A stretch of 64,000 nucleotides of DNA from NCBI GenBank assembly GCA_049325595.1, contig JBMOLF010000015.1, forward strand, positions 74,479 to 138,478, in the 5' to 3' direction. Shown here piece by piece: positions 1 through 64,000 of this stretch. This stretch comes from Candidatus Babelota bacterium (GTDB lineage: Bacteria; Babelota; Babeliae; Babelales; Vermiphilaceae). The notes beneath the pieces are model-generated. The model searched no databases. It was not told where the DNA came from and saw only the letters and a list, made by a program, of their open reading frames with translations. Within the stretch, counting starts at the first letter, position 1. Each line of letters starts with the position of its first letter. A program made the position numbers and the translations under genes.

Positions 1-566
1 TATTCAAAAATATTTTTTCTTGCTATCGCCAAGTCTTAAAGCTTGGTATTTATGTTGCTGTCGCTAATAGTGCAACTATAAGTATGTATGGATTATGGCA
101 TGTGATAAGAGTACCCACGTCGATATTTTTGCCATATGGATTTATTATTACTGCACTTGCGCTTGCAAGTTTGTATTGGGTACCAGAGCGTTCTCAAGGA
201 GCTACTCTTTTTACTGCTTTTATAGTAGGACTGGTACAAGGATGCGCCTTATTACCCGGTATTTCACGCCTTGCAGTAACATATGTGGTAAGTCGCTGGT
301 TAGGATTATCATACAAACGAGCTTTTGAATTTTCTTTTGCTATACAATTTCCGTTAATTGCCCTAGCAAGTTTTTATGGATTAGTTACGATGCCACCTCT
401 AGCGCGTGTATTATTATTTTCTTGGCAGTCGATGTTTGTTATGATCTGTGCAAGTATTGGTTCATATATGCTTTTAAAGTGGGGATATCAAAAAGCTCGT
501 AATAATACATTTCAACAATTTGCCTGGTATATGATATTGCCTATTTTGCTGAGCTTATTTATTTAA
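1..566 (+). CDS. uppP: undecaprenyl-diphosphate phosphatase (UppP/BacA family), 5' end outside window
   Basis: Frame of the 84-566 ORF stays open back to the window edge. Polytopic membrane protein with GLVQGCALLPGISR, matching the BacA G-x2-Q-x2-A-x2-PG-x-SR motif. Confidence 0.6.
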   Translation, partial: FKNIFSCYRQVLKLGIYVAVANSATISMYGLWHVIRVPTSIFLPYGFIITALALASLYWVPERSQGATLFTAFIVGLVQGCALLPGISRLAVTYVVSRWLGLSYKRAFEFSFAIQFPLIALASFYGLVTMPPLARVLLFSWQSMFVMICASIGSYMLLKWGYQKARNNTFQQFAWYMILPILLSLFI

Positions 567-914
567 AGAGTTGATCAGACGAAAATTCATAGTGAGAACG
601 ATTTCGCGTGGCGGTGTTTTTTCGTTTTCATTGTTATTTTGAACAGAATTTTTTTCTTGATTAAAATCTATTGGCTCATAACGATAGTTAGTTTGCCTAT
701 TTTGATCTTCATCATCGTGAATGAAAGTGAAATTTTTATAGGAAGGATCAAAATCTACGGATAAATTTTTCTTACACCATTCTTCATTGTTATATGACGA
801 TACTATTATGGTAAGAGGCTTATTCCTAGAGCAAAAGGTATTTGGTTTAGGCTCATTGGCATTCAAGTTATAGATGTGAATGAATAAAAAAATAATGATA
901 AAAAATAATTTCAT
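555..914 (-). CDS. small secreted hypothetical protein
   Basis: Internal ATG at 914 is preceded by AAGGAG on the coding strand. N-terminus MKLFFIIIFLFIHIYNLNA is signal-peptide-like. No recognisable domain. Confidence 0.45.
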   Translation of the reverse strand: MKLFFIIIFLFIHIYNLNANEPKPNTFCSRNKPLTIIVSSYNNEEWCKKNLSVDFDPSYKNFTFIHDDEDQNRQTNYRYEPIDFNQEKNSVQNNNENEKTPPREIVLTMNFRLINSLNK

Positions 915-939
915 TACTATTCTCCTTACAAAATTATCT

Positions 940-1194
940 TTATTTTCTTTGGCTTGCTGCCGCCTGAGTTGCAATCGTATTTCTGATTTTTAAAAGTTCA
1001 TCGATGTCGTAGGTTTTCTTTTTTGTATATTTTTCATTTCCTGCACAGGGTATATTGTCGTCATTAATGTTAATGGGAGCAAGACGCATTTTATCTTCTT
1101 GAGATAATCTGTCCCAATTAATGCGATATTCACTTGCAAAGCTTACGGTAAAAATAATGGCCATGCATAGTCCAAAAATTGTTTTATTAAGCAT
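940..1194 (-). CDS. small secreted hypothetical protein
   Basis: 84-aa ORF with N-terminal signal-like MLNKTIFGLCMAIIFTVSFA. No recognisable domain. Confidence 0.4.
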   Translation of the reverse strand: MLNKTIFGLCMAIIFTVSFASEYRINWDRLSQEDKMRLAPININDDNIPCAGNEKYTKKKTYDIDELLKIRNTIATQAAASQRK

Positions 1195-1316
1195 AATATC
1201 CTTTCATAGTAAGAAAAATTACCATTACTATATCATTTTTTTTGTGTAATGTGACTAAATGTCTTGTTAATGAATAAAGCGATTCACTATTCTTTTATCA
1301 AACAAAAAGGAATAGC

Positions 1317-3533
1317 ATGAAAATAAGTAAAGAAAAAAAACAACCAAAACCCTCATTTTCTTGGTATTGGAGTGAAGTAAAAGGAATAATTTGCTTTGCC
1401 GTAGCCTTGTTTATAATAATCTGTCTTTCTTCATATAATCCTTATGATAATTGTTTATTTTATTATGCAATGTGCCCTCAAGTTACTATGAATTGGGGTG
1501 GAATGATTGGAGCATATCTGGCATCCTTTCTTATTTATTTTTTTGATAGTATAGCCTATGCAATAACTGCTTTTTTATTTTTTGTTGGTTACTTATACTG
1601 CACACAAAAATCGTTACACGATCATTGGGAACGCGTGGTAGCTGCAGGTTGTATGGTAATTGTTTTGTCAGGTATTGCCGCTGCTTATCAAATACCAGGA
1701 TTTGTGTATAGTGTTGCTGGTGGTTATATGGGTTCTCAGTTGTATGCATCATTAATTTCTTTTGGTGGTAAATTAGGAGCATTACTTTTATTACATACGT
1801 TATTTTTGATGGGGTTTATTTTAGTAACTCGTTGTTCATTGGCGGCTTTATTATATCGATGTAGAAAAACAATGAGTAATGGTGTGCGTACTGTATATAA
1901 TCATTTGCAAAAGCGCCAAAAGCATGAAACTTATCTTGATGAAAAAGTATCTAAAATAGAACAACTATCTGAGCGTCAAAATCCCATTGATATTATCATT
2001 ACTTCTATTTCAACCGAATCTAAAGAGACGATAAAGCCCTCTTTAAAAATAGATCAAGAACATACTGCTACAATAACCGCTAATAAAACTGTTAAATATT
2101 CTATTGATACTGCATCTTGTCAAGATCATGAAAAAATTATTCCTGATTACGTACGGCCAAGTATTGAAATTTTCTCGTTGCCACCAAATGATCAACAAGA
2201 AAATGCATTATTAAATGAGTTAGAAAAGTCGGCAAAAATACTACAAGACAAACTTGAGCGCTTTGGTATTCAAGGAAAAGTAGTATCGATAAAACGAGGA
2301 CCAGTAGTAACGTTATTTGAATATCAACCAGCAATAGACTCTAAATTAAGTAAAATTATTGCACTTGAAGATGATTTAGCTCTTGCGCTGCAAGCTATGA
2401 GCATTCGTATTTTAGCGCCAATTCCGGGCAAGTCTGTCGTAGGATTTGAAGTTGCAAACAAAAATAGAAAGAATGTGTTAATTGCACAATTAATTAGATC
2501 TGCTGAATATCAAGAAAAAAACTATGCATTACCTTTAATTTTGGGCGAAGATACCATTGGTAATTGTGTGATTATTGATTTAACTAAAATGCCTCATTTA
2601 TTAGTTGCAGGTTCGACCGGATCAGGAAAATCGGTTGCTTTAAATACTATGCTGGTCAGTTTATTGTGCCATTGTACACCAGAAGAATTGCGATTGATTT
2701 TAATTGATCCTAAACGATTAGAATTTGCACCATATGCTGATATTGCACACTTATTATTTCCTATAATAACTGATCCTAAAAATGCTATTAAATCATTAAA
2801 ATGGGCGGTAGAGCATATGGAAGAACGATACCAAAAAATGGCAGAAGCAGGTGCGCGTACTATTGTCGATTACAATGCATTGTTTGTCGATACACCAAGC
2901 GAACAATTTCCTTATCTAGTGATAATGATTGATGAGCTTGCCGATTTGATGATGACTGCCGGTAAAGAGATAGAAGATTTAATTACGCGTTTAGCGCAAA
3001 TGGCGCGTGCAGCCGGCATTCATTTGCTTGTAGCAACACAACGACCGTCGGTTGATGTAATAACCGGATTAATTAAAGTTAATTTTCCGAGTCGCATTTC
3101 GTTTAGAGTTACCTCAAAAACAGATTCTCGTACCATTCTTGATGCTGCCGGTGCAGATAAATTACTCGGACGCGGTGATATGTTATTTTTAAGTGCCCAT
3201 GAAGGACATTTAAAACGCGTGCATGGTGCCTATGTTTCTGATCAAGAGATTATGCAGGTAGTAGCACACATTCAAAAACAACGAACAGTAAGTTACTTAG
3301 ATTTATCAACGGTAACTTTCGATTCTACAAATGCTATTGATGATGTTGATGATCAATTAATGAACGATGTTTTGCAATTTCTTTCGGAAATTGATGAAGT
3401 GTCAATTTCATTATTGCAACGCAAATTTAGGATTGGATATAATCGATCAGCACGTATAATTGATGCACTTGAAACACGCGGTTTTATAGCGCCATCTTCA
3501 GGGAGTAAAACAAGAAAAGTAATACGGCAATAA
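1317..3533 (+). CDS. ftsK: DNA translocase FtsK
   Basis: 738 aa with N-terminal TM helices and a low-complexity linker. Motor domain has Walker A GSTGSGKS and Walker B IMIDELAD. C-terminal gamma winged helix SLLQRKFRIGYNRSARIID. Confidence 0.95.
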   Translation: MKISKEKKQPKPSFSWYWSEVKGIICFAVALFIIICLSSYNPYDNCLFYYAMCPQVTMNWGGMIGAYLASFLIYFFDSIAYAITAFLFFVGYLYCTQKSLHDHWERVVAAGCMVIVLSGIAAAYQIPGFVYSVAGGYMGSQLYASLISFGGKLGALLLLHTLFLMGFILVTRCSLAALLYRCRKTMSNGVRTVYNHLQKRQKHETYLDEKVSKIEQLSERQNPIDIIITSISTESKETIKPSLKIDQEHTATITANKTVKYSIDTASCQDHEKIIPDYVRPSIEIFSLPPNDQQENALLNELEKSAKILQDKLERFGIQGKVVSIKRGPVVTLFEYQPAIDSKLSKIIALEDDLALALQAMSIRILAPIPGKSVVGFEVANKNRKNVLIAQLIRSAEYQEKNYALPLILGEDTIGNCVIIDLTKMPHLLVAGSTGSGKSVALNTMLVSLLCHCTPEELRLILIDPKRLEFAPYADIAHLLFPIITDPKNAIKSLKWAVEHMEERYQKMAEAGARTIVDYNALFVDTPSEQFPYLVIMIDELADLMMTAGKEIEDLITRLAQMARAAGIHLLVATQRPSVDVITGLIKVNFPSRISFRVTSKTDSRTILDAAGADKLLGRGDMLFLSAHEGHLKRVHGAYVSDQEIMQVVAHIQKQRTVSYLDLSTVTFDSTNAIDDVDDQLMNDVLQFLSEIDEVSISLLQRKFRIGYNRSARIIDALETRGFIAPSSGSKTRKVIRQ

Positions 3534-3724
3534 TAATTGATTCGTTCTTTTTTTAAAAAATAATTACTGTTCATTTAGTATTTTCTACAGGTTCAAACAA
3601 TTTTATTAATATGAGTTTTTGGTATTCTTGCTTGACAAATGTTCAAAAAAAAGACATTTTTTCTCCCGTAGCTATTAGATTTATTTTTTAAAATTTTTTA
3701 CCAAGCCAAAAACGGAGAAGGTCA

Positions 3725-5140
3725 ATGTATTTTGATCAGAAATTTATAAAGAGTGTTTTGCAAGACGTGCAATTTATCGGTTCATACGTAGATGACCATA
3801 TTAATTTTTCAATTGATTCACGTGCTATTCAACCAGATGATGTATTTATTGCGTTAAAAGGAACGCGTGTAGATGGCCATGACTATATTGAGCATGCACT
3901 TAATAATGGTGCAGCGGGCTTAATGATTGAGATTTCAAAAAAAGATATTCTCAATCGATTTAGTAAATCAGTTCTTGATGATAAATTTATTATTTTAGTT
4001 AATGATACGCTTTCAGCACTAACAACTCTTGCTGCTGCATGGCGCGCACAATTTTCGTATCCGGTTGTTGGTATAACTGGCTCAGTAGGAAAAACTTCTA
4101 CAAAAGAAAGACTTGCGCAAATTTTTATTCATCAAAACATACCTTGTTTGGCATCAAGCGGTAATCAAAATACCCGTGTTGGTCTTTCTCTTAATATTTT
4201 AAAAATGAGAGATTACCACAAGGTTGCTATTTTTGAGCTTGGTATATCGCGTCGCGGCGAAATGGCTGAATTGGTAAAAATTTTAGACCCTAAGTATGCG
4301 GTAATTACTTATATTGGGCATGCGCATATGGAAGGCCTTGGATCACTTGCTGATATTGCTGCTGAAAAGCGTGATATTTTCAAATATTTCAATGAACGTA
4401 GCATTGGTATTATTAATGGTGATCAACCAATTTTATCGCAGGTAGGATACGCACATCCAGTAATTCGCTTTGGGTATAAAACAATTAATCAAGTACAAGC
4501 ACGTAAAGTACAACCACAAAATACCCAAATGAGTTTTGTGTTAAAACTGTATAAACAAAAATTTAATGTGTTGATTAATCAACCTCATGAAGGGGCTGTG
4601 CTTAATGCATTAGCAGCTGCAGCGACTGCTTATTTACTGGGGGTATCACCTGAAAAAATAGTTGAAGGTATTCAACAACCAATCTCAGTGCCTGGGCGTT
4701 TTGAAGAGTGCGCAATAAGCAAAACAAAAAGCACCCTCATTAATGATTGCTATAATGCAAATCCAGAAAGCATGAAAGCCGCATTACTTGCTTTTCATCG
4801 TATTAATACCAAGCGTTCAAAAATTGCGGTGATTGGTGATATGCTAGAACTCGGACCATTAGCACCATTCTGGCATAGACAAATTGGTAGATTCTTGCGT
4901 AAAGTACCGTCTATTCGTCAGGTGATTTTGGTAGGAAATATGGTACAATGGACTAAGAAAACTATGCCATTAGGTGTATCTGCTGATATTGTTCCTAATT
5001 GGCAAGAAGCGCTTAAAATACTTGATACCAAACTATCAGATGAATCTATGGTTTTGGTAAAAGGGTCACGAGGCATGGCGCTTGATAACATTGTTAATCA
5101 TTTAAGTTCTGAATTAACCCAAGAACATTCAGAGAAATAA
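3725..5140 (+). CDS. murF: UDP-N-acetylmuramoyl-tripeptide--D-alanyl-D-alanine ligase
   Basis: 471 aa with Mur-ligase P-loop GITGSVGKTSTKE and MurF-like N- and C-domains. Lies next to rsmH as in dcw clusters. Confidence 0.92.
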   Translation: MYFDQKFIKSVLQDVQFIGSYVDDHINFSIDSRAIQPDDVFIALKGTRVDGHDYIEHALNNGAAGLMIEISKKDILNRFSKSVLDDKFIILVNDTLSALTTLAAAWRAQFSYPVVGITGSVGKTSTKERLAQIFIHQNIPCLASSGNQNTRVGLSLNILKMRDYHKVAIFELGISRRGEMAELVKILDPKYAVITYIGHAHMEGLGSLADIAAEKRDIFKYFNERSIGIINGDQPILSQVGYAHPVIRFGYKTINQVQARKVQPQNTQMSFVLKLYKQKFNVLINQPHEGAVLNALAAAATAYLLGVSPEKIVEGIQQPISVPGRFEECAISKTKSTLINDCYNANPESMKAALLAFHRINTKRSKIAVIGDMLELGPLAPFWHRQIGRFLRKVPSIRQVILVGNMVQWTKKTMPLGVSADIVPNWQEALKILDTKLSDESMVLVKGSRGMALDNIVNHLSSELTQEHSEK

Positions 5141-5150
5141 ACAGAGATTT

Positions 5151-6062
5151 ATGAAAACATTAAAACCTGTAGCAGTGCATAAAGCGGTTCTTACCAAGCA
5201 AGTTATTGAATATCTTGACCCTCAACCAGGTAAAACATATTTAGATGTTACCTTTGGTTCTGGCGGGCATACACGGGCAATCTTAGAAAAAGAACCAATG
5301 TGTAAAGTAGTAGCCGTGGATTGGGATACCCGCGCATTTGATCTTTTTAGCGGACCGCTCATTGAAGAGTTTGGTGGTCGTCTTACATTGCTATGGGGAA
5401 ATTTTGCTCATCTATACAAAACCCTCAAGAAAGCCGGCATTGAAAAAGTAGATGGGATTTTGGCTGATTTTGGTACTTCACAAGTACAAATATCTCAGCG
5501 TGCAGGATTTTCAGTATATAAAGACACACCGCTTGATATGCGTATGTCGCCAGCCCACCAAAAAATGACGGCGGCGGAGGTGCTTAATAAATCATCAGAA
5601 GAAAAGCTGCGTGAACTATTTTTTCAACTTGGCGAAGAAAGAAATGCAAAAGCAATTGCACGAGCTATTGTTAACCAACGCCAAAAAGAAAAATTTAGAA
5701 CAACCGGGCAATTGGTTGATCTTATAGAACGCGTGGTGCCGGTAAAAGGAAGAAGTAGAATTCATCCGGCTACCAAAGTGTTTCAAGCGCTACGTATTTA
5801 TGTAAACGATGAGTTAAATAATATTCAAGCGTTGCTATCAACAGCACTTACTATTCTTAATCCTGAAGGCAGATTGGTTTGTGTAAGTTTTCATTCTCTT
5901 GAAGACCGACTTGTAAAGCAGTTTATTGCGCAGCATAAAGATGTTTTAGAAAATTTAACACCAAAAGTAGTGGTTGCAGAACCAGATGAATTGCGGATAA
6001 ATCCTTCAGCTCGTTCTGCAAAATTAAGAGCTGCGCGATTTATGAGCGGGCAAAATATTTAG
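5151..6062 (+). CDS. rsmH: 16S rRNA (cytosine1402-N4)-methyltransferase RsmH/MraW
   Basis: 303 aa with motifs DVTFGSGGHT, DFGTSQVQ and SFHSLEDR, typical of MraW. Confidence 0.93.
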   Translation: MKTLKPVAVHKAVLTKQVIEYLDPQPGKTYLDVTFGSGGHTRAILEKEPMCKVVAVDWDTRAFDLFSGPLIEEFGGRLTLLWGNFAHLYKTLKKAGIEKVDGILADFGTSQVQISQRAGFSVYKDTPLDMRMSPAHQKMTAAEVLNKSSEEKLRELFFQLGEERNAKAIARAIVNQRQKEKFRTTGQLVDLIERVVPVKGRSRIHPATKVFQALRIYVNDELNNIQALLSTALTILNPEGRLVCVSFHSLEDRLVKQFIAQHKDVLENLTPKVVVAEPDELRINPSARSAKLRAARFMSGQNI

Positions 6063-6131
6063 CAAAAGAATAATGAAAAATATGCTTTTGAATAGTAATA
6101 ATTTTTTTGTGAATAAAATGCACTAAATTTA

Positions 6132-6159
6132 TTGACAAATCGAAGGCATAGGATAAAAT
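6132..6159 (+). promoter_or_regulatory. sigma70-like promoter upstream of spoVG
   Basis: TTGACA (6132-6137), 16-nt spacer, TAAAAT (6154-6159). About 70 nt upstream of the spoVG ATG. Confidence 0.5.
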
Positions 6160-6226
6160 GATCTCACTGTTATTGTAAAACAAAAAAAAGAGTAGTAAAC
6201 CAGGAATACCTCTGAGGATTGCGGTC

Positions 6227-6517
6227 ATGGCGATAACCATAACAGAAGTAAAAGTTTATCCAGCAAAAGAAAATGGTAGACTTAAGGCATATGCAACAAT
6301 AGTCTTTGAAAATAGCTTCATAGTGCGTGATCTCAAAGTGATCGAAGGCAACAAAGGATATTTTGTATCAATGCCATCGCGTCGCCGCAAGGATGGAACA
6401 TTTAGAGATATTGTTCATCCCTTAAACTCTGAGACTCGTAAGCTTATAGAAGAGCAAGTGATCCAAGAATTTAAAAAAGTAATGGATCTTGAAGAAGATT
6501 ATAATTTAGCAGTTTAA
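6227..6517 (+). CDS. spoVG: SpoVG family nucleic-acid-binding regulator
   Basis: 96 aa. ITEVKVYP..GRLKAYATIVFENSFIVRDLKVIEGNKGYFVSMPSRR matches the conserved SpoVG core. Confidence 0.9.
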   Translation: MAITITEVKVYPAKENGRLKAYATIVFENSFIVRDLKVIEGNKGYFVSMPSRRRKDGTFRDIVHPLNSETRKLIEEQVIQEFKKVMDLEEDYNLAV

Positions 6518-6564
6518 AATTATTTTTTTATCTGCTATACTTTGAAAAGTCTAAAAAATAGCGT

Positions 6565-6638
6565 TGGGGCGTAGCCAAGTGGTAAGGCACCGGGTTTTGG
6601 CTCCGGCACCGGAGGTTCGAATCCTCCCGCCCCAGCCA
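6565..6638 (+). tRNA. tRNA-Gln (anticodon UUG), CCA encoded
   Basis: Hand-folded cloverleaf. Acceptor TGGGGCG/CGCCCCA with the U1:A72 pair typical of bacterial tRNA-Gln; D arm GCC..GGC; anticodon stem CCGGG/TCCGG with loop TTTTGGC (TTG); T arm GGAGG-TTCGAAT-CCTCC; discriminator G plus CCA. Confidence 0.9.
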
Positions 6639-6725
6639 GTCTTCGTTCTCAAGAACTTCTTCTGGCATCCTTCTACGTTAAAAACTTCGTAGGACAAGAG
6701 CCATCAAATTTAAAAGCGATTTGTA
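6638..6725. repeat. direct repeat copy 1 (~88 nt) starting at the last base of tRNA-Gln; candidate att site
   Basis: agtcttcgttctcaagaac...gccatcaaatttaaaagcgatttgta recurs at 12089-12177 with 4 substitutions and a 1-nt indel (hand alignment). Confidence 0.8.
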
Positions 6726-6794
6726 TTTTTACAAGTTGCTTTTTTTGTTTTTAAATGTGATTTAATATAGTTATTTTTATAGTCATAGTAATTA

Positions 6795-7202
6795 ATGCAG
6801 AATTTTCATATGAAAAAAGTTATTGCGGCCGTTTTTGCAAAAGATGGCAAAGTTCTGATAGCGCAACGAGCAAAAAAAGATGTGCTTTTTGGTAAATGGG
6901 AATTTCCTGGTGGCAAGCTTGAAGACAATGAAACCGAACATGAGTGTTTAAAGCGTGAACTATTTGAAGAGCTTGGTATACATGTTGAAGTCGGTTCTTA
7001 CATCTGCTCAAGTTATTTTGAACACAAAAACGCACCCTATGAAATGAGGGCATATTTTGTTACTTCATATTCCGGTGAATTTGTTTTGCATGAGCATCAA
7101 GAAATCAAATGGGTTGCTCATGAAGAACTATCTGAGTACGATATGCCAGAACCGGATAAGCCTATAGTGGAAAAGCTACTTGAAATTAATATGAAGAAAT
7201 AA
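6795..7202 (+). CDS. NUDIX hydrolase (MutT-like), copy 1
   Basis: Nudix box GGKLEDNETEHECLKRELFEELGI. Alternative start at 6810 (MKKVIAAV). The 3' 285 nt are identical to the copy at 14223-14621. Confidence 0.85.
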   Translation: MQNFHMKKVIAAVFAKDGKVLIAQRAKKDVLFGKWEFPGGKLEDNETEHECLKRELFEELGIHVEVGSYICSSYFEHKNAPYEMRAYFVTSYSGEFVLHEHQEIKWVAHEELSEYDMPEPDKPIVEKLLEINMKK

Positions 7203-7384
7203 ATAATTAATTGTTAAATTTTAATTAAACAGACTAACGTTAGTATTAGGTTATATCACTAACGCTTTTTTTATTAAGTTTTATTTGTTCATTAAGAAGC
7301 CTAAATAAAATCTGCTAGACTCTTTTGATAGATTGAATGTGCAAAATAAGTTCCTTAATAAACAACTTTCAATAGTTGTAACTG

Positions 7385-7801
7385 CTATTTACTCTTTTTG
7401 CGAGCATGAATAGCTTTTGATGTTGGTGAAGAAGTAGGTTGTTTTTTAAGTGGGCTTTTCTTAATAGGAGTGGTAATAGCTACCGTTACACTTGCTTTGG
7501 TTGTTGATCGTTTTTTTGGAGCAACCGTTATGGTTATTGCTTGGCCTAAAATATTTAAAAAGCGAAAAAGCCTTTCAAGAGAAAATCCTGATAATTTCCC
7601 TTTACTCAGCGCAGAAATTTTTGGTTGATCAATAGAAAGCAGTTCAGCTGCTGCTGCTTGCGTAAGGCCTTGTTGCTTGATTAAAGTATTGATTTGTCGG
7701 GCAAGCTCTGCCTTAGCAAGACGTTCTTCTGGATTTGCAACACCAAGATCAGCAAATACATTTCCTGAACTTACTTCATAATCATTAGTATGTTTTTTCA
7801 T
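7385..7801 (-). CDS. higA: XRE-family HTH antitoxin (HigA-like) with Lys/Ser/Thr-rich tail
   Basis: HTH core RQINTLIKQQGLTQAAAAELLSIDQPKISALSKGKL. Starts 4 nt downstream of the toxin gene. Confidence 0.7.
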   Translation of the reverse strand: MKKHTNDYEVSSGNVFADLGVANPEERLAKAELARQINTLIKQQGLTQAAAAELLSIDQPKISALSKGKLSGFSLERLFRFLNILGQAITITVAPKKRSTTKASVTVAITTPIKKSPLKKQPTSSPTSKAIHARKKSK

Positions 7802-7805
7802 GGCC

Positions 7806-8168
7806 TTACTTCTTCTTAAATTTTTCTTTATAAATTTCTTCAGCTAATTTCAATCTACTTTTTATAAGCTCTATGTCTTGTTGTGGTGTTTTAATGCCCT
7901 GCTTTGATTTCTTTTGAAAAGCATGAAGCACAAACACTACTTCAGGCATGGTAACCGTGTACACTACCCGATAGGTTCCAGCAGCATCAGAATCTTTAAT
8001 TTCAATAACACCAGCACTACCAAATCCTTTAAGAACTTTTGCATGTTCAGGCATTTGACCCTTTTGAGCAAGGTATAACCCATAGCCCATGGAGTCTATC
8101 ACCTCATCAGGGAGATCTTGTAAATCTTTTTTGCTTGAGCCAATCCAGATCAGTTCTTTGTGTTTCAT
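7806..8168 (-). CDS. higB: RelE/ParE-superfamily toxin, phage Gp49/HigB-like
   Basis: 120 aa. Pattern WIGSSKKDL..LP...GYGLYLAQKG..P...K.L.GFG..GV.EI......GTYRVVYTV....V.VLHAFQKKS fits Gp49-like HigB toxins. Toxin-first gene order as in higBA. Confidence 0.7.
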   Translation of the reverse strand: MKHKELIWIGSSKKDLQDLPDEVIDSMGYGLYLAQKGQMPEHAKVLKGFGSAGVIEIKDSDAAGTYRVVYTVTMPEVVFVLHAFQKKSKQGIKTPQQDIELIKSRLKLAEEIYKEKFKKK

Positions 8169-8283
8169 TTTTGCTACTCAGTTAAAATTATACCATATTT
8201 GGCATAATTTAACAATAATTTAACTCAAAGGCAAAAAGTATGCAAAATTGTTTATAGTTAGATTATTTCTTTAAGCAGCAACC

Positions 8284-9420
8284 CTATCTTTTTATAAATT
8301 TCTTATACTGCTTATTAATCGGTTCGAATTTGACCAATTGTTCCCGCAATGCCTTAAAATGATCAAGAGCCCTAGACAGTTGTATCTTGCTTACATCTGC
8401 AATGAGTCGTTGCCAGCTTCGCGGCGAGCAGCGTGAAAACATAGTTCTTAATTCACGCATGTCCATGATTTCAAGCACTTTTTTAAAGCCATACAGCTGT
8501 AATAGTTGTTTTGGCCCTAAATTGGGATTATTAAACATTAAATCAACGAGCAAGGCTTTACCATTGGTTGATTGGTAATCAAGCAATAGCGGGCGCTTGC
8601 TAACGAGTTCATCAAAATAATGTAACAAAACCTTTTTAGAAATCGCGGGTTTGAACATTTTTTTAAAGGTTACATCAGTTTTAATACCAAGCTTGGTGAA
8701 CAACTCTTTAATTTTAACGCGCTTGTTTAACCGCACTTCCATGCGTAGCACTTCAAACTTAGTGCGTCTTTTTTGCAATTGTTCGTGGGTGGTTAATTGA
8801 AGTTCGTTATCTTTTTCAACTGCTCGCTTATTACTGGTCTGAGCTTTTTCAAGATCGCGAATTTTATCATAGAAAGCGACTTCATAATAATTGGTAAGCC
8901 ATTTAAAACTGTGGCCGGCATTGCGATAGGCAGTTTCATTTACATCAAGTGAGAGCTTGGTGTTAGCTTCTTTGATTTTGTTAATGTAAAAATGTGGCGT
9001 TGAGCCATCGGTTAAACACATGTTTTTTGAATAATGGATGGCAGATACGGGTGCTGATGCGATTGCAGTTGAGGTTGTGCATATGCCCATTGCTTGTAGC
9101 GTTGCTACTAGTTTGTTAATGATGGATGGAAAATCTTTGTAACGCAGTTCGCTAAAATTGTTGCCAAATACGAGCTTGGGTAATGACAGTTCAATTTTAA
9201 GAATAATTTCTGGTTTGCCTAAAAGATTATAACGATATGCAAGAGTAAGACGCGGCTTATAGATTCCTTTTGTGAGTTCTTTTTTTAAAGGGTTTTGCTT
9301 TGATTGCATGCCACGTTCAATTTTTTTTGAAAGTGCCCATGCTGCTGATGGGATAAATAACTCTGGATCGGTAATTTCAAACAAATCTCTACTCAGGGTA
9401 ATAACTATCGTGTCAATCAT
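8284..9420 (-). CDS. replication initiation protein, filamentous-phage gpII/CRI-like (tentative)
   Basis: 378 aa. N-terminus MIDTIVITL resembles gpII MID.L.LR. Segments ELSLPKLVFGNNFSE, VSAIHYSKN and FEVLRMEVRLNKR parallel conserved gpII blocks (from memory of M13 gII, not a search). Confidence 0.4.
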   Translation of the reverse strand: MIDTIVITLSRDLFEITDPELFIPSAAWALSKKIERGMQSKQNPLKKELTKGIYKPRLTLAYRYNLLGKPEIILKIELSLPKLVFGNNFSELRYKDFPSIINKLVATLQAMGICTTSTAIASAPVSAIHYSKNMCLTDGSTPHFYINKIKEANTKLSLDVNETAYRNAGHSFKWLTNYYEVAFYDKIRDLEKAQTSNKRAVEKDNELQLTTHEQLQKRRTKFEVLRMEVRLNKRVKIKELFTKLGIKTDVTFKKMFKPAISKKVLLHYFDELVSKRPLLLDYQSTNGKALLVDLMFNNPNLGPKQLLQLYGFKKVLEIMDMRELRTMFSRCSPRSWQRLIADVSKIQLSRALDHFKALREQLVKFEPINKQYKKFIKR

Positions 9421-9537
9421 GATGCTCGCTACAAGGTGATATTATTTTGCATGCATCAAGGATAAAAGAGATGGTAATAAAGACAAGCGTAAATGATTAG
9501 TTAATATTTGAGAATTTCGTGTATTGGTTCGTGACTT

Positions 9538-9765
9538 TTATCGAGTAAGCAATAGATAAAGAATTACAGCGATAATAATTGCTAATAAAGAAGCCCGCTC
9601 AATGAGCGAGCCTACTGTGCGCCCTTGATTGGGAGCTTTTGATTGTTTGGTTTTTGAACTGCTTATACGCTTATCAATGGTGGCCAGTATCTGAAAGAAC
9701 GTAGCCAATCGTTGTTGATCTGAAAAAGACAATAGTCTTTGTGTTGTTTGCTTTTTTAGAGACAT
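9538..9765 (-). CDS. hypothetical small protein with C-terminal TM helix
   Basis: 75-aa ORF with a C-terminal hydrophobic stretch LLAIIIAVILYLLL. No homology recognised. Confidence 0.3.
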   Translation of the reverse strand: MSLKKQTTQRLLSFSDQQRLATFFQILATIDKRISSSKTKQSKAPNQGRTVGSLIERASLLAIIIAVILYLLLTR

Positions 9766-9825
9766 AAAAAAATTGTTGATTGTTAGATCAATTTAAAAAT
9801 AAATAATACTTAAGTGGATTACTTA

Positions 9826-18079: not shown

Positions 18080-18895
18080 TCATTGATTTTTTATAGTTTC
18101 TAAATATTTAATAGCAGCTTTATTACCCGTAGTTCTGGTAAAATTAAACAAAGTACCGCTTTTTGACATATGCTGGCCAATTTCATTATCAATAAAATTG
18201 GGTCCAAATAATGTTATGGCTTGATTGATGATTGAAATTAAAATTTGAGTTAATGGTTTATTCTTTCCAAAAAAACTAATAAAACCTTTGAGCAAATCTA
18301 CAAATTGTGACTCATTATTTTTATTTAGTACCGGATGAGTATGATTAATAAAATTATCGAATACGCCTATAAGAGCTGCACTTAATGAATAATCTTTATC
18401 TAGCAGTGATCGAGCAAGAAGACCTATGTACATGTGTACATTCACAATAGTTATTTTATCATTTTTATTTTTAATAAATGTTATTAAGGTATTTAAGGTC
18501 TCGCTATAGGAACTATATTTGTGTGTTGCTTTTTGCAAAACTTTTATTGTTTCTGCTTTGATATTGGGATCATTATAATTACCTGAAGTTAAAACAGTTA
18601 ATGAAAGACCAAATTTTTGATCGAGTATTTTTTGGATAGTATCTTTATTTTCTTTTATGTATTCAGCGATTGCTTTATTAACTTGTGCATAGTTGTTTAA
18701 AAGAGTAAGTGCTTCATCGCGAGTATTTGAGATGTGTAATAATTGCTTTACTATCTCTGTTGTTTGAATATCAGATGGTAGTTCTGGTAACGAACTAGTA
18801 AAGGGTTGAGTAACCCATTTTTTTATTTTATTCCAAACGCCCATGCTAAAAATTGGCGAGTTTAAAAATAAAATCAAAATTATGAGCTTTTTCAT
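18080..18895 (-). CDS. secreted paralog-family protein with F-box-like motif and AIKYLE C-terminus
   Basis: Likely start is the ATG at 18895 (MKKLIILILFLNSPIFS). LPSDIQTTEIVKQLL..RDEALTLLNNYAQVNKAIAEYIKENK is near-identical in pattern to 10985-11815. Confidence 0.6.
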   Translation of the reverse strand: MKKLIILILFLNSPIFSMGVWNKIKKWVTQPFTSSLPELPSDIQTTEIVKQLLHISNTRDEALTLLNNYAQVNKAIAEYIKENKDTIQKILDQKFGLSLTVLTSGNYNDPNIKAETIKVLQKATHKYSSYSETLNTLITFIKNKNDKITIVNVHMYIGLLARSLLDKDYSLSAALIGVFDNFINHTHPVLNKNNESQFVDLLKGFISFFGKNKPLTQILISIINQAITLFGPNFIDNEIGQHMSKSGTLFNFTRTTGNKAAIKYLETIKNQ

Positions 18896-19214
18896 GAAAG
18901 TATTTCTCCAATTAATGCTTAATGATCCCAAAGAATCGCACAATAAATTAATTTTATATGATTATTCTTAATGTTGGAGTTCTTTAGTTTACCAGTTTCA
19001 TAATGCAGATTGTAATAGTTTTAAAAATAGGTTTGTTTAACATAAAGGTTGTAATTAATTTAGTTAATTGGTCTCAAATGCATTTTTATGTTACATTAAT
19101 AAAAATTACTTATTAAATTTCTGCTCTTAAGCGTATTAATAAATTTTCCATACCTACTAAGGTTAGTGTACCCAAATAGAAAAATGCACTTAGTGAATAT
19201 AAGCAGGATAAATT

Positions 19215-20006
19215 ATGAAAAAAATAATACAGAGCAATCGACCACTAAATGGTCAATTGCTTGATACCATTAAAGCAGCATTTAATTCTTCGATTGACTT
19301 TACTCAATATCCATTTTGCTTGGATGTGGTACAAAATTTAAAAGAAATTAAGTTTACAACACCAGTTACCTTTTTTGTTGGAGAAAATGGTACCGGTAAA
19401 TCAACTATTCTTGAAGCAATTGCTTATCATGCCGGTTTTGGTATTGAAGGTGGTAGCAAAAATATTAATTTTAAAACGGCATCAGAAAAGCATTATTCAA
19501 GCGCAGAGCAATTAGCAGATTGCTTAACTTTATCCTGGAATCGAAAATCTGAAGATGGTTATTTTTTTAGGGCAGAAACATTTTATAATGTTGCTAATCA
19601 TCTTGACCATATAGCGCTTTTTGGCGGAGGTGGTGATAAAACTTATGCTCCGTATGGTGGTAAATCATTGCATGAACAATCTCATGGTGAAAGTTTTTTA
19701 TCTTTTTTTAAAAATCGGTTGGGGAAAGGTGGCTTTTTTGTATTAGACGAGCCAGAGGCCGCACTTTCTCCCCAACGGCAGTTGTCTTTAATGGTTATTA
19801 TTAATCAATTATGCAAGCAAAGTTCTGCTCAATTTATTATTGCTACCCATTCACCGTTACTTTTGGCTTATCCAGGTGCAGTTATTTATTCTTGTGATAA
19901 TGGTAAACTTGATACTAAATCTTATAAAGATACTGATCATTATCAAATAACCAAAAGTTTTTTGGATAATACTGATTATTTTTTGCATCATTTGTTTAAT
20001 GATTAA
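19215..20006 (+). CDS. stand-alone ABC/SMC-type P-loop ATPase (COG3910-like)
   Basis: Walker A GENGTGKST, signature-like QSHGESF, Walker B plus D-loop FFVLDEPEAALSP, and H-loop IIATHSP. No TM or substrate domain. Confidence 0.7.
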   Translation: MKKIIQSNRPLNGQLLDTIKAAFNSSIDFTQYPFCLDVVQNLKEIKFTTPVTFFVGENGTGKSTILEAIAYHAGFGIEGGSKNINFKTASEKHYSSAEQLADCLTLSWNRKSEDGYFFRAETFYNVANHLDHIALFGGGGDKTYAPYGGKSLHEQSHGESFLSFFKNRLGKGGFFVLDEPEAALSPQRQLSLMVIINQLCKQSSAQFIIATHSPLLLAYPGAVIYSCDNGKLDTKSYKDTDHYQITKSFLDNTDYFLHHLFND

Positions 20007-20069
20007 CTTTACGCTTTATTTCTTTTTTACTATAGTCTCCACAAGTTAATTCAAACTAAGGAGTACTAC

Positions 20070-20867
20070 ATGAAAAAGAAGATAACGCTTCTTGCATTAT
20101 TATCAATTCCGTATGCATATGCGTATGATGTTGATTGTGCCAATATTAAAGAGATGTATGATCGTGCGCAGATGTACATGCAGGCCAATAGACCCGGTTA
20201 CACATCTCATGCCGTTGAAATGTTTCAAGCAATTTATGATAAATGTAAAGACAAGTCAAAAGATAAAGAAACATTAGGAAACACGGTTTATCAGATTGGC
20301 AGAGCTCATTGGCACGGTTATGGTGTTGGCAGAAATTATCCTAAAGCATGCAGTTATTTTGATGAATTGATTAGCCAATATGCAGATGTAGCCGACCATA
20401 ATTTGGTTGGGTATTCTCAAATGTTTATTGCAGATGGCGCACGTAATGCTTTGTGTGAAGAACGCAATTGGGCAAAAGCAATAATAATGTATAAAAAAAT
20501 CATTGCTGATGAAAAATTTACAAAGGCTGATATTAAAGCATGGGCGCAAGCTCGTTTAGGAGATGCTTATCGCGAAGGTGAAGGAATAGGGCAAGACTAT
20601 TCAAAAAGTTTTGAGCTCTTTAACTCTATTATGAATGATGATAAAAACATTCCTGATAAATCAGTTGTAGCATGGGCAAAGTTTTGGATAGCAGATGCTC
20701 ATGAACATGCAAAAGGTGTAGAAAAAGATTTAGATAAAGCACATGCAATGTTCACTGATATTGTTGAAAATTATAAAGAATTGGATCCAATAGCTGTTAT
20801 TCATGCACAAGATCGATTAAAGAAAATGGAAGAAGCTGGCTATAAACCGAATGTAAAAAAAGATTAA
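20070..20867 (+). CDS. secreted Sel1-like repeat (SLR/TPR-like) protein
   Basis: Signal peptide plus repeated A..W...A...G.GV..D...A motifs (GRAHWHGYGVGRNYPKA, LGDAYREGEGIGQDYSKS, IADAHEHAKGVEKDLDKA). Confidence 0.7.
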   Translation: MKKKITLLALLSIPYAYAYDVDCANIKEMYDRAQMYMQANRPGYTSHAVEMFQAIYDKCKDKSKDKETLGNTVYQIGRAHWHGYGVGRNYPKACSYFDELISQYADVADHNLVGYSQMFIADGARNALCEERNWAKAIIMYKKIIADEKFTKADIKAWAQARLGDAYREGEGIGQDYSKSFELFNSIMNDDKNIPDKSVVAWAKFWIADAHEHAKGVEKDLDKAHAMFTDIVENYKELDPIAVIHAQDRLKKMEEAGYKPNVKKD

Positions 20868-20888
20868 TATTATTTTAGAAGGATTGCT

Positions 20889-21230
20889 ATGAAGAAATTG
20901 TTATTAACAACTCTTGTAGTTACTGCTATGAGTCTATATGCCGATGCTGACCCAAGAAAACCATTAGAACAAATGCGTGAACATAAACGACAAGATGACT
21001 CAATGACAGCTAAAGATTTTATTGTTGCTGGGGTGATTGGCGGTTGCGCTATTGAACTTGCTAATGTAATTAGAAAAGATGAAAATTATAAAAAAGTTTT
21101 AGCTTTTGCAATGGATTATCCGGGTGTTTTTGTTGCCGGTGTTTCAGCATCAGCTGGTCTTATTTACATTTATGGTAAAGGGATTAAAAATTTTCTTTCG
21201 CGTTATAAGCTCGTAGCTAAATCAGAATAA
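20889..21230 (+). CDS. small membrane protein
   Basis: 113 aa with a signal peptide and two Gly/Ala-rich hydrophobic segments. Starts 21 nt after the SLR gene. Confidence 0.45.
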   Translation: MKKLLLTTLVVTAMSLYADADPRKPLEQMREHKRQDDSMTAKDFIVAGVIGGCAIELANVIRKDENYKKVLAFAMDYPGVFVAGVSASAGLIYIYGKGIKNFLSRYKLVAKSE

Positions 21231-21253
21231 GTGATTACAGAATTATCACCAAT

Positions 21254-21287
21254 AAAAAAAGGCTAGAATAATCTAGCCTTTTTTTAT
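21254..21287 (+). terminator. rho-independent terminator
   Basis: aaaaaaaggctaga-ataa-tctagcc followed by a T-run. Confidence 0.7.
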
Positions 21288-21355
21288 TGACAATTTAATT
21301 TCAAAAGTAATAATAAGGTCGACATATTATAAAACAGCTAAGCCAAGGGGAAATA

Positions 21356-23056
21356 ATGTCAAAAAAATTATTGCTTTCTTTTTGTGTTGCGAGCAATCTA
21401 TTCGCTCAATACGATGACCATTATAAATCAGGGGCAGCAAGAATTGCTCATATAATGTCTAATGAAGAAACGGATGTAGGTGTCTCTGCTAAAAAAAATA
21501 TTAAGTATGCAGAAACTCAGAATTTGGTGCATGATTTGAATACCACAGAAATTGCACATTTTTTTGATTGCAAAACAGTATGGGGCACTATTTATTTGCA
21601 AGAGACGTTGAATAATCCAATACGTTTGGAAGATTTACCAGCAGTATTACAACGACAAAATGCAATAAAAACACTGGTAGAAAACCCTGCAATAAAAAAA
21701 GAAGTTGATCAACTTTTGGAAATGGTAAAGCAATCTGAGAATGATATTATTTTGCTGTTTTCTGATTATTTTAAGGGTCAAAACTGCCCAGAATTAGCAA
21801 ATCTTGAAATTATAAAAAAACAAAATCCTTATCTGTATCCCTTTTTTAAATTGATAACATATAACCCAAAAGCAAAATGTGCTGCAACAGCGTTGAGTCT
21901 TATTTCTATTCCTATTGGAACAGCAACTACTGCCTATTTAGCAAAAATTTCTTATGACCTTGCGCGTGCTGGTTATCATTCAATTAATATGTATTTATTA
22001 ACTGCTTATTGTGGGTTGCTTGATGGTATTTCAATGTATGGTGCTTACAAAGATTATTCGTTAGGATCTGAAAAAAGAAAAAAGTTACATGCATTAAATC
22101 AGCTTATCACCAGCGCAGAACTTATTGAAAAATTATGCTCTCAATTTGGTATTGAACAACACTATAAAATAAGTGACTATAAAGATATAGTTGGATATCA
22201 GCTTATTAAAGAACTTAAGCATGACAGATATGCACGCAAACAATGCGCTTTATTTTTGACATCATCTGTGCATACCTTCATATATAAATTATATGAGCAT
22301 GATAAACAGTTAGCGCAATTATTCGCTACTATTGGTGAGATGGATGCATATAATGCGGTAGCAAATAAAATATTAGCATCAAAAGAACAGGGTAATAAAT
22401 TCTGCTTTGCTCGTTTTAACGAAAATAAAAACGCGTTCATACAAGCGACTAATTTTTGGAATGTATTAGTAACAAATCCGATTGTAAACTCTATATCAGA
22501 AGATAGAAACATTATATTAACAGGTCCAAACAAGGGCGGAAAAACAACTGCTATCAGAGCATTGCTCCAAAATATTGTAATGGCACAGAGCTTTGGTATA
22601 GCAGCGGCAGAATATTTTGAAAGTAGTGTTTTTGATGTAATTCATTCATATCTTAATGTTTCAGATGATTTAATTAATGGATTTTCATTATTTGCATCCG
22701 AATTAAAACGAGCCCAAGAAATATTGCAGCGAATCAAATCATTGAATAATAATGAAAAGTTTTTCTTCGCGCTAGATGAACTATTTACTGGAACGGTTGC
22801 TGAAGATGGTGAACAGTGTGCTCATGAATTTATTAAAAAGATTGGTAATTATGATGGCATTCAATTTATATACGCAACACATTTTAATAAATTAAAAGAA
22901 TTAGCAGAACATAATGCTAGATGTGTTAATTACCGTGTTGATGCGCCTTTCAAAAACGAAGAAGGCAAATTAATGTATCCATTTACGCTAAGTAAAGGAT
23001 ATAGTGATTCACGTGTAGCTCTGGATCTAGCTCGTGAAGCACAGTTATTTGATTAA
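21356..23056 (+). CDS. membrane-associated MutS-related ATPase (MutS core and domain V only)
   Basis: 566 aa with an N-terminal signal or anchor and internal hydrophobic helices (ATALSLISIPIGTATTAYLA; LLTAYCGLLDGISMYGAY). MutS domain V has Walker A GPNKGGKTT, Walker B FFALDELFTGT, and ATHF. No mismatch-binding or Smr domain seen. Confidence 0.7.
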   Translation: MSKKLLLSFCVASNLFAQYDDHYKSGAARIAHIMSNEETDVGVSAKKNIKYAETQNLVHDLNTTEIAHFFDCKTVWGTIYLQETLNNPIRLEDLPAVLQRQNAIKTLVENPAIKKEVDQLLEMVKQSENDIILLFSDYFKGQNCPELANLEIIKKQNPYLYPFFKLITYNPKAKCAATALSLISIPIGTATTAYLAKISYDLARAGYHSINMYLLTAYCGLLDGISMYGAYKDYSLGSEKRKKLHALNQLITSAELIEKLCSQFGIEQHYKISDYKDIVGYQLIKELKHDRYARKQCALFLTSSVHTFIYKLYEHDKQLAQLFATIGEMDAYNAVANKILASKEQGNKFCFARFNENKNAFIQATNFWNVLVTNPIVNSISEDRNIILTGPNKGGKTTAIRALLQNIVMAQSFGIAAAEYFESSVFDVIHSYLNVSDDLINGFSLFASELKRAQEILQRIKSLNNNEKFFFALDELFTGTVAEDGEQCAHEFIKKIGNYDGIQFIYATHFNKLKELAEHNARCVNYRVDAPFKNEEGKLMYPFTLSKGYSDSRVALDLAREAQLFD

Positions 23057-23077
23057 TATGTTTAACTATGTTTATAA

Positions 23078-23104
23078 TTACGGCTGCGATTTACGCAGCC
23101 GTAA
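23078..23104 (+). terminator. hairpin terminator after the MutS-related gene
   Basis: attacggctgcg-attta-cgcagccgtaat followed by gtttatt. Confidence 0.55.
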
Positions 23105-23407
23105 TGTTTATTGAGATTTTACAACAAAGTTTACAAACGATTTTTTTAATTTTGAAAAAAGAAAAATTATATGTTCTTACCATATAAAAAATAATTGATC
23201 TTACTCACGAGCTTAATGAACATAATACAGCATGGGAGATGGTGATTGTGGCTTTGAATTACATACGTTGATTATGATCAGTGTAATGACGTTGTCAAAT
23301 TTAAAATACAAGCGCTAGCCTAAACAAGTCATGAGTAATTGCATTACCAATAAAAATTAACGCTATGCAAGCTCCTATTCAGGTAATTGGGCTTATTGAT
23401 TAATTTA

Positions 23408-24012
23408 TTAATTATCCAGTTGTACAACTCCATGAATCAGTTCTTTGTAATAAGCAGACTTACTGAGCAATGTGTGCTGATCATAGGCCTCAATTATTTT
23501 TTCTTGATCAAGCAAAGATAAATCGATAATCCCAACAGCTTTTTGTATTGTTTTAAGACGATGGGCAACAACGAGCGTAACTGATTCATGAGCAAGATGC
23601 TCAATCATGCGCGTAATAGCAAGTTCACTGATCTCATCAAGGCTGCTTGTAGGTTCATCTATGAGAATGAGAAGTGGTTTATAAAATAGACCTCTTAGAT
23701 ACAGTGCAGCAAAATTTAACCGTTGTCTTTGGCCGCCTGATAAGTTAAGCCCACCTTCGCCTAATACTGTTTCTATGCCGTTGTGGTTGTTTAAAATAGT
23801 GAGCAATCCAACTTGATCCAAAACCGATATCAACTGATCATCAGAAAAGCCATGATCATTTGGAAGGCCCAGCAAGAGATTATTTTTTATCGTGCCCCGC
23901 AGATTTGAAGCGACCTGTCCTTGGAGTGCTATAAGCCGGCTTCGCATTGCATCGGTTACCTGATATATGTCAATACCATTAATTAAAATAGCGCCCTTAA
24001 TGGGTTTTAATC
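23408..24012 (-). pseudogene. ABC transporter ATP-binding domain, 5'-truncated remnant
   Basis: The frame is open only from 24012 (IKGAILINGIDIYQV...). It retains the signature LSGGQRQR, Walker B LLILIDEPTSSLD and H-loop VVAHR, but Walker A and any TMD are missing. The break coincides with the IS200/IS605 left end. Confidence 0.8.
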
Positions 24013-24565
24013 TCTAGAGGTTAATTCCTCGCGGCTTGCCGCGGGACAAAAGTCCTTATAAACTGGAGTTATGAGTCGCTACATACATAAAAGTCATAAC
24101 GTATCAGTACTAATGTATCATATAGTTTGTCCCGCGAAATACCGGAAAGCAGTATTTAACGAAGAGATAGATAAAATCTTAAAGTTAGTTTGCTTAGAAA
24201 TTGAACTGAGATATGAGATAGAGTTCCTAGAAATAGGAACGGACCGAGATCATGTACATTTTCTTGTGCAATCAGTACCAACGTATAGTCCAACAGAAAT
24301 AGTAAAGAAAATAAAGAGCATCACAGCGAGAGAAATTTTCAAGAGAGCTCCCTATGTTAAAAAAGAATTATGGGGAGGCGAATTTTGGTCGAGTGGATAT
24401 TATATTAGTACTGTTGGTAAACATGGAAGCGAGAAACGAGTAGCTGCATATGTTAAAAATCAAGGTCAAGAATATAATTTGTTGCACAAACAAGATCCTA
24501 AAAAATTCGGACAGATGTTTTTCCTATAAATAGTTTTGATACCTCGCTGCTTGCTGCGAGGTTAT
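24013..24565 (+). mobile_element. IS200/IS605-family element (tnpA only)
   Basis: tnpA is flanked by subterminal hairpins: cctcgcgg-cttg-ccgcggg (24026-24044) and acctcgc-tgcttgct-gcgaggt (24541-24562). Exact ends not determined. Confidence 0.75.
24071..24529 (+). CDS. tnpA: IS200/IS605 family Y1 (HUH) transposase TnpA
   Basis: 152 aa. YHIVCPAKYRK, HUH motif DHVHFLV and YVKNQG are typical of IS200 TnpA. Confidence 0.92.
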   Translation: MSRYIHKSHNVSVLMYHIVCPAKYRKAVFNEEIDKILKLVCLEIELRYEIEFLEIGTDRDHVHFLVQSVPTYSPTEIVKKIKSITAREIFKRAPYVKKELWGGEFWSSGYYISTVGKHGSEKRVAAYVKNQGQEYNLLHKQDPKKFGQMFFL

Positions 24566-24804
24566 TCATTTAACTCTTTATGCTTAATAACATACAAACG
24601 TGCTGCTTTTGATGATGCTTGATAACGGTTTATATTTTGCCACGCTTCTTTTTTTGTTTGTGCAGTGTTAATGAGCTGTTTGATAATTTCACCAAATCTA
24701 ATTTCTTCAGGAAGCGCTTCAAGTGAACATGGTTTATTTTTTTCCATCGCATAAGAGTGATGAGCTAGAAAAAGAAATGTTAGAAGTAAGACTTTTTTAA
24801 TCAT
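24562..24804 (-). pseudogene. N-terminal-only fragment of an F-box-like secreted protein
   Basis: 80 aa: a signal peptide plus LPEEIRFGEIIKQLINTAQTKKEAWQNINRY, then a stop exactly at the IS200/IS605 right-end hairpin. Full-length relatives are 254-287 aa. Confidence 0.5.
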
Positions 24805-25008
24805 GACAATCCTAACCTAATTAGGTAATACCTATTGCGATTGTAAATTGTCCTTCATTTGCAATGCAAGATATTGCGATTTGTATCTTTTTAATTGTGA
24901 TGTAGAAATTCAAACCGATAATAAGCAAAAATTTTTTTGAAAAAATAAAGCAAAAACATTATTATGTTTTGCTTGTAAGCATTTTTAATTTAACTACAAG
25001 GACTATTT

Positions 25009-25665
25009 ATGAAAAAACAAACAATATTGTTATTAATAGGTTTATCTTTGATAAATTCTATTGGTGCAAGTCATGAATCATCTGATATAAAAAATGATTG
25101 GCTTCCACCACTAAAAACCAAATTTGAAGAGCTATCTCAAGGTTGTAATCCGTATGAACGACTCTGTTTTACCCCAGAAAAGATTAGAGATTTAGAATTT
25201 GTTTTTAAAACTTCTCCTCGACGGGCACAAAATGTTGTTGAACAATTAAAAAATAAGAGCGAATCGCAATTTACTCTTTTCTTTGGTCGTAGTGGAACCG
25301 GCAAAACTGATATGGCGCAAGCTATAGCTTATAAAATGATGAAAGAAGGATGGTCTACTCATTTTATTCCAAGCATGTATTTAGTAACAACCAGTGATGC
25401 TCGAACCTTAGAAAACTTAAAAAAGCAACTTGAATACATTACTACTCATAATAATAAAGTACTCATTATAATTGATGATATAGATGGATTATTTGATAGT
25501 TGTTCTGATAGCAAACTATTAGTTGAATATTTTAATCATTTTCTTGATGTTAATCAGAATAATCCTAATATACATGTTATTGCTACCCTATCAGAGCAAG
25601 GTAGATTACCTCAAAAACTTGAACAAAAAATTGGTCACCGCAGAATAAGATTTAATTCTTTTTAA
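25009..25665 (+). CDS. AAA+-type P-loop ATPase domain protein with N-terminal signal peptide
   Basis: Signal-like MKKQTILLLIGLSLINSIGA, Walker A GRSGTGKT and Walker B VLIIIDDIDG. Only 218 aa. Confidence 0.55.
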   Translation: MKKQTILLLIGLSLINSIGASHESSDIKNDWLPPLKTKFEELSQGCNPYERLCFTPEKIRDLEFVFKTSPRRAQNVVEQLKNKSESQFTLFFGRSGTGKTDMAQAIAYKMMKEGWSTHFIPSMYLVTTSDARTLENLKKQLEYITTHNNKVLIIIDDIDGLFDSCSDSKLLVEYFNHFLDVNQNNPNIHVIATLSEQGRLPQKLEQKIGHRRIRFNSF

Positions 25666-25685
25666 TGTGAATTAGCTATAAAAAC

Positions 25686-25715
25686 AAAGAGCTCCTCGCA
25701 AAAAAGGAGCTCTTT
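25686..25715. terminator. bidirectional hairpin terminator between convergent genes
   Basis: aaagagctcct-cgcaaaa-aggagctcttt with A/T runs on both sides. Confidence 0.65.
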
Positions 25716-25723
25716 TGTTGTAT

Positions 25724-26545
25724 TTATTCAACAAAATGTAACTTACCATCTTTATAACTACCGCGCTCACGCATGAGCAATTTTAACTTTTCAACGGCAT
25801 CGCTATAACCACCAACTTGATCTATAAGCCCTAATTGTAATGCTTGCTCACCGGTAAACTCTTTTGCATCGGCCCAGTCAGATACATTTTCTATTTTTAG
25901 ATTTCGAAACTGTGCAACTCGAGCAACAAAATTTTTATAACAATTGTCTACGTGTTCTTGATAAAAGGCGCGGACTTCGTCTTTCATGATAGGGGTATCT
26001 TCGTTTCGTGCTATTTTGTATTTTCCTGCATGAACAGTATCATAGATTATATCTCCATTTATGCCGTTGCTGTTTTTCTGTTTCATATTATTTATTTTTT
26101 TGTTTGACCACAATACACCAATACTTCCTATTGTACTCATAGAAGGGGCAATGATATTACTTGTTGCAGATGCTACTAAATAAGCACCTGAATTGCACAT
26201 GCTTGCTACTAGTGTAACAATCGGTTTTGTTTTATTGAGCATCTCTATTTCGCGTGAGATGAGCTCCGATAGTCCACTACTTCCACCATTAGAATTAATT
26301 ACGAGTAATATACCCTTAATTGAATCTTTTTCTGCAAATTCAATAATTTTTTTAATTAGTTTTTCAGTTTCTTCATTATTAATCTGATTGGTAAGTTTTA
26401 AAATCCCAATTTGATTTTGGGCTGGTACGTGTTGCGCTTTTTTTACTAAAAATTTACTGAGCAAAGGGATGTTAAGAGCTTTAGCTGACAAAATAATATT
26501 GCATGCAATAAACAAGAGTAAGGTTTTTGTATAACTGATTTTCAT
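25724..26545 (-). CDS. sppA: signal peptide peptidase SppA (36K type, S49)
   Basis: 273 aa. INSNGGSSG, CNSGAYLVASATSNIIAPSMSTIGSIGV and GLIDQVGG are typical of S49 SppA. Confidence 0.82.
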   Translation of the reverse strand: MKISYTKTLLLFIACNIILSAKALNIPLLSKFLVKKAQHVPAQNQIGILKLTNQINNEETEKLIKKIIEFAEKDSIKGILLVINSNGGSSGLSELISREIEMLNKTKPIVTLVASMCNSGAYLVASATSNIIAPSMSTIGSIGVLWSNKKINNMKQKNSNGINGDIIYDTVHAGKYKIARNEDTPIMKDEVRAFYQEHVDNCYKNFVARVAQFRNLKIENVSDWADAKEFTGEQALQLGLIDQVGGYSDAVEKLKLLMRERGSYKDGKLHFVE

Positions 26546-26760
26546 AAAGATATCCTTTGTATAATTTCACCGATAAACAAGTATAACTTTTTTAAAAAAA
26601 ACAGGAATTTAATATAGTATTTTTAATTGAGAGAAATGCTATAGGAAATTAAGAGGCTTATCTTAGCCTGCTCAAGTAATTCTCAATGGCATATTTTTAA
26701 CAAATATATCTAAAAATGGTTTATATTAGTTTTGACTATAATATACGGGAGTTTGCGCTT

Positions 26761-27510
26761 ATGAACCCAACTAAATTATTGTATATGGATGATTTTAACC
26801 AACTGTATTGCACGGCCCGCGTTGAAAGCGTTTTTTCAGAAAATGGCAAAGACATCGTTATTCTTGATCAGACCGTGTTTTATCCACAGGGTGGTGGTCA
26901 ACCATACGACAAAGGTATTATTAAATCTAATAATGGCGAATTTGTTGTTGAAGAAGTCCGATTTGGAGAAGGCATGGTAAAACATATTGGCTTTTTTAGA
27001 CACGGTATGTTTCCCGCATTTGGCAAGGGGAGGTTTATGCCAGGTGAAATAGTTGAATGTATTGTAGAGCAGGATCGTCGTGTACTTAATACGCGCTTGC
27101 ATTCTGCTGGTCATTTGATTGATTTAGCAGTACAAGAATTAAATTTACCGTGGGTGCCAGCAAAAGGATTCCATTTTCCTGAGGGGCCGTATGTTGAGTA
27201 TGTAGTGGAATCTACTAACTTTGATAAAGAAAAAACAAAAGAGGACATTGAGGTTATTTGTAATCGATTAATTAATGAAAATATGCAAACTTCACTCCTC
27301 TTTATGAATAAAGAAGATATGAAATCGGTGTGCAAAAATGTTCCGGCTTTTATTCCTGAGAATAAGCCAGCGCGCGTTGTGATGTATGGCAAAGTTGGTA
27401 TTCCCTGTGGTGGCACTCATGTAAAAAATAGTGCTGATATAAAACATATGGGCATACGAAAAATTAAAGTTGAAGGTAATCATGTTAAAGTGGCTTATGA
27501 GATAGCCTGA
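26761..27510 (+). CDS. alanyl/threonyl-tRNA synthetase editing-domain protein (AlaX-like)
   Basis: tRNA_SAD zinc motifs H-x3-H (HSAGHLID) and C-x3-H (CGGTHV). FYPQGGGQPYD is an N-domain as in AlaX-M. The ATG at 26761 is preferred over 26716. Confidence 0.75.
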   Translation: MNPTKLLYMDDFNQLYCTARVESVFSENGKDIVILDQTVFYPQGGGQPYDKGIIKSNNGEFVVEEVRFGEGMVKHIGFFRHGMFPAFGKGRFMPGEIVECIVEQDRRVLNTRLHSAGHLIDLAVQELNLPWVPAKGFHFPEGPYVEYVVESTNFDKEKTKEDIEVICNRLINENMQTSLLFMNKEDMKSVCKNVPAFIPENKPARVVMYGKVGIPCGGTHVKNSADIKHMGIRKIKVEGNHVKVAYEIA

Positions 27511-27519
27511 AGGAAATTA

Positions 27520-27897
27520 ATGCTTAAAAAAATAATTGTCGTTTTGATAGCGCTCTATAGTGGCACCTATGCAATGGATAATACTATTGAACCCGCAATT
27601 GCTGCCCGTGCTCATTGGATAGGAAATGAAATTGGTTTTGTAATTTTTAGATCAATTATGAATGCTCATGGTCAATCAAAAGGAATACTAAGCGACACAG
27701 ATAAAAAGCCTTTAGCAGAATTCGATGATACAACGCAAACAGTAACAACTTATTTTTTACACAATAATAATCAACAGAAGTTTATATTAGAGCAGGATAA
27801 ATTTATTACCTTTTTAAATGATGAAAATCTACTGGAAAAAGCAAAAGCGTATAAAAGATTGCAACGTAATCTTTCGATTAAGTGTACTATTCTTTAA
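27520..27897 (+). CDS. small secreted paralog ending in CaaX box (CTIL)
   Basis: 125 aa with a signal peptide ending YAM|D. C-terminus KRLQRNLSIKCTIL-stop. Paralogous to 27937-28338 and 29734-30108. Confidence 0.6.
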   Translation: MLKKIIVVLIALYSGTYAMDNTIEPAIAARAHWIGNEIGFVIFRSIMNAHGQSKGILSDTDKKPLAEFDDTTQTVTTYFLHNNNQQKFILEQDKFITFLNDENLLEKAKAYKRLQRNLSIKCTIL

Positions 27898-27936
27898 ATA
27901 AAAAAATTATTTTATGTAAATTTAATAAGGAGTTTT

Positions 27937-28338
27937 ATGAAAAGATTTTTACTTACTCTTTTAATGGCAGTTCCTCTTTGCGCAATGGAACAAGAGTTGA
28001 CTGAACATGAGATTAGCCAAGATGATTTAATCGAAGCTCGTATACGTTGGGCGGGTTCTGAATCAAGAATTCGTCAACTTATGTTTGAAGCAAAAAATTA
28101 TGCTAAAGAAGTACCCTGCCAATATATATGTCAAGGCAAAGGGCATATAGCTGATTTTGATGGAAAAAACCAAACAGTGATAACTTATATTGCTAAAGAT
28201 GATAAACAAACGAGTATCGTACAAAGCTATGATGATTTTATTGCTTTTATAAATAATCAAGAATTATATGAGAAAGCGCGCGAAAAATATCTTCAATTGC
28301 ATCCGCCAGTAAACCGTAAGCGGTGTGCAATTTTATAA
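27937..28338 (+). CDS. small secreted paralog ending in CaaX box (CAIL)
   Basis: 133 aa with a signal peptide ending CAM|E. C-terminus PPVNRKRCAIL-stop. Shares the R.RW.G.E, QTV.TY and FI.F.N...L.EKA blocks. Confidence 0.6.
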   Translation: MKRFLLTLLMAVPLCAMEQELTEHEISQDDLIEARIRWAGSESRIRQLMFEAKNYAKEVPCQYICQGKGHIADFDGKNQTVITYIAKDDKQTSIVQSYDDFIAFINNQELYEKAREKYLQLHPPVNRKRCAIL

Positions 28339-28397
28339 GTAATTTAAGATTGTATTTTTAAATAAATGTGCCATACTAGTTGATTATGGAGGTTATT

Positions 28398-29558
28398 ATG
28401 GCACAATTATTTTATTCATTTATTCTTATTTTTTTATGCATTACTTGTCCAATTAATGCTATGTTTACAGTAGCACGACGAATAGTGCCTTTGATAGCTA
28501 TTAAATCTGCCCAATCATTACAGAAAAATTCAATTTTTATTCAAAAAAATACCAAAAATTACAAGCCATTATTTAAAACTGTTCAAGCTGAACAAAATAT
28601 ACCAATGACACAAAATCGCTTGTACAGTTGGTTTAGTTGGACAAAAACTGATGATCGAAGCAAAAAGGCTGAAGAAAATATTAAAAACCTATTAAAAAAT
28701 TCACGCAATACATTGCTCAAAACCAGTGATACTACTTTTGATGAATTCTTAAAAAACGTTGCTACTATTAATTATCAAAGTGATAAATTGGCTTCTCAAG
28801 AACTTGTATTTGAAATTATCAAAGCTACTGGCTACCAATCTAATAGCATTATAGCGCCCTGGTTTTATAACGATAACGATATTGCGCAAGAATTAATAAT
28901 GGGTGTTGATCGCCAAAAAAGATTAGCACAAGTTTTGCTTAATAAAAAAATTAAGCTTGATAGCATCGTAGTAAATAATCAATCATTGTTATTATACGCA
29001 ATTAGCCAGCTTAATATTGGCTTTGTTCAGATGATCATGCAAACAGAGTTTAAACACTCAATTGATGTAGCCACTGCAATTTATTATTTAGCGTCTGAAT
29101 TTGCCAAATTAGAAGATAAAAATAATTGGCTGTGTTCTTATAATACCGCTGGCCTCATAACGCGTGATTATCATCGAGCGCGCGCTTATATTATAAAAAT
29201 GATGGCGCACATTTTACAGCCAGAGGAATTACCAAAATTTAATTACAACGGGCCTACTTCTGATAACGTTAGAAAAAGTCAAAATAACCAAAAAAATAAT
29301 ACCGAACAAAAAACAGAAAAAAAGAGATCAACACCATATAGCATAGATGAGTTTTATCAGTTCGCCTTACAGCATGAACGAGTACCAGAATTAATTTTAG
29401 GCATAGAAGCATTAGCAAATCAGCAAGAAATTAAAAATGCCTATAAAGCATTGATAAGCAAATACCATCCCGATAAATACTTGGATGATGAAAGTAGGCG
29501 AAAAGCGACAATAATTACTCAAATTATTATCAATGCATACAAACATAAATGTTCATAA
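28398..29558 (+). CDS. J-domain (DnaJ-like) protein with N-terminal signal or anchor
   Basis: GGAGG lies 5 nt upstream of the ATG at 28398. C-terminal J domain ILGIEALANQQEIKNAYKALISKYHPDKY with an HPD tripeptide. No Gly/Phe or zinc-finger regions. Confidence 0.7.
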   Translation: MAQLFYSFILIFLCITCPINAMFTVARRIVPLIAIKSAQSLQKNSIFIQKNTKNYKPLFKTVQAEQNIPMTQNRLYSWFSWTKTDDRSKKAEENIKNLLKNSRNTLLKTSDTTFDEFLKNVATINYQSDKLASQELVFEIIKATGYQSNSIIAPWFYNDNDIAQELIMGVDRQKRLAQVLLNKKIKLDSIVVNNQSLLLYAISQLNIGFVQMIMQTEFKHSIDVATAIYYLASEFAKLEDKNNWLCSYNTAGLITRDYHRARAYIIKMMAHILQPEELPKFNYNGPTSDNVRKSQNNQKNNTEQKTEKKRSTPYSIDEFYQFALQHERVPELILGIEALANQQEIKNAYKALISKYHPDKYLDDESRRKATIITQIIINAYKHKCS

Positions 29559-29733
29559 TTGTACATACCCCTGAAATTATTTAATAAAGACATAAATCGG
29601 CAAATTACATGCTTAACTTAGTCTTGCAATTAAAATTTTTATAGAGTAGTAAAATGAGTAAAGTGGTTTAATAGCTAAACTCATTGGACATTGCCCAATC
29701 AATCTTTAGTGTATATCTAAAAAAGGAGTGAGT

Positions 29734-30108
29734 ATGAAAAGATTATGGATTGTTTTTGTAATTGTTGCCAATTCTTACGCAATGGAAACTGAATTAGAAT
29801 ATACCCCCAATCAGATTCAATTGATTACTGCGCGTTTAAGATGGTCTGGCAATGAAGATTTATTTAAGCTTACCAAGCAAGAAGAAAATTGTTTTATCAA
29901 CTCGCGGATAGATAATGAACAACTTGCTTATCTAGATAATAATGCAAAATTTATTACTACTTATTTTAAATATAATGGTAAAACAAAAACAGTTACCCAC
30001 ACGCGTGAAGAACTTAAAAAATTTCTTACCGATCGCCAATTGCTCGCCGAAGTTGCCAAATGTAAAACCACTAAAAAGAATCTTGGACGGTTGTGTACTA
30101 TTCAATAA
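29734..30108 (+). CDS. small secreted paralog ending in CaaX box (CTIQ)
   Basis: GGAG lies 6 nt upstream of the ATG at 29734. Signal peptide ends YAM|E. C-terminus KCKTTKKNLGRLCTIQ-stop. Confidence 0.6.
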   Translation: MKRLWIVFVIVANSYAMETELEYTPNQIQLITARLRWSGNEDLFKLTKQEENCFINSRIDNEQLAYLDNNAKFITTYFKYNGKTKTVTHTREELKKFLTDRQLLAEVAKCKTTKKNLGRLCTIQ

Positions 30109-30278
30109 TATTTAAATTTATAAATAGGTTAATATTTTTTCTTAATCTATCAGTTGCATAAGGTATTAATGAGAGGTGGCAGAACATTGTCATTCAGAAT
30201 CATTTTTCTATCTATTTAAAAATAAAAAAACAGCTACAATTACTGTTTGGTTCTGAATAATAAGACAGGAGAAGCTAC

Positions 30279-30896
30279 ATGTCAATTTTATATGTTGGTA
30301 CCAAATCTGCATCACGACGTATGTTATTAGATCAAGCACAAATTCCTTATACGCTTGTGCAACAAGAAGCAGATGAATCAGTATGTAAATTAAGCGATAA
30401 TTTACAAGAACGAGTTACTGCAATTGCATTACAAAAAATGGATCACGTAATTTTGCCAAAAGGTAAAGATAGCGAACAATGTTTTGTTCTTACCGCTGAT
30501 ACGTTGTCGCAAGATAAAACTGGCGCCATTTCTGGTAAGCCAGAAAATAGACAAGAAGCAATTTCCATGATTAAAGCAGCACGAGATGGTATGTACACGG
30601 GTACTGCATTTTGTTTGGATCGCAAAATATGGAAAGAAAATAGTTGGCATATTGATGAACGTGTCGTTCAATTTGTAGCCGCTGAATATATTTTTAATAT
30701 TCCTGATGAATGGATTGAGATATATTTTGAAAAATCAATTGCACTCAATGCATCAGGTGCCATTGCAATAGAAGATTTTGGTATGCAATTTTTAAAGATA
30801 ATCAATGGATCTTATTCAGGTTTAGTTGGTTTGCCTATGTATGAGCTACGCGAGGCACTTGAGGAATTGAATTTCTTTTCGTTTGTAAAAAAATAA
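30279..30896 (+). CDS. maf: Maf-like nucleoside triphosphate pyrophosphatase
   Basis: 205 aa. GTKSASRRMLL (the SPRR-type motif), ADTL...GKPENRQEA and GAIAIEDFG..F...INGSYSGLVGLP. Confidence 0.82.
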   Translation: MSILYVGTKSASRRMLLDQAQIPYTLVQQEADESVCKLSDNLQERVTAIALQKMDHVILPKGKDSEQCFVLTADTLSQDKTGAISGKPENRQEAISMIKAARDGMYTGTAFCLDRKIWKENSWHIDERVVQFVAAEYIFNIPDEWIEIYFEKSIALNASGAIAIEDFGMQFLKIINGSYSGLVGLPMYELREALEELNFFSFVKK

Positions 30897-30946
30897 TTTT
30901 TGCTATAATGATTCACCAAATAATTTTAAAAACTTATGGAGAATTC

Positions 30947-31432
30947 ATGAAAAAAATTTTATTTGTGATGTTCATTATGATTAATAGCATTAGTGCGCAT
31001 GAAGTCCAGCAAGTAAAAGCTTCGGGAATAACCTATCCTTTATCCTGCCATGCCGTGCAACGTATGAGAGAAAGGGGAATTAATGCAATTAATTTAAGCA
31101 ATTTGTTAGCGCATGGTAAATCGTATGAAAATACCGAAAATACCCAATTAGTTGTTAATACTAATAATGGTTATGGTGCAGTAGTTTCCATAAATGATCG
31201 GGTAATAATAACAGTAATGATCAACATATTTGAAGATAGACTGCAACGAAAATTGCAAAAAGTTAAGCATGCAAATCCAACTATATTAAAGCAAAAAGAT
31301 ATAAAATATTTAAAACACAGTGCGCTGATTCCATCTACTGAAAAAAGCATGAGAAAAAAACTAAAAAAAAGCACGGATTTATTTTTTGATGATGAAAATT
31401 ATCAAAAAAAGTTAAGAAACAAAAGAAAATAA
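30947..31432 (+). CDS. secreted protein with DUF4258-like H..RM.ERGI motif and Lys-rich tail (tentative)
   Basis: GGAG lies upstream of the ATG at 30947, followed by a signal peptide. SCHAVQRMRERGINAINLSNLL resembles the DUF4258 toxin-like motif as remembered. Basic C-terminus. Confidence 0.35.
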   Translation: MKKILFVMFIMINSISAHEVQQVKASGITYPLSCHAVQRMRERGINAINLSNLLAHGKSYENTENTQLVVNTNNGYGAVVSINDRVIITVMINIFEDRLQRKLQKVKHANPTILKQKDIKYLKHSALIPSTEKSMRKKLKKSTDLFFDDENYQKKLRNKRK

Positions 31433-31448
31433 CTTAGTAAAAAGTTTA

Positions 31449-32900
31449 TTAATATACATCATTTTTAACTAAGAACGTTGAAAACTGCCAGATATCATCA
31501 GTAGCTGGCATTTTTTTATCAAAAACTAAGAATTGATTAGGTCTATCAACGGGTTTCCAATTAACTGGTCGTGAAATAAATTCTCCCAGATAAGGTTTTG
31601 CAATAGTTAATATTTGTGTGTGATCGATATCGTCAGGTAAACAAAAACCTTGATTAGGATTAGTAATAGCATAGACAGCAGCGGCAACTATACTAATAGC
31701 AACTTGCAAGGTCGTGCTGTTTTGCCCGGGTATTAATTTTCGTGTTTGTTCGATATCAAGTACACTACCAATCCACCACGAATGGTAGGCATGTCCCATT
31801 AATAAACAGCCAATTTCGTCAGCGCCGCTTGTAATTTCATCATACATAATACGTTTTTTTGGCTGAAGCACAAAATCACGCATGCGAAATTCATACAAAG
31901 AACTCAAAGCTGAGTCGTTAAGACAATAGGCATAATATACGGTAGGGCGATAAATTGCGCGACCTTGTTCCCACACGGTTAATCGCTCTGAAATGCCGTA
32001 TGCTTCTCCATGGCGAATAACCATGCCAATAATAGGACCAGAAGGTACCCAGGAGCGGACAAGAGTATTCATACCCATTGATGATAATAATATTTGATTT
32101 TGTGGGCCATGATTATGAGTGTGTGCTCCTTTAGGCAACATTTTTTCGTGAGTGCCCCAGCCAAGTTCTGCAGGAGCCATTCCTTCTTCGATAAGACCTT
32201 CTATGCTCCAGGTATTTACAAATTCATTAACTTGTTTTGGCTTGTTAATAATTTGTGTATCGCGCTCAGAGATATGGATAACTTTGGTTTGAGTGAGCAA
32301 TGATAATCGAGGAAAATGATTATTTGATAATGCTGCTTCTAACTCTATTTTTTTGTCTGCTTTGTCATCTTTTAATAATTGCTGTGCTAAGTCAATTAAT
32401 GCTTGTTTGGTAAAGTGCGACACAAGACCTGGGTTAGCACCATGATCAACAATAGCCGTTGCGCTTGGTTTAGTCCATGTTGAAATCATCTTTTCTATTT
32501 TCATATGGCGATAGTACAAAGTAAGATTCTCAGGTGGTGTATTTTCTACATCTTGATAGGGTTCCCATTCTTCTATAGAACTGTTGATATACAAAACATT
32601 ATGTTCATAGCACCATTGCAAAAGTGAAATGGTATCAACGTTCCATGAAAGATCAATAAACAGATCACCAGCTTTTAGATGCTGTGATAATATTTCTTGA
32701 TAATTGTCTTTAGTAAGTTTGTTAATAACGTAAGTAATTCCCTGTTCAAGATAATCTTTAAGATAAGATCTATTATCTACAAAATCCATTATCGTAATGT
32801 GCTTAGGATCAATGTTAATGTGCTTAAGTAAAAGAGGTAACGTACAACGAGCCACAGCCCCGAAACCAAGCATAAAAATAGAGCGATCAAATCTTATCAT
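31449..32900 (-). CDS. hss: homospermidine synthase
   Basis: 483 aa. Collinear by eye with bacterial HSS: GFGAVARCTLPLL, HGANPGLVSHFTKQAL, ISERDTQ, NTWSIEGLIEEGMAPAELGWGTHE, YRPTVYYAY, NSTTLQV and a C-terminal WQF. Confidence 0.88.
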   Translation of the reverse strand: MIRFDRSIFMLGFGAVARCTLPLLLKHINIDPKHITIMDFVDNRSYLKDYLEQGITYVINKLTKDNYQEILSQHLKAGDLFIDLSWNVDTISLLQWCYEHNVLYINSSIEEWEPYQDVENTPPENLTLYYRHMKIEKMISTWTKPSATAIVDHGANPGLVSHFTKQALIDLAQQLLKDDKADKKIELEAALSNNHFPRLSLLTQTKVIHISERDTQIINKPKQVNEFVNTWSIEGLIEEGMAPAELGWGTHEKMLPKGAHTHNHGPQNQILLSSMGMNTLVRSWVPSGPIIGMVIRHGEAYGISERLTVWEQGRAIYRPTVYYAYCLNDSALSSLYEFRMRDFVLQPKKRIMYDEITSGADEIGCLLMGHAYHSWWIGSVLDIEQTRKLIPGQNSTTLQVAISIVAAAVYAITNPNQGFCLPDDIDHTQILTIAKPYLGEFISRPVNWKPVDRPNQFLVFDKKMPATDDIWQFSTFLVKNDVY

Positions 32901-33041
32901 TAGAACCTAACAATAATTAATTAAGTTATATGTGATAAGATAAAAAGTGGGTTGAGTAAAAAGCAATCAAAAAATATTAAGATATTTTTCAAATAAAAAA
33001 GAGGCCGCTTTTAAACGGCCTCTTGGTCTAATAATAATTGC

Positions 33042-33512
33042 TTAATGCATTATTTGTTTTTTTGTAGGTTTCCAGCGTTTGAGAAGCTCTTCAAACAATA
33101 ATTGTTGGGCATTTTGATCAGGTTTTTGTTCTGCTTTTGTCGTAGCTTTTTCTACACTAAAACGAACCGTTTCTTGGTCGCATGCAGTAGCATCAATATG
33201 ATCAATAGCGGGCATCAAATTTTGTTTGATTGCTTTTTTTGCAGTATCTTCATTTAAAGCAACGAGCAAGAGTGATTCCATTAAGGTGAAAAATTCTAAA
33301 ATGCTGTGGTGCACTTCTTCAAGCATATCAGACTCGGTGTTTACCTTACTGTATGCTTCAATCTTTTTAATCTCTTCTTTGAGCCCGTTATCAAGTGCTT
33401 TGGACACCAGTTTTTTTAGCTTATCAGTATCATACTGTGAGAGCCAACGGAGAAGACATAAAAGTTCATACGAAATAGTAAATTGGTTTGCGTTATTATT
33501 GTCATTCATCAT
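33042..33512 (-). CDS. hypothetical acidic helical protein, last gene of the hspR-like/htpX transcription unit
   Basis: 156-aa ORF on the same strand, 51 nt after htpX. Followed by hairpin gaggccg-cttttaaa-cggcctc (33001-33022). Confidence 0.45.
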   Translation of the reverse strand: MMNDNNNANQFTISYELLCLLRWLSQYDTDKLKKLVSKALDNGLKEEIKKIEAYSKVNTESDMLEEVHHSILEFFTLMESLLLVALNEDTAKKAIKQNLMPAIDHIDATACDQETVRFSVEKATTKAEQKPDQNAQQLLFEELLKRWKPTKKQIMH

Positions 33513-33563
33513 ACCGTGATTCCCTTTGGTTGAGGTGTCGGCACTATATTGTTTTGTTAATTA

Positions 33564-34415
33564 TTATCTTTTTTGCGCCATTAAACGTAAACGTTCAATA
33601 CGTTTGCGTAATGGTGGGTGGGTTGAAAACCACTCGCTTATTGTGGACATTCTAAATGGATGCACAATAAAAAGAGACGATGTTGTCGCTTCAGTTGTTG
33701 TTCCACGTGGAGCAACATGAGTGTGTAATTTTTCAAGAGCGCTTGCTAATGCCATAGGATCGTGGCAAGCATGAGCTCCAGTTTCATCGGCCATATATTC
33801 GCGTGAGCGAGAGATGGCAAGTTGAAGCAATGAAGCAATAAACGGTGTAATAATAGCAAGCACTAAAAGACTTAATGGATTATTGCGTTGTCTGCCGTCT
33901 TGCGATTGGCCGCCCCACATAGCAGAATATTGGAGCATTTGCGCCAAATAACTAATAGTTGTTGCAATTACTACTGCTATGGTAGAAATTAAGGTATCTC
34001 TATTTTTTACATGCGACAATTCATGAGCTACTACGCCCCGTAATTCACGATCATCAAGAATTTGCAAAATACTACTTGTAAAGGCAACTGATGCATTGAT
34101 TGGATTTCTGCCCGTAGCAAATGCATTTGCAGATGGATTATCAATAAGCCATAATTTAGGCATAGGAATGTTCATACTTTTTGATAATTCGCTTACCATT
34201 TGATAAATTGCAGCATATCGTTGTTGATCTAATGGGCGAGCATTGTACATGCGTAATACAATTTTGTCTGAGAAAAAGTAGGCATATCCATTCATGAGTA
34301 ATGAAAAGATAAAGGCAATCATTAATCCTTGTGAACCCCCAATTGCTCTACCTACCAATAATAGTAATCCACTAAGCGTACCAAGTAAGATTACCGTTTT
34401 AAGATTATTATTCAT
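33564..34415 (-). CDS. htpX: M48 zinc metalloprotease HtpX
   Basis: 283 aa with 4 TM segments, HELSHVKNRD and the downstream Glu motif SREYMADETGA. Confidence 0.92.
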   Translation of the reverse strand: MNNNLKTVILLGTLSGLLLLVGRAIGGSQGLMIAFIFSLLMNGYAYFFSDKIVLRMYNARPLDQQRYAAIYQMVSELSKSMNIPMPKLWLIDNPSANAFATGRNPINASVAFTSSILQILDDRELRGVVAHELSHVKNRDTLISTIAVVIATTISYLAQMLQYSAMWGGQSQDGRQRNNPLSLLVLAIITPFIASLLQLAISRSREYMADETGAHACHDPMALASALEKLHTHVAPRGTTTEATTSSLFIVHPFRMSTISEWFSTHPPLRKRIERLRLMAQKR

Positions 34416-34424
34416 TTGACCCCC

Positions 34425-34898
34425 TTATTCATCATATTCAACTTCCCAATTATCAACATCTGACTCAACTGATTGATTTCTATGATTAGGCTTTACTTCT
34501 AATAATTCAGTGATTGGTTTTTCTGGATTATTTTTTTGCTTAATTTTAATTAGTTGTTTTGCCGTTACGCTTGCAGCTTGTTTTGCTAAATGAGCTTCAG
34601 CGTCAAGTTCTTTTTGTGATGACTCAAAAATTTTATTCATATCTTTTTGCATTTTGCTTATTTGACGCTTTAATCGTAGTATCATTTCTACGCCAGCTAA
34701 GTTAATACCCAGTTGATGAGTCAAATAAACTATTTCTTCCAGACGATCTACATCTTCTTCAGAAAATAAACGGGTGTTCCCAGAAGAGCGTTTAGGATTA
34801 ATGAGTCCTTCTTTTTCATACAAACGGATTGTTTGCTGATGGATAGAAAACATTTTTGCTACCGCTGAGATTGAAAAAAAGCCTTTCTTGCGTTTCAT
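34425..34898 (-). CDS. MerR-family heat-shock regulator (HspR-like)
   Basis: N-terminal MerR HTH FSISAVAKMFSIHQQTIRLYEKEGLINPKRSSGNTRLFSEEDVDRL, then a coiled-coil and an acidic tail. Ends 9 nt upstream of htpX. Confidence 0.75.
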   Translation of the reverse strand: MKRKKGFFSISAVAKMFSIHQQTIRLYEKEGLINPKRSSGNTRLFSEEDVDRLEEIVYLTHQLGINLAGVEMILRLKRQISKMQKDMNKIFESSQKELDAEAHLAKQAASVTAKQLIKIKQKNNPEKPITELLEVKPNHRNQSVESDVDNWEVEYDE

Positions 34899-34919
34899 GC
34901 TAATTATTTACCATCACTG

Positions 34920-34936
34920 GTGAGCAATATGCTCAC
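34920..34936. promoter_or_regulatory. perfect palindrome GTGAGCA-ATA-TGCTCAC upstream of the hspR-like gene; candidate operator
   Basis: 7-3-7 inverted repeat 22 nt upstream of the ATG. An extended -10-like TGaTATACT lies on the minus strand at 34967-34975. Confidence 0.35.
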
Positions 34937-35149
34937 GGTTAAAATGTGCTGCATTATTGGTAATCTAGTATATCACATTGACAAAAAAAAGTATTTCACT
35001 TTTATACCACAAAAAATGGGTAAAATGGCTTTTTATAGTGTAAAGTTTTCAAGGAAAAATTCTCACGGGGCCGGGTTGATCAAAATATTTCTATTTGATA
35101 CACTGCTTTACAAATAAAGCTATAATAATCCATTTTTTAGAGGTCTGCT

Positions 35150-36040
35150 ATGTTGCATTTTTATTTATTAATATTAATTGGATTATGTAGTTTTGAGGCA
35201 CAATCCCAAGAACCGGTCTCGCCTACCAAAAGAAATCAAAGAGCTATCCATATAAAACGTTCAGAAGCTGCAGCTCGCAAATTGCTATTTCATGGTTTGA
35301 AAGCTGAGAGAAAAAGAGAAGTTGAGCGTTGTAAAATTCCTAAATATCCAAAAGCTAATTTGATTCGGTTAAATGCTATTGCAGATAAATTAAATGATTT
35401 ATATCAAGAAAATTACCATGCATTTAATTCTCTAAAATATTTTGATTATTACATGCATGAAGAAGTGCCTAATTATGGTGAACGTGCATGGGCATATGAT
35501 CAAAAATTAAAGCACATTGATATGCAAGCCAATGCAAAAAAACATTACGAAAAATTATTGAGAAAATATCAGTTGTTAGATAACGGTGGGCATCTTTATC
35601 CTGATGTCAAATTTGTATATGAAAATTGTGTGATAGCTCCCAACAATTTTCCTGATCGTGTAGATGAGTATATTTACGAAGTAAGTTTGCCATCGACGAT
35701 AATAAAAAAATATGAGGATAATCAAAAAGAATTGAGTATTGAAGTTCCAAATATTATTGCTCCTGAGGATATAGAGCAAGAAAAAATAGAACGTGCTCTG
35801 GAAAAATTACAAATTTACAAAAGCAAGCATCCAAACGGATACAAAAAAATACCTGCATTATTTAATCAGGATCACTTTCAAAAGCTTATGGAACCAACAA
35901 AAGATAAAAGTCTTGATGAATGCAAACAAGAATGGGCTTCTTTTTTGGAATCATTACGTAGGGCAAAGTTAGTTACGAAATATTATCGTCCAATCAGCGG
36001 ATTGAAACATCTTTATTTACAATCAATTGGTCGAAAATAA
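35150..36040 (+). CDS. secreted hypothetical protein
   Basis: 296 aa with a signal peptide (LILIGLCSFEAQS). Lys/Glu-rich, no recognised domain. Confidence 0.5.
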   Translation: MLHFYLLILIGLCSFEAQSQEPVSPTKRNQRAIHIKRSEAAARKLLFHGLKAERKREVERCKIPKYPKANLIRLNAIADKLNDLYQENYHAFNSLKYFDYYMHEEVPNYGERAWAYDQKLKHIDMQANAKKHYEKLLRKYQLLDNGGHLYPDVKFVYENCVIAPNNFPDRVDEYIYEVSLPSTIIKKYEDNQKELSIEVPNIIAPEDIEQEKIERALEKLQIYKSKHPNGYKKIPALFNQDHFQKLMEPTKDKSLDECKQEWASFLESLRRAKLVTKYYRPISGLKHLYLQSIGRK

Positions 36041-36147
36041 CAATTTAAAATTTGAAATAATTACAAAGTGAGAGTAAGGTATTTTTAAAGGCAACTTAGT
36101 TGTTTTAGTAAAAACAATTGATAAAACAAAAAAATCTAAGGGCTTAT

Positions 36148-45874: not shown

Positions 45875-47020
45875 ATGTTTAACAGAATTCTGAAATTACC
45901 TCTTGAAGGATCGAGTAGTATTTTCTTATTTGGGCCTCGAGGAACGGGTAAAACTTCATATATTAAAGCTATCATTCCTTCTGCTCTTTATTTTGATTTA
46001 TTAGATTTTTCAACCTATAGTTCTTTTTTGGCTAATCCAGGACGTTTAGAAACACTTATACCCCCAAATTACCGTGATTGGATAGTGATTGATGAGGTTC
46101 AACGAGTGCCAGAGTTGCTTAATGAGGTACACCGGTTAATTGAGCATAAAAAAATGAAATTTATTTTAACCGGTTCTAGTGCGCGTACTTTACGAAGAAG
46201 TGGCGTAAATCTTTTAGCTGGCCGAGCGCTTCGTTATACTATGCATCCGCTTACTATTCAAGAGATGCGCGATCAATTTGATTTGAAAAAAGCGGTTCAA
46301 TATGGTCTATTGCCTGCAGCGGTAAGTCATAGTGATCCTAAACGCTATTTAGAAAGTTATGTACAAACATACATACGAGAAGAAGTTCTTCAAGAAGGAC
46401 TTACCAGAAATATTGGGGCATTTACCCGCTTTTTAGAGATAGCAAGTTTTTCTCAGGGACAAGTGCTTAACGTTTCAGAAATATCCCGGGAAATGTCATT
46501 AAACAGGGTAGCAGTTGCTAATTACTTTGATATTTTAGAAGATTTATTGTTAAGTGTTCGAATTTCAGCATTTTCGCAACGAGCTAAGCGTAAAGTTATT
46601 GCTCACCAAAAATTCTATTTTTTTGATACCGGTGTTTATAATATTTTACGGCCTATGGGACCATTAGATTCTAAAGAAGAATCTGAAGGAGCTGCCTTAG
46701 AGACTTTATTTTTCCAATCACTGAGCGCAATTAATGACTATTATAATCTTGATTACAAGATTCATTTTTGGAGAACGCAGGATGGTCAGGAAGTAGATTT
46801 TGTAATCTACGGGCCACGTGGCTTTCATGCTTTTGAAATTAAACGATCTTCTACTATTACCAGCAAATCGCTCAAAGGACTTCTTGCATTTGGAGAAGAT
46901 TATCCTGAAGCAAAATTGCATATACTATTTCTTGGAAAACAAAAAGAATACCATGGCGCTATTACTGCAATTCCTTTTGAAGAAGCACTCAGAGAATTAC
47001 CCTTATTAATTGGTGGATAA
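45875..47020 (+). CDS. AAA+ ATPase with DUF4143-type C-terminal domain
   Basis: Walker A GPRGTGKTS and Walker B WIVIDEVQ. The C-terminal region (FWRTQDGQEVDFVI) is typical of the AAA_14/DUF4143 architecture. Confidence 0.7.
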   Translation: MFNRILKLPLEGSSSIFLFGPRGTGKTSYIKAIIPSALYFDLLDFSTYSSFLANPGRLETLIPPNYRDWIVIDEVQRVPELLNEVHRLIEHKKMKFILTGSSARTLRRSGVNLLAGRALRYTMHPLTIQEMRDQFDLKKAVQYGLLPAAVSHSDPKRYLESYVQTYIREEVLQEGLTRNIGAFTRFLEIASFSQGQVLNVSEISREMSLNRVAVANYFDILEDLLLSVRISAFSQRAKRKVIAHQKFYFFDTGVYNILRPMGPLDSKEESEGAALETLFFQSLSAINDYYNLDYKIHFWRTQDGQEVDFVIYGPRGFHAFEIKRSSTITSKSLKGLLAFGEDYPEAKLHILFLGKQKEYHGAITAIPFEEALRELPLLIGG

Positions 47021-47202
47021 TATAAGCCAAAAATGAGCAAGCTATTTATTAATTTTCTTTGTGTTAATTTTTTGTTCTTAATGTCGCCAATAAAATGTCT
47101 GCTTGAATTGATATTTTTTTGTTTTTTGTTATGCTGTGCATAAAGTAGTAGTGCCTAAAGCCAAAACAGAAAATTTCATCTACCTTAAATAAGGTTTGGC
47201 CT

Positions 47203-47721
47203 ATGAATAGCAAGCAATTTACTTTTGTCTTTTTAATTATGATGTTGTTTTTTTGGCAATCCTATGGAATGGGGTCTTTAAAACAAGTCTTTAATAAAAA
47301 AATTGCTCAATCAAATGTATCATTCTTTTTATCACATCCACGTATAGTTAGCACACAAGCACGACATCAACATCAAGAAAAAATAGAAAAAAAGAATCAC
47401 TTGCGTGCACAAGAATTACATGAGCTTAAAAACATTACGGTGCTTAAAAACGAGCAAAAAACAAAGATAAAAAAATCTGCTTTATGGGGATTTTCATCAT
47501 TTAATGGGTTAATGTACTCAGTTGGCTTTGCTTTAAACGCTGAATTGTTACAACCATTTCTTGGTAATACTTCAGACATAGTCTTAGGTGCGGCATGTTT
47601 TTCAGCATTTGCTGCGTATCATGCACGTTCTCACGCATCACAGGCCTTATATTATAAAAAATTAAAAAAGGCTCATCAGGACGATTTGCAAAAAATTCAA
47701 GAAGAGTTAAAAGTATTTTGA
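47203..47721 (+). CDS. hypothetical membrane or secreted protein
   Basis: 172 aa with an N-terminal signal and C-terminal hydrophobic segments. No recognised domain. Confidence 0.45.
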   Translation: MNSKQFTFVFLIMMLFFWQSYGMGSLKQVFNKKIAQSNVSFFLSHPRIVSTQARHQHQEKIEKKNHLRAQELHELKNITVLKNEQKTKIKKSALWGFSSFNGLMYSVGFALNAELLQPFLGNTSDIVLGAACFSAFAAYHARSHASQALYYKKLKKAHQDDLQKIQEELKVF

Positions 47722-47749
47722 TTTGAACACTAATTCTGGAATATTAATC

Positions 47750-48241
47750 ATGAAAATAGTACATTATCTTTTTTTAGCGTTAACTGTTATTACCATTCAT
47801 TCATCAGAAAATAAATATCATCAAAGTGATTATGAATATGCTTATAAAAAAGTATCACGCGAATATTTAAAACTTGCCGATTATTTTGCCAACAAAGCGA
47901 TCGATGCCTATTACCAGCCCGATATTGATATTGCCTACATCAAAGAGCTTAATAAACTTCGCTATCAATACCATTTACTTGCAATTGGCCTTGATCCAAA
48001 GCATGCTGCAAACTATAATGAGCTAGTGGAAGTTGCTTCATTGGATACGGCAATAGACTTTGAGTTGTTTACTGATACATTACATGGCAAAACATTAATT
48101 GAACACATCGCAGAAAAAACGCAATTACTCTGTAGGCATAATCAAGATGAGCTATGCGCAAATGCAAAAAAAACTCATGCAGCATTTAAGCAGTATATAC
48201 AGAATGTATTTGAAAAAATAAAACGCTATGAATCAGAATAG
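47750..48241 (+). CDS. secreted hypothetical protein
   Basis: ATG at 47750 gives MKIVHYLFLALTVITIHSSE (the track start at 47723 is TTG). Confidence 0.45.
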   Translation: MKIVHYLFLALTVITIHSSENKYHQSDYEYAYKKVSREYLKLADYFANKAIDAYYQPDIDIAYIKELNKLRYQYHLLAIGLDPKHAANYNELVEVASLDTAIDFELFTDTLHGKTLIEHIAEKTQLLCRHNQDELCANAKKTHAAFKQYIQNVFEKIKRYESE

Positions 48242-48253
48242 CGCTACGATATT

Positions 48254-48286
48254 AAAAAGGGCCTCTTTTTTAAGAGGCCTTTTTTT
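48254..48286. terminator. bidirectional terminator between convergent genes
   Basis: ggcctctt-tttt-aagaggcc flanked by A5 and T7 runs. Confidence 0.7.
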
Positions 48287-48287
48287 G

Positions 48288-48626
48288 TTAGTTAGTTTGA
48301 TTTTCTTTTATCGCATTTTTCAAATGTTCAAGAGGATAAGCTACCAATACCTCATGCTTTTCAAAAACTACAAAACATTCTGGTCTTAAAGTGCCAAGCT
48401 TGATCGATTCTGTTTCTAAATCTGCAATGCAAGATTCAATTTCAGAATTTTCATACGGTGTATTTTTTTGTAAAATAATCGGCTTTAAAGCTATTTCACG
48501 ATTATGATTAAAAGTAAAATCGTGCAATATAACTCTTTCAGTGCGATTATTAACAAAAGTTACTGCAGATGCAGAAGATATGGTTGCAAGTGTAGCCAAT
48601 GCAAACAATTTAAGTGTGCATTGCAT
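48288..48626 (-). CDS. secreted hypothetical protein
   Basis: 112 aa with signal peptide LFALATLATISSASA. Confidence 0.45.
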   Translation of the reverse strand: MQCTLKLFALATLATISSASAVTFVNNRTERVILHDFTFNHNREIALKPIILQKNTPYENSEIESCIADLETESIKLGTLRPECFVVFEKHEVLVAYPLEHLKNAIKENQTN

Positions 48627-48750
48627 ATAATTAACCTCCTATAAAACGTTAAAGATACTATTAACGAGAGTATCACTGAAATAGGAAATTGCAACTAAGT
48701 CAAATTTAAACTTATTAAATTATTTCTAATATAGGATAATTAGGATAATT

Positions 48751-49343
48751 ATGAATTCAACTACTTTAATTCTCATTCGCCATGGCCAGACAGATTGGAA
48801 CTTGGCAGGTAAATTGCAAGGACATGCAGATATTCCTTTGAATGCAAAAGGTATTGAGCAGGCCAAAAGAGTGGCACATTATCTTAAAGCAAAACAGGTA
48901 CCTATTACTGCATTATATTCTTCCGATTTGCAAAGAGCTCAACAAACGGCAGTGAAATAGCAGAACTCTTTTCTTTAAAGATTGTCGTTTCAGCTGATCT
49001 GCGTGAAGGGAACTTTGGTAAGTTACAAGGACTTACCAGGCAGGAAATGACTGATAAATATGGAATGCTCAATTATAAATATTTACCAGAATTTTTAGAT
49101 GTTGAGCCACGGCACCAAGTAATTGAACGTATTAAAAACTATCTTATTGCAATAGCTCAAAAACATAAAAATGAACAAATTGTTGTAGTAACACATGGAG
49201 CAGCCATGAGCTTATTGTTAGTTTCTTTAGGATATAATTTAGAAGAATTACCACCATTAACCAATGAATCGATTGTGACTGTTTTATGGCAAAATGATCA
49301 AGAAGATGATTTTATTTTTCAATCGATAGAGTATGTCAGCTAG
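48751..49343 (+). pseudogene. histidine phosphatase (phosphoglycerate mutase family), frameshifted
   Basis: ORF 1 has the catalytic LIRHGQTDWN and stops at 48958. The next frame continues the expected sequence IAELFSLKIVVSADLREGNFGKLQGLT... into ORF 2 (VVTHGAA). The break sits at an A3 run (GTGAAATAGC). Confidence 0.7.
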
Positions 49344-49515
49344 TGCTAGAGCATAGAGTTATGTAATAATTATTATATAATTTAAAATGGCAGATAGGAC
49401 TACCGCTTACAAATGAGCGCTCTTATAAGTTAAGTAATTGATAATCTGCTTATACTATTCTTTTGGTAGTAATGTTGTAATACAAAAATAGCCAACATAA
49501 TCGAGGTGCTTATTC

Positions 49516-49863
49516 ATGGTTAAATATCTTATCTTGCTTGGCATAATCAGCGGTATTTCTTGGACAATGGATCAAACTACTCTTAATAAGACAAGTGATG
49601 AATATACTAAAAAACTAGGTAAACAAATAAAGTGTTTTTTGCTCTCTCATAATACAAATATGCTTGATAACGGCACCCATTTAGAAAAGTTAATAACGAC
49701 TAATAAAGATTTTGACCAAGAGATAAATATTTTGCGTAAAAACAGCAAAACGAATTATTCATCTTTTATGTTACAAATAGATCTTAACGAATTTTGTAAT
49801 CGATGGAATTTAGGGCATATTCAGCTGGGTGAAGACTCTAGCGATGGAGAAGAAGGTTCATAA
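49516..49863 (+). CDS. secreted hypothetical protein
   Basis: 115 aa with a signal peptide ending WTM|D. Confidence 0.45.
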   Translation: MVKYLILLGIISGISWTMDQTTLNKTSDEYTKKLGKQIKCFLLSHNTNMLDNGTHLEKLITTNKDFDQEINILRKNSKTNYSSFMLQIDLNEFCNRWNLGHIQLGEDSSDGEEGS

Positions 49864-49898
49864 AAGAGCTCTTGATTTTAATCATCAAGAGCTCTTTT
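49862..49898. terminator. bidirectional terminator
   Basis: aaaagagctcttgat-tttaa-tcatcaagagctctttt, a 15-bp stem. Confidence 0.7.
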
Positions 49899-49904
49899 AT
49901 GATT

Positions 49905-50390
49905 TTAATTAAATTTGTTTTCTTCTACTTGTATAATCTCCTGTTCAATCGCATTTAATGTTTTATTTAATTCAGGAAATTCTTCTTGTGATGCATAAAT
50001 GTTACAGCGCACATGATTCATAAAATCAAGAATTTCAGTATGCTTTGCAGGATTATTGTGAATATAGCTTTTAAGCCATGCAATAGTTCCTGATGTATTA
50101 AGCATAATTGCTACCGGATACATTTCTGATTCATTATCGGTACTTATTTGCTCAACAATTAAACCAGCAGTTTTTTGATTAGATAATAAGAGCTGCCATG
50201 TATGATTAGTTTGCATTAGTTTAGAAATTTTTTTCTCTAAACGAATAGGATGATACGCAACCTTTTTTGTTATAGTATGAAGCTGGTTAATGTAGTCTTG
50301 ATTTACTACCAAATTTTGTCGCCCCGGATGCTGCTCCATAGCATTTGTTGCTAAAGTAGTAAGTACTATAGTTATTATTTGAATTTTCAT
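49905..50390 (-). CDS. secreted hypothetical protein
   Basis: ATG at 50390 gives MKIQIITIVLTTLATNAM|E. Confidence 0.45.
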   Translation of the reverse strand: MKIQIITIVLTTLATNAMEQHPGRQNLVVNQDYINQLHTITKKVAYHPIRLEKKISKLMQTNHTWQLLLSNQKTAGLIVEQISTDNESEMYPVAIMLNTSGTIAWLKSYIHNNPAKHTEILDFMNHVRCNIYASQEEFPELNKTLNAIEQEIIQVEENKFN

Positions 50391-50402
50391 AATTCTCAAC
50401 TT

Positions 50403-50663
50403 TTAAAAATTTTTATGGAATGAAGAACGAGTCAATTTTTGATGCGTGCTAGTTATTTGCTTTTCTTTGAGTGGGCTTTGAATTTTAGAAATGTCTGATG
50501 AAAGTTGCTCGTTAAGTAACGGCTGTTTAAAGCCTGTTAGCGCTTGGTGATAGAGTAACTGGAGAAAAAAGTTCGCCTTTGTGTGCTCAAAATTTTTATC
50601 CATGCCCCATAAAGCTGGTGTAATGAATAATACTCCTGCCGCAAAAATAATATTTTTTTTCAT
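50403..50663 (-). CDS. secreted hypothetical protein
   Basis: 86 aa with a signal peptide ending WGM|D. Confidence 0.4.
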   Translation of the reverse strand: MKKNIIFAAGVLFITPALWGMDKNFEHTKANFFLQLLYHQALTGFKQPLLNEQLSSDISKIQSPLKEKQITSTHQKLTRSSFHKNF

Positions 50664-50859
50664 GAAAAGCCCCTATGAGTTGTTTTTTATGTGTGCTGCT
50701 ACTGTTTTACCAGAATTAAAAAAAATGAGAACAGGTCGATTAAAAAATGTTTAAAAAAATTAATTGGTAACAACAGGAATAAACAAAGACTTTTTTATTT
50801 TCAGTTAATCAATGACCGTCTGCCCAGTAATGCCAACTTAATATTTCAAAACAAAATAT

Positions 50860-51510
50860 CTATTTTAAAATATGAGTATAATTAGGAATTTTTACTACAT
50901 AACCAACATATGGGCCTTCTAAATCAGTTGGTTGATCACCCACACATGCAACAATATCATATCCTTGGGATACTAACTGTGCTCGCTGGGATGATTTGTA
51001 TTGAATGGCTTTTAAATGCTTTTCATTATGTGATTTGCAAATTAAACGATCAAATTTAACATATCCATGCAATGCAAGATTTTGTATGGTTGCATCATAT
51101 AATTCTTCGCTTCTGCTTGTTAGAAAGAATATATGATAGTTATTGTTAGCACAGTAATCATACAATTGCTTTACTGCTACAATAGTTGGCGCATTTGCGC
51201 GAGTAACAAATTCATTAAATAAACGATCTCCGCAATAATCACAAAAATCTAACGTTTTTAAATGGTAAAAAGCTAATAATATCGTATCGTCAACATCAAA
51301 AATAATAGACTTTGAATCGCTGAAATTATCTTTGTTAGATTCTAAATAATCAATAGCTTGATCTATAATTTGTTTGCATTCTTGTTCAAAGGCGCCAGAT
51401 TCATAATGTTCAATTACCTGGTCCTTTGCTATGCGTAGATTAAGGGGTTGTGCAATGGTGAAGGGTGTAAAGAAAACAGAATAGATTAAATAAAACGCTA
51501 ATTTTTTCAT
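50860..51510 (-). CDS. secreted HAD-superfamily acid phosphatase (class B/plant-type, subfamily IIIB-like)
   Basis: Signal peptide, DxDxT motif IIFDVDDTIL, FLTSR, and GDQPTDLEG. Confidence 0.7.
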   Translation of the reverse strand: MKKLAFYLIYSVFFTPFTIAQPLNLRIAKDQVIEHYESGAFEQECKQIIDQAIDYLESNKDNFSDSKSIIFDVDDTILLAFYHLKTLDFCDYCGDRLFNEFVTRANAPTIVAVKQLYDYCANNNYHIFFLTSRSEELYDATIQNLALHGYVKFDRLICKSHNEKHLKAIQYKSSQRAQLVSQGYDIVACVGDQPTDLEGPYVGYVVKIPNYTHILK

Positions 51511-51637
51511 AATAAGCCCTCATTTTTTAATGCATTGGGTAAATAAGAACCTATGATAAATATAATAACATTCTTAAGCAAAAAAAATAAGGGAACTGGT
51601 CAAAAGCTCCCTATGATCGAATTGATAATTGGACTAT

Positions 51638-52534
51638 CTAACTATTAGATGCAAATTGTTTGTAGTATGACAATTTTGGTAAAATACTTTTAATTTCTTT
51701 GATCCGCTTGAAGGGTGCAAGAATTTCTTTTTTATTGTCAAAAAACTTCTGCTTTTTTTCATTTATATGATATAAGCATATGCGATTGTGAGCTTTTAAA
51801 TGTTGTTCGATTTGTTCTATTTCTTTTACCGATAAATAGCCATATTTGGTGATATCTTCTTTTCTTTTTTGCTCTCTTTTTTTTGTGTCGCTAGCGCATA
51901 CAAAGCAATTGGTGGCATATAGTCCTTCAGTGTCAGCGCGGTGCTCACAGTAATAACTATATTTTGCTGTATAATAGACCGATGATAATGCTATGATTAT
52001 TGTCGCTGCATCAATTACATCATGTTTGTTACAAAACGTTTTTGCGATTTGATTTCCTGCGGTAGCTATCAATGCCCATGTACCTAAAGCAACTACCTTA
52101 CTCGGTCCATCAGCGTATTTGATATGAACTGCTTCATGATGCAATACATGATTTCTTGAACCATAAGATTGATTATTGTATGAATTCTCATTAACGTAAA
52201 TACTACCGTTTGTAGCATGAACTAAACCAGCAAATTCTACATTATTAGCTCTTTTAATTGGTACCGTTAATTTAGGATGAGTTCCTAAATCAATTTGAGC
52301 TTGTTTGCCTAAATGTTGATATTCTGCCGATGCTGTTCCATGATTTATTCTGAGAATCTTACCTAATAACCAATCAAGGGGGCGAGCTAAATATTTTACT
52401 ACTTGTGCTGCATACGAATTAGTAAAATAAGCTTGAAATCGATCAAAGCGATTTGGTTTATACAAATCACTTGCTGTTGCATTGGCCATGCCCAAAGCAA
52501 GAACAATTCCTAATAATGCTGATTTAAACTGCAT
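51638..52534 (-). CDS. secreted M48-like HExxH metallopeptidase-like protein with C-terminal Cys/His cluster, paralog 1
   Basis: 298 aa with a signal peptide. HHEAVHIKY, then ~58 aa later EHRADTEG (compare HtpX HELSH...EYMADETG). Also CFVC and ICLYH. Confidence 0.55.
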   Translation of the reverse strand: MQFKSALLGIVLALGMANATASDLYKPNRFDRFQAYFTNSYAAQVVKYLARPLDWLLGKILRINHGTASAEYQHLGKQAQIDLGTHPKLTVPIKRANNVEFAGLVHATNGSIYVNENSYNNQSYGSRNHVLHHEAVHIKYADGPSKVVALGTWALIATAGNQIAKTFCNKHDVIDAATIIIALSSVYYTAKYSYYCEHRADTEGLYATNCFVCASDTKKREQKRKEDITKYGYLSVKEIEQIEQHLKAHNRICLYHINEKKQKFFDNKKEILAPFKRIKEIKSILPKLSYYKQFASNS

Positions 52535-52553
52535 ATAACCTCCACAGGCAGTA

Positions 52554-53585
52554 TTAATCTAATTTGGGGCACACATTCTTGATAATATTTTCAAGTGACT
52601 TACTAATAACTTCGGCGCTTTGTTTGGTGTATCCACCTGATAATGTCATGACTATGGGAATGTTATTTTTAATCGCAGATTCTATTACCAATTGATCTCG
52701 TATTATAACACCTTGCGCGGTTATGCTCATGCCGCCCAGAGGATCGCCAATTAAAATATCAGTTCCTGCATTGTATATGATAAGTTGTGGTTTGTGATTA
52801 GCAATTGCTTGGTCAACAGCAGTTTTTACTTTTTCTAAATATTCTGCATCTTCTGTTTTCCATTCGAGCGGTATACGGTATTGTACATCAAATTGAGTAA
52901 GATAATCATGGAATGTTGGATAATTATATTTGCCATACGAGTCAATCAACGCTACACGAGGATCGTTTCTTAATAGGGTTGAATTACCATTTCCTTGGTG
53001 AGCATCAAGGTCAATTATGACTACTTTAAGCTCAGGATGATTTTTCCAAAGTTTGTTAATAGCTAAAGGTATGTCAGCAAAGAAGCAAAATCCTTCGCCT
53101 TGATTTGCTTTAGCGTGGTGATATCCGCCAGAAAGGTTAAATGCTAACCCATGTTGCATTGCTAACTCAGCAGCTAAAATAGTTCCTGCTGTTGCATACT
53201 TCATAGGTTCTAATATTTTTTTTCGTAATAAAAAATTTGGCATAATTCGCAATAAGGGTACACCTGCTACTTGTGCAATCACATGAGAGTTTTTTAAGCT
53301 TTCTAAATAGGGTGATTTATGTATGGCAAGTAATTGCTCGTCCGTAATAATAGTTGGTGTATGAATAGCGCTCTTAGAAATAAGATTATTTTTGGTTAAA
53401 TAATTGAATGTTTTGCTGTATTTGTGAGTGTCAAAATAGTGCAAAATTTTTTCAAGCCCAAAAAATGAAATATCATAATTTTTATGATATATAATTTGTG
53501 GATTATATGAAAATGGTGACGAGTAGATATTTATTGCGCAGAAACTTGTTAGCAAAGCTAATAGTACGTATCTTTTTGTTATCAT
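52554..53585 (-). CDS. histone deacetylase-family (arginase/deacetylase fold) protein with signal peptide
   Basis: 343 aa. SGGYHHAKANQGEGFCFFADI and IIDLDAHQGNG are catalytic and zinc motifs. The N-terminal PQIIYHKNYDISF...HYFDTHKY resembles HDAC11-type enzymes. Confidence 0.85.
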   Translation of the reverse strand: MITKRYVLLALLTSFCAINIYSSPFSYNPQIIYHKNYDISFFGLEKILHYFDTHKYSKTFNYLTKNNLISKSAIHTPTIITDEQLLAIHKSPYLESLKNSHVIAQVAGVPLLRIMPNFLLRKKILEPMKYATAGTILAAELAMQHGLAFNLSGGYHHAKANQGEGFCFFADIPLAINKLWKNHPELKVVIIDLDAHQGNGNSTLLRNDPRVALIDSYGKYNYPTFHDYLTQFDVQYRIPLEWKTEDAEYLEKVKTAVDQAIANHKPQLIIYNAGTDILIGDPLGGMSITAQGVIIRDQLVIESAIKNNIPIVMTLSGGYTKQSAEVISKSLENIIKNVCPKLD

Positions 53586-53608
53586 AATTTTTTCCTTATC
53601 AATAACTC

Positions 53609-54160
53609 TTATCCAAAGCGATATTCCACAATAGTACCGTTTACTTGCTCACGTATGTTAAATATTTGATTGGTTTTTTTATCTTTACGGCATAATTGGT
53701 AATCGAACATATGGTTAGGTCTTTGCGTAATCAAAGCTTTATAATAAGAGTGTTTATACTCAAATCTTGAAGAAAGATTGGTTGTAGTTTCCCCATTTAG
53801 CAATTGATCTATTGTATCGTGAATTTGTTTTATAACTTCTTTAGTTTCTGCCAAAACCTCATTATTATAAGCACTATCTTCAATGCTTGGTGCTTTAATA
53901 GTATTGTTAGATGTTGCGGATGGAGTAGATGTTTTTTTGATGTATTTAATAAGACTTATCGCTGCAATTGTACCAATAGCGCCGCCTATTACAAGCTTGG
54001 GATTATTGGTAATTTTATTTAAAAGATAATCGCTCGATTGGCCAGCAATTTTTGATAGGGTGCTTAATGCCGTAGAAGCTTTATCCTGCCAACCGGCATG
54101 TGCGGACTGATTTGCAAGAAATAATCCGGCCATAAGAACAGATATAGTAAAAAATTTCAT
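53609..54160 (-). CDS. secreted or membrane hypothetical protein
   Basis: GGAGG lies upstream of the ATG at 54160 (MKFFTISVLMAGLFLANQSAHA). Internal Gly-zipper TM LVIGGAIGTIAAISLI. Confidence 0.45.
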   Translation of the reverse strand: MKFFTISVLMAGLFLANQSAHAGWQDKASTALSTLSKIAGQSSDYLLNKITNNPKLVIGGAIGTIAAISLIKYIKKTSTPSATSNNTIKAPSIEDSAYNNEVLAETKEVIKQIHDTIDQLLNGETTTNLSSRFEYKHSYYKALITQRPNHMFDYQLCRKDKKTNQIFNIREQVNGTIVEYRFG

Positions 54161-54425
54161 AAATAACCTCCAAAAATATATATCAATATAGACTACCAGT
54201 TTTGATATTTTTTTCAATTTGAATATAATTGCGGGTGTTTAAGGCTAATTATTTATGCTAAAATAATCCAGTTTTAATATATATAACTATGGAGAAGCAT
54301 GAGATACTTGTTTTTTGTTAAAAATGGTGCTTTAGGGTTATTGATACATTTTTTATAAAAAATTTAAGGTATTTTTCTAATTTATAAGAGAAGAGGAAGC
54401 AAATCCAACTTCCTCTTATGTAATC

Positions 54426-54464
54426 TTAGCTAATGTCAGCATCGATTGGGTTGTCAGATTTTTT
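54426..54464 (-). other. out-of-frame copy of the DnaK-type C-terminal tail (KKSDNPIDADIS-stop)
   Basis: Reads AAA AAA TCT GAC AAC CCA ATC GAT GCT GAC ATT AGC TAA in the +1 frame relative to ORF 54454-55230. The frames meet in an A6 run (54465-54470). Confidence 0.7.
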
Positions 54465-55230
54465 GCAAATGATGCATACAAAGACTATTTGTTTGCTTGA
54501 GCTTTTTTGCAATAGATTTTAATTCAGAATGTGAAGCATAACCGTACTCACTATGGTCGGTTGAGGCAGTAACATATTCCTTAAGGCAGTGGTAGCATTG
54601 TGTCGCATGTGCACCTTCTATATCAGCTCTATGTTCAGCATACCGGTGATATTTTTTCGACACAGCAATAGCTGTCAGTATTTCAGCGATGGAAGAAAAA
54701 AATTTTGTGCGTTTGTTTTGCGCAAATATTTTTGAAATAGTAAATCTGCTTGCATAATAACCGGAGAACCAACAGAGCAGCATGCTTATTGAATCATCAT
54801 ATTTATAATGAATTGCTTCATGATGCATGATAAATCTTTTGAACCCATAAAAGGGTGAGTATTGTAATGCTGTTTCATTTACGAAAATACCCTCTGAGTT
54901 AGTTAAAGCAACAGTCTCATAATTAAAAAATTTCTTTCTAAAATTTGATGTATAAGTAGTTTTTACCGGTGGTAAAGTAAGTAGTGGTCCATTAAGAGAT
55001 TGTTTAACTTCATTAGCAAGTTGCTGGTATTCTTCTGACGCAATCGAATCACTTAATCCCAGAGGTTTTTTTATAATTGTATGAACAACATGCATGAATT
55101 TTTTTATCGGAATTAATATTTTGGAATGTGCTAAATAAGTTTGGCATTTGTCAAATTGATTTGGCTCGTTACTAAAACAAACGTTAAAGAAAAATAATAA
55201 AGTGATTAATGAGAATTTTTTTATTTGCAT
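54454..55230 (-). CDS. secreted M48-like HExxH metallopeptidase-like protein, paralog 2
   Basis: 258 aa with a signal peptide, HHEAIHYKYDD, EHRADIEG, CYHC and LCMHH. The annotated stop lies inside the tail-encoding sequence. Confidence 0.55.
   Translation of the reverse strand: MQIKKFSLITLLFFFNVCFSNEPNQFDKCQTYLAHSKILIPIKKFMHVVHTIIKKPLGLSDSIASEEYQQLANEVKQSLNGPLLTLPPVKTTYTSNFRKKFFNYETVALTNSEGIFVNETALQYSPFYGFKRFIMHHEAIHYKYDDSISMLLCWFSGYYASRFTISKIFAQNKRTKFFSSIAEILTAIAVSKKYHRYAEHRADIEGAHATQCYHCLKEYVTASTDHSEYGYASHSELKSIAKKLKQTNSLCMHHLQKI

Positions 55231-64000: not shown

Follow-up and report, generated by a model that had tools for sequence, protein, structure and literature searches.

Why do three small proteins of a bacterium end in the tetrapeptides that serve as prenylation signals on eukaryotic proteins? 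The question is raised by a window of 64,000 nucleotides (the whole stretch of DNA that was analysed) from a MAG of Candidatus Dependentiae (TM6/Babelota), whose members are obligate parasites within the cells of amoebae and other protists. The proteins of the window match entries from this MAG identically. The earlier note on this DNA had interpreted the tails as signals for prenylation by a host and had tied the producer of the proteins to a eukaryotic host. The latter claim agrees with the source lineage and with a syntenic orthologue in Noda2021, which was isolated on Vermamoeba. The former was supported, and all of its computationally testable predictions were borne out. The three paralogous genes (p1, p2, and p3), their C-terminal CaaX boxes, and the gene between p2 and p3 are located as follows.

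27520..27897, + strand: paralogue p1, 125 aa, from the open reading frame and its translation, identical to NCBI ACOYT8_05045; putative signal peptide at approximately aa 1–18 (..GTYA/MD), alpha-alpha-beta4-alpha-alpha domain, basic C-terminal helix, and tail KCTIL.
27883..27894, + strand: CaaX box CTIL of p1, geranylgeranyl-type, with the stop codon (27895–27897) directly after it.
27937..28338, + strand: paralogue p2, 133 aa, from the open reading frame, its translation, and the paralogue alignment; putative signal peptide ..PLCA/ME, domain as in p1 and p3, and tail NRKRCAIL.
28324..28335, + strand: CaaX box CAIL of p2, geranylgeranyl-type, with the stop codon directly after it.
28380..29558, + strand: J-domain protein between p2 and p3, 392 aa (start uncertain), with a Pfam DnaJ match (1.1e-08) at residues 339–374.
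29734..30108, + strand: paralogue p3, 124 aa, in an open reading frame that opens at GTG 29728; putative signal peptide ..NSYA/ME, domain as in p1 and p2, conserved upstream Cys, basic stretch, and tail LCTIQ.
30094..30105, + strand: CaaX box CTIQ of p3, farnesyl-type, with the stop codon directly after it.

The C-termini CTIL, CAIL, and CTIQ had been placed directly before the stop codons, and this was exact in both coordinates and translations. The segment 27853–27897 is translated into KRLQRNLSIKCTIL (end of p1), 28294–28338 into QLHPPVNRKRCAIL (end of p2), and 30064–30108 into KTTKKNLGRLCTIQ (end of p3), each followed by the stop. The NCBI record starts p3 at ATG 29734 (MKRLW...), which is a more likely start than GTG 29728. 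The pairwise identity of p1, p2, and p3 was approximately 31%, and 20 columns of their alignment were invariant, among them that of the Cys at position -4, which confirms that the paralogues have diverged strongly and yet have kept this residue. The blocks reported to be common to the three proteins were recovered roughly as described and take the form AR.RW.G.E, ..TTY, and F..F....L. The a2 residue was Ile in CTIL, CAIL, and CTIQ alike. Basic residues do precede the boxes, but the patch is moderate: the 15 residues ahead of the Cys carry a net charge of +4 to +6. The genes of p1, p2, and p3 were the sole real genes with Cys at -4 in the window; such a Cys occurred in 5 of the 178 stop-to-stop frames of at least 60 aa, and the two frames outside the family were short out-of-frame segments inside other genes.

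The protein encoded at 28380..29558 is hydrophobic at its N-terminus, has its J domain at the C-terminal end, and carries no CaaX box. Its gene is present in the close relative L011 and absent from L001, L003, and L008. This protein, too, is probably secreted and directed at the host; a function shared with p1–p3 is not demonstrable. A promoter and terminator scan of 26500–31500 gave fewer promoter-like sites than shuffled sequences and was uninformative.

Orthologues were found at the same locus in four other Dependentiae genomes, including that of the Vermamoeba isolate Noda2021; a locus search using the p1 alignment matched a single locus among genomes (Noda2021) and a single one among metagenomes. 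The tail is kept in these orthologues, as had been anticipated, with Cys at -4 in all 10 close homologues examined and in the Noda2021 pair. The p1 orthologues P0005, P0008, P0009, and P0011 all end in KCTIL, a tail that is identical in five p1 orthologues, and X, the residue that sets the lipid type, is Leu throughout the p1 group. The p3 orthologues end in CTIQ (P0004 and P0007), CSVQ (P0012), or CSIQ (Noda2021 and L003 8384-8782), and thus in C[TS][IV]Q with X = Gln in 5 of 5. The identity of p1 and p3 to their Noda2021 orthologues was 34–39%, whereas that of the neighbouring housekeeping proteins Maf, homospermidine synthase, and HtpX was 66–86%. Despite this low identity, the Noda2021 tails still read NL.IKCTIL and KNL..LC[TS]IQ. 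Judged from these alignments, no segment of the fast-evolving p1 and p3 is better conserved than the CaaX tail.

With respect to p2, the close relative P0002 ends in CAIL. P0006, an orthologue at a greater distance, has the non-canonical end CFNP, in which the Cys at -4 is kept and aaX is lost; P0006 also contains an internal 8-aa duplication. An assembly artefact was rejected as the origin of CFNP because the sequence is present on 5 independent contigs and no frameshift restores CAIL. The p2 gene is missing from the L001/L002 lineage.

The M48 peptidase encoded at 33564–34415 was considered as a Ste24-type CaaX protease and rejected, as it is an ordinary HtpX (NCBIfam, 3.8e-100). This HtpX gene is kept in synteny and adjoins a MerR regulator gene.

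A profile search over 1.84 billion representatives with a cut-off of E ≤ 1e-3 gave a family of approximately 50 clusters. P0053, a 1323-aa T9SS metalloprotease (E = 2.4e-4), was taken as a spurious match, and word-indexed searches with the 48-sequence and HDEL-clade alignments gave few new members. Cys was present at -4 in 16 of the 50 members and in none of the 50 at -1, -2, -3, or -5 (the last 20 positions were counted); the overall frequency of Cys in the family was 2%. These position counts and the frame counts in the window indicate that the tail pattern exceeds chance. In the members with Cys at -4, the a2 residue was aliphatic or aromatic and X was L, Q, M, or V in 15 of 16, and the distant members carry the boxes CLIL, CTIM, CFLM, CFFM, CFLQ, and CSIV. 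A further Cys was present at -6 in 4 of the 16 (CxCaaX, with a Ras-like second Cys). The net charge of the 15 upstream residues was +3 to +6 in 15 of 17 CaaX members; in the non-CaaX members, the final 15 residues averaged +0.9.

A rough NJ tree calculated from 82 columns of the core domain placed the CaaX members, with differing canonical boxes, in at least 6 separate positions and p2 apart from p1 and p3. Roughly two in three members of the wider family have no CaaX, so the domain can do without the tail. Other clades end in a zf-MYND finger, in HDEL or KSEL, or in a hydrophobic tail-anchor-like segment, and many relatives possess Cys-less basic tails (..QQRKK, ..IKRKNR, and ..RLSKK).

The distribution of the boxes bears on the explanation that the tail is functionless, being an inherited accident of a recent paralogue expansion or a remnant of a gene acquired from a eukaryotic source. 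The genes in the window and their orthologues are of common ancestry and thus do not constitute independent observations, and p2 is apparently decaying in one lineage (that with the 8-aa duplication and CFNP) and has been lost in L001. However, the tail is the best conserved part of proteins that have diverged far more than their neighbours, and differing CaaX boxes recur in at least 6 separated branches. By our own arithmetic, the binomial probability of Cys at -4 in 8 of approximately 35 lineages is near 6e-7 at 2% Cys. Moreover, the search of 1.84 billion representatives yielded no homologue that lacked a signal peptide of bacterial type and a bacterial gene neighbourhood. We regard a functionless tail as very improbable.

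The boxes match known prenylation substrates. Yeast Cdc42, Rsr1, and Rho4 end in CAIL, CTIL, and CTIM, respectively, and CTIQ, CSIQ, CSVQ, CSIV, CFLM, and CLIL are all included in the experimentally derived yeast prenylation-positive set; the yeast model tables also predict prenylation and cleavage of CAIL. CTIL, CAIL, and CTIQ satisfy the aaX specificity rule of farnesyltransferase (FTase) and geranylgeranyltransferase I (GGTase-I), in which a2 is aliphatic and X is L or F for GGTase-I and M, S, Q, A, or C for FTase. Amoebae possess both FTase and GGTase-I. Within the window, Pfam scans of the 58 larger ORFs revealed no gene for a prenyltransferase or a CPBP/Abi "CAAX protease".

The AF2 model of p1 (pLDDT 90) showed an alpha-alpha-beta4-alpha-alpha fold, in which the C-terminal segment forms a long helix and not a free extended tail. 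The family had been called undescribed and devoid of a recognised domain, and the searches bore this out. No Pfam match above the threshold and no NCBIfam match were obtained, and the best match in a PDB sequence profile search had E = 0.37. Foldseek searches with two models gave a best E of 0.1 with TM ≤ 0.51 against the PDB, and the best match in BFVD had E = 0.025. YkuJ was considered as a structural relative, and the similarity (TM 0.36/0.51) was too weak to use. Pfam detected neither a P-loop GTPase nor a GGL domain upstream of the box.

The modelled helix is in keeping with the possibility that the proteins are host-directed effectors with an unprenylated tail, in which the Cys serves for S-palmitoylation only, for metal binding, or for covalent trapping of a target in the host, or in which the basic amphipathic helix binds membranes unaided. 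The Cys-less basic-tailed relatives, which presumably still function, and the CFNP end of P0006, which retains the Cys and not aaX, point in the same direction. However, a2 and X are conserved as tightly as the Cys itself (KCTIL in five p1 orthologues and Gln as X in all five p3 orthologues), which indicates the recognition signature of a prenyltransferase and not a lone reactive Cys. The family-wide lack of Cys at -1, -2, -3, and -5 is also difficult to reconcile with such a tail, and we consider this explanation improbable.

The N-termini of p1, p2, and p3 are signal-peptide-like and end in ..YA/M[DE] or ..CA/ME, in agreement with the description of the three as small exported proteins. The assignment relied on visual inspection and a crude hydropathy rule, the features looked for being a basic n-region, a hydrophobic h-region, and small residues at -3/-1. 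Judged in the same way, the pattern is kept in nearly all 50 family members, and the hydropathy rule was positive. The lipobox Cys at +1 that marks bacterial lipoproteins was not found in the family signal peptides, which end in ..YA/M[DE], ..CA/ME, or ..QA/ME. Similar N-termini were present in approximately half of the ORFs in the window, including proteins with J, AAA, SET, and HDAC domains, for which a periplasmic role is not obvious.

A Sec signal peptide by itself takes a protein only as far as the periplasm. Pfam scans of the 58 larger ORFs revealed no T2SS genes or other translocation device within the 64-kb window. [quoted passage not shown] From the literature on the phylum, we infer that p1, p2, and p3 would leave the periplasm by this system. 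To our knowledge, no characterised CaaX effector uses the Sec signal-peptide route.

The signal peptides also fit a tail that serves the bacterium itself, with p1–p3 as periplasmic or surface proteins and C-x-x-x as a signal for sorting, cleavage, or attachment or as the site of an intermolecular disulfide. The Sec-type signal peptides across the family imply the periplasm only, the window holds no translocation device, and most family members lack the Cys tail. However, a Cys used for a disulfide or for attachment need not sit at exactly -4 with constrained a2 and X, and the boxes coincide with validated eukaryotic substrates and are accompanied by Ras-like second signals (a basic patch or Cys at -6). 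The zf-MYND and HDEL-type ends of the sister clades make sense only in a eukaryotic cell. Furthermore, no CPBP/Abi-type protease or prenyltransferase gene is located nearby, and the M48 peptidase, as noted, is an ordinary HtpX. We consider a bacterial use of the tail unlikely.

The most likely explanation of conserved eukaryote-type CaaX boxes on small secreted proteins of a parasite is that the proteins are effectors prenylated by host enzymes. We estimate a probability of roughly 65% that p1–p3 are Dependentiae effectors secreted through Sec and type II and lipidated by host FTase or GGTase-I. The bacterial Sec machinery would export p1–p3 by means of the cleavable N-terminal signal peptide. 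After delivery to the host cytosol, host GGTase-I would act on p1 (CTIL) and p2 (CAIL), and host FTase on p3 (CTIQ); cleavage of -aaX and carboxymethylation would probably follow. The prenyl group and the adjacent basic patch (in some relatives, a second, palmitoylatable Cys) would anchor the alpha/beta domain of approximately 90 residues on the cytosolic face of host membranes, where the domain may exert a binding function or an activity. The differing lipid types of the paralogues would direct the same domain to different membranes.

A wider reading of the family can be offered only tentatively. One host-targeting domain might be sent to different protist compartments by swapping eukaryotic C-terminal tags behind a Sec signal peptide, so that the host cytosol and ER would be reached through Sec/type II export from a bacterium devoid of type III and type IV injection systems and the sorting processes of the host would handle the proteins. 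The tag set would then comprise geranylgeranyl-type CaaX (p1 and p2), farnesyl-type CaaX accompanied by a basic patch or a second Cys (p3 and the CxCaaX members), HDEL/KSEL-type ER-retrieval signals, hydrophobic tail-anchor-like ends, and MYND fingers. Taken jointly with this tag set, we consider the proposal possible and on balance doubtful.

Dependentiae are widespread and almost unstudied parasites of protists, and knowledge of the proteins with which they manipulate hosts is confined to lists of ankyrin-repeat proteins and ORFans. A conserved CaaX box is among the few sequence features that alone allow prediction of where in the cell a protein will reside (here the cytosolic side of host membranes) and of its dependency on a host enzyme, and three hypothetical proteins thereby become testable effector candidates. 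The putative Sec signal peptides of p1–p3 would make them direct probes of entry into the cytosol from a bacterium with only Sec and type II export. Such tests are feasible because Noda2021 is culturable in Vermamoeba and has orthologues of p1 and p3. No report of CaaX or prenylation in Dependentiae was found in the searchable literature.

The closest known parallel is AnkB and the Pel proteins of Legionella pneumophila, likewise an amoeba-adapted intracellular bacterium whose effectors carry a C-terminal eukaryotic CaaX box. In AnkB the box is CVLC as printed, and prenylation by host FTase/GGTase-I has been demonstrated and anchors the effector on the cytosolic side of the host or vacuolar membrane (PMC2916131). 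PelC and PelE are among the Pel proteins reported as prenylated Legionella effectors (PMC13081727). Unlike AnkB and the Pel proteins, p1–p3 have no F-box, ankyrin repeat, or any Pfam match, and they are unrelated to them in sequence. The prenylated effectors of Legionella lack Sec signal peptides and are secreted through the Dot/Icm type IV system. In contrast to AnkB, p1–p3 carry cleavable-looking signal peptides, and their prenylation is what we infer.

Salmonella SifA combines a prenylated Cys motif with a neighbouring acylated Cys. GtgE of Salmonella is reported to be a T3SS effector with a C-terminal prenylation motif (PMC13423502). Host prenylation of a C-terminal Cys motif underlies membrane association in SifA and GtgE, as proposed for p1–p3; the Salmonella proteins, by contrast, belong to an animal pathogen, reach the host through type III secretion, and have folds unrelated to that of p1–p3, with enzymatic or adaptor domains that are known. 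The Ras/Rho GTPases share identical tetrapeptides (CAIL of Cdc42, CTIL of Rsr1, and CTIM of Rho4) and the combination of the box with a basic stretch (K-Ras) or with an extra Cys two residues upstream (CxC of H-Ras), whereas p1–p3 lack a GTPase domain and are encoded by bacterial genes with a signal peptide. Within the same phylum, Babela massiliensis and Chromulinavorax destructans possess signal-peptide-bearing ankyrin and other eukaryote-like proteins for which Sec/T2SS export is presumed; these differ in that they were recognised through their eukaryote-like domains. The prenylation of bacterial effectors by a host is already established, which limits the surprise, and what is new here is the protein family, the phylum, and the pairing of a CaaX box with a signal peptide.

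We identified three paralogous genes, each encoding a small exported protein that ends in a CaaX box. The ORFs and their translations are as follows.

27520-27897, + strand: p1, 125 aa, tail ..NLSIKCTIL, then stop
27937-28338, + strand: p2, 133 aa, tail ..NRKRCAIL, then stop
29728/29734-30108, + strand: p3, 126/124 aa, tail ..NLGRLCTIQ, then stop

The terminal codons gave CTIL, CAIL, and CTIQ directly before the stop. The pairwise identity among p1, p2, and p3 was approximately 31%, and the 20 invariant columns of the alignment included the CaaX Cys (fourth residue from the C-terminus, -4); the proteins are strongly diverged yet keep this residue, as the earlier note had described. The N-termini consist of 1–2 basic residues, a 10–13-residue hydrophobic stretch, and a conserved ..A|M[DE] junction resembling signal peptidase I sites, and signal peptides are predicted. 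Over the whole window, 5 of the 178 stop-to-stop frames of at least 60 aa had Cys at -4: p1, p2, p3, and two short out-of-frame segments within other genes. Because the tails are exact and Cys -4 is otherwise confined to these two segments, the observation was confirmed as written. The polybasic patch claimed upstream of the box was present (net charge +4 to +6 over the 15 residues preceding the Cys) but only moderate.

The locus was recovered from four other genome or metagenome lineages: L011, L001/L002, L008/L009, and the complete genome of strain Noda2021 (L003), an isolate replicating in Vermamoeba vermiformis. The gene order was S49 peptidase, AlaX-like gene, p1, (p2), (insert), p3, followed by maf, a DUF4258 protein, homospermidine synthase, a 157-aa protein, HtpX, and MerR. 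The L011 proteins were approximately 90% identical to their window counterparts. The identity of p1 was 56% with L001 and 34% with Noda2021, and that of p3 was 52% and 39%, respectively, against 66% for Maf, 69% for homospermidine synthase, and 86% for HtpX with Noda2021; p1 and p3 are evidently fast-evolving. The tail KCTIL was found in all five p1 orthologues, and the five p3 orthologues ended in CTIQ (three), CSVQ, and CSIQ. All thus retain Cys -4, the residue whose absence from orthologues the earlier note had set against its own proposal. Substitutions within the conserved boxes were limited to T to S at the first position after the Cys (a1) and I to V at the second (a2), and X was invariant inside each orthologue group. 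The X residue decides between farnesyl and geranylgeranyl. That the tail is a functionless relic is highly improbable, since no other part of these rapidly diverging proteins is as well conserved. In regards to p2, the distant orthologue P0006 ended in WCFNP and carried an internal 8-residue duplication (found on five contigs, hence real), and p2 was absent from L001/L002; p2 therefore looks dispensable and locally decaying.

The neighbours of the paralogues include the following genes.

26716-27510, + strand: AlaX-like tRNA-editing gene, full length (264 aa), directly upstream of p1
28380-29558, + strand: J-domain protein, 392 aa, hydrophobic N-terminus, C-terminal J domain with HPD motif (Pfam DnaJ 1.1e-08), between p2 and p3
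33042-33512, - strand: conserved protein, 156 aa, between homospermidine synthase and HtpX-MerR

The AlaX-like gene was fragmentary in relatives (L001 3009-3236, 75 aa; L008 1569-1910, 113 aa), which looks like ongoing decay. The J-domain gene was present in L011 and absent from L001, L003, and L008; because its J domain lies behind a signal peptide, the sequence suggests a secreted co-chaperone for host Hsp70 or BiP. The 156-aa protein was 85–90% identical across three genomes, more conserved than Maf or homospermidine synthase, and matched no Pfam or NCBIfam entry. The adjacent M48 peptidase (33564-34415; 33564-34898 with the MerR regulator beside it, - strand) was considered as a Ste24-type CaaX protease and rejected; it is a standard HtpX (NCBIfam 3.8e-100).

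A 10-sequence profile searched against 1.84 billion cluster representatives gave 50 proteins at E≤1e-3; almost every one had a length of 105–220 aa and a signal peptide. Over the last 20 positions of 50 non-redundant members, Cys stood at -4 in 16 and at -1, -2, -3, or -5 in none; the overall Cys frequency was 2.0%. Six members had Cys at -6, four of them being CaaX members reading CxCaaX (CNCSIV twice, CYCFLM, and CLCFFM). In a rough NJ tree built on the core domain, the CaaX members were scattered over six or more separate positions, and by our own arithmetic the chance of Cys -4 in eight of approximately 35 lineages at a 2% background is of the order of 1e-6. Alternatively to repeated gain, the box may be ancestral and retained over >65% divergence; either history implies selection. 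The net charge was +3 to +6 in the 15 residues before the Cys in 15 of 17 CaaX members, and non-CaaX members averaged +0.9 over their last 15 residues. Ras proteins classically carry such a "second signal" next to the CaaX box, either a basic patch or an additional Cys. All p3 orthologues (window 29734-30108; P0007; P0012; L003 8384-8782) kept a second Cys 11 residues before the CaaX Cys (..AKCK.., ..RLCA.., ..KKCQ.., and ..AKCE..), which could be palmitoylated to give the farnesyl-type paralogue its "second signal".

The boxes of distant members (CLIL, CTIM, CFLM, CFFM, CFLQ, and CSIV) differ in sequence and are all canonical. In yeast, Cdc42 ends in CAIL, Rsr1 in CTIL, and Rho4 in CTIM (PMC11304957), and a yeast screen lists CTIQ, CSIQ, CSVQ, CSIV, CFLM, and CLIL among its training sequences labelled "Prenylation (positive)" (PMC9231725, S1 File). 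Compared as motifs, the family boxes coincide with validated eukaryotic prenylation substrates. A host-directed Cys with a non-prenyl role is quite unlikely, being hard to reconcile with the conservation of a2 and X. Cys at -4 was also present in two unrelated proteins encoded in related loci. One, from Noda2021, has 393 aa and a signal peptide and ends in SCTQA (L003 14895-16076); the other has 179 aa and ends in FCPIF (L005 4421-4960), and CPIF is among the prenylation-positive yeast sequences (PMC9231725). Further Dependentiae proteins may therefore carry CaaX tails, although these two cases are no more than a hint.

Other members carried different C-terminal modules. One four-member clade (P0051, P0043, P0059, and P0042) lacked the box and ended in HDEL, KSEL, KSEL, and TIEL after a highly divergent linker; these ends may be K/HDEL-type ER-retrieval signals, canonical for HDEL only. 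Another clade (P0021, P0035, and P0040) had a tail-anchor-like C-terminal hydrophobic segment of approximately 20 residues, P0024 and P0044 had a C-terminal zf-MYND finger above the Pfam threshold (2.8e-09 and 2.6e-06), and P0010 and P0013 had 4–5 tandem copies of the domain. These features fit a eukaryotic cell, not the periplasm. That the Cys tail serves the bacterium itself is unlikely: this explanation does not say why the Cys sits exactly at -4, why a2 and X are constrained, or why sister clades end in eukaryote-type modules, and no CPBP/Abi or prenyltransferase gene was found nearby.

AlphaFold2 modelled the domain with a mean pLDDT of 90 and a pTM of 0.74 from a 48-sequence alignment (pLDDT 78.8 from 10 sequences). 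After the signal peptide, the predicted fold runs through a pair of helices, an antiparallel sheet of four strands, and a second helix pair at the C-terminus, whose final helix continues into the basic tail. No significant match was obtained in Pfam, NCBIfam, a profile search of PDB sequences, or Foldseek against PDB (best E approximately 0.1) and BFVD (best E 0.025), in agreement with the earlier description of the family as lacking a recognised domain.

A Candidatus Dependentiae MAG encodes, on a 251-kb contig, hypothetical proteins with exactly the sequences of p1 (ACOYT8_05045) and p3 (ACOYT8_05060); the window G+C is 30–38%. To our knowledge, Dependentiae (TM6/Babelota) are known solely as parasites that live obligately inside the cells of amoebae and other protists. 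SP-like N-termini were found in approximately 30 of the 58 window ORFs of at least 120 aa by a crude hydropathy rule that gives some false positives (e.g., the Rossmann N-terminus of homospermidine synthase), and the set includes the J-, AAA-, SET-, and histone-deacetylase-domain proteins. This proportion fits the published picture for Chromulinavorax, where signal peptides are encoded by 44% of CDS, which are regarded as the effector pool (PMC6561590). Further features of the window are listed below.

7385-8168, - strand: Gp49/HTH_37 (HigB/HigA-like) toxin-antitoxin pair
9841-10635, - strand: IS4/5-family transposase
13662-14201, + strand: SET-domain protein, 179 aa, SP-like N-terminus
24071-24529, + strand: IS200-like transposase
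25009-25665, + strand: signal peptide and AAA ATPase domain protein
36905-41765, - strand: three consecutive signal-peptide-bearing glycoside hydrolases (GH3, GH1, GH1)
52554-53585, - strand: histone-deacetylase-domain protein, 343 aa, SP-like N-terminus

The SET and histone-deacetylase proteins are candidate secreted chromatin-directed effectors (nucleomodulin-like), and the glycoside hydrolases are possibly secreted and act on host glycans. Noda2021 has a comparable SP-AAA protein upstream of its locus (L003 3765-4871), and both recall the SP-AAA(-Ulp1) family of Babela.

We put at roughly 0.65 the probability that p1–p3 are exported effectors that are prenylated by the host and anchored to its membranes; of this reading, the analysis establishes the motif and its conservation, the signal peptides, and the lifestyle, whereas we infer how the proteins are exported, that they reach the cytosol, that they are lipidated, and what they target. 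The proteins would undergo Sec export and signal-peptide cleavage, leave the bacterium most plausibly by type II secretion or alternatively in outer-membrane vesicles (a route noted for Chromulinavorax; PMC6561590), and enter the host cytosol. Host GGTase-I (p1 and p2) or FTase (p3) would then prenylate them, and the prenyl group and basic patch would provide the membrane anchor. As far as computation reaches, the host prenylation proposed earlier is supported. The evidence makes a clean case, with an attractive pattern across the family in which eukaryotic address tags are interchangeable, and the prenylation reading is testable in a strain that has the orthologues and can be cultured.

Full-text literature searches gave no paper connecting Dependentiae, TM6, Babela, Vermiphilus, or Chromulinavorax with CaaX or prenylation. 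Host prenylation is established for Salmonella SifA and reportedly also for Legionella Pel proteins and Salmonella GtgE. It is likewise established for Legionella AnkB, and an in-silico survey proposed it as a widespread paradigm in pathogens with type III–VII systems (PMC2916131). p1–p3 would act in the manner of AnkB, Pel, SifA, and GtgE; they share no homology with any of these effectors and differ from them in having Sec signal peptides and in belonging to a phylum without detected injection systems. The idea of host prenylation is itself known, whereas the family, the phylum, and the signal-peptide/CaaX combination are new.
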